From the sequence record OR352958.1: 64,000 bases of DNA; one strand, given 5' to 3'. Position numbers and translations under genes: made by a program. The first letter of the stretch is position 1; every line of letters begins with the position of its first letter. The DNA is from Escherichia phage AV128. Below are positions 1 through 64,000 of this stretch, one piece after another. Below the pieces are notes generated by a model. The model did not search any database. It saw nothing but the letters and a program-made list of their open reading frames with translations, and was not told the origin of the DNA.

Positions 1-110
1 TGACTTTCCAATTATGTGTTAATATTTTATTCATATTATAGTTTGCTTGAGACAGCTATATCAAGTAAAATTGTGATTCCAGCTTAGTAGTGGATAAAGG
101 GTGATCTTTT

Positions 111-140
111 ATGGCCAGAAATAATCTGGCCATTTTTTTA
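111..140 (+). terminator. Rho-independent terminator
   Basis: Perfect 8-bp stem atggccag/ctggccat, 7-nt loop, followed by T6. Confidence 0.5.
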
Positions 141-159
141 ATTTAAATTCACAAAAAGT

Positions 160-187
160 TTGCCTTTCTGAAATTCTGCATTATAAT
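160..187 (+). promoter_or_regulatory. sigma70-like promoter (TTGCCT-16-TATAAT)
   Basis: -35 and -10 hexamers with 16-bp spacer, about 25 bp upstream of the 214 start. Confidence 0.45.
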
Positions 188-213
188 CATATTAACTCAA
201 AACCGGAGGTAAT

Positions 214-429
214 ATGAAACTCATCGACCGCGCCATCAAATCCATTGATAATCACTCCACAGCGATTGCTTTCGTAATGGGATTTTGTTTCACTGCTGCG
301 TTTGGCGACGTTCAAACATTCAAGTCTGTCATCTTGTGCTGGTCCATCTGGTCACTTATTTCTCTGGTTTTGATTCTTCCGATGACGTGGCTTGTTCTTA
401 CTTGTCTTGAATCTCAAGGTGAAGACTGA
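214..429 (+). CDS. small membrane protein (two hydrophobic segments, acidic C-terminus)
   Basis: GGAGG RBS 4 nt upstream of ATG; hydrophobic stretches in translation. Confidence 0.5.
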   Translation: MKLIDRAIKSIDNHSTAIAFVMGFCFTAAFGDVQTFKSVILCWSIWSLISLVLILPMTWLVLTCLESQGED

Positions 430-650
430 TGAGACTATCAATCAAAGAGCGGGTAAAGCGACCCAAAAGGAGTGAGCCAAAGGCCAAATACACATGCATC
501 GGCGGACCTTTTGACGGTCAAGCGATGTGGCTTTCAAAATCTAATCCATCGACGGTTGAGTTCAGCCTTCATGGAATGCGCGGCAGATACCTGCTAAATA
601 GAGAAACAAGTGGCAGCACATTTGTGGAGTGGAAAGAAAATGGCAAATGA
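429..650 (+). CDS. hypothetical protein
   Basis: ORF start overlaps previous stop (ATGA); same-strand block. Confidence 0.4.
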   Translation: MRLSIKERVKRPKRSEPKAKYTCIGGPFDGQAMWLSKSNPSTVEFSLHGMRGRYLLNRETSGSTFVEWKENGK

Positions 651-873
651 ATTGACTTTAACAGTACCAAAAGAAGTGATAGACAAGGCATGCGCGGATT
701 CAGTGAAAGAATTGGCTGGAGTTCTTGGAATTGAAAATGAATTCAGCGTTCAGGTGCAATTCCTTAAGGATACTCTTCAAATCAAAGAGAACAAAGAAGC
801 TGGCGGCGGTGCGCCTTTAGCTTTGGCAATAATCTATGCGGGATTAATTTTGAAGTCTGGAGGTGAACTGTGA
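640..873 (+). CDS. hypothetical protein (C-terminal hydrophobic segment)
   Basis: Internal ATG at 640 chosen over GTG at 610; start uncertain. Confidence 0.4.
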   Translation: MANELTLTVPKEVIDKACADSVKELAGVLGIENEFSVQVQFLKDTLQIKENKEAGGGAPLALAIIYAGLILKSGGEL

Positions 874-1025
874 ATCGTTGGTGCAGTTGGAAGCTGAAAC
901 GTCTCGCCTGGGCCAATGCCGCCAATTCTGCTGGCTCAATCGCTGCTGGTGTTGGGTCGATATGGGATGGTGAAGGCCGTTGGGCCTCGCTGTGTGGCAC
1001 GCGCCTATTCTTTCGTGTAAAATAA
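870..1025 (+). CDS. possible small Trp-rich protein (GTG start)
   Basis: GGAGG 4 nt upstream of GTG; 51 codons; below ORF-track size cutoff. Confidence 0.2.
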   Translation: MNRWCSWKLKRLAWANAANSAGSIAAGVGSIWDGEGRWASLCGTRLFFRVK

Positions 1026-1068
1026 TATTCACCCTTCCCATATCGGGAAGGGAATTAAAGAGGTTATC

Positions 1069-1410
1069 ATGAACAATACTTTATCACAACTGCTAATCTG
1101 GACAATCGCTGCTATCATTGGCACCGTTATTATGATGTCAAGCGCAAAGGCTGAAACGGATATTTGCGCCAGACTTATTTCTGAGAATGGCGAGATTTAT
1201 TATGGAAACTCAAAAGGTGATTACATATCACCTGAAGTTTGCGCTCAGAAGAAAGCAGAAATGCAAAAGCAATATCATGAAGATCAATCTATATCTCAAG
1301 CCGCTCTGATTGAATTAAGTATATCAGCCATCATCTTTCTAATCGTTTTTATGCTCATTATTAAACCAAATAATGACAGCAACCGTCATATTCCTCTCAA
1401 AAGAAATTAA
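1069..1410 (+). CDS. exported membrane-anchored protein (signal peptide, C-terminal TM helix)
   Basis: N-terminal hydrophobic signal ending AKA-ET, two Cys in mature part, C-terminal TM; AGAGG RBS. Confidence 0.55.
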   Translation: MNNTLSQLLIWTIAAIIGTVIMMSSAKAETDICARLISENGEIYYGNSKGDYISPEVCAQKKAEMQKQYHEDQSISQAALIELSISAIIFLIVFMLIIKPNNDSNRHIPLKRN

Positions 1411-1448
1411 GGTTATAATACGGTTGTCGACAAAACGAGGACCGTAAA

Positions 1449-3446
1449 ATGCCAAGGCTAATATTCAAAAACAACTTTGAGGTCGCGCTGGCTCAACCAA
1501 CGACGACTTCAGACACCACAATCACAATTCGCTCAGGGTCAGGCTTTCCGACCTTGGGCGCAAACGAGCGTGTAGTGGCGACAATCGTCGACGCTGCAAC
1601 AGGCCTCCAATTTGAAATCGTCACAGTAACAGCCGTGGTTGGAAACGTCCTGACCGTGCAGCGTGCACAGGAAGGTACTGCAGCGCGTGCATGGAGCGTC
1701 GGAGATTTTTTATCCATAAGGGTGACGGCTGCCATATTGACAAGCACAGTAAGGAATTTTGGAGAATTACCTTCTGGAATAAACTTAAATGCCCTTACTG
1801 GTTCTTGGTTCGGTCAATACCAGCAGTCTTCTAATTCTGCGGCTTCGCAAGTTCTGAATTATCCTGTAGCCCAATCAGGCAGCCTTGAGGTTATTTGCTC
1901 GGCAAACAACTCTGGTGACCAATCTTGCACGCAAATATACAGCACGAATCCTGACAACAAGCAGTACAAAAGAACTTATAATTCAGAAACAAGCACATGG
2001 TCTACTTGGGCTAAAATATATAACTCTTCCGACGTGATTCCAGTCTCCAATGGAGGGACTGGTGTTTCAGACACAGGATCAATAAGAAGAGCAATACTGG
2101 TTCAAGGTGTAGTTTGTAACGATCAGACGGGGCCGCAGTCGTATAACAGCTATCGTTCACCCAACAGCACCTACACTTTCAAGGTTGACAACTCAGGCCA
2201 GGTGGCCTCAATCAATACGGGTACTGAAGAGGTTGTCCCGTTCGCCGTAAGCGCTGGCGGTACAGGGGCAACTAACGCTTACGACGCTCGCATCTCATTA
2301 GGTGTGGGAAGATTCAGCGAGCAAACCAACGAGACTAAAGTTCTAGCACCCAACTTTAGCACTTACATTTACGTGAACGACACCGACTGGGGATGCTTCA
2401 GCCCTACCGTTGGCGGTCGTATTGCGTTGAGTGTGGCGAGTGGTGGTACAGGGGCAACTAACGCTGCTCAAGCACGTACTAACCTCGGCATTGGTTCCGC
2501 AGCAACATTCAACACTGTACCGTTAGCTAACGGTGGTACAGGGGCAACCTCCGACGCTGCTGCTCGCGTCAACTTGAAGGTGGATAAGCTCGTTCAAAGT
2601 TCAACTGACACTAAACTTTTAGATGGTTCAGGAGAGCATACTTTCTTTATTACAGATGGGGATTGGGGGTATTTCAATAATTCTGACTCTTCTCGAATTG
2701 CTCTACCGGTAATTAGCGGAGGTACGGGAGGGAAAACCCCAGCAGAAGGTTCTGAAAACTTAGGGGCAATGCACTGTTGGTACGGTTCCTCAGTCTACTA
2801 CGGTGGTGGTGATTTACCAACTGGTATTGGATTCTACAGCGGGGACACGTCACCTTTTCCGGGAGGTAATGGGGCACCCTTCATATATGCGGAGATAATG
2901 ACTATTGCTGAAGGTGGTCGTGGAGGTAACTGGTCCCAAATAGGGTTCTCTACTATCACATATGAAGCCCCTCGCTACAGACAAAGGACTGCTGACCCTG
3001 CTTTAATTACTAACTGGAGAGATTTCTTGATTCGTGATCTCAACACTACAGTTGACAGTAACGGTTTCATTAAAATCGCATCCCCTATCGTGAAAATCAA
3101 AGGTGACGGTGGTGCTGAGTACAACGACGAGTCTGAAGGTTGTACAGTGGAACGCATCTCGAAAGGTGTCTACCGGATTTCAGGCTGCCTCGGCTTAAAC
3201 TCTGACGCATCGTGGGGCGGCACTGACGGCGGCTTCGAGATACCACTCGACCGAAACAAGCAACCTCGTATTTGGCTGGACTATAAAGTGAATGAAGATG
3301 GATCAATTGATATTTTCACGTATCACAGAACGCACAGCAACGCACCAGTATTTGCAAGGAATAACCTTGAAGGTTATGCAGACGGAGACCCAATAGACAT
3401 ACCAAAGGATGCATTTATCTCTGTGAGGGTGCAAATGCCAAAGTAA
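1449..3446 (+). CDS. tail fibre protein with phage tail-fibre repeats
   Basis: Four copies of xGGTGATNAxxARxNLG-type motif typical of the phage tail fibre repeat family; 665 aa. Confidence 0.8.
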   Translation: MPRLIFKNNFEVALAQPTTTSDTTITIRSGSGFPTLGANERVVATIVDAATGLQFEIVTVTAVVGNVLTVQRAQEGTAARAWSVGDFLSIRVTAAILTSTVRNFGELPSGINLNALTGSWFGQYQQSSNSAASQVLNYPVAQSGSLEVICSANNSGDQSCTQIYSTNPDNKQYKRTYNSETSTWSTWAKIYNSSDVIPVSNGGTGVSDTGSIRRAILVQGVVCNDQTGPQSYNSYRSPNSTYTFKVDNSGQVASINTGTEEVVPFAVSAGGTGATNAYDARISLGVGRFSEQTNETKVLAPNFSTYIYVNDTDWGCFSPTVGGRIALSVASGGTGATNAAQARTNLGIGSAATFNTVPLANGGTGATSDAAARVNLKVDKLVQSSTDTKLLDGSGEHTFFITDGDWGYFNNSDSSRIALPVISGGTGGKTPAEGSENLGAMHCWYGSSVYYGGGDLPTGIGFYSGDTSPFPGGNGAPFIYAEIMTIAEGGRGGNWSQIGFSTITYEAPRYRQRTADPALITNWRDFLIRDLNTTVDSNGFIKIASPIVKIKGDGGAEYNDESEGCTVERISKGVYRISGCLGLNSDASWGGTDGGFEIPLDRNKQPRIWLDYKVNEDGSIDIFTYHRTHSNAPVFARNNLEGYADGDPIDIPKDAFISVRVQMPK

Positions 3447-3453
3447 TTAAATC

Positions 3454-3480
3454 AAGGCGCTGAAAAGCGCCTTTACTTTA
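3454..3480 (+). terminator. Rho-independent terminator after tail fibre gene
   Basis: Stem aaggcgc/gcgcctt, loop tgaaaa, T-rich tail. Confidence 0.5.
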
Positions 3481-3499
3481 TGCTATATTAAGTTATACT
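3472..3499 (+). promoter_or_regulatory. sigma70-like promoter (TTTACT-16-TATACT)
   Basis: Hexamers and spacing read directly; upstream of 3530 gene. Confidence 0.4.
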
Positions 3500-3529
3500 C
3501 ATTATACGTTAACAAGTGAGGTGGATGAA

Positions 3530-3811
3530 ATGAAATTTGAAGACATCGACAAGGCCCAAAAAGCAAAGGCGCTGCCTAAATATGTCATCTGTGGTATTGA
3601 CCCTGAAGATAACCGCTTGGTTTTCTTAAAGCAAGTTGATAGCAATGAATCTGGCGACGCAGCTAATTGGTGCATCCCTTTGTTTGAGACAGCAGAAGAA
3701 GCCCAGAAGGTATTGTCAGAAAGCAATTTACCTAAACACTACAGTGTCGTTTCACAAGATGACATGGCAAAATTAGTGTTTAATTTTTATGGATATGGGA
3801 GAAGATTCTAA
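3530..3811 (+). CDS. hypothetical protein
   Basis: ATG at 3530 with GAGGTGG RBS; track start 3521 is GTG. Confidence 0.45.
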   Translation: MKFEDIDKAQKAKALPKYVICGIDPEDNRLVFLKQVDSNESGDAANWCIPLFETAEEAQKVLSESNLPKHYSVVSQDDMAKLVFNFYGYGRRF

Positions 3812-4020
3812 TGGAAATTAAATTATTGTCTGATTTCGTAAAAAGTATTGAAGCCAAAGGCATGACAATCAAGGCTAAGAAAGGCGGCATTGTCTGCATT
3901 GACAAACAACAAAGCAATCAAGGCATATCACTTGATGATATCAAAACTATGCAAAAGCTTAATAAGAAAGGCGACTTGCACAAGTTCTTGAAGGATATTG
4001 GAGCGGTGGACAATGGATAA
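3811..4020 (+). CDS. hypothetical protein
   Basis: GGGAG RBS; ATG overlaps previous stop. Confidence 0.45.
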   Translation: MEIKLLSDFVKSIEAKGMTIKAKKGGIVCIDKQQSNQGISLDDIKTMQKLNKKGDLHKFLKDIGAVDNG

Positions 4021-4111
4021 AGAGTCACGACGCTTTGCATTTTGGGGCACGGTATGTATTGCCGCGCTGTTTGGAATCGCTTATGCAATTGTTTACGCTG
4101 CAGCGGCATAG
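4013..4111 (+). CDS. possible 32-aa hydrophobic peptide
   Basis: Short ORF MDKESRRFAFWGTVCIAALFGIAYAIVYAAAA filling gap; weak RBS. Confidence 0.2.
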   Translation: MDKESRRFAFWGTVCIAALFGIAYAIVYAAAA

Positions 4112-4113
4112 TT

Positions 4114-4509
4114 ATGATCATCGATATTGAAAAGGCACTCAAGCGTGAATTGACGCCAGGTGCGACCCCTGGCGAAGAAGCCTACTACCGACCGAAAGCG
4201 CAGCGCACCAATGAGATTCCGGTTGTTAAGCGGACAGTGAATAAGAACGGTCAAAGGTCGCGACCGCGCTCTATCCGGTCCGGTGAAAGGCTGAAAACGA
4301 TTCGCCAGTGTCTACAACGACTCGAAATCATGGGTTGTCGCGCTTATATCGACCCTGATGGAAAGGTTTTGGTGAGAATTGGCAATAGTACACATCTGCA
4401 AGACGGATTGCCCTGCGGCGAATCCAGACCCATAGCCAAGACCGACCGTGTGGCTACTGGCCGCGAAATTGAGGAAAGCTGGTTGGGTGCTTTCTTATTA
4501 AAATATTGA
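4114..4509 (+). CDS. hypothetical protein
   Basis: ATG at 4114 directly after small ORF; track ORF 4042 starts earlier, start uncertain. Confidence 0.4.
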   Translation: MIIDIEKALKRELTPGATPGEEAYYRPKAQRTNEIPVVKRTVNKNGQRSRPRSIRSGERLKTIRQCLQRLEIMGCRAYIDPDGKVLVRIGNSTHLQDGLPCGESRPIAKTDRVATGREIEESWLGAFLLKY

Positions 4510-4516
4510 GGTTAAC

Positions 4517-4765
4517 ATGAATAAAAATGAATCAGTAGCATTCTTGCAATGGCTGGAAGGCGTGGTGGAGTATCGCGCGACAAGCGACCGTTTCATCTTT
4601 CAAGGCAAAAGCTTCAAGCGCAAAGGACAAGCCCAGAAAGCAGCGCGTAAGTACTGGAAGGAAGTTTATTCAGAATTTTTCTCTCAAATGGGAATCATCG
4701 GTGCAACCGTATCCGGCGACCCTGCGCAGTTGGTATCGATTGATGAATCCAATCGTTACAATTAA
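4517..4765 (+). CDS. hypothetical protein
   Basis: GAGG RBS 6 nt upstream of ATG. Confidence 0.45.
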   Translation: MNKNESVAFLQWLEGVVEYRATSDRFIFQGKSFKRKGQAQKAARKYWKEVYSEFFSQMGIIGATVSGDPAQLVSIDESNRYN

Positions 4766-4838
4766 TAAACCGATTTGAATGCCGCGCTATGCGGCTTTAT
4801 TATAGTTATTGTTAATCACCCTCATGAAAGGTAATGAT

Positions 4839-5219
4839 ATGTCAAATAAGAATGATTCTATTCACAACACATATACTAAAGGCAGCGGAATGGCCTTTGG
4901 TGGAAGCATCAAAATTAACGTGCCATCTTGCGATTATGATGGATTGGAAGTCGGCAACCGCGACTTAACATGGGTTTTACGTCGCCAATCCGATTTAGAA
5001 GAGAAGCTGGAAAATATTGAGCGTTCTCTTGAAAGTCTTCGCGACCAGCTTTTTGGTTGTCCTGAAGATGAGTCAAAACCTGAATCACATGCAGCCAATC
5101 GCGGTTTGATTGATAATATGCTTGCTATTACCGCTCGATCAATTGGTAAAACTGTGTCCATTGAATCATTGATCAGCCAGATTGCGGATGGCTTTGGTGA
5201 TGCCCATAAGAGTGAATAG
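4839..5219 (+). CDS. hypothetical protein (coiled-coil region)
   Basis: ATG at 4839 with AAAGGT RBS; track start 4809 is TTG. Confidence 0.45.
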   Translation: MSNKNDSIHNTYTKGSGMAFGGSIKINVPSCDYDGLEVGNRDLTWVLRRQSDLEEKLENIERSLESLRDQLFGCPEDESKPESHAANRGLIDNMLAITARSIGKTVSIESLISQIADGFGDAHKSE

Positions 5220-5292
5220 TGGGTGTTGCTGATTTAACCGTGAATCGTGGGTCGCTGTGGCGGCCCTTTCTTTTGCCTGCCGCGCAGGAGTG

Positions 5293-5399
5293 TACTGCAA
5301 ATTTACTGTGGGCACAAAATAGTACGGTACTGTCTAGGACTTTTTCTTTGAAAAGTTAGTGGACCAAATGTGTCGTATTTTGATTAGTGTACTGCAAAT
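5293..5399 (+). repeat. two direct copies of GTGTACTGCAAATTT (variant of the ATAGTGCAAAT motif) 96 bp apart
   Basis: Exact 15-mer at 5291 and 5387 in a non-coding stretch. Confidence 0.6.
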
Positions 5400-5489
5400 T
5401 TCATCAAGTACCAAAACGCACCAAAAGACCCATGCCCTAAAAACCACACGAACGCAATAATCAATCGCCGTTACAGTTTCCAGCGTTAC

Positions 5490-5760
5490 AATTAGAAAGC
5501 GAATGATTCGATGCATAATAATATGAAACATAATGATTCGAAAGCGAATGATTGCGTGTAGGATAATATCGGTGGGGATTATTATATATGTCGGTAATTT
5601 CGCATGCGTACTATTTTCGGGCGAAGGGTCGGCATATTCCTCGTTTTAGTTCGGAACGAAGGGAAAGTTTTGCGCCTTTATAAAACAACGACTTACGCGA
5701 CCCGCCTTAACGGTCCGATATAGGTGTCTATATAAAACAAGGACTTGCGCGATGTTCTCC
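5490..5760 (+). repeat. cluster of short direct repeats in non-coding DNA
   Basis: AAAGCGAATGATT twice, TATAAAACAAsGACTTrCGCGA twice, several CGAAGGG copies. Confidence 0.5.
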
Positions 5761-5916
5761 ATTTAACGTAATACCTGTTATGCGAACTAAGGAGCATCTC
5801 GAAGAAGATTATGCGACGACGAAGGGAAGGATAAAGGAGTTTTCGCGTAGGAGCGCACCGAGATAGGGACGAAGAAAAGCCGCGACTAAGCGCGGCCTAT
5901 TAGTAACGGAAGGGTA

Positions 5917-6207
5917 TTATAAGGAGACGATTTTAAAATAAGTCACTTCGCCGCCGAGTTGCGGTACAGCGATATATTCGCCGCCGATTTCGGTAATCGT
6001 ATAGACGAAGCCGTTAATCGTTACGCGGCAGGATACGATGTCCTCGTCGCGATACTTGTAAAGGTCGAGGAAGTTGATCGGCTCATAAATAGACTCGATA
6101 GTTGCGTCGACGTTAGAGAGATAAACGCTCTCTAAGGTTTCGCCAAATACGTTAGAGTTTTCGGAAGTCTCGACGCGAGCGGAACGGATAGCGGCTAAAG
6201 TAATCAT
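5917..6207 (-). CDS. small protein, paralog family member A
   Basis: AGGAG RBS; shares VY..NVD.TIE and NG...EIG motifs with 6493-6795 and 7020-7304 products. Confidence 0.55.
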   Translation of the reverse strand: MITLAAIRSARVETSENSNVFGETLESVYLSNVDATIESIYEPINFLDLYKYRDEDIVSCRVTINGFVYTITEIGGEYIAVPQLGGEVTYFKIVSL

Positions 6208-6274
6208 AATAATCTCCTAGTTGGTCGGGCGGGTAGCGACCTATTCGCTACCTCATCCCCTCTCGATATAAAAC

Positions 6275-6303
6275 ATTATAGTCTTAGTGTACGAAGAAGT
6301 AAA
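6275..6303 (-). promoter_or_regulatory. sigma70-like promoter (TTTACT-17-TATAAT) for paralog A
   Basis: Hexamers on minus strand; flanking sequence conserved with the other two paralog promoters. Confidence 0.5.
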
Positions 6304-6322
6304 GCACTTTTCGTTATTTTTT

Positions 6323-6475
6323 CTATTTATTTAAAGCGCGTCTCCCAAGTTCGACGACCCAAGCGGCGGCATCTTCCGCCTTATTAAATTCGTATAGATG
6401 CTTCTTATCTTCGAAGACGTAAAATAAAATACGTCCGAACTTATTAGCCTTCGCGCTTAACTCGATAGTTTTCAT
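6323..6475 (-). CDS. small hypothetical protein (50 aa)
   Basis: AAGGAG RBS 6 nt upstream; below ORF-track cutoff. Confidence 0.4.
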   Translation of the reverse strand: MKTIELSAKANKFGRILFYVFEDKKHLYEFNKAEDAAAWVVELGRRALNK

Positions 6476-6492
6476 CTTCTACTCCTTTTTCG

Positions 6493-6795
6493 TTATTTTG
6501 CGATAAAATATTTATAAGCCTTATCGCCTTCTACGTCGATATACTCGACGATAATTAACGCTTCGCCGCGCGGCGTAACCGTCTCGATAAGGGTAACGGC
6601 TTCGTCGTCGGTCTTCGCGAAGCGGATGGCACTACGTTCGGCGTACTTAATATCGTCGAAGGAAAGGCCGACGAAAGCGACCGCGCGGACCTTAATGATG
6701 GTGGATTCTAGTTCCGCGTTAACGGCGGCGATAAGAGAACGAACGGTTAAACGGTCTTCGTCGTAAGTAATGATAGAAGAGATTAAAGTGGTCAT
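6493..6795 (-). CDS. small protein, paralog family member B
   Basis: ATG at 6795 with GGGAG RBS; track ORF extends to 6852. Confidence 0.55.
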   Translation of the reverse strand: MTTLISSIITYDEDRLTVRSLIAAVNAELESTIIKVRAVAFVGLSFDDIKYAERSAIRFAKTDDEAVTLIETVTPRGEALIIVEYIDVEGDKAYKYFIAK

Positions 6796-6851
6796 AATAA
6801 AACTCCCGATGCTAGTAGAAGGAAGGGCCATCGCCCGTCTCGATATAAACA

Positions 6852-6879
6852 AGTATACGCGAGTGTACGAAGAAGTAAA
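6852..6879 (-). promoter_or_regulatory. sigma70-like promoter (TTTACT-16-TATACT) for paralog B
   Basis: Near-copy of the 6275-6303 promoter element. Confidence 0.5.
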
Positions 6880-6923
6880 GAAAAAAGATAAAATAATTTA
6901 TCTCATTTTTATCGAAAAAGTGC

Positions 6924-6951
6924 TTTACTTTTTTCTACACTATATTATAAT
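6924..6951 (+). promoter_or_regulatory. sigma70-like promoter (TTTACT-16-TATAAT) for paralog C
   Basis: GTGCTTTACTT...TATAAT conserved with the two minus-strand copies; divergent from 6852-6879. Confidence 0.5.
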
Positions 6952-7019
6952 GTACTCATATCGGGACGGGATGAGTTAACGAATAGGTCGTTAACGCCTC
7001 TCCCAACTAGGAGTTTAAA

Positions 7020-7304
7020 ATGGCTATTCTTAACGTTTCTTCTATTCGTAACGCTATCGTCGAGAACTACGGCGTAAAACAAATTTTATCCGAAGTCTAC
7101 GCCGCGAACGTAGACCAAACTATCGAGGCGGGTGGGGTAACGGTCGCCGAGGCGTTTAAACTTTACGCGGCGTTACCGGAATCGGACCGCGAAGCCTTCG
7201 AAGTAAACGTTAACGGATATTTCTTCGAAGCGGTCGAAATCGGTAATATCTTACTCGTTATGGGCGAAGAAGAATTTGAGACCTTCTCCCTCGTCGAAGC
7301 GTAA
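7020..7304 (+). CDS. small protein, paralog family member C
   Basis: AGGAG RBS; protein motifs shared with paralogs A and B. Confidence 0.55.
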   Translation: MAILNVSSIRNAIVENYGVKQILSEVYAANVDQTIEAGGVTVAEAFKLYAALPESDREAFEVNVNGYFFEAVEIGNILLVMGEEEFETFSLVEA

Positions 7305-7384
7305 GAGAGGATTTTTAGAGCGTCGTGCGCGGCGCTTTAATAAAATTCTTTCGCGCCTAGCGCCCTAACAAATAGGAGTTTATT

Positions 7385-8011
7385 ATGGTTAGCTTAAATC
7401 GCTTTTCTACTAGCGGCGACGTTATCGCAACTAAGACCGCCGACCTCGTTGCATTCTATAATGCAAATTCCGGCTCAAAACCGATTAAGAAGTTTGCGGA
7501 CCGCCGGACCGCCGAGACTCGCGTAATCGCGTTAATCGAGTCCTTAAACGCGCTCGATGAGCCGTCCAACGAGTCGCCCATCCCTGACGCGAAGCCGCGC
7601 GAGGAAGTGTCCAGCGATGTAAAAACGCATAAGGCGCGTGCGGTCGTTAAAAAGGCCGAGCCGACCCAGGAAGAACTCGATGCGATGAGCGATGAAGAGT
7701 ATGAAGCCTTCGTTAAGAGCGGCTTAAACGATAGTGCAAATTGCGTAGTGCAAAATGGAACTCCTTCCCATCGCCGTTCGAATAGCGAAGGTATTGCAAA
7801 AAGTTGGGATAACAAGGAAGTGGCGCAAAAGCGTCTCACCCGTAACGGCGTTATTGTCGAGGGTGTAGGAGAGTTCAAATCGGTCCGCGTAGCGTTTGCT
7901 GCGCTGGGCTTACCAGATAGCAAGCACATTCGCTTCCGCATGAAGCTTAAAGAAGCTGGACGCTTGAACTTCGAGTTCGGCAACAAGTCCTACACCTTCC
8001 AGATCATCTAA
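7385..8011 (+). CDS. hypothetical protein
   Basis: AGGAG RBS; contains two motif copies (7731, 7746) near its 3' end. Confidence 0.5.
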   Translation: MVSLNRFSTSGDVIATKTADLVAFYNANSGSKPIKKFADRRTAETRVIALIESLNALDEPSNESPIPDAKPREEVSSDVKTHKARAVVKKAEPTQEELDAMSDEEYEAFVKSGLNDSANCVVQNGTPSHRRSNSEGIAKSWDNKEVAQKRLTRNGVIVEGVGEFKSVRVAFAALGLPDSKHIRFRMKLKEAGRLNFEFGNKSYTFQII

Positions 8012-8017
8012 TCGAAT

Positions 8018-8041
8018 GGCGGCCCTTCGGGGTCGCTTTTC
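8018..8041 (+). terminator. Rho-independent terminator
   Basis: Stem gcggccc/gggtcgc with ttcg loop and TTTT tail, 7 nt after stop. Confidence 0.5.
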
Positions 8042-8061
8042 ATAGTGCAAATTGGTGGCTT

Positions 8062-8325
8062 ATGAACACGCTTATTCTCATCGCTACGTTGTCCATCGGA
8101 AGTGGTCGCGCCTTATCCCTTTATGACCATAGTGCAAATTGCGCTTACCCAACGCGCGTTGCGGCGATAGTTAATAGTGCAAATCGAATGCTATTTGAGA
8201 CTTGTTGGCGGGTAGATAACGAGAAAGGGCGCATCGTCTTAGGTTATAGTGCAAATCTGCTGGTGGAGTCGTTCGATTGGACGGCGGAAGGTCGTAAATT
8301 GTTACGTAAAGTGACTAAAAGATGA
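8062..8325 (+). CDS. doubtful ORF inside motif array
   Basis: GGTGG RBS and bracketing terminators, but three SAN tripeptides are translations of the DNA motif. Confidence 0.2.
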   Translation: MNTLILIATLSIGSGRALSLYDHSANCAYPTRVAAIVNSANRMLFETCWRVDNEKGRIVLGYSANLLVESFDWTAEGRKLLRKVTKR

Positions 8326-8384
8326 CTTATAATAATACACTTTCTAACGCGTTTATGGTTGTAGCCTTCCCCGTCGTATTACCG

Positions 8385-8426
8385 ATGGCCCTAGAAGTTG
8401 AGAAAATGTGTTCTAGGGCCATTTTA
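8385..8426 (+). terminator. strong Rho-independent terminator
   Basis: Perfect 12-bp stem atggccctagaa/ttctagggccat, 14-nt loop, T-rich tail. Confidence 0.6.
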
Positions 8427-8439
8427 TAGTGCAAATTGG

Positions 8440-8913
8440 CTAGTGGCGGGAGAATTGCTCACCCTCTTTGGCTGCCTCTCCAAAATCCTTGTAGAAATCG
8501 TCCATGGAACGGCCCATTTTACTATTGCCATTTTCATCAATCATCGTGATGCCGTAGATGATATTCAGTTCACGGATAGCATTAAGCTTGGCTGATGCCG
8601 CGACTTCTGGATCACGCACAAGCTTCACTAAATTGTGGATGGAACTCTTTACGCTCCACAATTCCTTCAATGGCATCTCTTCCATACGCTTTTTGTAGCG
8701 CATCTTGTAGTACGGATTGCGCTGCGTGCAGAGGATTCGCTGGCCAGTGTAGTTATCGGTCGCAACCTCCATGCCAAATACTAGTGCAAAAGCTGCGCGC
8801 ATGTCATGGCCCTGAATAACAAGGTCAATGAACTCATCGAATAAAGCCTGATTGTGCTCTGCAAATCGCGGGTCTTCAAAGTCCTCAGGCATCGCTACAT
8901 AATCTTGACTCAT
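8440..8913 (-). CDS. hypothetical protein (about 157 aa)
   Basis: Long ORF downstream of a strong minus-strand promoter; no Shine-Dalgarno; start 8913 or 8928. Confidence 0.45.
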   Translation of the reverse strand: MSQDYVAMPEDFEDPRFAEHNQALFDEFIDLVIQGHDMRAAFALVFGMEVATDNYTGQRILCTQRNPYYKMRYKKRMEEMPLKELWSVKSSIHNLVKLVRDPEVAASAKLNAIRELNIIYGITMIDENGNSKMGRSMDDFYKDFGEAAKEGEQFSRH

Positions 8914-8948
8914 AGTGCAAAATCCCATAGTGCAAATTAATAGTGTGA

Positions 8949-8977
8949 ATTATACAATGATTGAACATTATATTCAA
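8949..8977 (-). promoter_or_regulatory. sigma70-like promoter (TTGAAT-17-TATAAT)
   Basis: Near-consensus hexamers on minus strand about 35 bp upstream of the 8913 start. Confidence 0.5.
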
Positions 8978-9140
8978 GTGCAGATTGATGTTCAAATTGG
9001 CTGTAAACGTACACAAACCATAGTGCTGAATGAATATCGGACCGTGGTGCGTGGTGTACTGTTTGATACGTATAAAAGAAATCCATCCCTTTCGCCGCTT
9101 GTTATGCAAATCAATGACTTAGCCGCTGCTGGATGGTTGA

Positions 9141-9430
9141 AGCGTATCATGAAGTATCATCCGTATTGCCGCAAGTCTTTGTTTTTACTTATATCTTACG
9201 GATGATACGTATAAATATAAGTTTAGTATAAGTATGAGGATGTAGAAAAAAATTAATTTAAATTAATTCAAAATGGAGTTAATTGTTTTTTTTCAAAGTT
9301 GTATAAAGTATAGCGGCGACGCGTATCATCCGTATCATCCGTAAGATGTACCACTGAACCCAGTCGCGGCGCACCATAGAAGTGTGTGGAGTGAACTACG
9401 GATAGGTCCAAATCTTACGTCATTATACGC
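9141..9430 (+). repeat. iteron-flanked AT-rich element A
   Basis: TACGGATGATACG at 9197; AT-rich core 9241-9300; inverted CGTATCATCCGTATCATCCGTA at 9322; homologous to 61620-61900. Confidence 0.65.
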
Positions 9431-9539
9431 TTAAATTCTATGCGTAAGGTTAGCCAGCTAACTATATCTCCTTTTTAATTTCAAGCGGCAATCCCATAGA
9501 CGGCGCAGCCTACAGGCCCACACACCACGGTACACGCTC

Positions 9540-9720
9540 CAATTCCTAGTGATTCCCTCTACAATCCCACAGCACCACAGTACAATATTCTTCCAAATAC
9601 GCACACATATTCAAGACACACAAATCACGTCACAATCCTCGTTTCACACCATCCTCTAATAGATTTACACAAATCAATCGCTTTATCCGATAATAAAGCC
9701 TCACAAACAACAGGCAAACA
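9540..9720 (+). other. G-depleted CA-rich non-coding tract
   Basis: About 14 G in 180 nt on plus strand by hand count; CACA-type runs; no ORF. Confidence 0.6.
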
Positions 9721-9738
9721 AAAAGGGCCAATCGGCCC
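9714..9738 (-). terminator. Rho-independent terminator ending the minus-strand early block
   Basis: Stem agggcc/ggccct with aatc loop; U-run on minus strand. Confidence 0.6.
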
Positions 9739-9756
9739 TCTTAACATTAGTCAAAA

Positions 9757-10209
9757 TTAAAATATAAAATTCTTCACTCCTAGCCTTTTAAATTCTTTCC
9801 TTAACATTATATTAAACTTCTTCAATTTAGTTTTATTCATCCTTAGCGGATTGTAGGTGAACACCTTTTCTATTACTTCCTCGCTCATTTTTGAGCGCAT
9901 ATTAGTTGCGTAATAGTTCTTGAACGTATAAATAAGGTAATTTGCTTCAAGCTTAAGTTCAATTACTTCCTCCGATTCATCAAGCTCAAGCAATCCTCTT
10001 TGCGTAAGAATATCTCTTAATATATCCTGACATTTCTTGCAATCACCTTTGCCTAAAAGCGAGTCGATATAATCGCCGCTGACGCGCTCATCACCGAAAT
10101 ATGTTGCGCGACCGCAAAGGCTTTGCACTTCTCCTTCGTCAAAGTAATGCGCACGATGGCCCCACTTCGGTATGGCCCAACCAGCGGCGATAAGCCGTTT
10201 GCCCATCAC
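9757..10209 (-). CDS. hypothetical protein (Cys-containing)
   Basis: ORF in tightly packed co-oriented early block. Confidence 0.4.
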   Translation of the reverse strand: MMGKRLIAAGWAIPKWGHRAHYFDEGEVQSLCGRATYFGDERVSGDYIDSLLGKGDCKKCQDILRDILTQRGLLELDESEEVIELKLEANYLIYTFKNYYATNMRSKMSEEVIEKVFTYNPLRMNKTKLKKFNIMLRKEFKRLGVKNFIF

Positions 10210-10631
10210 CCCTCCTTAACGACCCGATAAGCAATAATGTCACTGCCTTTGAGTGCTCCTATATGACCCCAGTGAAGATGGTCAGAAAGTCTCGACAGTA
10301 CTTTATCACCTCCATTGCGCAGCTTGTATTCAACAATCTCGCCAGGCACCGGATTCTTTCCACCAAGCCACACGGTCCACGCACCATCCTTCGGCGCACT
10401 TTCCTCTTCGATTCGCGTGGCAACAACGTCGTGCAACTGCTTAACGAGCGCCGACGCATCACGGACCTGTGAGCGTAATGCAACCAACTCGCGTTGCGCT
10501 TCACTGTATTTCGCTTCCAGCGCGGCGTAGTCCTCATATGCAACAAAACGTCCTTTGTGACTTTCTGGAACAGGAGTGATGTCGAAATCTTCTGTCGCCA
10601 CATCGTATGTCAGGTCGTAACGTTGTACCAT
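10206..10631 (-). CDS. hypothetical protein
   Basis: ORF in co-oriented early block, stop-start overlap. Confidence 0.4.
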   Translation of the reverse strand: MVQRYDLTYDVATEDFDITPVPESHKGRFVAYEDYAALEAKYSEAQRELVALRSQVRDASALVKQLHDVVATRIEEESAPKDGAWTVWLGGKNPVPGEIVEYKLRNGGDKVLSRLSDHLHWGHIGALKGSDIIAYRVVKEG

Positions 10632-10634
10632 GAT

Positions 10635-11027
10635 TTAATCCTGTTTGTATTGAATAGTTAATTTGACGTAAGCCTTTCCGATTACTTTTGCGCGTTTATA
10701 TTCGATTGCGCGAAGGAGTTCGAAACGCATCCAAGTGGTGCGACAAGGTTGACCGTCGACAATCTCATAGATGATGCCGTCGCTATCATCACTTGTCGGG
10801 AATGCATAAATGCTTCCAGAAGAATTGACCATTTTGACAACGGTGTATTCTTCGCCTGCCGTTTTCATAAGGTCAATTTGCAAGTCACGATGGGCCAGTT
10901 CAGCAGCGATGTCAGACTTGCTGTAAAGTCCTTCGTGAGTCATGGCATAGATGTGGCGCGTATAATAGCCGCCCTCGTCGAGTTGCTCGATGTCACGTTG
11001 CCCGACTGCGTATTGTTTATCGGTCAT
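10635..11027 (-). CDS. hypothetical protein
   Basis: ORF in co-oriented early block. Confidence 0.4.
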   Translation of the reverse strand: MTDKQYAVGQRDIEQLDEGGYYTRHIYAMTHEGLYSKSDIAAELAHRDLQIDLMKTAGEEYTVVKMVNSSGSIYAFPTSDDSDGIIYEIVDGQPCRTTWMRFELLRAIEYKRAKVIGKAYVKLTIQYKQD

Positions 11028-11431
11028 AATTTCACCTTCTCATAAACGGTTGCCACTGCACCTTCGCCTTTGTTGATGTGCAGTTTAATGATCACGTGCA
11101 TAACGGCGCGTAAGGGGTTGTCATGCCAGCCGCTGCGCTTGAATGATGCGATGTCCATACTGTCCAACGCGACGTAAGCCGAGTAGTCACGGTTTGGTCT
11201 CTGGTTGCCGCAGTTGCGAACGACGCTGACATCATTGGCAAGCATCACGGGCCAAGCTGCTGTGATGTCGTTGCAATAGTCTCGCGGATAAGGGAAACGG
11301 CCTTGCGGGTCGACTAGCCCGTGCACATACTCGTTGATGATTGCATCGCTTAACTTGAACAGTGAGTCATCGCCGCCGTAAAGCTCGCCGCGCACCAGTT
11401 CTTCTAAACGTTCTTTATGTTGATTCATCAT
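11024..11431 (-). CDS. hypothetical protein
   Basis: ORF in co-oriented early block, stop-start overlap. Confidence 0.4.
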   Translation of the reverse strand: MMNQHKERLEELVRGELYGGDDSLFKLSDAIINEYVHGLVDPQGRFPYPRDYCNDITAAWPVMLANDVSVVRNCGNQRPNRDYSAYVALDSMDIASFKRSGWHDNPLRAVMHVIIKLHINKGEGAVATVYEKVKL

Positions 11432-11758
11432 TTATTCCTTGACTGGATAAAATTTAGGATTGTTCTTGTAGAATGCCTTGAGCCACGCCTTTGCTTCGGC
11501 AATGCTGCTGAACTCTTCCTTGGAGAGTCCGGTGCGGTCCTCGCCTGCGACCTTGAAATGAATGCGCACCTTGAGCCGAAGGTTGGTTGCTCTCGCGTAG
11601 TGGCCTTCATAGCCGTGATGGTCGAGGCTTACGATGGCGGCAAGCAGCTCGCAATCTTCTTTATCGGGATTACCGTTGTAACAAGTCGGCCAGCCGCGAC
11701 GTTGGAATGACCTGTATTGGCCTGTTGGCTCAGGGTCCACATACCATTTCAATTTCAT
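11432..11758 (-). CDS. hypothetical protein
   Basis: ORF in co-oriented early block. Confidence 0.4.
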   Translation of the reverse strand: MKLKWYVDPEPTGQYRSFQRRGWPTCYNGNPDKEDCELLAAIVSLDHHGYEGHYARATNLRLKVRIHFKVAGEDRTGLSKEEFSSIAEAKAWLKAFYKNNPKFYPVKE

Positions 11759-12096
11759 TTAACCTTCTCCAATTGGAATCTTGCTTCTGGAAAGCCTGCG
11801 ACAAACATGTCACGGCCATCGACATCACGCTTCACGAACCAACGCATGCCGTTGACAACCGTGAAGACAATTTGCCTTCCATCAATAATAAGTCCTTTTG
11901 CCTCATAAAGCAAATAAGTCTGACCGACTTTGAAGCTTAACATATCCTTGCTTGTGCTGGTGCACTTGAGCCGCCATTGGGTGAGATTGGATTCGCTCGC
12001 CTCAATGTCAACAACCTTACCGCGCAGCGGCGATGTGCGCTGAAGCTCTTTCATTTGCTCGTCGAACGTGAGCTCACGGCCTTCTTGCTCTTCCAT
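11755..12096 (-). CDS. hypothetical protein
   Basis: ORF in co-oriented early block. Confidence 0.4.
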   Translation of the reverse strand: MEEQEGRELTFDEQMKELQRTSPLRGKVVDIEASESNLTQWRLKCTSTSKDMLSFKVGQTYLLYEAKGLIIDGRQIVFTVVNGMRWFVKRDVDGRDMFVAGFPEARFQLEKVK

Positions 12097-12422
12097 TATT
12101 CAACCTTCTCCTTCAAATGCTCATGCTTCTCCCCGATGTGAGCGACAGGTTGACGGCTTCCGTAATAGAATGCCAACGCAACGTCGTAGGATGGATGGGT
12201 GTTGGATAAGCAGATGTCATCACACCAAAGCTCCATGGTGCGCGACTTAAGCGTCATCATATTAGTATACCACTCGATGGTGTAGTGGTCGTTAAGGTTG
12301 CCGACGATATAGAAGTTGCGACAAAAGTGCGCAGCATCATCCGACTTCTCGCGGCTATAGCTTCTGATTGCGCCAGCCTTTACCGCCATTTCCAATACTG
12401 CTTCGAGTTGTTCGATTTTCAT
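12096..12422 (-). CDS. hypothetical protein
   Basis: ORF in co-oriented early block. Confidence 0.4.
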   Translation of the reverse strand: MKIEQLEAVLEMAVKAGAIRSYSREKSDDAAHFCRNFYIVGNLNDHYTIEWYTNMMTLKSRTMELWCDDICLSNTHPSYDVALAFYYGSRQPVAHIGEKHEHLKEKVE

Positions 12423-12655
12423 TTCTTTGCTCCGAGTTCAATTTGATAGCCGATTGACAATTCATTTTCGCCGATGTTGAATGCATCAACGGGCTGCGAC
12501 ATCACCGCCTTTAAATATACCTTCTTGCGCCGCTTCGCCTTGTACAAGCAACGGTTGCCGCTGCGGTTGTAAATGTTAAGCCAGGTGCGCTTACTAATCT
12601 TATATGGCACATGCGGCTTAATGAATAATAAACGGGCCTTAAGATTTGATGCCAT
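12419..12655 (-). CDS. small basic protein
   Basis: ATG at 12655 with GGAGG RBS; track start 12697 is TTG. Confidence 0.4.
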   Translation of the reverse strand: MASNLKARLLFIKPHVPYKISKRTWLNIYNRSGNRCLYKAKRRKKVYLKAVMSQPVDAFNIGENELSIGYQIELGAKK

Positions 12656-12660
12656 AATAT

Positions 12661-12969
12661 TCACTTCCCTCCAAACGTTGCAACACGGATTCCGCAACGT
12701 TCAAATGTCAACATAGGGTTAAGGCCGTCGGCACAAGTGATGAATAAATCATCAACAACAAGCTCATACCCTCCGACGTAAAGTATAAACTTATCATCGG
12801 TGTTATTTAACAAAAGGATTGCGGCGATGCCGCCTTGATTATTACTAAATCCTATTGCATTCTCTCCGCTGACTTGCGCCTCATTAAACTCTTTGATAGC
12901 ACCACAGTTCACGCCTTCTTGCAAAGCGTTCAAAATCTTTTTCTTCAACGCTTCGGTACTCATAATCAT
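12661..12969 (-). CDS. hypothetical protein
   Basis: ORF in co-oriented early block. Confidence 0.4.
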   Translation of the reverse strand: MIMSTEALKKKILNALQEGVNCGAIKEFNEAQVSGENAIGFSNNQGGIAAILLLNNTDDKFILYVGGYELVVDDLFITCADGLNPMLTFERCGIRVATFGGK

Positions 12970-13211
12970 TCCTCCTCAGAAAATATGGCGCACAATCCAT
13001 CTAATTTTTTATCCTCAGAGAGAAAGTAATAGAACAAGCCGCTTGAAGACTTCTCGATGTTCAAACAGCCAGCTCCTGGTGATAGCGGGTCCATATAGTA
13101 ATGCGAAACGCCATCATCACCCTCTACTGATTCCACTACATAGGTCTCACCAAAAGATGGCTTGAATTCAGAATTAATCTTGCTGTAAATACAAACTGTT
13201 CTAATACTCAT
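12966..13211 (-). CDS. hypothetical protein
   Basis: ORF in co-oriented early block. Confidence 0.4.
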   Translation of the reverse strand: MSIRTVCIYSKINSEFKPSFGETYVVESVEGDDGVSHYYMDPLSPGAGCLNIEKSSSGLFYYFLSEDKKLDGLCAIFSEEE

Positions 13212-13510
13212 AGCTCACCCTCTTTAAAAACAAAGCCGCTGATAACAGATTGATAGTAGGTCACGCCGCGCACCTCTACAGCCTTGCACCGATGAGCCTG
13301 ACCCTTGTATTCTATCCACCAGACTTCCATGTCAGGCAAGTTGTTGCGACGCGCCAACCAGCCGTGAAACAGCTTGTGTGTTTCGCCGACCTTAAAAGGT
13401 TTCAGCGTACCGTAAGAATCAACCTTGAATGCGCAGACAACATCTTTGCTGTCTTTGTGTACAGCGTCATGAAATAATCCGCTTCTGCCAAACCTTTCGT
13501 CGTAACTCAT
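13208..13510 (-). CDS. hypothetical protein
   Basis: ATG at 13510 with AGGAG RBS; track ORF extends to 13570. Confidence 0.4.
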   Translation of the reverse strand: MSYDERFGRSGLFHDAVHKDSKDVVCAFKVDSYGTLKPFKVGETHKLFHGWLARRNNLPDMEVWWIEYKGQAHRCKAVEVRGVTYYQSVISGFVFKEGEL

Positions 13511-13588
13511 AATCATTTCTCCTTTGCTTGATGAACTAAGTATAATACAGGCAAATAAAAAGGCAAGCATTTAGCTCACCTTTTTGAA

Positions 13589-13849
13589 TTAAATATTCTT
13601 CGCCTCTTCGTGAAGGCCGACCGACCTTAGTTTGCGCCGCAAGTAAGCTTTCTTTTCGCTCTCCCGCCCTTTCGGAGTAACGCGCCAGCGTAATGTGTTC
13701 TCCAGATTCTTGCGTCGGTTGTGCTCGTCGAGTAGCTCTACCAGTGCCTTTGCATCGTCTAGTGTTAACGCCACGGGCCGCGACCCATTAACGGCTTGCC
13801 GAAGCTTCCGCGCGGCAACGGCTAACTTAGTCATCGGACCCTTGTTCAC
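13589..13849 (-). CDS. small basic protein
   Basis: ORF in co-oriented early block. Confidence 0.4.
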   Translation of the reverse strand: MNKGPMTKLAVAARKLRQAVNGSRPVALTLDDAKALVELLDEHNRRKNLENTLRWRVTPKGRESEKKAYLRRKLRSVGLHEEAKNI

Positions 13850-14229
13850 GGCAACTCCTTATTCATAGGCGTGATAGACAACACCTTCACTTCAGTTATG
13901 TCACGGTTGTATTCGCGCTTCATTTGTAGAATCTGAGATTGGATGCGCGCAATAAAGTGCGGCGTGACTCCTTCCTTAACGTTAATCCAAGCCGCAAGCT
14001 GAATTGAGTCGATGTCGCTTCTCAATGTTGTTGGACAGTAAATCGTACTTGGTGCGCCGTAAGAACGTTGCACTTCATAAGCAGAAGCTTTGAATGACAC
14101 CAAGAACATTCTTTCTTCAAGTTGGCTTTCGCTATTAGGATTCTTATCACAGTTAGTCAAGTGCTGCACAAACTCTTCGTGTGGAAGGTGCATTACATTG
14201 TGGCAGTAAGGGCAACGCTTCATTCTCAT
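13846..14229 (-). CDS. hypothetical protein (N-terminal CPYC...H...H...C, zinc-finger-like)
   Basis: Cys/His cluster in translation; early block. Confidence 0.4.
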   Translation of the reverse strand: MRMKRCPYCHNVMHLPHEEFVQHLTNCDKNPNSESQLEERMFLVSFKASAYEVQRSYGAPSTIYCPTTLRSDIDSIQLAAWINVKEGVTPHFIARIQSQILQMKREYNRDITEVKVLSITPMNKELP

Positions 14230-14444
14230 TTTGCATACTCCATAGCATATTGCTGCAATTTATAAGCAGCCTTTCGTAATTGTTGGTGACGTTCAAATAA
14301 AGTCTCACGCTTTTCAGCAGGGCAATCAGCGCGAAGCATCGTGATGGCAAGCTTTGACATTGCGTTCAATACAAATTGAAAGCGCGACACCATACGCAAC
14401 TCGTTGCGCTTGTTAAAAGACAGCTTACCCAGCGCGGCATTCAT
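14226..14444 (-). CDS. hypothetical protein
   Basis: Internal ATG chosen to avoid 22-nt overlap; start uncertain. Confidence 0.35.
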   Translation of the reverse strand: MNAALGKLSFNKRNELRMVSRFQFVLNAMSKLAITMLRADCPAEKRETLFERHQQLRKAAYKLQQYAMEYAK

Positions 14445-14758
14445 AATTGCACCTCGACACACGATTCACTAGCCTTGAAGCTCCAACCTTCCAGACCGAC
14501 TTCGCCGCAACAGCGTGCCTTTGCCCATCCAGTCATCAACCATTGGCGGTGCTTCTCGAAATACGTTGGCCTTTCTGAATAACAATGAACAAGGCCGTTA
14601 TCGTCAATGGCCACGTAACGCGTCCAAGGTGCAACGGGTACAACTACGTCGGGGTGACCCTCTGGCCAAGGCTTGATGTGTACAGCTGTGTTCAAGTCTA
14701 CGTTTAACACGCTTCCTAACCGCTCGTCTTGTTCCTTGTCGATGCCTAAGTAAATCAT
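14441..14758 (-). CDS. hypothetical protein
   Basis: ORF in co-oriented early block. Confidence 0.4.
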   Translation of the reverse strand: MIYLGIDKEQDERLGSVLNVDLNTAVHIKPWPEGHPDVVVPVAPWTRYVAIDDNGLVHCYSERPTYFEKHRQWLMTGWAKARCCGEVGLEGWSFKASESCVEVQL

Positions 14759-14843
14759 AATTCACCTCACTTGTTCGTCTTGATGAAAAGAGTATAAGTA
14801 TTGATAAAAGAAAAGGCAAGCATTTAGCTCACCTTTTTGATAT

Positions 14844-15176
14844 TCATTTTACATAGTGGAGTAGGTCAATCTCTATCTCGTGCCTTGTCCTTGTTATCTT
14901 TGTATCACCCGTCCTGTGGGAGAATTGATAGAAGAAAGAGTCTTTGTGAGCACCTCGTTCAAACGTCATGCTGGCAATTCTGCACCCGCATATTGCATCA
15001 AGCTTTGCTCCGTTAGACAAAAGGTTGAATGTCAAGACGGTGTTATCCATCCTTGCGTTTTGTTTGATGCAAGACTTTAAGAACACATAAGAGTCAGCAA
15101 ATGATTTGTGCCTTTTACAAATCTCTTTCACCTTCTCACGCTCATGCGCGGCGAGTATCTGATCACGGGTCATCAC
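14844..15176 (-). CDS. hypothetical protein
   Basis: ORF in co-oriented early block. Confidence 0.4.
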   Translation of the reverse strand: MMTRDQILAAHEREKVKEICKRHKSFADSYVFLKSCIKQNARMDNTVLTFNLLSNGAKLDAICGCRIASMTFERGAHKDSFFYQFSHRTGDTKITRTRHEIEIDLLHYVK

Positions 15177-15412
15177 TGCACCTCTGTTATTCCGGTAATT
15201 CGAACGATGACTGTGTCATCCAAATTGAACTGCTGCCGCGCGACGCGTTTGATGTCGTCCTTAAGGTCCGCAATCAACTCCCTTGTCAACACTGTACGCT
15301 CTGAAACGTCGTATTGAACGTCAAAGGTATACTCGCCATAAAATACCGCGCCATTGGGAAGTTGCACGACATAGAATGCCATATACATCGCGTTAATATA
15401 ATCTTCCATCAT
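15173..15412 (-). CDS. hypothetical protein
   Basis: Trimmed from track ORF 15173-15523 to avoid overlap; start uncertain. Confidence 0.35.
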   Translation of the reverse strand: MMEDYINAMYMAFYVVQLPNGAVFYGEYTFDVQYDVSERTVLTRELIADLKDDIKRVARQQFNLDDTVIVRITGITEVQ

Positions 15413-15756
15413 GCATTCTCCACGGGTCGACGGATGAGTTTGCGTAACCCTTCGGGCCACACCTTCTTGATCACAGCTTTCGCTGGGCTGGATGAAAGCT
15501 TCTTCAGTTTCAATAGAACACACCCCTCATCATCGTTCGGTTGTACCTGGATAACGACGCGCGCTTGTCGGTCGATGACCATGACATCGCCAATGCGAAT
15601 GTCTTTTACCAACACGCCCATCTCTTTCGTGCCGGATACGCCAATCACATGGTCGCATCGAACGCGCGGCGGTAGCAGCGTGCCACCGGAAGCCATCTCA
15701 CGCACGCGCTTCTTAATTTCTGCGCCATACAACACTTCGTCTTTAACATGAGCCAT
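15409..15756 (-). CDS. hypothetical protein
   Basis: Internal ATG at 15756 with AAGG upstream; start uncertain. Confidence 0.35.
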   Translation of the reverse strand: MAHVKDEVLYGAEIKKRVREMASGGTLLPPRVRCDHVIGVSGTKEMGVLVKDIRIGDVMVIDRQARVVIQVQPNDDEGCVLLKLKKLSSSPAKAVIKKVWPEGLRKLIRRPVENA

Positions 15757-16234
15757 GGTCGAGTACCTTATAGAATTTAGTGGTGAATCGCTCGTCGCCA
15801 TAGTAGCGATATTTGCCGCCGCCAGTGTTATCAAACCTTACCCATTGAATTAAAGTCTGATCAGCGTCGTGCGACACGTGAATCACTCGGCCATTGACAG
15901 GAATTGCACCCTCTTCCGCGTCCTTGCTTATGATTGAGTCGCCTTTCTTTATGTCAAATATGTCAATTGGCTTAAGGCGCGGCTTTTTATCAACATAAGT
16001 TTTAATAGGAACTCTTACGCAACGTGATTGATGGCAAATGGGTCTTGTTGCACCTTTGACGTTGCGCTTCAGTAATTCATCAATGGCATAGTCAACGTCA
16101 TCACTTTCAAACTCCTTCATGATAAAGTCTCTCACCCTTACACGAAGGTTAACATCTGCCTCTGCACGTCTCAATGCGTGTAAAATTTCTTCACACTCTT
16201 CTTTGTTTAACATTAAAGGGCGATGTATGATCAT
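15743..16234 (-). CDS. hypothetical protein
   Basis: ORF in co-oriented early block. Confidence 0.4.
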   Translation of the reverse strand: MIIHRPLMLNKEECEEILHALRRAEADVNLRVRVRDFIMKEFESDDVDYAIDELLKRNVKGATRPICHQSRCVRVPIKTYVDKKPRLKPIDIFDIKKGDSIISKDAEEGAIPVNGRVIHVSHDADQTLIQWVRFDNTGGGKYRYYGDERFTTKFYKVLDHGSC

Positions 16235-16388
16235 AATTAACCTCTGATTTGTGACACAAAACGTTTATAATGCTCTTTGGCCAGGACGCGTGCGCGCTCT
16301 TTCGTATGGCCGCTGGCTTCAAGTACGCGGCGAAGCTGCTTGATTGCGTCTGCCTTACTGATTTTGTTATCGCTAAATTGATATTTAT

Positions 16389-16610
16389 TCATGCTTCACA
16401 AGCCGCCTTGATTTGACGTGGAGTTACAATGACGACTTCACCAACCAGTGATTTGTCATCTTCTTTAACTGTATCGATTCTGACGCGGTAATGATTGCGA
16501 CCGCGCGAATCAGTAAGGTATTGATCCAGCTCAAGGATGGTGCCTGCACGCATGTGCTGTCCTGACATCCAACGGATACGGTCGCCAGCCTTAAGGGTTT
16601 TCTTGCTCAT
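16389..16610 (-). CDS. hypothetical protein
   Basis: Track ORF trimmed to internal ATG to avoid 158-nt overlap; start uncertain. Confidence 0.3.
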   Translation of the reverse strand: MSKKTLKAGDRIRWMSGQHMRAGTILELDQYLTDSRGRNHYRVRIDTVKEDDKSLVGEVVIVTPRQIKAACEA

Positions 16611-16617
16611 CTTCAAC

Positions 16618-16896
16618 TCACTTATAATATTTAAACATTGCCGCGCAAAAGTCTTGCATGGCATTCTTAATTTGCTTCTTGAACAACGGATCATGCATCG
16701 TCTCAACATTCGTCTTGATCCGAACGTGACCGATAACATCAAACGCAGTTGCTGGCATCGGCTCATAGATTTCATGATCGTTCAAGATTATATCTAGCCT
16801 TGACTCAGAAATCACGGGATAATTCTTTCCAGCAGTAAATTGGTCATCAATAGATGATGTGCACTTGACAAAGAACACTTTGTATGTAGTAATCAT
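16618..16896 (-). CDS. hypothetical protein
   Basis: ORF in co-oriented early block. Confidence 0.4.
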   Translation of the reverse strand: MITTYKVFFVKCTSSIDDQFTAGKNYPVISESRLDIILNDHEIYEPMPATAFDVIGHVRIKTNVETMHDPLFKKQIKNAMQDFCAAMFKYYK

Positions 16897-17102
16897 AGCG
16901 AGTCCTTCGGGCCGCAGTAGCGCCCGTCCAGGTAGCGGTCATATTGGATTAAAGCGAATGTTTTTAAAGAAAGGTTACGGCGCTTAAACAGATTGCCAGT
17001 TGCTGGATTCTGCTCGTGCGCCGTTGGATAAAGGCGTGACAGGTAGTGGATGAGGACTTGTAAAGCCCTACGTTGATTTGTTATTCTCCCCTGTGTATTC
17101 AT
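16893..17102 (-). CDS. hypothetical protein
   Basis: ORF in co-oriented early block. Confidence 0.3.
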   Translation of the reverse strand: MNTQGRITNQRRALQVLIHYLSRLYPTAHEQNPATGNLFKRRNLSLKTFALIQYDRYLDGRYCGPKDSL

Positions 17103-17292
17103 GGCTGAATCTACCCTCTGTCAATATCCGGTCGTGGATAACTATACCAGTGCAGCGCAGGCGGTTGGCATTGCTTCGCGCCTTTGCTGCTTGATGAGGA
17201 TTGAACAAGCCAAACAAACTAGCCTTAAAAGCAAACTGGTAATATTTGATTAAGGTACTAAGTGCTAACTCAATCCTGTCTAAATTAATCAT
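17068..17292 (-). CDS. hypothetical protein
   Basis: ORF in co-oriented early block; overlaps neighbour by 35 nt. Confidence 0.3.
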   Translation of the reverse strand: MINLDRIELALSTLIKYYQFAFKASLFGLFNPHQAAKARSNANRLRCTGIVIHDRILTEGRFSHEYTGENNKST

Positions 17293-17331
17293 AATATCAC
17301 CTCGTCAGAAAAGCAAATATTTTGATGATAA

Positions 17332-17979
17332 TTATCCTGTGGCCTGCATATTGCGTACATACTTCTGCTCTAATGAATAGATGAAGTCGGCGACAGTCAA
17401 TCCCTTCGTGTGCCATTCATACATGGTGAAGCCTGTATTCAGGAAATAGCCGCGCACCTTGTCCATCGCTTCAGCTTCCTCCATTGAAGCCATCAGCGCG
17501 GCGACGTTGTCATAAGAAGGCACAAATCCCTTCTTGCGTAGCGCATTGCGCAAATCTTTAGTTCTGAAGCCAATCTTGCAAGGGTCATCACGACCAGTGG
17601 ATGATGCAACCTTTGGAAGAGCAAGGAACTCTTTAAGGAACATTGCAATGTTCAAGTCGCCTGCGTCATCAAGCTTCTGGATTCGGTTGCGACCGCGCCC
17701 CTTGAATTCACTCGCACGAGGGTGAGCGCCAAAACAGTGCGCCCCTTCCAGTTTAGGGTCGATGATCATTACATCTTTACCAATGCGAAGCTCTACGTAG
17801 TAAAGATAAGACTCATCGACAAGCTTTGTGCGCTTGCAAGTGATTGAGTCCTTATCATAACCAAAGCCGCGCAACACTGTTGAAATCATCCGGTTCATTT
17901 CTTCGCCGTGAACATCACTCTCTTTGTTCAGTTCACCAAGATGTTGAAAGAATTTAGCGATGTTGATTGCTTTATTCAT
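17332..17979 (-). CDS. hypothetical protein (215 aa)
   Basis: ORF immediately downstream of the helicase gene. Confidence 0.45.
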   Translation of the reverse strand: MNKAINIAKFFQHLGELNKESDVHGEEMNRMISTVLRGFGYDKDSITCKRTKLVDESYLYYVELRIGKDVMIIDPKLEGAHCFGAHPRASEFKGRGRNRIQKLDDAGDLNIAMFLKEFLALPKVASSTGRDDPCKIGFRTKDLRNALRKKGFVPSYDNVAALMASMEEAEAMDKVRGYFLNTGFTMYEWHTKGLTVADFIYSLEQKYVRNMQATG

Positions 17980-19649
17980 CAGAATTCATCCTTATCTCTT
18001 CCCAAAGAACGTTTACGCTCAATAACCTTCTTCAAGAATTCAATATCTTCAGGGTCAGACTCATCGCGGATAAGATACGCTAAGATGGTCATCAAATCAG
18101 AAATGTATTCACCTGCTTCATTCTTAATCAGCGGCGTAAAGTAACCACGCTGGTTGCGATAGGTTGCAGGCTCAAATCCAAGCTTCGACATGTGCGGCGC
18201 AAGGGTACGTGAGAAAGGCGACTTGCCACACTTAGCTCTGAATCCCATAGCGATTGCACCACTGGTAATGTGCCAGCGTCCGCTGTGATGTCGGTCATAA
18301 GGCGCGGTGATGACGACTTCAACAAGGTCGTTGTCGACCATCTCATCACGGATAACGCCGCGAGCACGTTCCATTTCGTTCTTGCTGAACTCAGTAAGCA
18401 TGCGAGACGTTTCACCAACAAAAGCGTTGTAACCTGCTTCGCCGTGTTTCTCCATCCACGCAGCACACTCAGCCATCAACTGCCAAACGTCTTCTTTCAA
18501 AGTGGAAAGGTCAGCTTGGAAGTCTTTAGACCAGTTCGGTTGCCCGTCCTTGTCAGCGAGTTGGCCAACAAAGATAGGGTAAACACGACGGTTGCCCGTA
18601 TCGTCACGCTGCATGCCTGCGTATTCGTTTCCGTCCATGATAGCAATCCACTGGCGTGGTTTAACCTGCGTATCTTCAAATTTGAAGTCCAGGTCATCTT
18701 CCGTCTTAGTCAGGAATGCTTTCATGTTTTCGATGTCAGCCTTTTTAAAGCCTGTCATCTCGCCAACGTTCGCGATAATTGAGCGACCAGTAATAGCTCG
18801 CAAGAACGGGTTGAAGTTCTGCGCGGCCAAGTTCAACGGAATCGGTGTTGCGTGGCGGTCGTTCATAATGGCTTCGCAAAGTAGCTTGCTAAAATAACTC
18901 TTCCCTGCGTTCTGGCCGCCGATGAGCGCAATGGAGATTGGCGCTTGACAGCCAGGGTTGGTCAGGCGGTTATAGAGCGATAGCCAAAAATACACACCGA
19001 TTTGTCGGTTTAACTCTGTATCGAACGGTCGGAATAGCTCGATAAGGTATTTCTCAATGCGCGCAGTACCGTCCCATTCAGGCAGCTTCTTGTAGAAGAA
19101 GTCCATCAGGTCGTCACGCTGATAACGCATGGCCCATTCCTTATAGGACTGAGCTACCTGACGTGAGTTTGGGTTGGACAGTCCTGCTGCGTCGACAGCG
19201 GCAACTATCTCTGTGACTTCCAACGTCCGGTCGGTGAATGTTTCGCCGCGATGGTCGACTAAGCGCCCACGAAAAGTATCTTTGTGAGGGAATGGAACAA
19301 CGCCGCTTCCCTTATCAAACAACGCGTCGAAAACCGCATAACGGTTCATGTCACTCGTCCGGTCCGCCTGAAGAACAAAATCATCTTTCGTCGGTTTGTA
19401 GTGAGGGAACTTGATTACCTGAAGTGAGGCGAGCAAACGTGCTCTTTCAACCAAGTCTTCTTCACCGTAGCATTCCATGCGCTCTGCATCTTTCTCAACA
19501 GCCTTGTGCTGGAGGCTGATTTTAGCTCTGGTGCCTTGCTGCTCTGCCGCTTGCATTTCTTCTGAAACACCAGCGTCTTGAATTTCGTCAAAGATTGCAC
19601 CAAATTCATCACCTGTATCCTCTGGAAGATTGTCATGTTCAATTGACAT
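17979..19649 (-). CDS. replicative helicase with Walker A P-loop (possibly D5/P4-type SF3)
   Basis: IALIGGQNAGKSYF Walker A; 556 aa; SF3 family assignment is a guess. Confidence 0.6.
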   Translation of the reverse strand: MSIEHDNLPEDTGDEFGAIFDEIQDAGVSEEMQAAEQQGTRAKISLQHKAVEKDAERMECYGEEDLVERARLLASLQVIKFPHYKPTKDDFVLQADRTSDMNRYAVFDALFDKGSGVVPFPHKDTFRGRLVDHRGETFTDRTLEVTEIVAAVDAAGLSNPNSRQVAQSYKEWAMRYQRDDLMDFFYKKLPEWDGTARIEKYLIELFRPFDTELNRQIGVYFWLSLYNRLTNPGCQAPISIALIGGQNAGKSYFSKLLCEAIMNDRHATPIPLNLAAQNFNPFLRAITGRSIIANVGEMTGFKKADIENMKAFLTKTEDDLDFKFEDTQVKPRQWIAIMDGNEYAGMQRDDTGNRRVYPIFVGQLADKDGQPNWSKDFQADLSTLKEDVWQLMAECAAWMEKHGEAGYNAFVGETSRMLTEFSKNEMERARGVIRDEMVDNDLVEVVITAPYDRHHSGRWHITSGAIAMGFRAKCGKSPFSRTLAPHMSKLGFEPATYRNQRGYFTPLIKNEAGEYISDLMTILAYLIRDESDPEDIEFLKKVIERKRSLGRDKDEF

Positions 19650-19785
19650 TTAATCCTCCTGATACGGCTTTGTTATATTGTTGCATGGATATATCCTTTC
19701 AGGGTGCGGTAAATAAACGCCAGAAATCTGGCGTTGTATATTAATATAGTAAAACTCAATTTAAAGCAATATAACTGGTGAACTA

Positions 19786-20076
19786 TCAGCAAGGAAATTG
19801 GTTGGCGTATGCCTTTCTCAATTTGTTTACTGATTGAACAGCATGAAGGTATTGGCAATCGGTGAAGATGCGGCGCAAATGATCCATAGAAGACAGGTCA
19901 TCGTTAGTAACCACCAGAATCTCTTCCGAAGGACAGCCAGCTTCTTTGACAATCTCATTGAGATTTGCGCCACTAATTTCTTCAACACGTTTCACCTCAT
20001 CGATACCGTAAACATCAACGGCAACTTCGATGTCGTCATCGCTGATATTTTCACCATAAAGAATTACAATATTCAT
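19786..20076 (-). CDS. hypothetical acidic protein
   Basis: Internal ATG at 20076 with GGGGTGAG RBS; hairpin acgccag/ctggcgt at 19714-19731 downstream. Confidence 0.35.
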   Translation of the reverse strand: MNIVILYGENISDDDIEVAVDVYGIDEVKRVEEISGANLNEIVKEAGCPSEEILVVTNDDLSSMDHLRRIFTDCQYLHAVQSVNKLRKAYANQFPC

Positions 20077-20196
20077 CCACTCACCCCTGCCAAATAATAT
20101 GCCATATCCAATACATATAATAGCCCCAGGATGATGACAAGGGAAATGATTAATGTGTATTTTCTTTACGGCTTTCATAAGTATCTATACCTAAAT

Positions 20197-20463
20197 TTAC
20201 TGTTGAGGATCACCAATGGAGTCTGTTGCATCCCATTCAACGCGTGCTGTGCGCTCTGCTGGTGGGCAACCTTCGCCAGCGTAAAGCTCCACAACGCCTT
20301 CATGAGAGCAGCACTGGCACTCTACAAGGTCGCCATCTTCCCAGGCACCTTCCTCCGCGTTGCGATGCTGCCGCACCTTGATAACATCGCTCGCACAGTT
20401 AGGACAAGTCGAGAGATTGCTGGTAACGTTCCAGATGAACTCGTTACGGAAAGCGCCCATGCT
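20197..20463 (-). CDS. small Cys-rich protein (CPNC...CQCC, zinc-ribbon-like)
   Basis: Cys cluster in translation; internal ATG chosen. Confidence 0.35.
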   Translation of the reverse strand, partial: SMGAFRNEFIWNVTSNLSTCPNCASDVIKVRQHRNAEEGAWEDGDLVECQCCSHEGVVELYAGEGCPPAERTARVEWDATDSIGDPQQ

Positions 20464-20752
20464 ACACCTCTTGATCTCTTTGCTGTTGAATCGCGGCTGA
20501 AGCTTCGTCAAAATTGACTGGCTCAACGGTGAACGTTGCACTGACTGTAAGGTCTTTAATAGTCAGCAGCGTGTTGAATCGCTCGGCCTGAAGATTCATA
20601 GCTACATGCGTGGATACGTTAAGGATTGCACCAACAACTTCCTCCACCGCGTAGCCTGCAAACAAAGGAAGAATCTGGTTGACAAGCTTAAGCTCGTTTT
20701 CAACACGAAGCTTTTGCGCTTCTTCAACGGTCATCATTTTTGGTTCGTTCAT
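20462..20752 (-). CDS. hypothetical acidic protein
   Basis: ORF in co-oriented early block. Confidence 0.4.
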   Translation of the reverse strand: MNEPKMMTVEEAQKLRVENELKLVNQILPLFAGYAVEEVVGAILNVSTHVAMNLQAERFNTLLTIKDLTVSATFTVEPVNFDEASAAIQQQRDQEV

Positions 20753-20754
20753 CT

Positions 20755-20901
20755 TTATTCCTTAACAAATTCAGAGTAGTGTTTGGCCGCAGCCGCTTGA
20801 TGGTGAGCCATGACGCCTTGAAGGGTCGGAAGCTCTGCTGGTTTAGGTTCTAACGACTTTAACAGACATTCAACCTCGATGTTCAATTCTTCGCTTTGCA
20901 T
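20755..20901 (-). CDS. small hypothetical protein (48 aa)
   Basis: GAGGTGA RBS; fills gap; below track cutoff. Confidence 0.35.
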   Translation of the reverse strand: MQSEELNIEVECLLKSLEPKPAELPTLQGVMAHHQAAAAKHYSEFVKE

Positions 20902-20959
20902 AAATCACCTCTGCTTCAGTTCATAAAATGATTATAGTTGCTATGAAAATAAAAGCAAA

Positions 20960-22042
20960 CTATTTTATGCCACCTGCACGACGATTTATCATGTCAAGTT
21001 GATTCTCAATATAAGGCATGACGATTGCTTCAACAAAAGCAGTCCAACCTTTCTTGCCTTCCCCTTTACGGTGACAGTCGTGGGCGCAACCGAACACAAA
21101 CTCATGCTCTGCACCAGGGATAGGGCCGCGAAAGTACGCGCCATACGGGTCGCCGTTGGTGTGCTCTTCACCCCAAGGACAGATTATGCGGCACTTGCCT
21201 GACATGTTCTCGATGACGTCGCCATCAGACCCTTCACCCATCTTGTTGCGCGCAAGAATTTGCTGGGCTATCTTATACCAAACAGCATCGTACTTGTATT
21301 CATCGACGTCAATTTGAATCTCACGCTTTTGCGGCATTACAACGTGAAAGCCGAACGCCTGACAGATGTCTTCGATGGTGTAGCGCAAGGAGTAGTCTGC
21401 ATGGACAAGTCGGCAGCGAAACGGGTCGCCGTTCTCATCGACATATTTATAGGGGCCGTCGTGAGTCACACGCTTATTGTTGATGCACCCAGGAACACGG
21501 CCCACGCGCGTTACGTCTTTAATCGTGTTGTCGCCGCCCTTCTTGAGTACCATGTTAACGAAAGACCCAAGGAACGCTTTGAACTGAATAAGATGGTCAA
21601 TCGGTTCTTTAAAGAAGTACCACAGCTGGTGGTTGTTCGGTGATGTCTCGACGATGACAGTCGGCTTCAGTCGCTCGAAAAAGAATTCCAAATCTAAATC
21701 GCCTTTGGACCCTTTACCGTGGCCGATGTCGTCGACCATCATCGCCATACCGTGACCAAAGGCCGACTCTGTACGCCAGTATCGCATCTCACCCGTCTTT
21801 GGGTTGGGAGACTTACGCATTGAACTGATGCACGCATAGCCGTTTTGGTGCTGCATGAGCGGCTTGCCCAACTTCCAAGGCTTAGGCCAGAAGCTGCTGT
21901 TGATCTTCTTGCCGCGCTCGTCGGTCTGTACCGTTGCTTCAGGAGCAAACACCGTCATGACGCGCTCATCTTCTGGGATTCCTCTTTGGAGTTCTGTTAA
22001 AAACTCTTCAATTATTTTTGCTTCTTCTCTTAAACTAGCCAT
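20960..22042 (-). CDS. putative primase-polymerase (archaeo-eukaryotic primase-like) with C-terminal Cys/His cluster
   Basis: hhhDD-like MAMMVDDIG and SxxNxHxxW-like ETSPNNHQLWYFF motifs; GAAGGAAAG RBS. Confidence 0.45.
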   Translation of the reverse strand: MASLREEAKIIEEFLTELQRGIPEDERVMTVFAPEATVQTDERGKKINSSFWPKPWKLGKPLMQHQNGYACISSMRKSPNPKTGEMRYWRTESAFGHGMAMMVDDIGHGKGSKGDLDLEFFFERLKPTVIVETSPNNHQLWYFFKEPIDHLIQFKAFLGSFVNMVLKKGGDNTIKDVTRVGRVPGCINNKRVTHDGPYKYVDENGDPFRCRLVHADYSLRYTIEDICQAFGFHVVMPQKREIQIDVDEYKYDAVWYKIAQQILARNKMGEGSDGDVIENMSGKCRIICPWGEEHTNGDPYGAYFRGPIPGAEHEFVFGCAHDCHRKGEGKKGWTAFVEAIVMPYIENQLDMINRRAGGIK

Positions 22043-22202
22043 CTTTCTTTCCTTCGGTGATCAATACCTGCAGTATAATATTGAGTGATACAAAGTCAAC
22101 AATATTTACCATTTAGTTCACAATTTCGATTTACTTTGCTTTATACTATATCTGCAATTATACTATCAGAAAATATTTCCGCACTAACAAAGGTCGCCTG
22201 AA

Positions 22203-22529
22203 ATGAACGAAAAAGAGACGAAGCAACGCGAACGTGCAACACACGTCGGAATCGTTGAGTCCTTCCTTAATACAAGATTGAATTCAAGCCTAACAATCAT
22301 GCGATTCCTGGGTCAACCAGACAGAATCAAATTTATTTTTGCCGCAAATCCGGTATCGCTGTACATCCCTGTTGAATCCATGGCGTACTTAGTGCGCGAC
22401 GAGAAAGGATGGAAGATACCAAACACAACTGTTTTCTTCAGCCATGTTGATGGTGAGATGTTTGAACGAAAAGAAGATTGCCATTTTATTCCAGTATATC
22501 TGGACCTTGAAAGCGTAGTGGAGTTATAA
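22203..22529 (+). CDS. hypothetical protein
   Basis: First plus-strand ORF after divergent region 22043-22202. Confidence 0.45.
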   Translation: MNEKETKQRERATHVGIVESFLNTRLNSSLTIMRFLGQPDRIKFIFAANPVSLYIPVESMAYLVRDEKGWKIPNTTVFFSHVDGEMFERKEDCHFIPVYLDLESVVEL

Positions 22530-23713
22530 TGAACATTCCAGAATTTAATGATGAGCCAGTGATTCAGTTTAACGCGCAACAAATCGATGCCATCGAGAAG
22601 GCCGTTGCATGGTACAAGCGATTGCAGGACGGTAAAACGACGAAGCGTGTGTTTTTCATTGCTGGCTATGCAGGGACTGGTAAAACCTCTATTGCTCGCG
22701 AGATTGTGCGCCGCTGTGTCGGTGAGTACGGCGCTATCTATATTGCGCCGACCGGAAAGGCTGCAAGCCGATTAAAGCAAAAAGGCTGTCGTGGCGCTAA
22801 GACCCTTCACCAGTTCATCTATAACGTGCGCGGCGTAAATGACGACAATGAGCCAATCTTTTCGAGAAAGTCAAAGCTGGATGAAAGGCCGCACCTTGTT
22901 GTACTCGATGAAGCGTCGATGGTTGGCGAGTGGGACACAGAGCGTCTTCTTGATCACCGCATCCCTGTGCTGGCATTAGGCGACATTGGACAAGTCCCTC
23001 CGGTAAAAGCCGCCGCCTACTTTACTGAAGAAGCTGTTGACGTTCTGTTAACAGAAATCATGCGGCAGGGGAAAGAGTCCAACATCATCCGTGCCTCCTT
23101 CTTCGTGCGCCAAGGCAACCGCCTTCCTCCGCGTGAATACGATGACGTCAAAGTATTGGCAGAATCGCCGCGCGTTACTGCGTTGAAGAAATTCATGGGC
23201 GAAGATGATCAAATTATTTGCTCCTATAATAGCACCAAAGACAAATGGAATTCATTATTACGGCAAGTGAGCGGACGTATAACGCCAATGCCAGGAATCG
23301 GCGAGAAGGTTATTTGCACCTTCAACCAACACGGCCCAGGATTCTGTAATGGCGAGCAAGGGATTGTTATTAGCTATGAGCCAGTGCCGGACTTTGAAAG
23401 GGACGAAGACGAGTCCAATGAAATCATGTATGTCAATTTGCGCTCGCTTACCGATGGCAAAGATATAAAGGTTAAGATTAATCCTCTTTCCTTCTCTACT
23501 GATCAGGAAGTGCGCAAAGAGGCCCAACGCGCTGTTGGAGGCATGGACTATGGCTATGTCATCACGGTGCACAAATCGCAAGGCAGCGAGTGGGACAATG
23601 TGTGCGTGCTGGAAGAAATCCTGCGCGGCGTTCCGTACTCCAAGATGATGTACACCGCTATCACCCGTGCTAAGAAGAATCTGACCGTGTACCGTGATTT
23701 GAAAGCGCGTTAA
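22529..23713 (+). CDS. Dda/RecD-like SF1 DNA helicase
   Basis: Walker A GYAGTGKT, Walker B VLDEASM, C-terminal TVHKSQGSEWD motif. Confidence 0.75.
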   Translation: MNIPEFNDEPVIQFNAQQIDAIEKAVAWYKRLQDGKTTKRVFFIAGYAGTGKTSIAREIVRRCVGEYGAIYIAPTGKAASRLKQKGCRGAKTLHQFIYNVRGVNDDNEPIFSRKSKLDERPHLVVLDEASMVGEWDTERLLDHRIPVLALGDIGQVPPVKAAAYFTEEAVDVLLTEIMRQGKESNIIRASFFVRQGNRLPPREYDDVKVLAESPRVTALKKFMGEDDQIICSYNSTKDKWNSLLRQVSGRITPMPGIGEKVICTFNQHGPGFCNGEQGIVISYEPVPDFERDEDESNEIMYVNLRSLTDGKDIKVKINPLSFSTDQEVRKEAQRAVGGMDYGYVITVHKSQGSEWDNVCVLEEILRGVPYSKMMYTAITRAKKNLTVYRDLKAR

Positions 23714-23872
23714 TGTTGACGTAAATTTACGAAAAATAAAACTGAAAATCAGTTTAATTAAAGTGGCATTGCCGCCATAGTTTTTAGTTGCTACTGGCGG
23801 CGACTGAAGGCATAATTAAGTTATCCCAAACGGGGAATATAAAATAAACTAATTTATTTAAGGACTGTGAAT

Positions 23873-24712
23873 ATGGCCGAAGCAATCAAAGTATTATCTA
23901 AAGAAGAAAAACAAGCAGCCGCAGCAGAACGTCGTCGCGTGGCTGAAGAAAAACGCCTGGCTAAAAAGAAAGAAGCCGAAGAAAAACGCCAGAAGCGTGA
24001 GCAGGAAAAACAAGCCAAGCGTGAAGAAGCCGCGCTGAAGCGCAAACAGGCTGCTGATGAGAAGGCTCAGAAGCGTGCTGAAGAAGCAGCTAAGAAAGCT
24101 AAAGAGCGTGCAGAAAAGGCTGCTGCTAAGAAAGCAGAGCGTGAAGCCGCTAAAGCAGCAAAAGAAATCGAAAAGGCAAAGGCCAAAGAAGAAGCCAAGC
24201 GCCTGAAAGCTGAACAAGCTGCTGCTAAGAAAGCAGAGCGTGATCAAGCCCGTGCTGCAGCAAAGGCCGAAAAAGAGAAGGCTAAAGAAGAAGCGAAAGC
24301 GAAACGCAAGGCAGAGCGTGAAGCTGCTAAGATCGCGGCGAAAGAAGCTGCAGAACAGCAAAAAGAACAGCGTAAGAAAGAAGCTGAAGAACGTCGCAAA
24401 GCCATCGCAGAGCGCAAGGCTGCCAAAAAGGCAAACGGTCAGCGCCGTGCAAAAGCTACTCACTTCATCTACACTGGCAACGGCCTGAGCCAGCCGCAGG
24501 AGCACTCCACCCGTGGGCGCGTTCTGGCGGCGATCAAAGAAGGCGAAGTTGGCGTGGCGCAGTCTATCGATGAGCTGGGCGAGAAAGTTAAAGATCAACT
24601 GTTTGGCGCTTCCGTTCGCTCCTACCTGAGCAAGCTGGAAGAGATGGGCCACATCGAGTTTGTCGATGTTGAATCCAACGACGATGCCGAAGACGGTGAT
24701 CAAGCGGAATAA
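23873..24712 (+). CDS. Lys/Glu/Ala-rich coiled-coil protein with globular C-terminal domain
   Basis: About 200 aa of KEA low-complexity repeats; about 100-bp tandem duplication in DNA; AAGGA RBS; track start 23867 is GTG. Confidence 0.6.
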   Translation: MAEAIKVLSKEEKQAAAAERRRVAEEKRLAKKKEAEEKRQKREQEKQAKREEAALKRKQAADEKAQKRAEEAAKKAKERAEKAAAKKAEREAAKAAKEIEKAKAKEEAKRLKAEQAAAKKAERDQARAAAKAEKEKAKEEAKAKRKAEREAAKIAAKEAAEQQKEQRKKEAEERRKAIAERKAAKKANGQRRAKATHFIYTGNGLSQPQEHSTRGRVLAAIKEGEVGVAQSIDELGEKVKDQLFGASVRSYLSKLEEMGHIEFVDVESNDDAEDGDQAE

Positions 24713-24740
24713 CCTGTAGGACGGTTATATAGCGGTAATT

Positions 24741-24768
24741 GACCCACACTTGTTGTGGGTCTTTTTTC
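24741..24768 (+). terminator. Rho-independent terminator
   Basis: Stem gacccaca/gtgggtc, loop cttgtt, T6 tail. Confidence 0.65.
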
Positions 24769-24793
24769 GTCTGTACTAAATAGAAATGACTTG

Positions 24794-24822
24794 TTGCTGT
24801 AAAATAATTTAGCTATTATACT
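24794..24822 (+). promoter_or_regulatory. sigma70-like promoter (TTGCTG-17-TATACT)
   Basis: Hexamers and spacing read directly upstream of the enzyme cluster. Confidence 0.45.
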
Positions 24823-24846
24823 TCTCATATCACCCACAAAGGACAA

Positions 24847-25842
24847 ATGAACATGAAACAACCTGTAATGATTATCGGCGGCGGTTTGGCAGGACTTATT
24901 ACCGCGTGTCACTTCCCGAACTCTATTGTGTACGAAGCAGGGGAACGAGCGCAACAGCACAAGGCGCTGCTACGCTTTCGCGGCGAAGAAGTAAGCCGTA
25001 TTACCGGAATCCCTTTTAAGGCCGTGACAGTTGACAAGGCTGTGTATTTTCGCGGCAACTACTACCACGACCATTGCCCAATCAACCTTGCCAATATGTA
25101 TTCCATGAAGGTCACCAATCAGTTTGGCAGCCGTTCAATCATGAAGCTTAAAACTGCAACGCGTTATATTGCGCCTGATGACTTTTATGATCAGCTTGTC
25201 GACAAACTGGGTGACCGCATATTCTTTAATACTCCGGTAGATACTCTTTGCGGCTATAGCGAGACGCCAATCATCAACACGTCGCCGCTGCCAGTCATGA
25301 TGAAGCTGGCTGGGATTGATCAAAAGCTTGATTTCTCATTCGATAAAGCAAACATTCGTGTTTACCGCTTTAAGATTAAACGTAAGTGTGATTTGTATCA
25401 GACAATTTACTTCCCTGACTACTCCGTCAGAACTTATCGCGCATCAATTACTGGTGACACGCTTATCATTGAAACAATTCCTTTGGTCAGCGTGAGTGAA
25501 GCTGCAGTTGAAGCCGCTGGCGGCATCACTCGTTACCGTGACATGAAGCTGCGCGCAGAAGTCGACGAAGTGTTGACAGCCTTTGGCCTCTCATGGAGTG
25601 ACATTGCTCTTGAAGAAGTTGAAAAGGTCGACCAGAAATATGGCAAGATTGTCGACATTCCGAAAGACTTGCGACACGCCCTACTCCTGCAGCTGACTAT
25701 GGATTTGAACGTGTTCAGTGTCGGTCGATTTGCTACCTGGCGCAACATTTTGCTTGATGACGTTGCCCATGACCTTGTTGAAGTTGAAAAACTCATCAAA
25801 GCAAATAACTATCAAAAATTTGCTTATATTGCTAATAAATAA
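24847..25842 (+). CDS. FAD/NAD(P)-binding oxidoreductase
   Basis: N-terminal Rossmann dinucleotide motif MIIGGGLAGL; 331 aa; start 24847 or 24853. Confidence 0.6.
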   Translation: MNMKQPVMIIGGGLAGLITACHFPNSIVYEAGERAQQHKALLRFRGEEVSRITGIPFKAVTVDKAVYFRGNYYHDHCPINLANMYSMKVTNQFGSRSIMKLKTATRYIAPDDFYDQLVDKLGDRIFFNTPVDTLCGYSETPIINTSPLPVMMKLAGIDQKLDFSFDKANIRVYRFKIKRKCDLYQTIYFPDYSVRTYRASITGDTLIIETIPLVSVSEAAVEAAGGITRYRDMKLRAEVDEVLTAFGLSWSDIALEEVEKVDQKYGKIVDIPKDLRHALLLQLTMDLNVFSVGRFATWRNILLDDVAHDLVEVEKLIKANNYQKFAYIANK

Positions 25843-25850
25843 TTTGCTTT

Positions 25851-25887
25851 CTGCTTCAATGGGCGTATACTTTAATCATTGAAGCAG
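25851..25887 (+). other. intergenic hairpin (11-bp perfect stem) without U-tail
   Basis: ctgcttcaatg / cattgaagcag with 15-nt loop between the FAD gene and the next gene. Confidence 0.3.
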
Positions 25888-25907
25888 AACTCATAGAGGA
25901 AACGAAA

Positions 25908-26354
25908 ATGAAACGAATCACTGGAATCGCGCTTGCCGCTACTGCTATTCTCGGCACCATGTATATGGAAGCGACTGAAGCTGCCATCCGCACTTCCGAT
26001 TCAGTCGCTGTTTACGATTGCGAAGCGATGGACGGTAAGACCGCAGCAACGACTGGTGCGAAGATTACCACTTACATCGGTGTGAATGAGCAAGAAGGTC
26101 TGAATATTCAGATTCAGGGATTCACAGGGAAAGGTGCCAACCGTACTCCGTGGATGCAACGTTTCACTTTCGTCCAGCCTCGTTCAACTGGCGGCTTTAT
26201 CAATCTGATTGGTGAAAACCGTTCTGGTGCAGAAATCTTTACATCAATGAGTTCTAATAATGAACCAAAGAAAAGTTTTCAGTTGCTTTATAACGCACAA
26301 TTCGTTTATCATTGCACCTTCTCTGGTGATCAGCAACTAGTGAATTACCGTTAA
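25908..26354 (+). CDS. secreted protein (signal peptide, two Cys)
   Basis: N-terminal MKRITGIALAATAILGTMYMEATEA signal-like segment; GAGGAA RBS. Confidence 0.55.
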   Translation: MKRITGIALAATAILGTMYMEATEAAIRTSDSVAVYDCEAMDGKTAATTGAKITTYIGVNEQEGLNIQIQGFTGKGANRTPWMQRFTFVQPRSTGGFINLIGENRSGAEIFTSMSSNNEPKKSFQLLYNAQFVYHCTFSGDQQLVNYR

Positions 26355-26367
26355 TAGGACAATTAAA

Positions 26368-27171
26368 ATGAAAGTTGAATTAATTCGATACACCCAAGAT
26401 GCACTTGACCTTTTGCTGGAAACAAAGAACACGCGCATGACTGGTAAGCCTGTCTCTGAGATGACGGAATCAGAGAAGCAAGAGCATTGGCGCTACATGC
26501 TTGATACAATCAAGTCTCCTTTTGACTTTGTGGACTATATCTTTGATATCACAGCTGTATCAAAGAACATGACCCATCAGATGGTACGCACACGCACAGG
26601 CGCATATCAAGAACGCACCAGCCGCGCTCAGGAGTCGTCTGCATTTGATGCGATTCGTCCTGCTAAATTCACTTACCCAGAGGATGATCCAAAGGGATGG
26701 ACTCGCCATGACGAGAAGGCCGCTGAACTGGCAGAGAAGTGGGATGATGCGATGGCGACTATCGATGCTTTGTATCAAGAGCTTCGCGCGGCTGGCGCAG
26801 AGATTCAAGATGCACGTGCCGTATTGCCTTCTAATATGCAAACGCATATCATGGCAAAGTTCAACTTGCGCACGCTGCAGCAGATGGCGTCAAACCGCTT
26901 GTGCACGCGCACGCAAGGAGAGTATCAAGAAGTATTCCGCGCAATGGTTGCGGAAGTCCTCAAGGTGCACCCTTGGGCGAATCCATTACTGCAGCCGCAA
27001 TGCATTGGTATGGGTAAGTGCGCATTTCCTCGTCACGGTAAAGCCCATTGCCCTTGGTATCGTGATTGGATGGATACCACGGCACAGCAAGAAGAGTTGC
27101 GCATCCAGTTTTGGAGTGCGATGCCAATCACCAACAATCCAGTTGCTAAAGATGGAGTATCAAAAGGATGA
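26368..27171 (+). CDS. thyX: ThyX-like flavin-dependent thymidylate synthase homolog (divergent)
   Basis: Segment VRTRTGAYQERTSR resembles ThyX RHR-x7-S-x-R motif with H replaced by T; ARAVLPSN...NLRTL block also ThyX-like. Confidence 0.6.
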   Translation: MKVELIRYTQDALDLLLETKNTRMTGKPVSEMTESEKQEHWRYMLDTIKSPFDFVDYIFDITAVSKNMTHQMVRTRTGAYQERTSRAQESSAFDAIRPAKFTYPEDDPKGWTRHDEKAAELAEKWDDAMATIDALYQELRAAGAEIQDARAVLPSNMQTHIMAKFNLRTLQQMASNRLCTRTQGEYQEVFRAMVAEVLKVHPWANPLLQPQCIGMGKCAFPRHGKAHCPWYRDWMDTTAQQEELRIQFWSAMPITNNPVAKDGVSKG

Positions 27172-28040
27172 GCATTAAAAACAGCGAAATCTTAAACGTA
27201 TTCGACCTTGACGGAACGCTGTTTGATGACCGTTGGCGCTTAGACCGCATCAAGGTGGCAGGTCCGTTGTCAGACTATGATGATTATCACAGCGGTATTG
27301 GTTATGATCAGTTCTATCCTCACATTGCATCAGCAGTAGAGTCGGCATCTCTTCGCGGTGAGGCGGTTGAATATTGGACTGCAAGGCCAGAAAAATACAG
27401 ACAAGTGACTTTTGAACGTCTGGACAATGTTTTTCCTTTTGATGAATTTACAATCAAGATGAGAGACTATGGCGACAAACGTCCATCAACTATTATGAAA
27501 TCTGCATGGCTATCGCACGCATTGCGGCACGGCGATTATCGAATCATCAATGTATTCGACGACCGACAAGACGTACTCGCGCGGATGCAAGATGAAGCAT
27601 TGTATTATAATTCCGTTGCTCAAAATAAAATCTCTTTTACATTTAATCTTTGCAAGGCAGGTGAAGTGGTGCAACAATTAGCAATTGATCCAAGCGCAAC
27701 AGGGCAAGAAGAGACTAAGGCTGTGGAAGTTGAACAATCTCCGGCAACTGCCGCCGATATTCTTGATGCAATGGCAGCAACCTTCCGTGAGCGCAACGCT
27801 GTCTATGGCGATAACGCTGTGATGGTAGGTCAGGTTATGCAAGTGCTTTTCCCTAATGGCGTGACGTTGAAAACGCCGGAAGACTACCACATGTGGCATC
27901 TGTTCGAACTTAAGATTGTCAAGCTTACACGCTTCGCAATCAGCGGCCTGAAGCACGAAGACTCTATACACGATGATGGTGTTTACAGCGCCATGTGTGA
28001 ACGTCTTGTTAACACCCATAATATTAATTTCAATAAATAG
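27168..28040 (+). CDS. HAD-superfamily phosphatase-like protein with extra C-terminal domain
   Basis: VFDLDGTL motif I and VFDDRQDV motif IV-like; C-terminal 120 aa unassigned. Confidence 0.55.
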   Translation: MSIKNSEILNVFDLDGTLFDDRWRLDRIKVAGPLSDYDDYHSGIGYDQFYPHIASAVESASLRGEAVEYWTARPEKYRQVTFERLDNVFPFDEFTIKMRDYGDKRPSTIMKSAWLSHALRHGDYRIINVFDDRQDVLARMQDEALYYNSVAQNKISFTFNLCKAGEVVQQLAIDPSATGQEETKAVEVEQSPATAADILDAMAATFRERNAVYGDNAVMVGQVMQVLFPNGVTLKTPEDYHMWHLFELKIVKLTRFAISGLKHEDSIHDDGVYSAMCERLVNTHNINFNK

Positions 28041-28069
28041 TTTACTTGTGCGTTTCGATGAGTTATATT
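28041..28069 (+). promoter_or_regulatory. sigma70-like promoter (TTTACT-17-TATATT) with conserved leader TCATCGAAACGAA
   Basis: Hexamers read directly; homologous to promoter at 35032-35060. Confidence 0.45.
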
Positions 28070-28105
28070 TATCTCATCGAAACGAAGTCCAAAAAGGATA
28101 AATAA

Positions 28106-28789
28106 ATGAAAAAAGTAATTGTTGTAACTGGCTGCAATTCCGGTCTTGGTAAATCCATTTTTGACACCCTTGGCGCTTACGGTCATGAAGTTGTCGGTAT
28201 TGATTTGGAGAACGGCTATGACATCCGTAACGCGAAACAGATGAAAGAGCTTCTCTCTCAATACGACGTAGAAGGCTTGATCAACTGCGCTGGCGTCAAC
28301 TCCAACAACTGGTTCGAAGATGTTAACTACGAAGAGTTCAATCGCGTTATGCACACCAACGCCTTCTCTTTCGTCAACACGACTCAGGCCGCGCTGAAAA
28401 GTCTTATTGACAACAAAGGTTTTGTGATCAACATCGTTTCCAACGCTGCGCATATTCCTATGACGTCCAGCTTGTGTTATAATGCTTCCAAGGCTGCTGC
28501 GCTCATGATTAGCAAGCAGATGGCTCACGAGCTTACGCCTAAATACGGGATCACGGTATTCTCTATTAGTCCTAACAAGCTACGTGGTACTGGCATGTCC
28601 AAACAGATTGAAGATGCTGTTTGCGCGACTCGCGGCTGGACTCCTGAGTATGCTGCTGAATACCAGAAAAAGGCGTTGATGAATGGATTGGAGACTGAGC
28701 CGCAAGTAATTGCTGACTTCATTCGACATATCTTAATTACGGGCGCATGGCGCTTTATGTCTGGCACTGATATTCCATTTGGTAAATAA
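28106..28789 (+). CDS. short-chain dehydrogenase/reductase (SDR) family oxidoreductase
   Basis: VTGCNSGLGKS cofactor-binding motif and YNASK catalytic motif. Confidence 0.7.
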   Translation: MKKVIVVTGCNSGLGKSIFDTLGAYGHEVVGIDLENGYDIRNAKQMKELLSQYDVEGLINCAGVNSNNWFEDVNYEEFNRVMHTNAFSFVNTTQAALKSLIDNKGFVINIVSNAAHIPMTSSLCYNASKAAALMISKQMAHELTPKYGITVFSISPNKLRGTGMSKQIEDAVCATRGWTPEYAAEYQKKALMNGLETEPQVIADFIRHILITGAWRFMSGTDIPFGK

Positions 28790-28885
28790 ATCACGAACAC
28801 TTGAAGTTATCACACCCGCTCCTGAAAAGAAACAGGACGAAGACAACACAGTAATCAATCAATAATATTTAATTAAGGAAACAAA

Positions 28886-29437
28886 ATGCCACATTTTAAA
28901 ATTGAACAAATCGCCCTGTCAATTCCAGATGCTCAGCGCGCACAGGATTTCTTGGCTAAAATTGGTCTGACAGAGTGGTTCCATGATCACGTTGTTGCTA
29001 CTGGTCGCGTATTTGAAGCTGATGAATTCAAAGGTCAGCGTGGATATTGCACCAATGAAGCTGACTTGCGCTTCAATTATCAAGCTGGAAACGGAACTGA
29101 TGGCGGCGCTGGTAAGCCTCTTGAGCTTGAAATCCTTGACTACACAAAGGGGTGTAACTGGATCAGCGAAAACATTGAAATGCTCGATGCGCACGACAAT
29201 CAGGTTAGCCATCTTGGTATGCACGTGACTGCCGCTGAACTTGCTGAATGGCGCAAGTTCTTTAAAGAAGAAGGCATTCAGGTTGCGCAGGAAGTTGTGA
29301 CCGGCTCTCACACCAACCCAAACATTGCTGGTCAGCGTCGTTACAACTATGTGATCTTTGATACGCGTGAAATCATTGGTGTTGACCTTAAGTTCATCGT
29401 GCGGTTGAATCAAGACGGTACTCCGTACACTGTATAA
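28886..29437 (+). CDS. possible glyoxalase/VOC-fold protein
   Basis: N-terminal pattern loosely resembling VOC fold; weak assignment. Confidence 0.35.
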   Translation: MPHFKIEQIALSIPDAQRAQDFLAKIGLTEWFHDHVVATGRVFEADEFKGQRGYCTNEADLRFNYQAGNGTDGGAGKPLELEILDYTKGCNWISENIEMLDAHDNQVSHLGMHVTAAELAEWRKFFKEEGIQVAQEVVTGSHTNPNIAGQRRYNYVIFDTREIIGVDLKFIVRLNQDGTPYTV

Positions 29438-29453
29438 CGAATCGTGAATCTGT

Positions 29454-29478
29454 GGCCGTCCTAATGGGCGGCCTTTTT
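29454..29478 (+). terminator. Rho-independent terminator
   Basis: Stem ggccgtcc/gggcggcc (one G-U), loop taat, T5 tail. Confidence 0.6.
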
Positions 29479-29491
29479 GTAGGAGGCCAAT

Positions 29492-30034
29492 GTGTTATTT
29501 CTCCCTTATGACTTCGAAACAACCGGATTAACCGTGCACCCGAAAGCGCCGCTTGGGATGCAGCCGCGCCCTATTGAATTTGCAGGCCTGTTGACGGACG
29601 GCAAAGAGATTCTTGAAACGTTCGAGTTCATAATTAATCCTGAAATTGTGATTGAAGAAATCATCACAAAGATTACCGGATTAACAAATGAAGACCTTGA
29701 GTGCAATCCACCATTCATCCATTTCGTTCCGCAACTAAAAGAAATATTCAAGAAGACGGATGCAACTATAGCGCACAACCATGCGTTTGATAAAAACATT
29801 CTTGACTATGCATTACAGCGCGAAGGTCTTACACTTGGTGATGTTAATTTTCCAGAAATAAACATTTGTACAGTAGAGCAAACCTTGCCTATTTTTGGCC
29901 GAAGAGTTAAGCTTCAAGAGCTGTATGAATTATATTTCGGAAAATATGAACAGAAACACCGTGCATTAGACGACGTAATATTGCTGCACAAAGTTTGCCA
30001 ACAAATTGGCGTATATGACATCTGGAGCAAATAA
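29492..30034 (+). CDS. DnaQ-like 3'-5' proofreading exonuclease (DEDDh)
   Basis: Exo motifs DFETTG, HNHAFD, HRALDD; GTG start with AGGAGG RBS. Confidence 0.75.
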   Translation: MLFLPYDFETTGLTVHPKAPLGMQPRPIEFAGLLTDGKEILETFEFIINPEIVIEEIITKITGLTNEDLECNPPFIHFVPQLKEIFKKTDATIAHNHAFDKNILDYALQREGLTLGDVNFPEINICTVEQTLPIFGRRVKLQELYELYFGKYEQKHRALDDVILLHKVCQQIGVYDIWSK

Positions 30035-30188
30035 TATGTGGATTCTATTAATATTGGCAATCGGTGGCACAACCATTTCGCCACATCCAATTGAGTTCAA
30101 ATCACAAAATGCTTGTGAAATTGCAAAGGAAAAGGTTGAACGTAATTCTTCAAGCTATACAAATGTAATTTGCGTATCAAAGGAATAA
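30035..30188 (+). CDS. small hydrophobic N-terminus protein (51 aa)
   Basis: ATG at 30035 with GGAG upstream; track ORF starts 30006. Confidence 0.3.
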
Positions 30189-30191
30189 CAT

Positions 30192-33089
30192 ATGTTTCCA
30201 CAATTGAGAGTTCGCAGCGGTTACACGTTCAAAGAAGTATATGGACGGCATCCTGAAATTATAGCACGGCTCAAAGAGTTGGGCTGCGAAGTCGCGGCAT
30301 TAGTTGATAACAATACATGGGGTCACGTCCGATGGGAAAAGGAATGTCAGAAGAATGATATCAAGCCTGTGTTCGGCATGGAGATTCCAATCATCGACCC
30401 TGATGCAGACCCGAAAAAGGGATTCAAACCGAAGGCTTGGATATTGGCTCTTGACCTGAAATCCTTTTACAATGCGACCACGCTTGCAACACAACGCGGC
30501 GGACTGACCCGTGCAGAGTTCGGGGCGCTCGATGGAGTCATTAAATTCTGTGGCGGTGCCGTGGAGTTGCTGCGACCAGAGGACTACGATTATATAGACG
30601 TCAACCCATCATCGTTCCTTTTGGCCAAGCGCCAGGTATTGGCTCACCGCAGCAACGGAAGGCCGCTTGTTTTAACCGGATACAACCACATGCCTTCACC
30701 TGCGCACGTTGACTTTGCTTATGCTTGGGAAGTTCGCGACACGGTTAAGCCGCACTGCATCGTTGACGCGGAAGACTTGCGCAAACAGCTTAAAGGAATC
30801 CTGACCGAAGATGAGTTGAATCAAGCAACGGCCAATGCGGTTGACATTGCAAACGGAATCGTGGGACTTGACCTGAAGCTGCGCAAGGCACCGATTATCC
30901 ACCTTGCTGGTGACATGGTAAAACTTGCTCGCGAGGGGATGGAGTACCGCCTTAAGGCAGGTCACATCAAAGAATGGACTCAGGAATATGAGGACCGATT
31001 CAACGAAGAGATTCACCAGATTCAGCTGAAAGATTTCGACTCATACTTTCTGGTGGTAGCGGACCTTGTTCGATTCGCAAAAACAAAAATGCTCGTCGGA
31101 CCCGCTCGCGGCTCATCGGCTGGTTCACTGGTTTGTTATTGCCTCGGCATCACGGAAGTCGACCCAATCCCGTATAAGCTGCTATTTGCCCGATTCATCG
31201 ACGTAAGCCGCGCCGACCTTCCTGATATTGATATTGACTTTGAGGATACCAAACGCTATATGGTGTTTGATTACCTTAAAGAAAAATACGGCGAAATGAA
31301 CGTTGCAAAGCTTGGCAACATCAACACGCTTAAGGCCAACTCAGTAATGGCTCAGGTTGGTAAGAAGTTCAACATTGGCTATCACGAAACGGCCAACATT
31401 AAAAACGCATTGCTTGAATACTCATCCGGTGACGCCCGTTATGGTCACGGCCTGGAGGATACCTTTGCAACAACGACCACGGGTCAAGAGTTCGTGGCGA
31501 AATATCCTGATGCCGCGCGTTGCATGGGCGACCTTGAGATTCACCCGTCCCACACAGGGGTGCACGCAGCGGGAATCATTGTGTGTAATGACCCAATCTC
31601 TGATTACTGTACTGTAACTGCAGAAGGGATTGCGCAAATCGATAAGCCTGACAGCGAATACCTTAACCTTTTGAAGCTTGATGCACTGGGCCTTCGTACT
31701 CTCGGCATTATTTCTGATACAGGCGTTATTGATGCTGAAACGCTTTACGGAATCAAGCTTGATGATCAAAGCGTACTTGACATTCTTAACGAAAACAAGA
31801 TGTCAGGCATCTTCCAGTTTGAAGGTGACGCTGTACGCTCAGTAACAAACTTTGTGCACGTCGACAACTTTAACAAAATCGACAACCTGACAGCTTTGGG
31901 TCGACCTGGCCCGTTGTCATCCGGTATGGCCCAGAAATACATTGAACGCGCGGCAGGGCGTGCGCCGATTGAATACGACGTGCCGCAGCTTGAGCCGTAC
32001 TTAAAAGAGACTTACGGAGTGTTTCTTTACCAAGAGCAAATCATGGCCGTGGTTAAAGAGATTGGTTCATTTGACTGGGCGAAAACGTCCGCTGTACGTA
32101 AGGCAATGTCAGGCCGTAAGGGTGAGGAATACTTCAACAAGCTTGGCGAGGACTTCGTTGCAGGCGCAATAAATAACGGCGTACCGGAAGCGGATGCAAG
32201 AAAGCTTTGGCAAGCAATGGCTACGTTCGGGTCATGGGGCTTTAACAAGTCGCACTCCGTGTCATACGCGGTCGTGACCTACTGGACATTGTGGCTTAAG
32301 CGACACTACCCGTTGGAATTTGCCGCTGCCTGCTTACGCGCTGCTAAGGACGAAGACCAGACGATTGCGATATTACGTGAACTTGCGAAGGAAGGCGTGG
32401 ATTACGTTCCAATCGACCCTGATCACTCTTCAATGAACTGGACAATCGCGAACGGAAAGCTAATCGGCGGCATTATGAACGCGAAAGGGTACGGAATGGT
32501 GAAGGCGATGAAGTACATCGAAGCGCGTGAAGCCGGAACCTTAACGCAGAAGCAAAAGGACGCATTGGCCAATGCTGAAGTAAAATATGGCGACCTTACA
32601 GAGATGCACACAAAGTTCGGCTGGGCGTATAATGACCCGTATCTGATTGGTGTGACGTCCGGCGCTTCAATACGCCAGATGAAGGAAGTCGGTGATGACG
32701 AGCGCGCAATAGTAATCGGCAAGTTGACAAAGAAAGTGCTTGCGGACGAGAACGAAGCAACACGCATCCGTAAACGACTTGAGCGCGGCATCTATACAAA
32801 GCACGGCAAGCTTAAAAAGGGTCTTCAAGCTGATGGCCGCTACGCAGAGTTTGACCAGTACGGGAACAAGCTTGAGACTCAGTTCATCGACCTTATGTGC
32901 AAAGACGACTCGACCGACTCGCCAATGCGCTTCAGGATTCGTCCAGAGAAGTTCCAGAAGTACGGGAAGTACATCGCTGAAAACGTCGGGAACGGCGCAT
33001 TCTTCCTGATGAAAGGTCGTAAGCTTGAAGGCATTGACATGTTCATCGTTGACGTGATCAAACAGGTGTATCCAGATGGCAACAAATAA
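30192..33089 (+). CDS. dnaE: DNA polymerase III alpha-like replicase (DnaE family, PHP domain), short form
   Basis: Blocks GPARGSSAGSLVCY, PDIDIDF, RPGPLSSGM, FGSWGFNKSHSVSYA match conserved DnaE motifs; 965 aa. Confidence 0.9.
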   Translation: MFPQLRVRSGYTFKEVYGRHPEIIARLKELGCEVAALVDNNTWGHVRWEKECQKNDIKPVFGMEIPIIDPDADPKKGFKPKAWILALDLKSFYNATTLATQRGGLTRAEFGALDGVIKFCGGAVELLRPEDYDYIDVNPSSFLLAKRQVLAHRSNGRPLVLTGYNHMPSPAHVDFAYAWEVRDTVKPHCIVDAEDLRKQLKGILTEDELNQATANAVDIANGIVGLDLKLRKAPIIHLAGDMVKLAREGMEYRLKAGHIKEWTQEYEDRFNEEIHQIQLKDFDSYFLVVADLVRFAKTKMLVGPARGSSAGSLVCYCLGITEVDPIPYKLLFARFIDVSRADLPDIDIDFEDTKRYMVFDYLKEKYGEMNVAKLGNINTLKANSVMAQVGKKFNIGYHETANIKNALLEYSSGDARYGHGLEDTFATTTTGQEFVAKYPDAARCMGDLEIHPSHTGVHAAGIIVCNDPISDYCTVTAEGIAQIDKPDSEYLNLLKLDALGLRTLGIISDTGVIDAETLYGIKLDDQSVLDILNENKMSGIFQFEGDAVRSVTNFVHVDNFNKIDNLTALGRPGPLSSGMAQKYIERAAGRAPIEYDVPQLEPYLKETYGVFLYQEQIMAVVKEIGSFDWAKTSAVRKAMSGRKGEEYFNKLGEDFVAGAINNGVPEADARKLWQAMATFGSWGFNKSHSVSYAVVTYWTLWLKRHYPLEFAAACLRAAKDEDQTIAILRELAKEGVDYVPIDPDHSSMNWTIANGKLIGGIMNAKGYGMVKAMKYIEAREAGTLTQKQKDALANAEVKYGDLTEMHTKFGWAYNDPYLIGVTSGASIRQMKEVGDDERAIVIGKLTKKVLADENEATRIRKRLERGIYTKHGKLKKGLQADGRYAEFDQYGNKLETQFIDLMCKDDSTDSPMRFRIRPEKFQKYGKYIAENVGNGAFFLMKGRKLEGIDMFIVDVIKQVYPDGNK

Positions 33090-33498
33090 CCGTGAGCAGA
33101 AATACATATTCGTGCCTTTGAAGAAGCATTCAGAATCGGTATTGAAGCTTCAACGAATCGAGTCGATGACTGGTGATGGCGTGCCGGACGTAATCGGCAC
33201 CAACCGGAAAGGGCGCGGCTTTTGGCTTGAAATGAAGTTCTTTGAATCGTGGCCTGCAAGGGCCACCACTGCACCTTTCAGAAATGCATTTGAGAAAGGT
33301 CAATGCAGCTTTCTTTCTTCTTGGAATGATTGGAGATACCCATCATTCGTTTTGCTTAAGGTTGATTCTGAGAAGATGTTTTATTTAGTCCACCCTTCGA
33401 TTGAATTAAAGCGTTATAATACTGCAGACGTTCAACGTGAGATAATCGTGAAGGGAACTATTCATCACATCATCAAGTATTTAGAGGAATTGTCATGA
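33076..33498 (+). CDS. PD-(D/E)XK nuclease (VRR-NUC-like)
   Basis: GVPDVIG...GFWLEMKF resembles PD...E.K catalytic core; next to SNF2 helicase. Confidence 0.5.
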   Translation: MATNNREQKYIFVPLKKHSESVLKLQRIESMTGDGVPDVIGTNRKGRGFWLEMKFFESWPARATTAPFRNAFEKGQCSFLSSWNDWRYPSFVLLKVDSEKMFYLVHPSIELKRYNTADVQREIIVKGTIHHIIKYLEELS

Positions 33499-35018
33499 AA
33501 ACACAAGGGATGCGCCACCAATTATTGGCGCTTGATAAAGCAGGCCGCAGAAAATACTTTGCTTATTTTATGGAGCAGGGCCTTGGCAAAACCTGGACTG
33601 CTTTGGCAGAGTTTGAAAAGCACTTCACCGCTGGCGCGTTTGATGCCATGGTTGTTATCGCTCCAAACGGTGTACACTCAAACTGGATTCGTCGTGAAGC
33701 GCCAGAGCACCTTTCCATCAAGTGGATTGGGCATTACTGGCGCGGCAATGACAAGATGAAGACTAAAAAGGGCAAGGCGCTTTGGGAGAAGATGTTTGCT
33801 GATCACTACCCTGAAGGCGAAGTGCCTGCGCGCATCTTCTCATTCAACATTGACACCGTCAACACACCAGTCGGTTATCAACACATTGAGTCGGTCTTGA
33901 AGAAATACCGCTGTTTGATGATCATTGATGAATCGACGCGTATCAAAAATAACACAGCCAAACGCTCCATCAAGGTTGTAGAATTGGGACGGCTGGCAAA
34001 GGCCCGTCGAATCCTTTCTGGTACGCCGCTGCCACGCTCGCCTGCTGATATTTACATGCAATATCACTTCCTTGAGGCCGGCTTGCTTGGCACCAAATCG
34101 TTCCGTGCATTCAACTCTGAATTCACAGTGCTACTTGAAGCGCACGACCCAGAGATGCAGGCCATTCTCAAGAAAATCGGCGGCAACGGTTATGGCATTC
34201 CGCAAGTGCCGCGCAAAGACCAGTTTGGCCGACCGATGTACAAAAACCTTGACAAGCTTATCCGGCTGATGGAGCCGCACTATTTCCGCGCGACAAAAGC
34301 GGAATACCTGCCGGACCTTCCAGAGAAGGTGTACAAGTTTATCGACTTCGAGTTGTCGCCTAAGCAGCGCGATGTCTATGATGAACTCAAGAATGAGTAC
34401 AACTATCTGATGGAGTATAAAGGAGAAGAAGAAAACGTTAAGTTTGAGATGATCGCATCTCGCACTAAGATGAAGCAGGTGACATCAGGCTTTGTTAAGG
34501 TGTATGATGAGATGGTCTACATGGAAGATAACCCACGATTCACGGCCTTTAAGGATTATGTGGAAGGGGTGTTGGAAGATGACCCAGAGCGCAAATTCAT
34601 TGTGTGGGCCATCTTTAAGGAAGAGATGAACCAGATTAAGGATTGGCTTGAGTCTGAAGGCGTGGTCACTGGTGTATATAACGGTGAAACATCAAAAGAG
34701 CAGCGCGAGTTCTTGATTGATGACTTCCAGAAGAACACAGTTGAGAACGGTGGAACGCAAGTCTTAGTTTGTCACGCTGCAGCGGCAGGCATCGGAATCA
34801 CGCTTACCGCCGCCGACTTGGCAATCTATTATTCTTGCAACTATGACAACGAGCTGCGCAAGCAATCCGAAGACCGAAATCACCGCATCGGCACCAAATC
34901 AAGTGTGTTGTATGTTGATTTTATTGGTGTTGATACCATCGATGAAGAAATTCAGCGATCACTAAGCATGAAATCTATGCTTGCTGATCACATCCTCGAC
35001 GGCAAAAAGATGAATTAA
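33495..35018 (+). CDS. SNF2-family helicase/ATPase
   Basis: Motif I QGLGKT, motif II IIDESTRIKN, motif III SGTPL, motif VI QSEDRNHRIG. Confidence 0.8.
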   Translation: MKTQGMRHQLLALDKAGRRKYFAYFMEQGLGKTWTALAEFEKHFTAGAFDAMVVIAPNGVHSNWIRREAPEHLSIKWIGHYWRGNDKMKTKKGKALWEKMFADHYPEGEVPARIFSFNIDTVNTPVGYQHIESVLKKYRCLMIIDESTRIKNNTAKRSIKVVELGRLAKARRILSGTPLPRSPADIYMQYHFLEAGLLGTKSFRAFNSEFTVLLEAHDPEMQAILKKIGGNGYGIPQVPRKDQFGRPMYKNLDKLIRLMEPHYFRATKAEYLPDLPEKVYKFIDFELSPKQRDVYDELKNEYNYLMEYKGEEENVKFEMIASRTKMKQVTSGFVKVYDEMVYMEDNPRFTAFKDYVEGVLEDDPERKFIVWAIFKEEMNQIKDWLESEGVVTGVYNGETSKEQREFLIDDFQKNTVENGGTQVLVCHAAAAGIGITLTAADLAIYYSCNYDNELRKQSEDRNHRIGTKSSVLYVDFIGVDTIDEEIQRSLSMKSMLADHILDGKKMN

Positions 35019-35031
35019 TATCAAAAATAAT

Positions 35032-35060
35032 TTGACTTGTCATGGAAGATGAGTCATAAT
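35032..35060 (+). promoter_or_regulatory. sigma70-like promoter (TTGACT-17-CATAAT) with conserved leader TCATCGAAACGAA
   Basis: Homologous to 28041-28069. Confidence 0.45.
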
Positions 35061-35092
35061 TACTTCATCGAAACGAAACAGAGGAATACAAA

Positions 35093-35317
35093 ATGGTACG
35101 CATCCTTGAACGTTACAAAAATGAAGCTACTGGCGCAATCGCTTTCAAACGTCTTTTGGTCAAAGAAATTGACGGAATGTTTCGCGTTGTTAAAGAGTTT
35201 GATTATGGCAACGGTGCTGGGGTGAATACCGTCATCATGCCTGGAATCAAGGCATATAAAACCTTAAAAGGCGCTGAGAAGGCTTTGGCGGCTTGGAACC
35301 TGAACGTTATCAAATGA
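35093..35317 (+). CDS. hypothetical protein
   Basis: ORF downstream of promoter; AGAGGAA RBS. Confidence 0.4.
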   Translation: MVRILERYKNEATGAIAFKRLLVKEIDGMFRVVKEFDYGNGAGVNTVIMPGIKAYKTLKGAEKALAAWNLNVIK

Positions 35318-35351
35318 CCCGTGTTGAAGGGCTAATGCAAGAAGGTAAAAT

Positions 35352-35909
35352 ATGAGCAATATTAATTGGGAAGATGATTTGCCGCAGGTTGCTCCTGAGA
35401 GCATTCAAGAGCGCCTTGCGCGCTTAGTATCTGAACTGGCAGAACGCCAAGAAGCTTTGACAGAGCTTGAAGATGAAGCTGATATGCAAAAGCAGCGTAT
35501 CAGTGAAATCAAAACTGTTTTGCTTCCTGGCGTTATGGATGAGCTTGGCGTGTCCGAAATCAAGCTTGAGGACAAGACCAAAATCAAGGTCGAGTCCAAG
35601 GTGAATGCTTCAATCAAGAAAGAAAACGAATTAAAAGTTTTCGATTGGCTTGTAAACAACGGTTACGGCGGCCTGATCAAGTCCAGCGTCACGGCTGAGT
35701 TTGGTCGCGAAGAAATCGAACAGGCGCAAGAGATTGTTGCCGCGCTGCGTGAAGATGGTGTTGAAGCCACATTGAAACAAGGCGTTCATTCTGCTACACT
35801 GAAGTCATTTGTAAAAGAACAGCTGGAAGCAGGCAATCCAGTTAGTGAAGATATTAGCGTTTTTGAATACAAAGAAGCTAAAATAACCTTGCCTAAAAGC
35901 AAAAAGTAA
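35352..35909 (+). CDS. hypothetical protein with N-terminal coiled coil
   Basis: AAGGTAA RBS; heptad-like N-terminus. Confidence 0.45.
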   Translation: MSNINWEDDLPQVAPESIQERLARLVSELAERQEALTELEDEADMQKQRISEIKTVLLPGVMDELGVSEIKLEDKTKIKVESKVNASIKKENELKVFDWLVNNGYGGLIKSSVTAEFGREEIEQAQEIVAALREDGVEATLKQGVHSATLKSFVKEQLEAGNPVSEDISVFEYKEAKITLPKSKK

Positions 35910-35968
35910 TTTAACCTTTATCTTGAAATCAGGTTGCCACGAAACTTGATACTATAGGAAAATATCAA

Positions 35969-36829
35969 ATGTCTAAGAAAGAAACTACCGAAGTTGCAGC
36001 GAAAAACACCCAGATGTCCGCTATGGCTGATTTTGTCGACATGACCGATTTTGGCGCTGGTTTTGAAGGTGCCGATGCCGATGCGTATGCCATTCCTTTT
36101 ATCGTCGTCCTGCAGAAGATGTCTCCTATGGTCGACGAAGATGATCCAAAACACGTTCCTGGTGCAAAAGCTGGCATGCTTTACAACACCGTAACGGGTG
36201 AGTTGTACGACGGAAAGAAAGGCGTTCAGATCATTCCTTGCGCATTCAAACGCACCTTCATCCTTTGGGGCGGTCGCGAATCCGATGATAAAGGCTTCAA
36301 AGGTGAATTTACTAAAGAGCATGTTGACGCAGAAGTCGCGGCAGGCCGCGCTGTTGAAATCAACGGTAAGGTCTTTGTGCCGGACGAAAATGGCAAGGTG
36401 CACGAGAAGAAATCACCTTACTACGCTGATACGCGCAACCACTTTGTGATCCTTTTGAACGAAGAAACAGGCGAATTTGGCAGCGCCATGCTTTCCCTGA
36501 CTTCTTCAATGATCAAGCCGTCTCGCATGCTGATGACCGCGCTTCAGCAGAAGAAAGTTCAGACTCCACAAGGTCTGAAAACGCCGCCGACCTTTATGAA
36601 CATTGTTCGCATGGGCACTGCATCTCAGTCCAAAGACGGCAACACCTGGTCAGTTCTTAAGTTTGAGCTGGAAGGTCTGGTGCAGGATAAAGGTCTGTAC
36701 GAAGTCGCTAAAGCATTCCACAACGACGTAGTTGGCGGCAACGTTAACATTGACCGCAGCAAGCAGGAAGAAGCAAGCGGTGCCGCTGGTCCTGTCAATG
36801 AAACTCCTACCGACGCAGAAGAGTTTTAA
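35969..36829 (+). CDS. possible ssDNA-binding protein (acidic C-terminal tail ending in Phe)
   Basis: C-terminus TPTDAEEF resembles SSB acidic tails; function by analogy only. Confidence 0.35.
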   Translation: MSKKETTEVAAKNTQMSAMADFVDMTDFGAGFEGADADAYAIPFIVVLQKMSPMVDEDDPKHVPGAKAGMLYNTVTGELYDGKKGVQIIPCAFKRTFILWGGRESDDKGFKGEFTKEHVDAEVAAGRAVEINGKVFVPDENGKVHEKKSPYYADTRNHFVILLNEETGEFGSAMLSLTSSMIKPSRMLMTALQQKKVQTPQGLKTPPTFMNIVRMGTASQSKDGNTWSVLKFELEGLVQDKGLYEVAKAFHNDVVGGNVNIDRSKQEEASGAAGPVNETPTDAEEF

Positions 36830-36848
36830 TCGACAATCAAATCAACAA

Positions 36849-36874
36849 GGCTGCCGATTGGCAGCCTTTTATTT
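36849..36874 (+). terminator. Rho-independent terminator
   Basis: Perfect stem ggctgcc/ggcagcc, loop gatt, T-rich tail. Confidence 0.6.
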
Positions 36875-36886
36875 ATCTGGTGCATC

Positions 36887-37405
36887 ATGATAGAAAGAAT
36901 TGTACCGCTCTTGAAGATTCTGGCCCTTGTTGGCGCGTTTGCCGCTGGATCATACGTTGAAGACCTGCAGCAAACCAACGCATCACTGGCCAAGGATAAT
37001 CAATATCTGACATCGCTTAATGAGCGTAAGGACAAGATAAATGCACTCGAAGAGCAAATTGCATCTTTACAGGTTGAATCGGCATCGGCATATGAGAAAG
37101 GTCGCCAGGAAGCGCAACAGGTTGCTGATGACACTATTGCTCGTTACAAGTCTGGGAATATCAAGTTGCGCGCGCAACTCAGCTGCTCCCGTGAGTTACT
37201 CAGGAGTATGCCCGACTCTGCGACCACTGGACGCCTCTCTATCCCAGAAGGAAACTGTGGACTATCAGAAGAGGATGTCAGATTTCTTGTTCAGTTCGCC
37301 GCAGAAACAAATCGATTAAAAGAGAAAGTTAATAGCTTGATTGATACTTATAATCAGGCTAAAATAAAAATCGATCAATTCAATGCATCAAAGGAAAATA
37401 AATGA
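36887..37405 (+). CDS. Rz: i-spanin (Rz-like inner-membrane spanin)
   Basis: N-terminal TM helix, long coiled coil, embedded lipoprotein ORF in +1 frame. Confidence 0.6.
   Translation: MIERIVPLLKILALVGAFAAGSYVEDLQQTNASLAKDNQYLTSLNERKDKINALEEQIASLQVESASAYEKGRQEAQQVADDTIARYKSGNIKLRAQLSCSRELLRSMPDSATTGRLSIPEGNCGLSEEDVRFLVQFAAETNRLKEKVNSLIDTYNQAKIKIDQFNASKENK
37092..37319 (+). CDS. Rz1: o-spanin (Rz1-like outer-membrane lipoprotein) embedded in i-spanin
   Basis: Basic n-region, hydrophobic core, lipobox ISSC, Pro-rich mature part; wholly inside 36887-37405. Confidence 0.55.
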   Translation: MRKVARKRNRLLMTLLLVTSLGISSCARNSAAPVSYSGVCPTLRPLDASLSQKETVDYQKRMSDFLFSSPQKQID

Positions 37406-38025
37406 AACAGATTTATGCAAACATTCGCCAGTGGGCTTCTGACCGTAACATCATCCAAGGTTGCGACCTTAAGGACCAATACCCGAAGCTTATCAGCGAG
37501 TTCGGGGAGTTAACCGACCACGTTGATCAACTCCATGACCTTGTGTTCTTCGACCCTGAAATTGGATATACAGAGCAAGCCATCTGTGACTTGCAGGCAG
37601 CAATTAAGGACGACATCGGCGATTGCCTTGTTGTGTTGACCATCCTGGCAGCGCAAAACGGTACTGAAATCGAAAACATTAATGGCGGCGGTTGCGCTGA
37701 TAAAGGTGCTCACCCTCATTCATTTATCCTTCGCCTGGCAAAGACCCTTGGACGACTTGGTGATGCAATCGCTAAGAATCAGACCATGGATATTGACGTG
37801 ACCATCATGGCCGCAGTCGATTACCTTTCCGGCGTAGCGCATGATTATGGCCTTCGCTTATCCGACTGTGCGCAAGCGGCCTACGAAGACATCAAGGACC
37901 GCAAAGGTGTCATGTACAACGGAACGTTCATCAAATCTACTGATCCAGCTTATGAGCACTCCTGCAAAATGGTAAAGAAGCTGGAACTTGAAGACCGTGT
38001 GATCAGAGAAGTTACAGGACAATAA
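37402..38025 (+). CDS. MazG-like all-alpha nucleoside triphosphate pyrophosphohydrolase
   Basis: EFGELTDHV and DDIGDCLVVL resemble MazG/HisE metal-binding motifs. Confidence 0.5.
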   Translation: MKQIYANIRQWASDRNIIQGCDLKDQYPKLISEFGELTDHVDQLHDLVFFDPEIGYTEQAICDLQAAIKDDIGDCLVVLTILAAQNGTEIENINGGGCADKGAHPHSFILRLAKTLGRLGDAIAKNQTMDIDVTIMAAVDYLSGVAHDYGLRLSDCAQAAYEDIKDRKGVMYNGTFIKSTDPAYEHSCKMVKKLELEDRVIREVTGQ

Positions 38026-38027
38026 TT

Positions 38028-38990
38028 ATGACAGCATTAAAACCAATGAAGGGTTGCCAACGTAAGCAGATTATCGAGCGCGGCGAGGACGTGCCGCTGC
38101 CTTGCGGACTGTCATTCAAGGTCGATGGCATACGTGCAATGGCGTATGACAAATTGCCAATGGGCACTTCCGGCATGCCGTTGCGCAATGTTCAAATCAA
38201 AAAAGAGTTCCTCTTCTTGGGTGAATTAATTCACGGACTTGATGGAGAGCTAATCGACGGCAATCCGAATGACAAGAACGTCATGCAACAGGCCTATACT
38301 GCATGCATGAATACTGATGCAATCACTAACTTTACATGGTGGGTGTTTGATGACTTCAGCGACCCTGATTTGCCTTTTGAAAAGCGTTATGCAAACTATC
38401 GAGCTAGAGTTGCTGAGGTCAATCAGCATCTCATCAACCATGGTCGACGCCCATTCCTTCGCGCTCTCGAATATCGAAACATCGAAAATATGGAACAGTA
38501 CGCGGCGATGCAAATCGAAGCAGACCAGCTTGGATATGAAGGCTTGTATGGCAAGTCTTGGACGGGCAAATACAAGCATGGCCGCGCAACGCCAAAGTCA
38601 CGTGATGTATGGAAGGACAAGCCGTGGACGGATGAAGAAGGATTGATCATAGACTTCGTTGAGATGATGGAGAACAACAACGAAGCATTCATTGACGAAT
38701 TGGGTCGCACCAAGCGTTCAAAAGAGGCTGAAGGTTTAGTTGCGAAAGGATACCTTGGCTCATTCGTAGTCGTCAATCCAAAATATGTGGATGAGAAAGG
38801 TGAAATGATTCCTTTCCGCGTCTCCGCTGGTTCGATGCCTATGGCAGAGAGAAAAATGCTTTGGGAGAATCGCGAGAACTATCGCGATAAATACCTGACA
38901 TACAAATTCTTTAACTTTGGCATCGTTGACGTGCCGCGCTCTGCTTTGTATAAATGCTTCCGTGATATTACCGATATGGAGTATTTTTAA
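38028..38990 (+). CDS. ATP-dependent DNA ligase
   Basis: Motif I KVDGIR (KxDGxR adenylation site); EGLIID and later Lys-rich blocks; 320 aa. Confidence 0.65.
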   Translation: MTALKPMKGCQRKQIIERGEDVPLPCGLSFKVDGIRAMAYDKLPMGTSGMPLRNVQIKKEFLFLGELIHGLDGELIDGNPNDKNVMQQAYTACMNTDAITNFTWWVFDDFSDPDLPFEKRYANYRARVAEVNQHLINHGRRPFLRALEYRNIENMEQYAAMQIEADQLGYEGLYGKSWTGKYKHGRATPKSRDVWKDKPWTDEEGLIIDFVEMMENNNEAFIDELGRTKRSKEAEGLVAKGYLGSFVVVNPKYVDEKGEMIPFRVSAGSMPMAERKMLWENRENYRDKYLTYKFFNFGIVDVPRSALYKCFRDITDMEYF

Positions 38991-39166
38991 GACACTAGAT
39001 AAATAATTGGTGCGGATAATCTATCGCGTTGTTTTATAGAATTTAATATACAGTGTATACATAAAGCCGGAAATCTCCGGCTTTTCTTTTATTTACCTTT
39101 CGCCTTATTTACTTTCAAAACCTTCGGCCTATACTATTAATATTCGTAATCAAAAGGTGAATTATA

Positions 39167-39709
39167 ATGAAATCGAAAACTTTAAAGATTGTTTTGATCA
39201 CCATCATGGCTATGCTGACAGTCTTGTTCTTCACCAAAAGTGCAGCGGCTGAAAGTATGTTTACGCCGCCAAATAGTAATGCCAAAGTGTTAACGAGATA
39301 TTTTAACAACGGCCAATCGTTCGAATTTTGCTGGAACAAATATGATGTGATAAAGGAAAGGTTTGATAAGGAAAAGATGTGCGTAATGAATGATCGCGGT
39401 CGCCAAGTCGTTTCGTTTGTGTTCGGAATGTCAATTGCAAAAGTTGATGCCGCTGAAATCGTTGTCAGGTATAATACATTGGACAGCGGCCTTGTCGACA
39501 AGACATACCCTGTTGCAGTAGACAGCAGGACAGGCGGCGCACTCATACTCACTCCAGAAGATAAATCAGATGTCGTTAACATGCTCATCAACAGCAAAGA
39601 CGTAATCGTGTTTTATCATGTTGAAGGCGTATCAGACTACCAAATGGCCTACTATCCACTGCCCTTAAGAGATGCTTCAGGTAATGTTAAGACACAGGAT
39701 GTGCGTTGA
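39167..39709 (+). CDS. secreted protein (signal peptide)
   Basis: N-terminal MKSKTLKIVLITIMAMLTVLFFTKSAAAES signal-like segment. Confidence 0.5.
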   Translation: MKSKTLKIVLITIMAMLTVLFFTKSAAAESMFTPPNSNAKVLTRYFNNGQSFEFCWNKYDVIKERFDKEKMCVMNDRGRQVVSFVFGMSIAKVDAAEIVVRYNTLDSGLVDKTYPVAVDSRTGGALILTPEDKSDVVNMLINSKDVIVFYHVEGVSDYQMAYYPLPLRDASGNVKTQDVR

Positions 39710-39723
39710 CATGGGTGGTAGTT

Positions 39724-39936
39724 ATGCAGAAAGATTTGGAAGAAAACAAAAGGCTGAAAAAGGCTTTGACGTCTCAAATCTTGTCCCTGTTGGTAAAGCT
39801 TATTGGGGAGTCAATCAGCAACAAGGTGGCACGGGCCGCGATTGTTGGCGTGATTGGCATGGCGGGGTATTACTTCGACTTGCCAGACATTGATACAAGT
39901 TCCGCGCCGCCCGTCCAGGTTGAAGCCGTAAAATAA
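39724..39936 (+). CDS. small single-pass membrane protein (holin candidate)
   Basis: ATG 39724 with GGTGG RBS; one TM segment AAIVGVIGMAGYYF; track start 39706 is TTG. Confidence 0.3.
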   Translation: MQKDLEENKRLKKALTSQILSLLVKLIGESISNKVARAAIVGVIGMAGYYFDLPDIDTSSAPPVQVEAVK

Positions 39937-39962
39937 ACAAAGGCCCATATGGGCCTTTTTCT
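39934..39962. terminator. bidirectional Rho-independent terminator between convergent blocks
   Basis: Stem aggccc/gggcct with atat loop, A-run upstream and T-run downstream. Confidence 0.7.
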
Positions 39963-40606
39963 TACATAACTGCTAGTGCATCCTTGTAACGCTTCCGTCG
40001 CAAATCTCCATGGTTAGCCGTATTCGGCGCGGCCCCGTTAATCCGCTTCACAGTCGAATCAAATGCGCCAGCATCAGCAATTGGAATGCAACCGCTGTTC
40101 TTGAAGAACCATGCCGCGCTGTCAGCGATGTATTTCGGCTCAGTCAAAATGTCAGGGTTATTCAGTGCATCATACCCTGATTGCTTTGAATACTCTGCAT
40201 AGTTAGCCTTTCCAGTCAGCTGAATGGCACCACGGCCACGGTACTTCCAACCGTCTCCCGATGCTACCGAACCGTTGCCCATGCGGTTTGCATATGTATT
40301 ATTGGCGATTTCCATTGGTTTACGGGCAATCGACAATGCCAAGGAGTTGGGTGCACCGCCGAAACGACCGCTGGCGCTGTAACGGCTAGGCCATGTATTA
40401 GCAAGACCTTGAGCGGAATAATTCAAGTTTTCCACAAATGTCTTCAGACTGCCTGTTTCCACTCCTACGTTTGCAAGCAGCGCCGCGATGGCATTCTTGC
40501 TTTTGATTCCGTAGTGCTCACAAGCCTGCTTGAAAGGGTCCAACCACTTCTCTGCGACATCCATGCTGCATCCGGTCCCTTTAGATATTACGTTTGCATT
40601 AATCAT
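39962..40606 (-). CDS. endolysin, glycoside hydrolase family 19 (chitinase-like)
   Basis: YRGRGAIQLTGKANY and surrounding blocks typical of GH19 phage lysins; AAGGTGA RBS. Confidence 0.75.
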   Translation of the reverse strand: MINANVISKGTGCSMDVAEKWLDPFKQACEHYGIKSKNAIAALLANVGVETGSLKTFVENLNYSAQGLANTWPSRYSASGRFGGAPNSLALSIARKPMEIANNTYANRMGNGSVASGDGWKYRGRGAIQLTGKANYAEYSKQSGYDALNNPDILTEPKYIADSAAWFFKNSGCIPIADAGAFDSTVKRINGAAPNTANHGDLRRKRYKDALAVM

Positions 40607-40614
40607 AAATCACC

Positions 40615-42402
40615 TTATGCGCTTCTGTACCAGCCGTTCAAGACGACATATCGCGGCAGAGTTGAAACAGCCGTTGGAACGGACTGTCCTGCATTGCCAG
40701 TGTTACCGACCACATCGTGAGTGTGAGCGGGTAGGGTATAGCCATGGCTGTGATTGCCAGCATAATTTATATTCAACCCATGAGTGTGTGACCCAGAGGA
40801 TTGAATATTGTGGACGTGGTTGCCGTTAGTCGAGGTGTTGTATTTGTAGTTGTCCCAGTCGCCGCCCTTTCGACTACCGAAGTTGTTGTGCGTCCCATCA
40901 TAAACGCCGTACCGCGCATCGCTAGTATTGGCTTCACCCCAGCTGCTGTCATGGTGATGGTTGCCTGCCGTATCCATTCCATGCACGTGAGCACCGTTTT
41001 GGCTTGTATCACCTGTGTGGTTATGGTTGCCTGCGTCTCCAGTTGTATTGGACCATGGACCACTTTGTCGCGTGGTAATGTTCACGCTGTGATTGTGGAG
41101 AGGAAGCATTGCAGCGGTGAGAGTAACAGAGTCCGCGCCGCCAGTGGCAAGACCGTTTCGCGCCGCTCCAGATGTTCTGATAACCATGTTATCAGGCAGT
41201 CGTGTCCATACCTGACCGTAAGCGCCCAGTTTAGTATTTGGGTCTGTGCCGTTGGTCAGGAATCGAGTCTCACCTACTTCGAATACGTCACCCATAGTGA
41301 TCAACTTCGCAGCCAAAGCATCGAGTTGGCGCTTTGTAACAAACTGTTGCGGCTCAGTAGCGTCAACGCCGATTTGCGCCGCGCCAAACGCCTGAAGGAG
41401 ACGCCAAACAGTGCCGTCATAAATGATGGTGAATGGCAACAAGCCTACGATAGCGCCAGCTGGTAACTCGCCGCCGTCGAATCCAAGAACGGCAACTTTG
41501 TTTACACCAATGGTCACGGTGACAGGTCCGGTAGTAGTCACGTCATTGACGATGGTCAAACGACTACCCGCAGAAGGTGGCCATGAATACCCTGCTGGAA
41601 CGGTGAGGATTATATCTTGCGCGCCTTTACCAGATGCAAGGTTTGGAGTTCCGATTTGCACGTCTTGAACAGTGGCATTTTGAATCCAAGCACTCCAAGC
41701 ACCAGAAGTGTAAGAGCGAGTAAACAAATAGCCATTCATTGATGTATATTGCTGCAGCGCAAACGTTTGTGCATCGACCTGCCAAGCGCAAACCTGAAGG
41801 CGACCTGCAACCTTCGTCGCGCCAACCGCATTCGGAATATTAGAGCACAAAGCGGCAACGGCATCGGATTGAATGACGATAGTTGTGGAAGTCGTAATAT
41901 TATCGAAGTCCACAAAACTTGAAATCAATCCGCGAACGAAGTACGGGTTTTGCGCATCGCCGCCGGCAGGCATCGGAATGTATTTTCGCGCTTCGCTGGG
42001 CAGCGTTAATTCCTGCCAAGATTCCGTTTCTCCGTTAGCTGGTACGGCGCTTGTGTTGCCGTCGACCACGCTTTGAAAGATGCGCCACTCAGGCGCTGAA
42101 GGTGTTCCAGAGTTGCTGACAACAATGGCGTTTTTCGGGTATCCATCCGGCTTCAAGTCAGAAGAGAAATACTGTTGAGCGCCATGATCTTGAATAAACA
42201 TAAGGTTGTCTGTAATCAAATTCAGCAACCAGTTCATCGATTCGCGCTCAACAGCCTTCGCGGCGACGTTTCCGGCCTCCAGCGCAAGCGCATAGTCAGG
42301 GGTGTAGCCGCGCTGGAAGTTCACATAACCGCTTGGGCTTGCATCCGGCACCACGGATACATCACCGCTTTGCGCGAAAGGTCTGTTAATAAGTGTTGGC
42401 AT
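40615..42402 (-). CDS. tail fibre with His-x-His repeats in C-terminal domain
   Basis: C-terminal GNHNHTGD, GAHVHG, GNHHHD, GNHVHN, GSHTHG, GNHSHG, AHTHD repeats; ATG 42402 with GAGGAA RBS. Confidence 0.75.
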   Translation of the reverse strand: MPTLINRPFAQSGDVSVVPDASPSGYVNFQRGYTPDYALALEAGNVAAKAVERESMNWLLNLITDNLMFIQDHGAQQYFSSDLKPDGYPKNAIVVSNSGTPSAPEWRIFQSVVDGNTSAVPANGETESWQELTLPSEARKYIPMPAGGDAQNPYFVRGLISSFVDFDNITTSTTIVIQSDAVAALCSNIPNAVGATKVAGRLQVCAWQVDAQTFALQQYTSMNGYLFTRSYTSGAWSAWIQNATVQDVQIGTPNLASGKGAQDIILTVPAGYSWPPSAGSRLTIVNDVTTTGPVTVTIGVNKVAVLGFDGGELPAGAIVGLLPFTIIYDGTVWRLLQAFGAAQIGVDATEPQQFVTKRQLDALAAKLITMGDVFEVGETRFLTNGTDPNTKLGAYGQVWTRLPDNMVIRTSGAARNGLATGGADSVTLTAAMLPLHNHSVNITTRQSGPWSNTTGDAGNHNHTGDTSQNGAHVHGMDTAGNHHHDSSWGEANTSDARYGVYDGTHNNFGSRKGGDWDNYKYNTSTNGNHVHNIQSSGSHTHGLNINYAGNHSHGYTLPAHTHDVVGNTGNAGQSVPTAVSTLPRYVVLNGWYRSA

Positions 42403-42412
42403 TGCCGTTCCT

Positions 42413-45151
42413 CTACACGATGTATTTAATTTTTGATAAAAGGGTTGATGCCCAATCACCAGTTAAGTCAGTTATATTCATGCTTGAAACATAACCACCA
42501 GCAGCACTTCTTGGAAAGTTTACTGTCGCTACAACATCCCCATTCGAAGCTATCAATTGAACTCCAGTCGCCAGCGACCCTGGGTTTTTGATGTATATAG
42601 AAGTTGCAGTTTTCTTTGCAAAGTCTTCGCTTGTTGAAATCGCAAGCGCATTCATCGTATTACCAGAAACAAGCATCAAGCTTAAAATATCAAGTTCAAG
42701 AGTCGTACCAACTTCGGTCGGCAAGTCTTTCCCTGATATCAAGCCAATGCTTATTCCACCTGTCGAACCATCCCAAGTCGTTCCTGCAACAATCTCAGCG
42801 GCAAGGTCAACTTCGATACGTTGCAAATCACCTGCGCCTATGCTGTAGAATTTAGGGATATAGCCGCCCATACCATCCGGTACGGTTACGAAAAGTTTTT
42901 GACCGTTTACCGTGTTGTTTTTAACTATTGCGATAAATGACAAAGGACCAGTCAGGCTGCCAGTGTATTTAGTAGCAAGTACAGCGCGTGCATAACCGGA
43001 CGCTGGCACAGTTCCTATTGTAGCGGAAAGCTTGAATGATGGGAACTGGTTGGGCACACCGCTGATTGGCGTCACCGTTACCGTGTTAGCTCCGTCCTTG
43101 ACGATATTGCCAAAAGATGTACCGTCATTGGGCTGTGTGTATCGCCAGTAGTTAGTGATCGCAGCACGTGGGATTTCGCGACCAAAATCATCTCTTGAAG
43201 CTTTTGAGATTGAATAGTCGTTGACAAGCGCGCCATCGATAACTTGGTTAACACCTTTCAAAGCCTCAAGTTGTCTTATGACACCGTTAAAGTTGTTCAA
43301 CGGCCACTCGTTAATGCCGCCAACTCTGATGATCCCGTCAGTGTTAATCCATGCAACACCTTCCGTTTCGAATCCTACTCGCGTGTCTGTTATGTTGCTG
43401 ACAGTCAAATCAATATCAGATAAGTCTGCGACTTCTTGGTAAAGCTGCCAACGTATTCCGGCATTTGCTGGCAAGAATCCTTCATTCCTGTCGCCAACTA
43501 GCGTCTTAAAGTTGTCGGATAAGTTGTTGGCGAAATAAGGCCCGATGACATATTCCATGTAATAGTCAGCGGTCGGCGGCGGCGGTACGCCGTCCAATCG
43601 GCTAACGTTCCATGAGCGTCTGATGCCGTCAGTCTCTGCAATCAATGTTGCGTTTCCTGGGTACGGGTAGCCGCCGATTGAACCAGAGTACGCAAGTGAT
43701 GACCCAGGCTGCATAAATGACTCGCCCACCACGCCATTTCTTGTCGTCAACGGACCGTTTGCGCAAGAAATGTTGTTGAGCGTTCCTGCCGTAACAGACA
43801 AAATTGCTGTGCCATCTGCAGGCGGATTTTGAGTCCCATAGAAATAAGGCTCAGGCCCATTAGGATTCTGAACAGGGTCGCAAACACAAATTGAGTATCC
43901 AAAAAGAAGCGCATCAGACCCTTCAGGCAATTCGCGAGTCTGAGTTGATCCAGCGGCAGTTGCTTTCAACTCAATTGAAAAGCTTGTGTTTACCCCAGCT
44001 GTCGCGTTCGCAGTTTGTTCTACAATCCAGATTCTGTACCAATCGCCGCCGATTGCCTTGATGCCACCACGGTTTGATTCCCTTCTCACACCGTCGAACT
44101 TGCCTGTGATGAAATAACTCAAAGAAGAGTCAAGGTTGAACTGTCCAGTCACTGGGTCGAAAAGTTTTCCATTACTCGATGCATCACTGTTCTCTGTTAC
44201 GGAAACAGAAGCCACGTTTTCAGAAAGCACTTTTATGTAGAAGCTATAGCAAACGTTGACACCAGCCTGAGAAGGAAGCGCAATAGATTGGGCGCTTGGA
44301 TTACTGGCCAAAGAATACACAGGCTCGCCGCTGGAAGCGGTCTTGATGACCCGTACTGCGTTGGCGAAATTCTCTATGGCTTCTCCTGGGTAATCACCAC
44401 ACAGTTGGCCGTAATAGTCAGGGCCGCCATATTGGCGTGTATCACCGCCGACAATACCAGTGCCGGACCCGTTACCCCATGAATACCAGTCTGGGTGCGC
44501 CATTCGCGAAACGGTCCCTGCCACCCCACTTATGGTAAGTCCTGCGTTGTTGCCGTGACTCAAAAGAATTTGTTTATAATCGTGTTGAATCTCAGTTGAC
44601 CCCTGCCAGTCGTACAGAAGGAATGAACCGTTTGTTGATTCAGAAGAAGACACCGCGCCTTGAGTATTGTCTGTCACGTATGCATAGCGCGATGAAGAGT
44701 AATCCCAATCTTCTCCACGGTTAAAAATCCACTTAAGCATACGGTTGATGCTTTCGATGCGGCCATCACTTGTAAGCGTCAGATAACGAAGCTTTAGAAG
44801 GATGCGCGCTTCTTCAATGTTTTTCACAACCTTTCCGCCAGCACCAAAGAAGTTGCCGCCGATATTGTCCGTCCCTTCAAAGTTGTCGCGTGTTGGCCCG
44901 AATGCCCAGTTGTGCTCATAGTTACTTAAGTCAACAAAATCCCTTGGTATGCATAGGATGTCGCACCAAATATAGATGCCCATTGCATCGCAAGTATCAA
45001 TGTTGAATATGTTTTTGTACCAGTCAATCCAAAACTGATCTTGATATCGCTCATACCAGTCACTCTTCTTCTGAACTAAAGATGTGATGTTTGGCGCGTT
45101 GTTTTGCATCCACTTAAGGTTTTGCAACAGGTTTGTGTCAAACTTTTGCAT
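42413..45151 (-). CDS. large tail/baseplate structural protein (912 aa)
   Basis: Position between baseplate-like gene and fibre; GAGGAA RBS. Confidence 0.5.
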   Translation of the reverse strand: MQKFDTNLLQNLKWMQNNAPNITSLVQKKSDWYERYQDQFWIDWYKNIFNIDTCDAMGIYIWCDILCIPRDFVDLSNYEHNWAFGPTRDNFEGTDNIGGNFFGAGGKVVKNIEEARILLKLRYLTLTSDGRIESINRMLKWIFNRGEDWDYSSSRYAYVTDNTQGAVSSSESTNGSFLLYDWQGSTEIQHDYKQILLSHGNNAGLTISGVAGTVSRMAHPDWYSWGNGSGTGIVGGDTRQYGGPDYYGQLCGDYPGEAIENFANAVRVIKTASSGEPVYSLASNPSAQSIALPSQAGVNVCYSFYIKVLSENVASVSVTENSDASSNGKLFDPVTGQFNLDSSLSYFITGKFDGVRRESNRGGIKAIGGDWYRIWIVEQTANATAGVNTSFSIELKATAAGSTQTRELPEGSDALLFGYSICVCDPVQNPNGPEPYFYGTQNPPADGTAILSVTAGTLNNISCANGPLTTRNGVVGESFMQPGSSLAYSGSIGGYPYPGNATLIAETDGIRRSWNVSRLDGVPPPPTADYYMEYVIGPYFANNLSDNFKTLVGDRNEGFLPANAGIRWQLYQEVADLSDIDLTVSNITDTRVGFETEGVAWINTDGIIRVGGINEWPLNNFNGVIRQLEALKGVNQVIDGALVNDYSISKASRDDFGREIPRAAITNYWRYTQPNDGTSFGNIVKDGANTVTVTPISGVPNQFPSFKLSATIGTVPASGYARAVLATKYTGSLTGPLSFIAIVKNNTVNGQKLFVTVPDGMGGYIPKFYSIGAGDLQRIEVDLAAEIVAGTTWDGSTGGISIGLISGKDLPTEVGTTLELDILSLMLVSGNTMNALAISTSEDFAKKTATSIYIKNPGSLATGVQLIASNGDVVATVNFPRSAAGGYVSSMNITDLTGDWASTLLSKIKYIV

Positions 45152-45157
45152 AGTTCC

Positions 45158-46429
45158 TCACACAAATTTAACGTTTATGAAGCCGCGCATAGTGTTGGCC
45201 TTATCCCAAGGATTGGCAATCCACTCGCTGCCATAATCGGAAGGATAAGTTGGCGCTGCCTGTCCGCTTTTAACTGCTGCAATTTTGCAATCTTTGATAT
45301 AAAGTCCTGGATATTCGCAGGATACTGCTGAAGCAATTTCAAAAGAAGATTGAGATTGGCCTACTGTATATCCCTGCTCACCGTTAAAATTGCCATTTCC
45401 GTAATTTAGTACAGCAGCAATAATAGACTCTGCATCAGCGGTCGCCGTTCCTCTTGAAACGGTTATGTCAACATACAAATCATATATCACTGCAGTGTTA
45501 AATTTGACGAAATAAGACAACTGTGATTCTGCATCGACCACTTCGATTCCATCAGGCGAGTTTACCGGATTTCCTTGATTAGCAGCGCCAAAGTCCCAAG
45601 GTTGACCGCCCATCTTCGCCTTGAATATCGTCTCCGCAAACACCTGCTTGTCAAATGTTCCGCTTGCGCATACCCAAACACCGTTAGGCGTTGAGAACGT
45701 AATGCCGCGCACCGTTCCAGGCGCTCCTGTGTCATTCTCCACGACCATCACAGACTCTACACCGTCGACCGACATGGCGCGAGCGCGGATGGCACCAAGC
45801 GATGCAATGCCCTGCTGGTAAAGACGCTTAACGCGAGCGGCCTTTAATGCTCCGTCGCCCATGTATTGCGTGCCTGGCACGGTCGTCGTTGCTGATGTTG
45901 AATACGTTCTTGACCATCCGATGACGTCATAACCTTGCACCACTGTAAACTCTTCATCAGGCGCAACGGTAAATGAGCCATAATCTTTTGACGCAAGAGT
46001 CATGTTGCTTGTCTTGCCAGTCGAAGTGATTTGAACGTCTTCCAGCACATACCAGTATGTACCATTTGAATCAGTAAGAAGACTTCCAGCAGGAATTTCC
46101 AGCAGCGGCGTTCCCTCTGCAGTAACACCTTTCAACATTGTGCTTACATTCTTTGTGCGCTCGATGCCAAGAAGCGCCGCGATTGCATCAAGGTATACTC
46201 CATATGAGTAGTTAGGGTTGATGAGACTTCCCAATTCGGCATTATTCTTCATCACTGAAGTTCTTGCCAACGTCTCTGTTGCGATTAGCGTGCCTTGCGG
46301 CGTCGAAGCATCAACATCAAGCCCGACCCCTAAAGACTCAATCCATTCACCTTGAACATCAGCCAATAAATCTGCCGTGTCAATGGTGATCACACCAGTG
46401 CTTACTATGTAAGAATATTGTGCACTCAT
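45158..46429 (-). CDS. possible baseplate J-like protein
   Basis: Size (423 aa) and position after spike-like gene; no motif recognised. Confidence 0.4.
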   Translation of the reverse strand: MSAQYSYIVSTGVITIDTADLLADVQGEWIESLGVGLDVDASTPQGTLIATETLARTSVMKNNAELGSLINPNYSYGVYLDAIAALLGIERTKNVSTMLKGVTAEGTPLLEIPAGSLLTDSNGTYWYVLEDVQITSTGKTSNMTLASKDYGSFTVAPDEEFTVVQGYDVIGWSRTYSTSATTTVPGTQYMGDGALKAARVKRLYQQGIASLGAIRARAMSVDGVESVMVVENDTGAPGTVRGITFSTPNGVWVCASGTFDKQVFAETIFKAKMGGQPWDFGAANQGNPVNSPDGIEVVDAESQLSYFVKFNTAVIYDLYVDITVSRGTATADAESIIAAVLNYGNGNFNGEQGYTVGQSQSSFEIASAVSCEYPGLYIKDCKIAAVKSGQAAPTYPSDYGSEWIANPWDKANTMRGFINVKFV

Positions 46430-47151
46430 TCTATCATATTCCCAGTTCTGTTTCCAGGCCCGTTACCGATATGCCCGTGAGTGGATACATCAATGCCGCC
46501 GACCGTTGTGCCAGTCGGAAGCGTTGCCGTCGTTCCTTCTTTGCCTTCTATCCCACCATTGAATGTTGCCTTTCCATTTACTATCAATTGTTGATCGATA
46601 GTGGTTATCGGGGTCTTGACGTTTACTCCAGCAGACGCAGTTATGTTTATTGAGTCATCGCTTAGTGCAATTCTCACAGCGCCGCTGAGGGATTGAATTA
46701 CCATTGACCCTGCATCCTCTCCGCTTATGGTGTATTTTCGGAATACATCCGGTATGAACAGTCCATCAGCGAAAGTTTTTGCACGGCCATTGGTAGGCGC
46801 TGTCGGCTTCAATTCTTCAAGGAATGTCGACAACTCGCGGTCGCCAGCGAATATCCAGCCCAAGTCGCCTTCCTTCAAAGGGAAGTTGATCACGAATCCG
46901 CCGCCGCCGATTGCCAGTACCGGAATTGACACCAAAGGTTGACGCTCCACTGGCTTATCATCAAGACTTACGAAATGAATAACAGGTTTTATGACTGCTA
47001 AATTTTTCTTGCGGTCATAAGATATTACTTGCGCAGGAATCATGCCATCAGTGGTATACTTGCCACGGTCCAGCATTCCCTGAAGCGCGGCAAACATACT
47101 TGATTTGTCAGTTTGGTTGGGGCTTGTAAGTTGGGTTAACTTTTCTGCCAT
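46426..47151 (-). CDS. possible baseplate spike protein
   Basis: C-terminal VSTHGHIGNGPG His-x-His motif; AAGGAG RBS before ATG 47151. Confidence 0.45.
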   Translation of the reverse strand: MAEKLTQLTSPNQTDKSSMFAALQGMLDRGKYTTDGMIPAQVISYDRKKNLAVIKPVIHFVSLDDKPVERQPLVSIPVLAIGGGGFVINFPLKEGDLGWIFAGDRELSTFLEELKPTAPTNGRAKTFADGLFIPDVFRKYTISGEDAGSMVIQSLSGAVRIALSDDSINITASAGVNVKTPITTIDQQLIVNGKATFNGGIEGKEGTTATLPTGTTVGGIDVSTHGHIGNGPGNRTGNMIE

Positions 47152-47211
47152 CATAGACTCCTTATATCTGATTAACAAATTATAATCTATAAGGAGTCTA
47201 TAAGCAATATT

Positions 47212-47733
47212 TTAGCGATTTGACTTTGATTCTTTAATGGCAGCTTCGTTTGAGTAGGCTTCATTAAGTGATTTTGCTATTAGTCCATCAAACATAGCGA
47301 ATGCATCACGCAATGAATAATATTCTTCCAATTCTTTTAACGAAGCAAGACCATTGTTTATTAGGCTTGCAACCATCGGCTCAAGATAATTAGGCTCTAC
47401 GGTCGGGACGTCAGCCAAGAATCTATTTGGAATCTTAGTGCCTTTCCAATCACTGAGGAATCCAAAATTGTGCTTCTTTACCGCTTCCATTAGAACTTTC
47501 AATACAAGGTTGGGCGGCAAGTGATTTGGCACACTTTTCACTTCTTCACTGATGGCCTTCTCAGAGTTTAATCTGACTTTAGTTCCGTCATATTTAATAA
47601 CGTGACATTCACTTAATAATTCAAGTGGAGTTAATATGCTTATCGCATCAACCATTTCAAACGCGTCTATTGCGCTGAATTGATGAATTTCATAAGTTAC
47701 GCCAAACAAGTCGATTATTTTGTTCTTTCTCAT
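47212..47733 (-). CDS. hypothetical tail-module protein
   Basis: ORF in late block; ATG 47733 chosen, track start is TTG. Confidence 0.4.
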   Translation of the reverse strand: MRKNKIIDLFGVTYEIHQFSAIDAFEMVDAISILTPLELLSECHVIKYDGTKVRLNSEKAISEEVKSVPNHLPPNLVLKVLMEAVKKHNFGFLSDWKGTKIPNRFLADVPTVEPNYLEPMVASLINNGLASLKELEEYYSLRDAFAMFDGLIAKSLNEAYSNEAAIKESKSNR

Positions 47734-47734
47734 A

Positions 47735-48607
47735 TTATGCCGATGGTGCAACGCCGCCCGTCACCGTAAATATATCATCACGACTCGCTAAATCATATTC
47801 AAGTTGCATGATGACAAATGTGGTGTCGTTCAAGCTTGGGTTTAAGACTGATTTGAATTTAACACCTTGTGCAAGCTTCAAATCTGCGTTATACATACAA
47901 GTGAAGTCTGCACCCCACTCATTCCACATCGGTATTCCGACAAATTCCTCAATGACCGTTATCTGGTCTGGATTTAGAATTTTGTCTTTGTCCTTAACAA
48001 TTAACGTATCGTCATCAATGTATGCCGCGATTGAGTTGCGTTGATAGTTCTGGATCTCAAGCAGCAGCGCAGCAGCAACATATGTCGTTCTTCCTGGATT
48101 CACAAGGCGCTGATTGTTAATCGACGTGTCGCAAATAACAGTATCAATGTCCATTTGCTTTGCAGACCATTCCACAAACTCTTTGAAAGTCGGGTTGGAT
48201 GGTGCGGCTTGAGTTATGAACTTCGTTCTGTTTATTTGGTTGGTGTAACAAGTGATTCTGATAACAATATTCGGCGGCGGCGCGGTGATCTCAACTGTCG
48301 TCACCTGTCCCTTGTATACCAAGTTGCTGCTGATTACGCTCCCTTCTCTGTATCCAGCTTCAATAGTCACATTAACGTAGTTCGCCGCCAACTGGCCTTG
48401 ATCACGCAGACGTTTGTTGAATGCCGTGAAGTTGGAAAGCAGGTACTCTCTCAAGTACCCTGTTAATCCTGCGACTTCAATCGTGGCCTTATTCTGAACG
48501 GAAAGTGCTGCCTTTTTGATTCGGCATCTGAGCATCAATCCTTCATCAAGAACTTGGCTTGTGCCATCCGGCATAGATAAGGTGACCTTAAGGATTCTCT
48601 TTTTCAA
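47735..48607 (-). CDS. hypothetical tail-module protein (290 aa)
   Basis: Immediately downstream of tape measure gene; start uncertain (TTG or internal ATG 48574). Confidence 0.4.
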   Translation of the reverse strand: MKKRILKVTLSMPDGTSQVLDEGLMLRCRIKKAALSVQNKATIEVAGLTGYLREYLLSNFTAFNKRLRDQGQLAANYVNVTIEAGYREGSVISSNLVYKGQVTTVEITAPPPNIVIRITCYTNQINRTKFITQAAPSNPTFKEFVEWSAKQMDIDTVICDTSINNQRLVNPGRTTYVAAALLLEIQNYQRNSIAAYIDDDTLIVKDKDKILNPDQITVIEEFVGIPMWNEWGADFTCMYNADLKLAQGVKFKSVLNPSLNDTTFVIMQLEYDLASRDDIFTVTGGVAPSA

Positions 48608-48611
48608 ATTA

Positions 48612-50792
48612 TCACCACTTCAAAGGTGTAGCAGTAAGGTTGTTTATGTCGTTGATATCATCTTGTTCAAGCACACGCTTAGTCTCAATCGCCGTGCTTC
48701 TTGGGTCTTGAGCGCCGTTGACGTTGATGACAACGTTTTTCTGACCCATAGTAATATCACGCCCACCAGGTCGACTATTCGCGGAAAGGTCGCCGCCGTA
48801 TTTCTGGAATGCTTCAAGCTGGAATGCCGCAAGACGAGCATTCTTCATGGCTTCGGCCTGAATGTTCGGCCTTACACCTGGAGTTGAAGCCAGCTGCATG
48901 TTTTTAATATAATCCCTTTGCGTTCCAAGTTTAAGGTAAGTTTGAGCAAAGTCAATATCACCTTTGTTGACTTGTCCTTGCATCAGCTGCTCAACTGGCA
49001 CGTTGAGGTATCCTGCAATAGCTTCTTGCAGCTGTCTGTATTGCACCGTTTGGCGGGATTGGCCCTGTACTGGAGCGTAGCTGCCTTTTGGCGCTTCTAC
49101 TCCGCTACCGCTAAGCACTGGAGTAACTGGTGCACCTTGCGGCGCTCCCGTGGCGTATTCTCCATTTGCCTGTCGTTCGAGAGCGGCCATCACCTTGCCA
49201 GGGTATGCGCGGGTGTTCTTTCCCCATCCGCTGCGGTCATATCCGCCGTGATACATAGTCAGCGCAAGATTCCAATCGCCATTGGCAGCAGTTAAATATT
49301 CCTTGAGAAGTTGAGCGCCGCCCATAATGTTTTGTCTTGGGTCGTTACCGTCTGTGATGCCAAGTCCCTTGAAGTTGGAAGGCATTATTTGCATCAATCC
49401 GGTCGCGCCTGCTCCGCTTACGGCATTAGGGTTGAATCCAGATTCGACTTCTGTGACGGCCTTCATCATCGCAACAGGGATTCCATAACGCTTGGAGGCT
49501 TCCTCATAGATTGAGTCATATGCAGTCGGATTTCCTGACCCCAAGTTGTTACCTACGGTCGCACCAGTGCTTAGTGCTGGCGTGCCAGGCATTGCGGATT
49601 GGCCTGCGCTTCGTCCTATCTCACCAGCCCATGCAGCCCACGCTTGTCGCTCATCAATAACACCAGCAAAGGTTGAAACGGCGCTTGAAAACAGGTTTAT
49701 ATCGCGAGTGAAAAGTGCTTGCGCAGAACGTTGTTCAGCCGCGTTTTGCTCCTGGTTCCTCTGGCGTTTCACATCGCCGTCGGCCATCTGAGTGATCCAT
49801 CTATCAACGGCACGCTCGTGACGCTCGTTAACAGCCGCCTGTTTATCGAACGGGTGTTTCAAATCAGCGATGAAATTGTCGACAAATTCAGACCATCCAT
49901 CAGACATCCTTTGGAACATCATCTGGAATCCTTCGACTGTATCGGCAGTCTTGCTGACAAGCGTCGAGAATGCAGGCATCACGTTCTCACCGATTACCAG
50001 TTCAATGCGTCGCCAGTCTTCTTGAATTTGGCCCATGCTGTTTCGTATCGTTTCAAGCGCAGCCTGCTGTCTTTGCAGCTTCGCCGTTTCTTCGTCGCTT
50101 ATACGGGTGCTTTCTTTGACTGATTGATTTCGCTCACGAAGCGCACGGACTTCATCGGCGGTAAAACCTGCCAGAGCACCAATAGCACGAGCGGTTTGCT
50201 CATTCACACTTCTCAGCTTTGTGCCAATTTCATCAAGCAGCTGGTTTGTGTCTTTGATGCCGCCGTTACTGTTGAAAGGACTGGTCCCCATCTTGTTCAG
50301 CAGCAAGTTATCCTTGTTCATCACATCGGGGTTGGTGTATGCGTTGAATGCGAGATTAGAAGCCTTGCTGATTAAATCCCTTGACCCTTGCGCACCAAGA
50401 ACTCCGCCTGAACTTTCATTCAATTGTCGCTGTAATTGCTCTACGCCAATTGGTGAAAGACCTGCTTCAAATCCAAGCTTCCTTTGCGCTTCGTATTCTT
50501 TTCGAACATCAACGATAGATTTGACTACGACAGCCAATCCTGCGACAACAGGGACGAGCGCGGCAAAGCGATAAGTAAGCCGCGCAAGGATTCCGTCAAT
50601 AGACCCCAGTTCAGCTGTGAGAGGCTTCAACTCACCAAACACATCCTTGAATGCTCCAGTGAAGTCTTTGCCAGCGGACTTTGCCTTTTTGTTTGTCTGA
50701 TCAACCTTATCTTGCAATTGCTCAAGACGATTGATGGACTCTTTCAAGTCCACCGTGTATTGAAGAACAAATTTTTCTAATGAGTCAGACAC
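48612..50792 (-). CDS. tail tape measure protein with lytic transglycosylase (SLT) domain
   Basis: Long coiled-coil N-terminal half; C-terminal AVTEVESGFNPNAVSGAGATGLMQIM SLT motif; GTG start with AAGGGG RBS. Confidence 0.8.
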   Translation of the reverse strand: MSDSLEKFVLQYTVDLKESINRLEQLQDKVDQTNKKAKSAGKDFTGAFKDVFGELKPLTAELGSIDGILARLTYRFAALVPVVAGLAVVVKSIVDVRKEYEAQRKLGFEAGLSPIGVEQLQRQLNESSGGVLGAQGSRDLISKASNLAFNAYTNPDVMNKDNLLLNKMGTSPFNSNGGIKDTNQLLDEIGTKLRSVNEQTARAIGALAGFTADEVRALRERNQSVKESTRISDEETAKLQRQQAALETIRNSMGQIQEDWRRIELVIGENVMPAFSTLVSKTADTVEGFQMMFQRMSDGWSEFVDNFIADLKHPFDKQAAVNERHERAVDRWITQMADGDVKRQRNQEQNAAEQRSAQALFTRDINLFSSAVSTFAGVIDERQAWAAWAGEIGRSAGQSAMPGTPALSTGATVGNNLGSGNPTAYDSIYEEASKRYGIPVAMMKAVTEVESGFNPNAVSGAGATGLMQIMPSNFKGLGITDGNDPRQNIMGGAQLLKEYLTAANGDWNLALTMYHGGYDRSGWGKNTRAYPGKVMAALERQANGEYATGAPQGAPVTPVLSGSGVEAPKGSYAPVQGQSRQTVQYRQLQEAIAGYLNVPVEQLMQGQVNKGDIDFAQTYLKLGTQRDYIKNMQLASTPGVRPNIQAEAMKNARLAAFQLEAFQKYGGDLSANSRPGGRDITMGQKNVVINVNGAQDPRSTAIETKRVLEQDDINDINNLTATPLKW

Positions 50793-50795
50793 AGT

Positions 50796-51212
50796 TTACC
50801 CCTTGTTTGGAGTCTCGCCGCTGAGGAATGGCGCGATTAATCGCATCGATTCGCCAATAAATGCTGCAGCCATTTCGCCGCCAGCCTGTTCCCAGTATCC
50901 TTCACGTTCAGCGTGAGTCTCTGGGTTTATTCCGTTTTCCATCAACACCGCTTCGAAAACCAATTTCAAGTTTTCCCAGTCGCCAAGATGGTTGTCAATC
51001 AGTGCGCCAGTGCTCAGAGGAATTTCTTGCCCTACATCAAGTTCAACCTTTGCAAAGCTTAATACTTCCATTGTATATTCTGAACGAAATGCAGGGTCCT
51101 TTGACATTGCAAATTCGATGAATCGGCGCTGTATGTTCCAACCTTCCATCGCAGTCATTTTGCTGATTTTAATTTCTACTTTGCGACCAGTTTGTTTATT
51201 GGTGATCTTCAT
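50796..51212 (-). CDS. possible tail assembly chaperone
   Basis: Small acidic protein directly upstream of tape measure gene. Confidence 0.4.
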   Translation of the reverse strand: MKITNKQTGRKVEIKISKMTAMEGWNIQRRFIEFAMSKDPAFRSEYTMEVLSFAKVELDVGQEIPLSTGALIDNHLGDWENLKLVFEAVLMENGINPETHAEREGYWEQAGGEMAAAFIGESMRLIAPFLSGETPNKG

Positions 51213-51213
51213 T

Positions 51214-51774
51214 TTATATTCCTACTGTTGATTTTATTTTATTATATAACGAACTCACAGTTGTAGTCAAACTGACTGGCTCTTTAATAGCCACGCCATT
51301 TGACGATTCATCTGCGGACTGTTTAGGGTCAAAGCTTCCCTGAATACTAAATGACGTCTGTTCAAATGTTATTACAATTGAGACTCCATTCAGGTTTTCT
51401 TCTGACTGAGTTATTTCGACATCAGACATCGACATTTTGCTTGCAATTATGCTTCGAGAAGTTATTGAAAATGTAACTTCATCATTGTCGAATGTATTAA
51501 TTATGTTTTCAATAGTCGATTGGTCATTGCAAATTACGTTTAGCGCCATGTGCGCTGGCATTATTACTTTTGCCGCCTGTAAATTGCTTACTGAGGATGT
51601 GCTTGATACTTCCACCACCTGCATCGCCGTTCCAGCAAGTGGAAATTGAGTAGTTTCTGCTGGTGATGTTATTTCTGCAGACACTGGAGAAAGCTTTGTC
51701 CATACAGGAATCCCTGTTGACTCATTCGTTATGGTCAGAGATTGACCAGAGAGCAGAATCGAAACAAAGTCCAT
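51214..51774 (-). CDS. hypothetical tail-module protein
   Basis: ORF in late block. Confidence 0.4.
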   Translation of the reverse strand: MDFVSILLSGQSLTITNESTGIPVWTKLSPVSAEITSPAETTQFPLAGTAMQVVEVSSTSSVSNLQAAKVIMPAHMALNVICNDQSTIENIINTFDNDEVTFSITSRSIIASKMSMSDVEITQSEENLNGVSIVITFEQTSFSIQGSFDPKQSADESSNGVAIKEPVSLTTTVSSLYNKIKSTVGI

Positions 51775-52307
51775 CAGAACATCCCCTTGATGCCATTCAT
51801 CACCTTTGTTGCAACGCCAGTGACGCTGGCAGTAGTCTCTTTTATATAAGCGATGCCGCGCTCAATGACAGTGGAGTCGGCTGCTTGCGCTGTTTGAATA
51901 GACACATCCTGCTGTGTTAATATCTCATGGAAGACCAGTTGTATGGGTTGTGAGGTTATATTGTCAGCATCTTGGCTGAAATTGTTATTTTGCAGCACCA
52001 TACGTTCAAAGATTAGCCCACGAGAATTTATTGTGTATATAGTGGACCTGTTCTGCAACATCTTTGCGATTGCGTCGGACGCGCTTTTTGTCTGCGCTAT
52101 TACAGTCACAGTCAATATTCTAGGCATTTTGACTCTGCCATCGACAATATAGCTTCCATCTTCCCTTTGGTTCTTGAATATCTTTGCTTGGAGTCTTATT
52201 TTAACGTTAACAATCGCCCAACCAAGCGTTGACACTTCCCCAAGGTTGAAGCTTCTTATTGTGAAGCTTCTGTTGGAAAGACTATATGACAATAAATCGA
52301 TAGCCAT
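51774..52307 (-). CDS. hypothetical tail-module protein
   Basis: ORF in late block. Confidence 0.4.
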   Translation of the reverse strand: MAIDLLSYSLSNRSFTIRSFNLGEVSTLGWAIVNVKIRLQAKIFKNQREDGSYIVDGRVKMPRILTVTVIAQTKSASDAIAKMLQNRSTIYTINSRGLIFERMVLQNNNFSQDADNITSQPIQLVFHEILTQQDVSIQTAQAADSTVIERGIAYIKETTASVTGVATKVMNGIKGMF

Positions 52308-52804
52308 TAAATTGACCCCAATATGCTCTGCACCACGCCTTTTGCAATTTGCGATGTGCTCTGTGCGCCGCCGTAGCTGGCAAACACGAATGTGTATCTG
52401 TTTGTCTTACGACGACCGGACTGCTCAATGGAGTCGCCAAGCGGACCGCTGATGATGGTCCCGTTCGAAAATGCTACTCTGCCGCCATCAGGATATGTAA
52501 TAAGCATTGATGTGACATCCTGTATAGGAAGCCACTTGAATCCGCCTTTACGAGCGGAAAGCAAAAGCTTTAGGTTTATGTCATCTTCAGTGTTTGGGAT
52601 CACCGCAATGGATACGCGAACGACGGCGGCCTTGTCATAAATACAAATGCCGCCGTCGTAAGTAAGTTGATAGCCTACTGATTCAACTTCCTCAATAATT
52701 AGCGAATCCTGGTCATCAGACAAAGAACTGATATTCAGCCCAACAGGGAAAGATTGGAGAGCGACAATTCTAATGCTTGTGCCAAATCCACTAATATTGA
52801 CCAT
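52307..52804 (-). CDS. tail tube-like protein, paralog 2
   Basis: N-terminus MVNISGFGTSIRIVAL matches MINVSGFGASIRLVAS of 53755-54222. Confidence 0.45.
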   Translation of the reverse strand: MVNISGFGTSIRIVALQSFPVGLNISSLSDDQDSLIIEEVESVGYQLTYDGGICIYDKAAVVRVSIAVIPNTEDDINLKLLLSARKGGFKWLPIQDVTSMLITYPDGGRVAFSNGTIISGPLGDSIEQSGRRKTNRYTFVFASYGGAQSTSQIAKGVVQSILGSI

Positions 52805-52806
52805 GT

Positions 52807-53073
52807 TTACTCCGCAGATGCAGATTTAACTGCCGCAAGAATTTCATCCTTATAAGAAAGACCTTTAATGTCAATCTCATGTTCCTTTGCATAAGCCTTC
52901 AATTCAGAGACGCTCATTGAATCAAAATCAACTTTTGACTCTACTGTCTTCTCTTCTACCTGTTCTTTCTTCTCCGCAACAGGGTTTGAAGTCTTTTTGA
53001 ATAATTCCGATGCGTCTTCAAATTTTTCGCCAAATTTCATGACGCCATTAGCAAAATGAATTACTTGTGCCAT
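52807..53073 (-). CDS. small protein with Rho-N/HeH-like motif
   Basis: MSVSELKAYAKEHEIDIKGLSYKDEILAAV resembles helix-extension-helix motif. Confidence 0.4.
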   Translation of the reverse strand: MAQVIHFANGVMKFGEKFEDASELFKKTSNPVAEKKEQVEEKTVESKVDFDSMSVSELKAYAKEHEIDIKGLSYKDEILAAVKSASAE

Positions 53074-53429
53074 TATTGATTACTCACCTTTATACGTTCG
53101 CCATAAATAGTCACCACTTCAGCGGTGAATCCAAGAATACCGTTTTGGATGGTGACAGTCAATGAGTCGATTCCGGCAACGTCTGCTTTCTTCAGAATAG
53201 CATCTGCAATCGACTTTCTCGCACCGTCTTCATCAACGGGCGATTTGAAAACAGTGCCCAAATAATCGACTCCGTTTTCAACATCGTACAAGTCTTCACC
53301 AAGTCGCATTTGATGCGCCGCCTTGATAACTTGTACCATGGCCTTTTCTCCTGACAGAATATTCAAATTTCTTCCATCAGGCAGAAACAGGTCATTGTTA
53401 TCATTAACTTCAATCGTTAGAGTTGTCAA
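53073..53429 (-). CDS. possible baseplate wedge protein (gp25/GpW-like)
   Basis: DLFLPDGRNLNILSGEKAMVQVIKAAHQMRLGEDLYDVENGVDYLGTVF fits the family pattern. Confidence 0.45.
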   Translation of the reverse strand: MTTLTIEVNDNNDLFLPDGRNLNILSGEKAMVQVIKAAHQMRLGEDLYDVENGVDYLGTVFKSPVDEDGARKSIADAILKKADVAGIDSLTVTIQNGILGFTAEVVTIYGERIKVSNQ

Positions 53430-53755
53430 ATTGCAAACTCCGCTTCAGCAGTTTTCTGGAATTCAGCCAACTCAGATTCTGACATGTAATATAAATTACA
53501 GCCGCCAGAGTTAAAATGCTCATAATCGGGTACGCTGTCAAAAATAAAGTTGCCGTACCCAATCATGAGATATTTATAAGGCACCATTGGTATACCACCA
53601 AAACAACGTACCCCCTGAATCAACAATTCGCCATTGCGGTAAACATCTGCGCACATGTGCTCAATTGCGGCGAATATGTGCAGCTGCCAATAAGCACCGT
53701 CAACGTTAAAGCTGATATTCTGGTTAGGTACGCTGTCAAGTGGTATTTGATACAT
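53426..53755 (-). CDS. hypothetical tail-module protein
   Basis: ORF in late block. Confidence 0.4.
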   Translation of the reverse strand: MYQIPLDSVPNQNISFNVDGAYWQLHIFAAIEHMCADVYRNGELLIQGVRCFGGIPMVPYKYLMIGYGNFIFDSVPDYEHFNSGGCNLYYMSESELAEFQKTAEAEFAI

Positions 53756-54222
53756 TATAAAATCTCTTGGTTGCTCACGCCAGTTTTGACTACGTTCTCA
53801 AACTTAAAGCGATATTGACGTGTTTTTACACGACCCTGAGACTGGATGCCAGGAATCACTGAACCAGTCGTCAAAGTTCCCTTGTTCAGTGTGATTACCA
53901 TGCCAGAAGGGTAGGTCAGAATAAGGGTGATCACGTCTTTCGCAGAGTTCTTGCGCTTGCCTACACGGTTAGCCGCTGCCAGAACATCTAAGTTTACATC
54001 GCTTTCAGAAGTAGGGATGATGTTGACGCCTACTTCAAGAGGGTTGGCACGGTTCCAGACTACCAAGTCACCGTTCAATCCCATTGCCGCTTCAGAGATT
54101 TGAAGATCAGGCGCGTCAATCGGATCAGCATCATCTGCGAAATCAGAAAGAGTTACACCATTTGGAAAAGTGTTTGATGCCACTAAACGAATCGAAGCGC
54201 CAAAACCGGAAACGTTAATCAT
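53755..54222 (-). CDS. tail tube-like protein, paralog 1
   Basis: 155 aa directly downstream of the 512-aa sheath-like gene; paralog of 52307-52804. Confidence 0.45.
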   Translation of the reverse strand: MINVSGFGASIRLVASNTFPNGVTLSDFADDADPIDAPDLQISEAAMGLNGDLVVWNRANPLEVGVNIIPTSESDVNLDVLAAANRVGKRKNSAKDVITLILTYPSGMVITLNKGTLTTGSVIPGIQSQGRVKTRQYRFKFENVVKTGVSNQEIL

Positions 54223-54269
54223 TACAGATTCCTCTCAGAGAGATGGCCGCCAGTTACGGCGGCAATTAT

Positions 54270-55808
54270 TTAGATAAGAACGTCACGACCTTCAACGCGA
54301 CGCACAGCATCATCTTTAGAGTAGATTAGCGTGTATGTTGCATAGTATTCGGTGCGCCCATCGGAAGTGGTTTCAGTATCAAAATCTACAGTCAGCCAGT
54401 AACCGATAGTTTCAACCTGCCGCCAAGCAGTGTTGTCACCGGAAGTTTGCGTGATGTATTGTTTCTGAATCTCAGTCAGCGCCTTGCCAACAGAGATGGT
54501 GCCGTTAACCTTCGCATTGTCAACAGCAACTTGAATCATGGCTTGTACAGTCGCTTTACCTTCTTCGTTTGCAGGCACGCGACCAAGATTCAAGAACATG
54601 CTGAACAGCTGAGAAGTGATAGCAGATTTAAGCCACATCTCATTGGCATAAGTATTCATGTCAACTGCTGCGGTAGACCCGCCCATCAATACGCCGCGCT
54701 GGAAGAATGCCAAGGTTTGTCCGGCCTGCTGAGTTGCACCGATGTAGTTAGCACGGTTTTGATCAGCAGTATCTGCGCGAGAGTCAGTTGAAACAGTCAC
54801 GTTGCGAGTATCAAACTGATAATACATGTAGTTTTGAGTCGCATTCACAGTATTATAGTTCGTCGCCGCGAGGATTTCAGCAGGTGCTTGGTCGATGTAA
54901 TCGTTTGCAAGGTTAGTGGCGCGAATCATCATGCCAACGCCTGAGTACCCTTTCAGAGCGGTGTAGTATGACCCGATATTAGCGAACGAAGTCGAGAATA
55001 AATACATGTACATATTATTCTGCGAATGATTCCACGCTGCCACAGCGGTAATTTCTTCCAGAGTTCGGTCAGCCCCAGCAAAAAGGAATGAGCCGAAGTT
55101 GTTGGAGATTTCCACAGATGCTGCGATTGCTTCTACCGGACTTGAAACGCCCTGGCCTGCAACGGTTACGGTGCCAGTGGTGGTCCAACCCAATGCTTGA
55201 GACGGGTCGGTCGGTTGGCCTGTGACGTTGATAGACAGGTTGCCTGCGCCAGCGGTCGACGGCGCTGCTTCCAGCGTGAACTGCTGAGTATTAGCGTTCC
55301 AATACACTTCTGCATCAGCAAGTGCAGGCACCGACGTGCCACCTTCTGCTGCAAATTTAGTATTGATTGCCGTTTCCAGAAGTTCAGCCACATTCGCCAG
55401 ACTTGTTGCCGCTGAAAGGTTAATTGCGTCAGTCAGGTAGTCTGTGCCATCATAAGTGATGCTTAAAATAGCGCCAGTGAATGATTGAAATGTAGCAAGC
55501 ACTTTAGGCTCAGTATCACCGATGACCATTGCTGGAATCGCAGTTGAAACAATACGCGAGAAGCTGATTGAATCAGGCGAGTTTATTTGCTTGCTGATGA
55601 ATCCAAAATATAATGCTGCGCGCTTATATTCTTCGGAAGAATAACCGAAATATGATCCAACAGCATCAGCCGTTGAAAATTCTGCTACAATGCCCGGCGG
55701 CAGAACTGTATTAGAAGTCATGACGCGAAGCGACAGTTTGCGAACTGCAACAGCCGCGCCTGCTCCGACCCCTGATACAATTTTAATATAACGAGATTGA
55801 CTGATCAC
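54270..55808 (-). CDS. major tail protein, possibly tail sheath
   Basis: 512 aa, Ala/Thr/Ser/Gly-rich, upstream of tube-like gene; sheath assignment by size and order only. Confidence 0.4.
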   Translation of the reverse strand: MISQSRYIKIVSGVGAGAAVAVRKLSLRVMTSNTVLPPGIVAEFSTADAVGSYFGYSSEEYKRAALYFGFISKQINSPDSISFSRIVSTAIPAMVIGDTEPKVLATFQSFTGAILSITYDGTDYLTDAINLSAATSLANVAELLETAINTKFAAEGGTSVPALADAEVYWNANTQQFTLEAAPSTAGAGNLSINVTGQPTDPSQALGWTTTGTVTVAGQGVSSPVEAIAASVEISNNFGSFLFAGADRTLEEITAVAAWNHSQNNMYMYLFSTSFANIGSYYTALKGYSGVGMMIRATNLANDYIDQAPAEILAATNYNTVNATQNYMYYQFDTRNVTVSTDSRADTADQNRANYIGATQQAGQTLAFFQRGVLMGGSTAAVDMNTYANEMWLKSAITSQLFSMFLNLGRVPANEEGKATVQAMIQVAVDNAKVNGTISVGKALTEIQKQYITQTSGDNTAWRQVETIGYWLTVDFDTETTSDGRTEYYATYTLIYSKDDAVRRVEGRDVLI

Positions 55809-55820
55809 GTCGGTGTCCTC

Positions 55821-56306
55821 TTATTTAATGACTTGGCTGCTGACAGATTGCCACATGAGGCTAGTGTGAATCAAAGGCTTGTCGAATCCCTTCACACGTA
55901 CAGTATATCTGGCATTTGGTTGCCACGGTCCGTTTTTAATTGATTCGACAATCTTTGCTTCCATCGCAAGCCCAATTTGACCTAATGCCTGTCTAGCGTC
56001 TATTTTACCGGAAAAAATCTTTTTAGCAATTTTATTCTCTATTTCACTGCGCTCACTAACGAATAATTCATAGGCATATCTCATGAATGGTCTGGGTGGA
56101 ACTTCTACCCTGACTGGCCCTTGTCCAAAGTTCAAAACGGCTATGTGACCAAATTCATTAAGCCGCGCGACTTCTGACACCAACATTCCTTCTCCACCAG
56201 TTTCTGAAGGGTATCTGGTTGAATCAAACCATCCTGCCTCAACAGTAAGACCCTTCATAGATTGAAGTGCCTTAATCTGTTTTTCTATCATTTTTGATTT
56301 TGTCAT
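55821..56306 (-). CDS. hypothetical head-tail joining region protein
   Basis: Start trimmed to ATG 56306 abutting upstream stop. Confidence 0.4.
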   Translation of the reverse strand: MTKSKMIEKQIKALQSMKGLTVEAGWFDSTRYPSETGGEGMLVSEVARLNEFGHIAVLNFGQGPVRVEVPPRPFMRYAYELFVSERSEIENKIAKKIFSGKIDARQALGQIGLAMEAKIVESIKNGPWQPNARYTVRVKGFDKPLIHTSLMWQSVSSQVIK

Positions 56307-56307
56307 A

Positions 56308-56889
56308 TTACACCGGAACGTCACCCAAGTCATTATTAACAGCTCTTGCAACTGCAGGAGTATCAATTGAAATTGCGTTTCTGTGAAGTATTACTAAATC
56401 AAAAGAAGGGAATGATTCAAATTGCGACATGTCATCATAAAACTTTTCATTATTATTCATGTCGATTCGATACACTGAAGCTTGGTGCTTTTTGAACCAA
56501 TCTCTCAGATTAGCCTTATGAGTTATGAATCTTGCCAAATAAGTCAACACGTCATTAGCAGTAGGCTTTTCTGGATTGCCAGGAACTTCTGGAAATAAGC
56601 CGCTGATTTGAAAACGTGTAGCGTATATTTGATCTTCAATATCTTTGAATTTTCCGTTTACAAATTGAGACTCATCATTGACAAATTCACTTTTCCTCAT
56701 GGACCATCCAAACGGAACTGAGAATAAAAGGTTAAACCAAATTTGGTCACCAGTCGGAATACCCTGTTGAGTCGGTTGATACTTTTTCTGGACCGGAACA
56801 GCAGAAAGGTCTGCACGACTATACGCCGCCAGACCTTCTTCAATTCGCGTTGCCAGCATGTCAATCAGGTCGACATCTGTCATATACAC
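56308..56889 (-). CDS. hypothetical head-tail joining region protein
   Basis: ORF in late block. Confidence 0.4.
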   Translation of the reverse strand: MYMTDVDLIDMLATRIEEGLAAYSRADLSAVPVQKKYQPTQQGIPTGDQIWFNLLFSVPFGWSMRKSEFVNDESQFVNGKFKDIEDQIYATRFQISGLFPEVPGNPEKPTANDVLTYLARFITHKANLRDWFKKHQASVYRIDMNNNEKFYDDMSQFESFPSFDLVILHRNAISIDTPAVARAVNNDLGDVPV

Positions 56890-56890
56890 C

Positions 56891-57277
56891 TCAAGTAGAC
56901 ACTGGAAAGCTTTGTTTTACTTCCACGGCAAGGCAAGTCGTCCAACCATCTTGGTCAAACCATGTCGTTTCATCTTCCATTTTATACGTTTTCCCACCAA
57001 ACACAAAATAGTCGCCGGAAGCGTCGCGGTCAAGGTCAACAATGTCTTTGTCTACCCAGATTTTGACATAGTTCTTTTGAAGCTCTAACCCAAGCTCGAC
57101 GTATTGATTTCGAAGTACAGCCTGCACCGAAGCAAGCAGGGTGATTGGTTCTTCATAAGTGGTAACATAGTTGCGCATCTTATCAAGAGTACGCCCCTTG
57201 TACATGTAATATTGAATCGGTTGGCGACCGATGACCTTTGTCGCAACTCGATATAAGTTTACGCCAGGAATCCTCAC
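56891..57277 (-). CDS. hypothetical head-tail joining region protein
   Basis: ORF in late block. Confidence 0.4.
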   Translation of the reverse strand: MRIPGVNLYRVATKVIGRQPIQYYMYKGRTLDKMRNYVTTYEEPITLLASVQAVLRNQYVELGLELQKNYVKIWVDKDIVDLDRDASGDYFVFGGKTYKMEDETTWFDQDGWTTCLAVEVKQSFPVST

Positions 57278-57738
57278 CAGAACACCCCGCCAATTTTACG
57301 AAATCCTTCGCGCTCTGGAAGCCCACCGAATGACAAGCCGCCAACGGCCAGTGCTTGAAGAAGCGCCCACAACGCCATGCCATAAGGAGTGCTTGAAAGC
57401 CAGTATTCCCAACCATCACTCGCAGGCGGCGCTACCTTATTCACGGTGATGTCACCGATTGTTGCACCAGTCACGAAGCCGCCTTGTTCAACTCCGTCAC
57501 CAGAAGACACAGACACCTGTTGGTCTGCGGCTATGCATAAAAGATGAGCCGTCATATATTCCAATGCCAGCTCCAATTTACTGCCATTTAAAACACGACA
57601 AGGACTGTCTTGTGATTCAATAAATTCACATGCCATGTCATAGAATACTTGAAGCGTTGCGTCAGGGAATTTTACCTGATCAGCAAACTGTGGAAATTTT
57701 ATTCTGAACTTTTCGTAATCTAATGACATGGCATTCAC
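57274..57738 (-). CDS. hypothetical head-tail joining region protein
   Basis: ORF in late block. Confidence 0.4.
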   Translation of the reverse strand: MNAMSLDYEKFRIKFPQFADQVKFPDATLQVFYDMACEFIESQDSPCRVLNGSKLELALEYMTAHLLCIAADQQVSVSSGDGVEQGGFVTGATIGDITVNKVAPPASDGWEYWLSSTPYGMALWALLQALAVGGLSFGGLPEREGFRKIGGVFW

Positions 57739-57743
57739 CTTAT

Positions 57744-58208
57744 TTAAACGCGGAACAAATCATCTTCTTGTTCGCCGCTCAATTTAACCTTGATGCGCTT
57801 GTCAGCCGTCTCACGCGTCATAGGTGCGAACGGGTCATCTGACATGCCGCGCACTTCTTTAGCGACAGCTTTGTGATTGCCAACGATGTCGTGGTTAACC
57901 ACTTTAACCAGACCTTTTTCAAGGTGCTGCTTGAATACGTGATGATCTTTTAAATGTTCAAAATCAGCATCGCTTACAACGGTGACGATTCCTTCAGGAG
58001 TCCACAAAGGTGCACCATCAGCGCCTTTTGCCATTTCACCAAAGCCGGAAGTTGCCGAAGTAAGACCAGCACCGCCCTTGATCAGAATCTGTTTGCGAAT
58101 ATTTGGAAGAGCGCCTGAACCAGCTTTTGCATTCGGGTTTTCTTTCACTTCCGTATAGAAAGTGTAGTTGACTGACATAGACATAGTTGAAACGATGTAT
58201 TTTGGCAT
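57744..58208 (-). CDS. hypothetical head protein (154 aa)
   Basis: First ORF after capsid gene; 115-bp hairpin-containing gap upstream. Confidence 0.4.
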   Translation of the reverse strand: MPKYIVSTMSMSVNYTFYTEVKENPNAKAGSGALPNIRKQILIKGGAGLTSATSGFGEMAKGADGAPLWTPEGIVTVVSDADFEHLKDHHVFKQHLEKGLVKVVNHDIVGNHKAVAKEVRGMSDDPFAPMTRETADKRIKVKLSGEQEDDLFRV

Positions 58209-58323
58209 TTTGTAGTCCTATTTATATAAGCCTCAGATAAGCCCCTACAGCCCTTGAGGTCTATTGATATGGGGCGAAGCCTTTCGACCACGCCCCATGT
58301 GTTTTACTGTGTAATCACAGCAA

Positions 58324-59463
58324 TTAGATACCAGTCATACGGACGACTGCGAAAGGACGCTTGAGCAGAACGCCTGCTGTTGCGTTTGCGTAGTCTTCAA
58401 CGTAGCTCTTAGCACGTTTCTCAACGCCCAGAGTCATGAACTTAGTCTGAACCAGCTGGCTGAATACGGAACCATCGTCGCTTGAGCCATCAATTGAGGA
58501 ATCGATGTGATCAGCGTACAGATATGCCACGTTCAGGAAAGTCGGGTCACTGCCAAGTGCGCCGTTGAGTTCCGGTGCAGATTTGATCTTCATCTTCGGA
58601 TAAGTCTGGGTGATCCAGTCACGTACAGAAATACCGAAGTCAGTGGTGTTTGACAGCCAATCAATAGAGTTGGTCGGCAGCGCCAGAGTCATATCAACCT
58701 TCTCTGGATCAATCTGGTCCTGAGAGTTGACACGGATTTGACGAACCATCAAACGGATGTCTGCAGTCACCTGTTGGAAGGTCGCAGTGGCCCAGCCGGA
58801 AGTGGTGTTTGAAGTCATCGCTGCTGGCAGGTTTGGATCATTCAGGAAGCCGAACGTGCGGTTGTTCCCGTTGTACCAGCCATAGAAGCCGATTGCGTTA
58901 CGCATGATTTCCAGAGATACAGCAGCCTGCTGGCGCTTGGTCTCTGCGGAGTTCAGACGCATCGCAGACGCGCGACCTTCTTCCAGCATACCGACTGCCA
59001 TGCCCATTTCACCGCGAACGATGGAACGTCGCTCAAAGTTTACGTTCCAGCTTGCCAGAGGAATAGAGGTGAAATCACCATATTCAACTGCGGTGCCAGC
59101 TGGTTCAACGATGCCCTGAACGATTTCCGCATCTTCCCACTGACCAACGGTGTCAATGCCAACCAGCTCGTCGATTTTACGAGCAGCGGTCATGATTTTG
59201 ACGAAGCCAGGCAGCCACTGTTGCAGGAACTGCAGCGGGGTCGGGATTGATGGCGTGGTCTGCGGCGCAGTAAACGCGGCGTCACCTACGCGGAAAGCGC
59301 CTGCACGGTTTAAGTGCTCAATCTGATCACGCACAATCGCGGAATCAAACACAATACCGATACGAGCAAGCTGGGAAACAGCCGCGTCGGTGACGGATTG
59401 CATATCAAAAGGGCGCACCTTGCTCGCTGGGAGGCGAGAGTGTGTTTGGCTAATGCGAGTCAT
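58324..59463 (-). CDS. putative major capsid protein
   Basis: 379 aa, downstream of scaffold-like gene; by gene order and size. Confidence 0.55.
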
Positions 59464-59477
59464 TATTCACCTGCCTA

Positions 59478-60095
59478 TTAACGAGTCAATTGTACAATGG
59501 TATAAGTGGAAGACTGGACGCTTGGGCCGGAAAGGGCAATAGTCGTCGGGTCAATCACAATACCGCCTGGGATGGCAACCATGCCAGTTGGCAATGAGCC
59601 AGTATAGGCGATAATTGCACCAATAGGCAAGTTGTTCGGGTTGTTACCGCTGGAAATGCCTTTAGGTACATAAGCAAGCAGGTCGCCATAGTTAAGCGTC
59701 TGCGGACTGGTGCTTGGGTTGAATACTTCAACTACGAGGCCCGTGCACATATCGTAGAACTCGCCTTCGCTATATTGAGGCAGAACCATGCTGGCACCCA
59801 AAGGACCAGTAGAGTTGCCATACAGCGCGTAACGCTTGCTATTGCCGAGGATGCCGTAGTAGTTAGTGCCGCCCAGCTCAACTTCAAAGTCCTGCGCGCC
59901 CAAAGTTTTGGTTTGACCAGTACCCATTAAGGATACGTCAGTCTTAAAACCGAACACACGGCTGATGGCGTTTACGTTTGCGCCTTCGTTAGCGTTGGCA
60001 ATTCGGCCTGGCTTCCCACGCTGTGGGCCGTCGCGAACGATGTCGCCAGGAAAGCCAGTTGTATATTGACGGCCTACACTAGTTTGGAAAGTCAT
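59478..60095 (-). CDS. hypothetical head protein
   Basis: Between scaffold-like and capsid genes; start trimmed to ATG 60095. Confidence 0.4.
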   Translation of the reverse strand: MTFQTSVGRQYTTGFPGDIVRDGPQRGKPGRIANANEGANVNAISRVFGFKTDVSLMGTGQTKTLGAQDFEVELGGTNYYGILGNSKRYALYGNSTGPLGASMVLPQYSEGEFYDMCTGLVVEVFNPSTSPQTLNYGDLLAYVPKGISSGNNPNNLPIGAIIAYTGSLPTGMVAIPGGIVIDPTTIALSGPSVQSSTYTIVQLTR

Positions 60096-60097
60096 GT

Positions 60098-61516
60098 TTA
60101 TTCCCCTTTCAACCAAGCTTCAAATGCTTCGTCAGTTGCTGCAGAATCCGCAGCAGCCTTTTGTTTTGCGACTACACGCTGTTTTTGACCGTGTTCAACG
60201 CCGCGCAGATAATTATCCACCACGTCAAACTCAGCACCATCAACGCACTTCAAGCCTAACTTTTTAGCGCCATATTTCGCTACGGACTTGGAGTCCATAG
60301 TTGCATGATCAAAGGCACCAACAACTTTAGACAGGCGCTGGTAGAGGCTATTCTTACGAGCAGAATCAGCGTAGAAAGCAGCAACTGCTGAATCAGATGC
60401 CATTGAGTGTTCCCCTTTTGCTGGACCTGGCGACGCTTTCGCCGCTTTTGTCGGTTTGTCATCTTTTTCGACCGAAGCCCCCTTTACGTTGCTGTTTTGC
60501 AGGCCGCTAACCACATCTTCAGCTTTGTCGCAAGGTGATACATCTTCAGCCTTGACTTCAACTTCTTCGTCTTTGACTTCGGCTTCAACTTCTTCTTCAT
60601 CACCTACCGCGCCACCTTTCAGTTTTGCAATAAGTGCTTCGATTTGGCTGATCAGTTGCGGAAGCTCGCCGTCAGCGTGAGATTCAGTTTCAACTTCAAA
60701 CTTCTCTTCACCTTCTGGAGTCTCTTCAGCTTCTGCTTTAACTTCTGGATCAACCATCACTTCTTCATGTTCTTCGGTTGAATCCTTCTCTTCTGCTTTC
60801 ACTTCGACTTCGTCCTGATGAGCAGCTTCGGTGCTCTCTTCATTCAGAAATTGTTCGAGCGCAGGGATCAGTGATTTCAGCTGTTCAACAGCATTATCAC
60901 GCGCTTTACCTTTTAACGGTTTTGGCATGTCTAAATCCTCGTTGGATGGTGTTACAGTCGTCAAACAAAGATGGTCAAAGCAACGACCATCCAGCACCCG
61001 TGCACCTGGTACTCGACCAACGTCCACGAGAGCAATGTGGTTGCCGCGAAGAGTTGTCTGTACCACTTCATACGGCTGCCCGTCAAACTCTCCAGACTGT
61101 ATGATGAATTCACAGTCATAGCCCAAAGACAAGTCAACCTTTCCAGAATCGATGGCCTTCTTCAGACGGCGGCTAAAAACTTTGAGGTCGCCGCGCATCC
61201 ATGGCTTGTCATAATAAACATTGCCAGTTAGAACGCCATCAACACCATACTCTTCGGGTGCTGTGTTATCCTCATCACCTTCGAATCCAGAAAGCATTTC
61301 GTGATTGTCGATGAAAGGGATATTTTTGAATGAATCTATCGCTTCGGGGTCTTTCACCGCTGACTCTGGGCGATAAACTTTTACGATGCGATTCGGATCA
61401 CCATCAAGTCCAACCTGACCTGCAGAATAGTCAAAAATGCCAAATGACGAAATGGGACAACCCACAATCGTCAAGAATCCATTTTTGTCAATTTCGCGTG
61501 CCGTTTGCATTCGCAT
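60098..61516 (-). CDS. putative scaffolding/prohead core protein (acidic coiled-coil middle region)
   Basis: Glu/Lys-rich central region; TATAAT about 35 bp upstream. Confidence 0.45.
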   Translation of the reverse strand: MRMQTAREIDKNGFLTIVGCPISSFGIFDYSAGQVGLDGDPNRIVKVYRPESAVKDPEAIDSFKNIPFIDNHEMLSGFEGDEDNTAPEEYGVDGVLTGNVYYDKPWMRGDLKVFSRRLKKAIDSGKVDLSLGYDCEFIIQSGEFDGQPYEVVQTTLRGNHIALVDVGRVPGARVLDGRCFDHLCLTTVTPSNEDLDMPKPLKGKARDNAVEQLKSLIPALEQFLNEESTEAAHQDEVEVKAEEKDSTEEHEEVMVDPEVKAEAEETPEGEEKFEVETESHADGELPQLISQIEALIAKLKGGAVGDEEEVEAEVKDEEVEVKAEDVSPCDKAEDVVSGLQNSNVKGASVEKDDKPTKAAKASPGPAKGEHSMASDSAVAAFYADSARKNSLYQRLSKVVGAFDHATMDSKSVAKYGAKKLGLKCVDGAEFDVVDNYLRGVEHGQKQRVVAKQKAAADSAATDEAFEAWLKGE

Positions 61517-61619
61517 CCACCCTCAAATAAGTATTGTGTATTATATCTAATGAAAAAAACTTAGGCAAACAATAATTATGGTTTGAATATGTATAACAAC
61601 CGATATAGCCGCGCCTTAA

Positions 61620-61900
61620 TTAGTGTGATACGGATGATACGGATAAAATGAGGCGTATTTTTATCCGTATCGGTGTATAAGCCGCGCTATCACTGGTGTG
61701 CTACGGATGATACGGATGATACGGATACTTTTCATATATAAGAGTTTATAAAAAAAATAAAATTAAATTAGATATATAATTTTAAATTAATTTATTTGAA
61801 TTCCTATAAAGTATCGCGGCAACGCGTATCATCCGTATCATCCGTAAGATTCTTTTGAAAACAACTACTTACTTGATACGGATGATACGTCATTATACGC
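61620..61900 (+). repeat. iteron-flanked AT-rich element B (paralog of element A)
   Basis: GATACGGAT tandem units at 61627 and 61702, AT-rich core 61741-61800, inverted CGTATCATCCGTATCATCCGTA at 61825, GATACGGATGATACG at 61875. Confidence 0.65.
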
Positions 61901-61933
61901 GTAAAACCCTGCGGCAATCCATTGCCAGGCGAT

Positions 61934-62071
61934 TCAGTGAATATTAAAAAGCACTCCAGCAACTAAAACGCCAATCAGCATCGAGTCGTAAACAGCCCAT
62001 TTCCAAGAAAGCAAAGAGTTGCAATTAATATTTCGCACTTTAACGTAACGTGACTGAATAATCTTTTGCAT
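61934..62071 (-). CDS. small membrane peptide (45 aa, C-terminal hydrophobic segment)
   Basis: AAAGAGGAAG RBS 4 nt upstream; below track cutoff. Confidence 0.3.
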   Translation of the reverse strand: MQKIIQSRYVKVRNINCNSLLSWKWAVYDSMLIGVLVAGVLFNIH

Positions 62072-62081
62072 AACTTCCTCT

Positions 62082-63002
62082 TTAGTTCAACTTAATTGCG
62101 GTGATCTGTCCGTAAACGGTAGATGTCAATGCGTCTGTGCATTGATAGTTTAGATACACATTGCCAGGCGCGGCAAGAGTAATTATCTTTGTTGGAATAT
62201 TGCCGCCGAAACGACCTGCAGCCCGAATGCCAGCAGACATCGTGAATGCATCATCCGTAATATCTGAATTACTTGTTGACAATTTTACTGTAATTCCGGT
62301 ATTCGCTTGAACTCCTTCTGTTGCGACAGTCAACTGACTTGCTGTCACAAGCCATTTCCCTGCAGGCAGGTTTAATGTTGCCAGATTCACCAGAGTTGTC
62401 GGAGGATTGCTTACACTATTGCTTGTGTTTTGCACATTGCTTGCAGCAGCGTTAAGAACTCCAGAACCATCAATTGATAGTGTCGTTCCTACTTTTACGC
62501 CACCCAAGGTTGATGCTGATGCAATCGGTAATGAGTATTGAGTAACACTAATTGTACCGTCACCTGCAACACTTATGCCACTTCCTATCTTGACGCCGCC
62601 GAGAACAGAAGCCGTTGCCGCTGGTAACGTGTATTGGTTGCCGCTGGATTTGACTACCTTAACGGCGACAGCATTCTTGGACCCTCCAGACTCCATGCCT
62701 ATAATCACTGCTTCTCCAAAAGCGATGGTGATTGTAGATGCAGTTAAACCAGTCTGCACGTCTGTTATGTCCATTTTGGGAACTGAAAGTGTCAGATTCG
62801 GCTTGCTGGTAGAATCGCCATCATTACCGATCATAAAGAATTGGCCGACTGAATTGTATCCAGATGCCAATGGCGGACTCAATGGAACAATCAAATTTTT
62901 ATCGGATGTAAATTCTGAAACAATCGCCAAGCCGTTAGCATATACAGCAGGCAATACTGGCGTCTGTCCAGATAGAGGAAACGTGCTGATTGGTATCGTC
63001 AT
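62082..63002 (-). CDS. repeat-containing structural protein (fibre-like)
   Basis: Repeated ASxLGGVKxG...DGxxxV blocks; ATG 63002 with GAGGT RBS; track start is GTG. Confidence 0.45.
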   Translation of the reverse strand: MTIPISTFPLSGQTPVLPAVYANGLAIVSEFTSDKNLIVPLSPPLASGYNSVGQFFMIGNDGDSTSKPNLTLSVPKMDITDVQTGLTASTITIAFGEAVIIGMESGGSKNAVAVKVVKSSGNQYTLPAATASVLGGVKIGSGISVAGDGTISVTQYSLPIASASTLGGVKVGTTLSIDGSGVLNAAASNVQNTSNSVSNPPTTLVNLATLNLPAGKWLVTASQLTVATEGVQANTGITVKLSTSNSDITDDAFTMSAGIRAAGRFGGNIPTKIITLAAPGNVYLNYQCTDALTSTVYGQITAIKLN

Positions 63003-63009
63003 AATGACC

Positions 63010-63924
63010 TCAAATGATTGGTATTTTTCTGCACTTGCAGTGTATCGCCCATCCAGGAGGACCGATGTCACCCTTTTTGAACTTCAACTCTCCGCCCACT
63101 TCCCATAGACGCTTGTCATCAAGTTTGAATCTCATTCCGTCGACATGTTCATGAGAGATTCGCGGCTCCTTTCCTGCTCCTGAGTGCGCCCATTCAAATT
63201 CTTCAACTCCATTCTGGCGCATCCTTTCATCGCTTAGAACGCAATACAATTTGCTTGTCTGGTCTTTAGCGATTAAGTCGACTCTCTTTGCAGAGAAGTG
63301 TTTTACGTTTCGCAGCGCCGCCTGAATGCCTGACGTGCCTTGCTGGGCTGGGTCGGGCGAAGTCAGCGAAAGCATTACTGCTTCGTACACTCTGTTGTGA
63401 ATGTCCTCGCCAACCTTAGTCACTAGAGTCGTGTTAAACGTCTCGCTTGTTCTAAGAGTGTTCTCAACGAATTTGTTATATGTGGCCTTTGGCGCTTCTA
63501 TGCCTGCGGACTTAAGGCTTGCGAATGTAGCAGAAGTGGCACCCTTTTCGACCGATTTGATAAAATCAGCGGCAATCTTCGACCCAACACGTGCAAACGC
63601 CCTTGCCCATTTCAGCTGCAGACGTTTCATAAGAGTCTGGAATGTTGAATCAGCAGAGTCTTGCGCAAAGAACTTCTGCACCTGCTTCTTTTCAAGCCAC
63701 TCTGAAATTCCTGCCTGATAGTCATCAATCATCGCATAGCAAAGACCTTTCATCTCACGACGGTAGGCCATCGCAATAGCGTTTGATGGGATTATCGGAC
63801 TGCCGCGCCCGATTCTATCGGGTGAGCGGCGTTCACGTTTTTTCGAAGCTTTAAAAGCCATATCAACCTTGCTTCGGTGAATTAGTAGGATTATTGAGTG
63901 CTCCGTATGCTTGAGAGCAATCAC
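63010..63924 (-). CDS. Mu F-like minor head (head morphogenesis) protein
   Basis: C-terminal PPGWAIHCKCRKIP matches HxxCRC signature of Mu-F/SPP1 gp7-like proteins; GTG start. Confidence 0.65.
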   Translation of the reverse strand: MIALKHTEHSIILLIHRSKVDMAFKASKKRERRSPDRIGRGSPIIPSNAIAMAYRREMKGLCYAMIDDYQAGISEWLEKKQVQKFFAQDSADSTFQTLMKRLQLKWARAFARVGSKIAADFIKSVEKGATSATFASLKSAGIEAPKATYNKFVENTLRTSETFNTTLVTKVGEDIHNRVYEAVMLSLTSPDPAQQGTSGIQAALRNVKHFSAKRVDLIAKDQTSKLYCVLSDERMRQNGVEEFEWAHSGAGKEPRISHEHVDGMRFKLDDKRLWEVGGELKFKKGDIGPPGWAIHCKCRKIPII

Positions 63925-64000
63925 CCTTCAACCACTCCTTGAATGAGTTCACATCTAATTCGTGGATTGAGTCGAATCCGTTCCAACCGTTACCAAATGA

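Follow-up and report, generated by a model that had tools for sequence, protein, structure and literature searches.

Element B is a non-coding segment of about 300 bases in the genome of a Wifcevirus coliphage, Escherichia phage AV128, of which we analyzed a window of 64,000 nucleotides (sequence record OR352958.1). It lies among head genes that are all encoded on the minus strand. On its upstream side are a head-fibre-like gene (62082–63071, minus strand; Pfam PF11133) and, as the last gene before the element, an ORF of 45 amino acids with a hydrophobic C-terminus (61934–62071, minus strand). This small ORF has no family match, and small ORFs are present at the equivalent place in the phages Kyle and PB1. 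The first gene downstream of Element B (60098–61516, minus strand) encodes a head maturation protease/scaffold protein of 472 amino acids with a DUF2213 domain. An earlier note on this DNA had described a repeat-rich segment that separates a structural gene from a scaffold-like gene and interrupts an otherwise tightly packed late block, and both parts of that description are borne out: the flanking genes are of these kinds, and the gap of 417 bp is the largest, the next being 115 bp. There are no tRNA genes in the window.

The same note had pointed to a TATAAT about 35 bp upstream of the scaffold start, suggesting a regulated internal late promoter with activator or repressor sites. We find this hexamer at 61545–61540, 29 nt before the first ATG of the gene and 35 nt before the second. 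Together with an upstream TTGCCT and a spacer of 17 nt it makes up a predicted sigma-70-type promoter for the protease-scaffold/capsid operon (61540–61568, minus strand; 10 of 12 matches, predicted start at ~61533). The two hexamers are unchanged in six Wifcevirus sequences, and matching -35/-10 pairs occur in the same place in Pseudomonas phage PB1, Pantoea phage Kyle and a Serratia relative. In phage 14-1 the PB1-type version has been mapped experimentally as start site P014 (TSS 13257), and its transcript spans the protease gene gp22. The invariance of the promoter, the equivalent hexamers and the orthology with P014 make a predicted internal promoter at the downstream edge of Element B well founded. 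What did not hold is the placing of regulator sites on it: the closest iteron (61627) lies 59 bp upstream of the -35 hexamer, and none overlaps the protease promoter.

The upstream edge of the element is marked by two lesser features. A distal candidate promoter consists of a perfect TATAAT without a recognizable -35 element (GCGTATAATGACGTA; 61892–61897, minus strand), and the 20-mer that contains it is also found in Element A, a paralogue discussed below (9417–9435). We regard this TATAAT as a weak feature because no orthologous start has been mapped in 14-1, where the start-site table lists none inside the orthologous B-type element and the mapped start P014 lies downstream of the whole B-type module. 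Directly 3' of the stop codon of the 45-amino-acid ORF is a hairpin, CCTGGCAA-tgga-TTGCCgcAGG, followed by GTTTTA (61908–61929, minus strand). Its GGCAA/TTGCC stem is retained in WFC and Bas99 despite differing neighbouring bases, and a terminator scan left the hairpin uncalled; it is a weak candidate for a terminator-like boundary of the upstream operon.

The repeats themselves, previously put at about ten units, comprise nine TACGGAT cores and two degenerate copies between 61627 and 61892, or approximately eleven units in all, so that the former count was fair. The full iteron, GATACGGAT, is present in seven exact copies and one with a single mismatch (61627–61883), and the degenerate copies are GATACGTCA (61884–61892) and GATACGCGT (61822–61830, minus strand). 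When up to one mismatch is allowed, GATACGGAT has 20 matches in the whole window against 10.6 expected. Clustering is evident from the TACGGAT core, of which there are 18 copies in 64 kb: nine in Element B, five in Element A and four elsewhere. Nine cores within 300 bp compare with a maximum of two in 300 first-order Markov simulations.

The units are arranged in tandem arrays with a period of 9 bp, oriented face to face across an AT-rich core of 88 bp that contains A/T tracts (61727–61814; 10.2% GC, compared with 46% for the window). Just four stretches in 64 kb have a GC content of 20% or less over 80 bp, and the cores of Elements A and B are two of them. The left-hand array (61700–61726, plus strand) and the right-hand array (61822–61848, minus strand) each contain three tandem 9-bp units directed at the core, and between them they form a perfect inverted repeat of 22 nt (61702–61723 and 61825–61846) that encloses 101 nt. 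The right-hand array is preceded by a block, TATAAAGTAT-CGCGGC-AACGCG, common to Element A; the 46-nt block is 95.7% identical to positions 9302–9347 there. Closer to the protease promoter lie a pair of iterons (61627–61644, plus strand) and one inverted unit (61663–61671), which include a 13-nt inverted repeat, GATACGGATAAAA and TTTTATCCGTATC, with a 10-nt spacer (61636–61671). At the other end a pair of units, GATACGGAT GATACGTCA (61875–61892, plus strand), adjoins the distal TATAAT.

Inverted repeats inside a co-directional operon raise the possibility that Element B acts as RNA, as a long structured 5' leader or non-coding RNA in which the inverted iteron arrays form long hairpins that govern how the head-gene mRNA is processed, how stable it is or how it is translated. 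The predicted fold of the minus-strand RNA would agree with this (-119.5 kcal/mol, z = -7.3 relative to shuffled sequence). However, the signal is a trivial result of the inverted repeats, since the DNA folds equally well (z = -8.3), and we discarded the fold as evidence on that ground. An RNA role would also leave the tandem 9-bp direct repeats and the 10% GC core unexplained, no Rfam covariance model matched at its gathering score anywhere in the window, the start mapped in 14-1 is downstream of the entire module, and a genome end splits the sister copy. We therefore consider a role at the RNA level very improbable.

The sister copy, Element A (9041–9531), is the single paralogue of Element B in the window. 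It has an AT-rich core at 9213–9311 (17% GC) and iterons at 9142–9167 (minus strand), 9197–9212 (plus strand), 9322–9346 (minus strand) and 9397–9405 (plus strand), and it extends from 213 bp to 603 bp upstream of the gene for the small terminase, TerS (8440–8928, minus strand). The identity of TerS follows from a profile match to PDB 7UXE, the small terminase of phage E217 (E=1.1e-45), and from the annotation in the Mansfield record. This sequence match made a fold search unnecessary; AlphaFold models of TerS reached a pLDDT of 45 from a single sequence (poor) and 65 from six sequences (moderate). Two overlapping sigma-70-type promoters are predicted ahead of terS (8995–8949). According to published data, the genomes of WFH, WFC and Mansfield end within the AT-rich centre of Element A, which places the mature left end at 9273/9274 (TTAACTCC^ATTTT, minus strand), 345 bp upstream of the TerS gene. 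Wifcevirus DNA ends at exact positions, with a direct terminal repeat (DTR) of 3.7 kb, and does not form a headful series.

Several sequences are specific to Element A: an outer inverted repeat, ACCGTGGTGYGTGG (9041–9054 and 9518–9531), a 22-mer, CCCAGTCGCGGCGCACCATAGA (9359–9380), and a C-rich tract, all of which are missing from Element B. Element A also has a site matching the IHF consensus (9109–9121), and no such site occurs in Element B. The 22-mer is unique to Element A in the window and identical in Serratia phage MyoSmar. We rejected it as a universal terminase signal because WFC lacks it and is cut at the identical position, and it is thus not essential. The distance from Element B to terS is ~52 kb along the window and ~16 kb round the genome, and no record or paper places a genome end or pac cut within it. 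Only one contig, L016, ends in Element B; its last base coincides with the 46-nt repeat common to A, which makes this end an assembly artefact and not a physical one. The end of the Hera record was likewise set aside; it falls inside an upstream ORF and is therefore arbitrary.

Kylevirus, Myosmarvirus and Pbunavirus have the two-copy design as well: one copy lies where packaging starts and the other precedes the head protease gene. The proteins of the four genera that share this layout are only 35–57% identical. Each lineage has its own iteron sequence, which the two elements of a genome have in common and which is rare outside them. Counts in the B-type element, the A-type element and the rest are 9, 5 and 4 for TACGGAT in the window, 6, 7 and 7 for GGTTATT in Kyle, and 4, 2 and 3 for GGTAATT in PB1. 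In Kyle, PA1, PB1 and Hera/MTx-like phages the protease gene is preceded by a B-type element with iterons of its own. With regard to the A-type elements, the left genome end lies between the iteron arrays in WFH, WFC, Mansfield, Kyle and MyoSmar, as does the putative pac site of JG024. In JG024 this position is at the edge of the AT centre, and in Wifcevirus, Kylevirus and Myosmarvirus it is inside; in the DTR genera it is 345–390 bp upstream of terS. A terS promoter mapped in 14-1, P040, has the spacer between its -35 and -10 hexamers filled by the two right-hand A-type iterons, GGTAATTTGGTAATTTGG.

The module is absent from more distant relatives, namely L020, whose protease is 51% identical, and Carpasina, where the gap before terS is 225 bp. 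Within our Wifcevirus comparison Element B is nearly invariant, as are the downstream head genes, so that no extra constraint on the element can be claimed and we dropped the idea that it is conserved more strongly than coding sequence. A comparison of Kyle with PA1 as a natural swap of specificity was also abandoned, being uninformative because the two have a common core, GGTTAT. We found no description of the element pair in the literature searched.

One could suppose that Element B is a duplicate of the packaging region without function, or a relic of it left by recombination, given the 46-nt block that is 96% identical between A and B and a mosaic boundary at ~61900. We regard this as the least credible of the explanations considered here. 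The two copies are kept at the same two positions across the four genera, at the degree of protein divergence noted above, and the fact that both carry each genus's own iteron requires selection on both copies. The paralogous pair, the packaging cut and the four genera with their own repeats point to a DNA-processing assembly site, of the origin or packaging type, more than to a simple operator.

Purely transcriptional control, an extension of the idea in the earlier note, is in our estimation unlikely. The iterons would in that case serve as operators or enhancer-like sites, bound by a phage regulator dedicated to them that times the terS promoter at Element A and the protease/scaffold/capsid promoter at Element B, with the AT-rich core serving as a bendable spacer or UP-like region and looping taking place between the facing arrays. 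Strong sigma-70-type promoters are indeed predicted at the gene-proximal edge of both elements, where early firing would be expected without control, and orthologous start sites (P014, P040 and P041) have been mapped in 14-1. Moreover, iterons overlap P040 in 14-1 and the -10-only candidate at 61897–61892 in the window, and the 13-nt inverted repeat has the look of a classical operator. However, the iterons are confined to the two loci and absent from other late promoters, and at Element B the protease promoter itself is free of them. This explanation does not account for the terminase cut in the AT core of the sister copy in several genera, nor for the match to a helicase-loading origin layout described below. 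In addition, no candidate regulator was found, the small DTR and early proteins having no family matches. Promoters stand beside the unwinding element in the origins of T7 and T4 as well; unlike these, the B-type orthologue in 14-1 has no mapped start that reads into the AT core.

The reading we favour, to which we assign a probability of about 0.38, is that the core of Element B is an origin-type loading site for a superfamily 3 (SF3) helicase resembling SaPI Rep1, and that Element B occupies the place of SPP1 oriR. The candidate iteron-binding initiator is a VapE-like SF3 helicase of 556 amino acids (17979–19649, minus strand; Pfam PF05272, 1.6e-28). A profile of this protein matches PDB 7PDS, the complex of SaPI1 Rep1 with DNA (E=6.4e-18), the homology being in the ATPase core. 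In alignments this core is conserved between genera and the C-terminal ~130 amino acids diverge, as the iterons do. Profile searches of PDB and Pfam with the C-terminal region returned no significant match; for one member there was a Forkhead match at E=0.07, which is not significant.

Element B has two parts. At the downstream edge, sequence and orthology with a mapped start show a sigma-70-type promoter (61568–61540) that restarts transcription for the protease-scaffold and capsid genes, after the weak hairpin boundary at 61908–61929. The bulk of the element, from 61627 to 61892, is one of two copies of a lineage-specific module. We propose that the VapE-like helicase recognizes the iterons via its divergent C-terminal region; it would be loaded to the left and right of the AT-rich core, which it would then melt. 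Element B could thereby be an internal origin, or a site of fork control like SPP1 oriR. Element A combines the same core with its own outer sequences and is where terminase makes the packaging cut, beside terS; we propose that Element B stays uncut because it is without the A-specific outer sequences. The anatomy, the paralogy, the conservation across genera, the genome end in Element A and the protein homologies are shown; the identity of the iteron-binding protein, the melting of the core, the initiation of replication and hence the function of the module are what we infer in this scheme.

The layout of Element B is that of known helicase-loading origins. SaPI origins are defined by short iterons, two or more to each side, that point in opposite directions about an AT-rich centre (PMC9371898), and Element B has three opposed units on either side of its own AT centre. 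To this likeness is added the homology of the phage SF3 helicase with the Rep1 ATPase core. In PB1, JG024 and MyoSmar the A-type copy is immediately downstream of the helicase gene, as the SaPI origin is after rep. No such adjacency exists in the window, where the helicase gene is 8 kb from Element A and 42 kb from Element B and adjoins neither copy. Further differences are that the iterons are 8–9 bp in the phages and 5–6 bp in SaPI, that the phage has two copies per genome, one of which contains the packaging cut, and that a SaPI-type winged helix is only putative in the phage helicase.

A precedent for the second copy is provided by SPP1, which has two distant origins with repeats and an AT-rich unwinding element, both bound by the initiator gp38 (PMC6316719). 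One of these, oriR, is a non-coding segment that interrupts the virion-assembly genes, and stalling of the fork there has been proposed to bring about the switch to concatemers (PMC6316719). The phage resembles SPP1 in having two distant similar sites, one of which interrupts assembly genes upstream of scaffold and capsid. It differs in that its repeats are inverted arrays around an AT core, and in that gp38 is unrelated to the VapE-like helicase and works with a separate loader, gp39, and the DnaB-family helicase gp40. Neither SPP1 origin, furthermore, coincides with pac. In P4 two iteron clusters, ori and crr, are both bound by the SF3 primase-helicase, though crr is an enhancer made of direct repeats rather than a second ori. 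GC skew was discarded as evidence for an origin since in the window it tracks only transcription and gene orientation and is uninformative; a paper on Pbunavirus places the skew minima elsewhere, in replication genes.

The cut inside the A-type centre and the overlap with P040 count against the origin reading, since a site for TerS recognition and autoregulation, like SPP1 pac, would account for them no less well. The iterons would then be recognition repeats for TerS. At Element A they would flank the TerL cut and overlap the terS promoter, leading to autoregulation as at SPP1 pac, and Element B would bind a TerS ring and remain uncut because the outer A-specific sequences are missing. Its role might be that of a synapsis partner for Element A (as in the twin-ring gating model of T4), a sink for TerS, or a means of coupling head genes to the level of terminase. 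We view this as possible, if rather doubtful.

In its favour, the gene adjoining Element A is that of TerS, the genome end or putative pac site lies between A-type iteron arrays, 345–390 bp from that gene in the DTR genera, and the 14-1 iterons occupy the spacer of P040. The putative recognition helix of TerS also differs between relatives. At the P1 pac site hexamer repeats lie on both sides of the cut, and short repeats flank the terminase cut of Element A as they do there and at SPP1 pac (pacL-pacC-pacR). In SPP1 the sites for TerS, which flank the cut, overlap the terS promoters, and TerS represses its own synthesis (PMC6316719); Element A likewise adjoins terS and overlaps terS promoters. 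For two separated homologous sites there is the T4 model, in which two TerS rings on such sites are joined before packaging starts (PMC9611059).

Other observations fit TerS recognition less well. Element B is neither in nor next to terS, and the repeats on both sides of its centre are only putative binding sites for TerS. SPP1 and P1 each have a single site, whereas here there is a second copy at a distance of 16 kb that is just as rich and has no known or published terminus, and a conserved second TerS site at this distance from pac has no well-established precedent. The T4 sequences are within genes, with ~3 kb between them, and the model may hold for T4 alone (PMC9611059). The Wifcevirus centre is extremely AT-rich and its genome ends are exact, unlike SPP1 and P1, and a core so poor in GC (10% over 88 bp) is more what one expects of an unwinding element than of the centre of a pac site. 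The E217 TerS had no appreciable DNA binding in vitro, although it was possibly never offered these sequences. Finally, the iterons of Element B do not overlap the protease promoter.

The origin and terminase readings could also be combined, which we consider more unlikely again than transcriptional control. The same iteron-bound, melted core might act as an origin at both elements and, where outer repeats flank it, as the site of terminase entry and cutting; or TerS rings at A and B might synapse and so license the first cut. Were the module of dual use, packaging initiation would be physically coupled to the origin complex in the Pbunavirus/Wifcevirus/Kylevirus/Myosmarvirus lineage. Either the dual-use or the synapsis version would explain both the undefined pac site and origin and the lack of DNA binding by isolated TerS. 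If the origin reading is true, a lytic phage would possess a SaPI-type self-loading helicase origin together with an SPP1-like second site in its head module; if the terminase reading is true, it would possess a rare conserved second terminase site.

These distinctions bear on phages of practical interest, as few Pseudomonas phages are used in therapy more than the Pbunaviruses, and Wifceviruses have been reported to be unusually fast-replicating coliphages. The replication origin and the packaging signal are both undefined for the lineage, and reports on genome ends conflict. The E217 small terminase, although its structure is solved, came without a DNA substrate to which it bound. The paired elements, ~300 bp each with lineage-specific repeats of 8–9 bp, supply concrete candidate sequences for TerS and the Rep1-like helicase. 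They are also landmarks for opening and assembling genomes and for designing synthetic or rebooted phages: as repeats they break assemblies, and in engineered genomes they must stay intact.

Two further motifs were considered. GCCGC/GCGGC boxes were rejected as a protein site since they are over-represented genome-wide (178 and 125 copies against ~62 expected) and not specific to the elements. A phage-specific promoter was rejected as well. Phage 14-1 has a class of non-sigma-70 promoters with a CTGGG core, of which P011 and P032 sit elsewhere (8970 and 50518) and none in the B-type element; in PB1, CTGGGAA is present at the upstream edge of both elements.

Every gene around Element B, the non-coding iteron module upstream of the head protease gene, is carried on the minus strand. 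The order runs from portal through head-morphogenesis protein, head-fibre-like protein (62082-63071; Pfam PF11133) and a 45-aa ORF (61934-62071), the last gene before a 417-bp gap, to a DUF2213 head-maturation protease/scaffold gene (60098-61516), followed by genes for a structural protein and then the major capsid protein; all remaining gaps in the late block are 115 bp or shorter. For the final 4 kb of the window, 28 Wifcevirus genomes match at 93-99% identity; these are myoviruses of E. coli and Shigella, among them ECO71P1, FEC19, WFH and ECML-117. Wifcevirus lineages show a mosaic boundary at about 61900: relative to Bas99, identity is 96-100% to its left (Element B and head genes) and 81-93% to its right (45-aa ORF, head-fibre and head-morphogenesis genes).

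The cluster of about ten repeat units that the earlier note described within the head module is real: between 61627 and 61883 there are seven exact copies of GATACGGAT and one copy with a single mismatch. Of the 18 copies of the iteron core TACGGAT in the window, nine are in Element B, five in its paralogue Element A and four elsewhere; nine cores lie within a span of 300 bp, whereas 300 Markov simulations never gave more than two. Units are arranged in tandem with a period of 9 bp: two units at 61627-61644 (+), one at 61663-61671 (-), three at 61700-61726 (+), three at 61822-61848 (-) and two at 61875-61892 (+). Both triple arrays together make a perfect 22-nt inverted repeat, and between them lies an 88-bp AT-rich core (61727-61814, 10.2% GC). 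GC content falls to 20% or below across 80 bp at only four places in the window: the cores of Element A and Element B, and two stretches that lack iterons, 6869-6962 (within the terminal repeat, separating divergent genes) and 9753-9837 (at the 3' end of gene 9757-10209). A lone exact TACGGATGA unit lies within the head-fibre-like gene (62251-62259, -), ~350 bp upstream of Element B. Genome-wide, GCCGC (n = 178) and GCGGC (n = 125) exceed a uniform expectation of ~62 by a factor of two to three.

The same note had flagged a TATAAT and suggested a regulated internal late promoter. This hexamer belongs to TTGCCT-17-TATAAT (61568-61540, -; 10/12 matches), which is identical in six Wifcevirus sequences representing both subgroups, and equivalent -35/-10 pairs lie ~30 bp ahead of the protease start codon in PB1, Kyle and one Serratia relative. 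In Pbunavirus 14-1, ONT-cappable-seq mapped start site P014 at position 13257, with a transcript spanning protease gene gp22 (bioRxiv 10.1101/2023.10.13.562163 supplement), and the promoter of P014 is the PB1-type sequence at the protease gene. Conservation of the sequence and the mapped orthologous start make the predicted internal head-gene promoter well founded. The proposal that the repeats are its operators did not hold, since even the nearest unit is 59 bp away from the -35 hexamer, on its upstream side; the 14-1 start-site table lists no start within the repeat module orthologous to Element B (bioRxiv 10.1101/2023.10.13.562163). That the elements are operator or enhancer regions would account for the promoters but leaves the packaging cut and the iteron layout unexplained, and we consider it improbable.

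The sole paralogue of Element B in the window is Element A (9041-9531), upstream of the small terminase (TerS) gene. Plus-strand iterons, an AT-rich core and a minus-strand TATAAT-containing 20-mer are common to both, as is a 46-nt block, 96% identical, consisting of TATAAAGTAT-GCGGC-ACGCG plus inverted iterons. Three published genome records, those of WFH, WFC and Mansfield, begin within this core in Element A and share one start, TTAACTCC^ATTTT, equivalent to window 9273/9274. For Mansfield, PhageTerm supplied the boundary at which the record is opened, and the direct terminal repeat measures 3,673 bp (PMC6753283). The opposite boundary, at about window 5427 (…caccaaa/agacccatgccc), has neither iterons nor an obvious repeat. 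By homology to these three phages, 5427-9273 is a ~3.7-3.8-kb direct terminal repeat of virion DNA, holding terS along with several small genes, encoded on both strands. The terS gene (8440-8928) lies 345 bp downstream of the cut; a profile built on its product matches the Pbunavirus E217 TerS decamer (PDB 7UXE, E = 1.1e-45), and the Mansfield record annotates the same gene as TerS. Several features occur in Element A and not in B: an IHF-consensus site, C-rich/G-rich tracts, the 22-mer CCCAGTCGCGGCGCACCATAGA (9359-9380, its one occurrence in the window), and an outer 14-nt inverted repeat, ACCGTGGTGYGTGG, whose just two copies in the window (9041-9054, +, and 9518-9531, -; 464 bp apart) bracket all of Element A.

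Similar G-rich/C-rich tracts flank the A-type elements of PB1, Kyle and MyoSmar. The 22-mer is identical in Serratia phage MyoSmar (3634-3655; inverted 3350-3372), although coliphage and MyoSmar proteins are only about 35-53% identical; WFC lacks it, yet has the same cut site. At that cut WFC has strongly diverged from WFH on the non-repeat side, whereas the repeat side is conserved.

The two-copy arrangement extends to other genera. A gap before the protease gene is found in four further relatives, Pantoea phages Kyle (515 bp) and PA1, Pseudomonas phage PB1 (551 bp) and the Serratia Hera/MTx-like phages (about 470 bp), and each contains short tandem repeats in inverted arrays about an AT-rich centre. 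The repeat itself is lineage-specific: TACGGATGA in Wifcevirus, units built on core GGTTAT in PA1 and Kyle, GGTAATTT in PB1 and CGAAAAGTA in the Serratia phages. In each lineage these repeats recur in an A-type copy beside terS, and they are rare elsewhere in the same genome. This copy occupies 58780-59200 in PB1; the Kyle record starts in its AT-rich centre, 356 bp before terS, with 3,603-bp repeated ends as recorded; and in MyoSmar a PhageTerm repeat boundary falls inside it, about 390 bp before terS. A pac site proposed for JG024 at 59,376, for which there is support from a pac fragment in gels (PMC10913387), coincides with the edge of the A-type AT-rich centre, where the fHoPae01 record begins; in four other Pbunavirus records the offset of terS from the record start matches fHoPae01. 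The module is absent from the more distant relatives examined, Carpasina and a phage with a 51% identical protease (L020). An element acting at the RNA level is unlikely, as is a relic of duplication.

We favour an origin-type site as the shared core of Elements A and B, with a probability of about 0.38. What has been shown is limited to the anatomy and paralogy of the elements, their conservation, where the genome end falls, the orthologous start sites mapped in 14-1 and the protein homologies; binding, melting and replication are inferred. The candidate iteron binder is a 556-aa VapE-like SF3 helicase (17979-19649, -) that matches SaPI1 Rep1 in a profile search (PDB 7PDS, E = 6.4e-18). SaPI Reps are self-loading initiator-helicases whose C-terminal winged helix reads short iterons, and the SaPI origin, just downstream of rep, has at least two iterons per side of an AT-rich region in opposite directions (PMC9371898), the layout seen in Element B. 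Between genera the helicase core is conserved and the C-terminal ~130 aa are divergent, with no significant match in PDB or Pfam profile searches. The A-type copy immediately follows the helicase gene in PB1, JG024 and MyoSmar, but not in the window. A separate RepB-type primase (PF16793; 20960-22042, -) lies about 1.3 kb from the helicase gene, resembling the split pri/rep arrangement of SaPIs. Precedent for two copies comes from SPP1, in which oriL and oriR have common repeats and an unwinding element and are bound by one initiator; oriR, in a non-coding segment breaking up virion-assembly genes, is thought to stall forks and set off concatemer synthesis (PMC6316719). On the origin-type reading, helicase hexamers would load on the facing arrays of Element B and open its AT-rich core, which would make it an internal origin or fork-control site with the head-gene promoter immediately after; in Element A this core would be joined to terminase-specific flanks.

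Element A must be recognised by TerS, and the shared iterons could themselves be TerS sites. In 14-1, right-hand A-type iterons occupy the -35/-10 spacer of the terS promoter P040, a mapped start site, resembling SPP1, whose pac site overlaps promoters of terS, with TerS bound to either side of the cut and repressing its own production (PMC6316719). Such sites explain Element A better than an origin does, but Element B worse; a conserved second TerS site has no well-established precedent, and E217 TerS showed no appreciable DNA binding in vitro (PMC9611059). We regard this explanation as somewhat less probable than an origin.

The components are of known kinds (iteron origin, pac region, sigma-70 promoter); what is unusual is the conserved pairing of the elements, with the packaging cut within one copy. 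We found no description of the paired elements in the searchable literature, covering the BASEL Wifcevirus section, the Korf paper, the Pbunavirus transcriptome paper, a terminase review and recent Pbunavirus genome papers, one of which took origins from GC skew only and called termini reports contradictory.

A 68.5-kb metagenomic contig (IMGVR_UViG_3300045988_152943) stops exactly where the 46-nt A/B block ends; because this repeat breaks assemblies, record starts in this phage family need careful reading. WFH_00001 (202-834 of the WFH record, 633 nt) extends terS toward Element A, where WFC and Mansfield annotate 474 nt, and the JG024 gp77 ORF (406-987) spans the non-coding A-type element including its AT-rich core; both are probably ORF over-calls.
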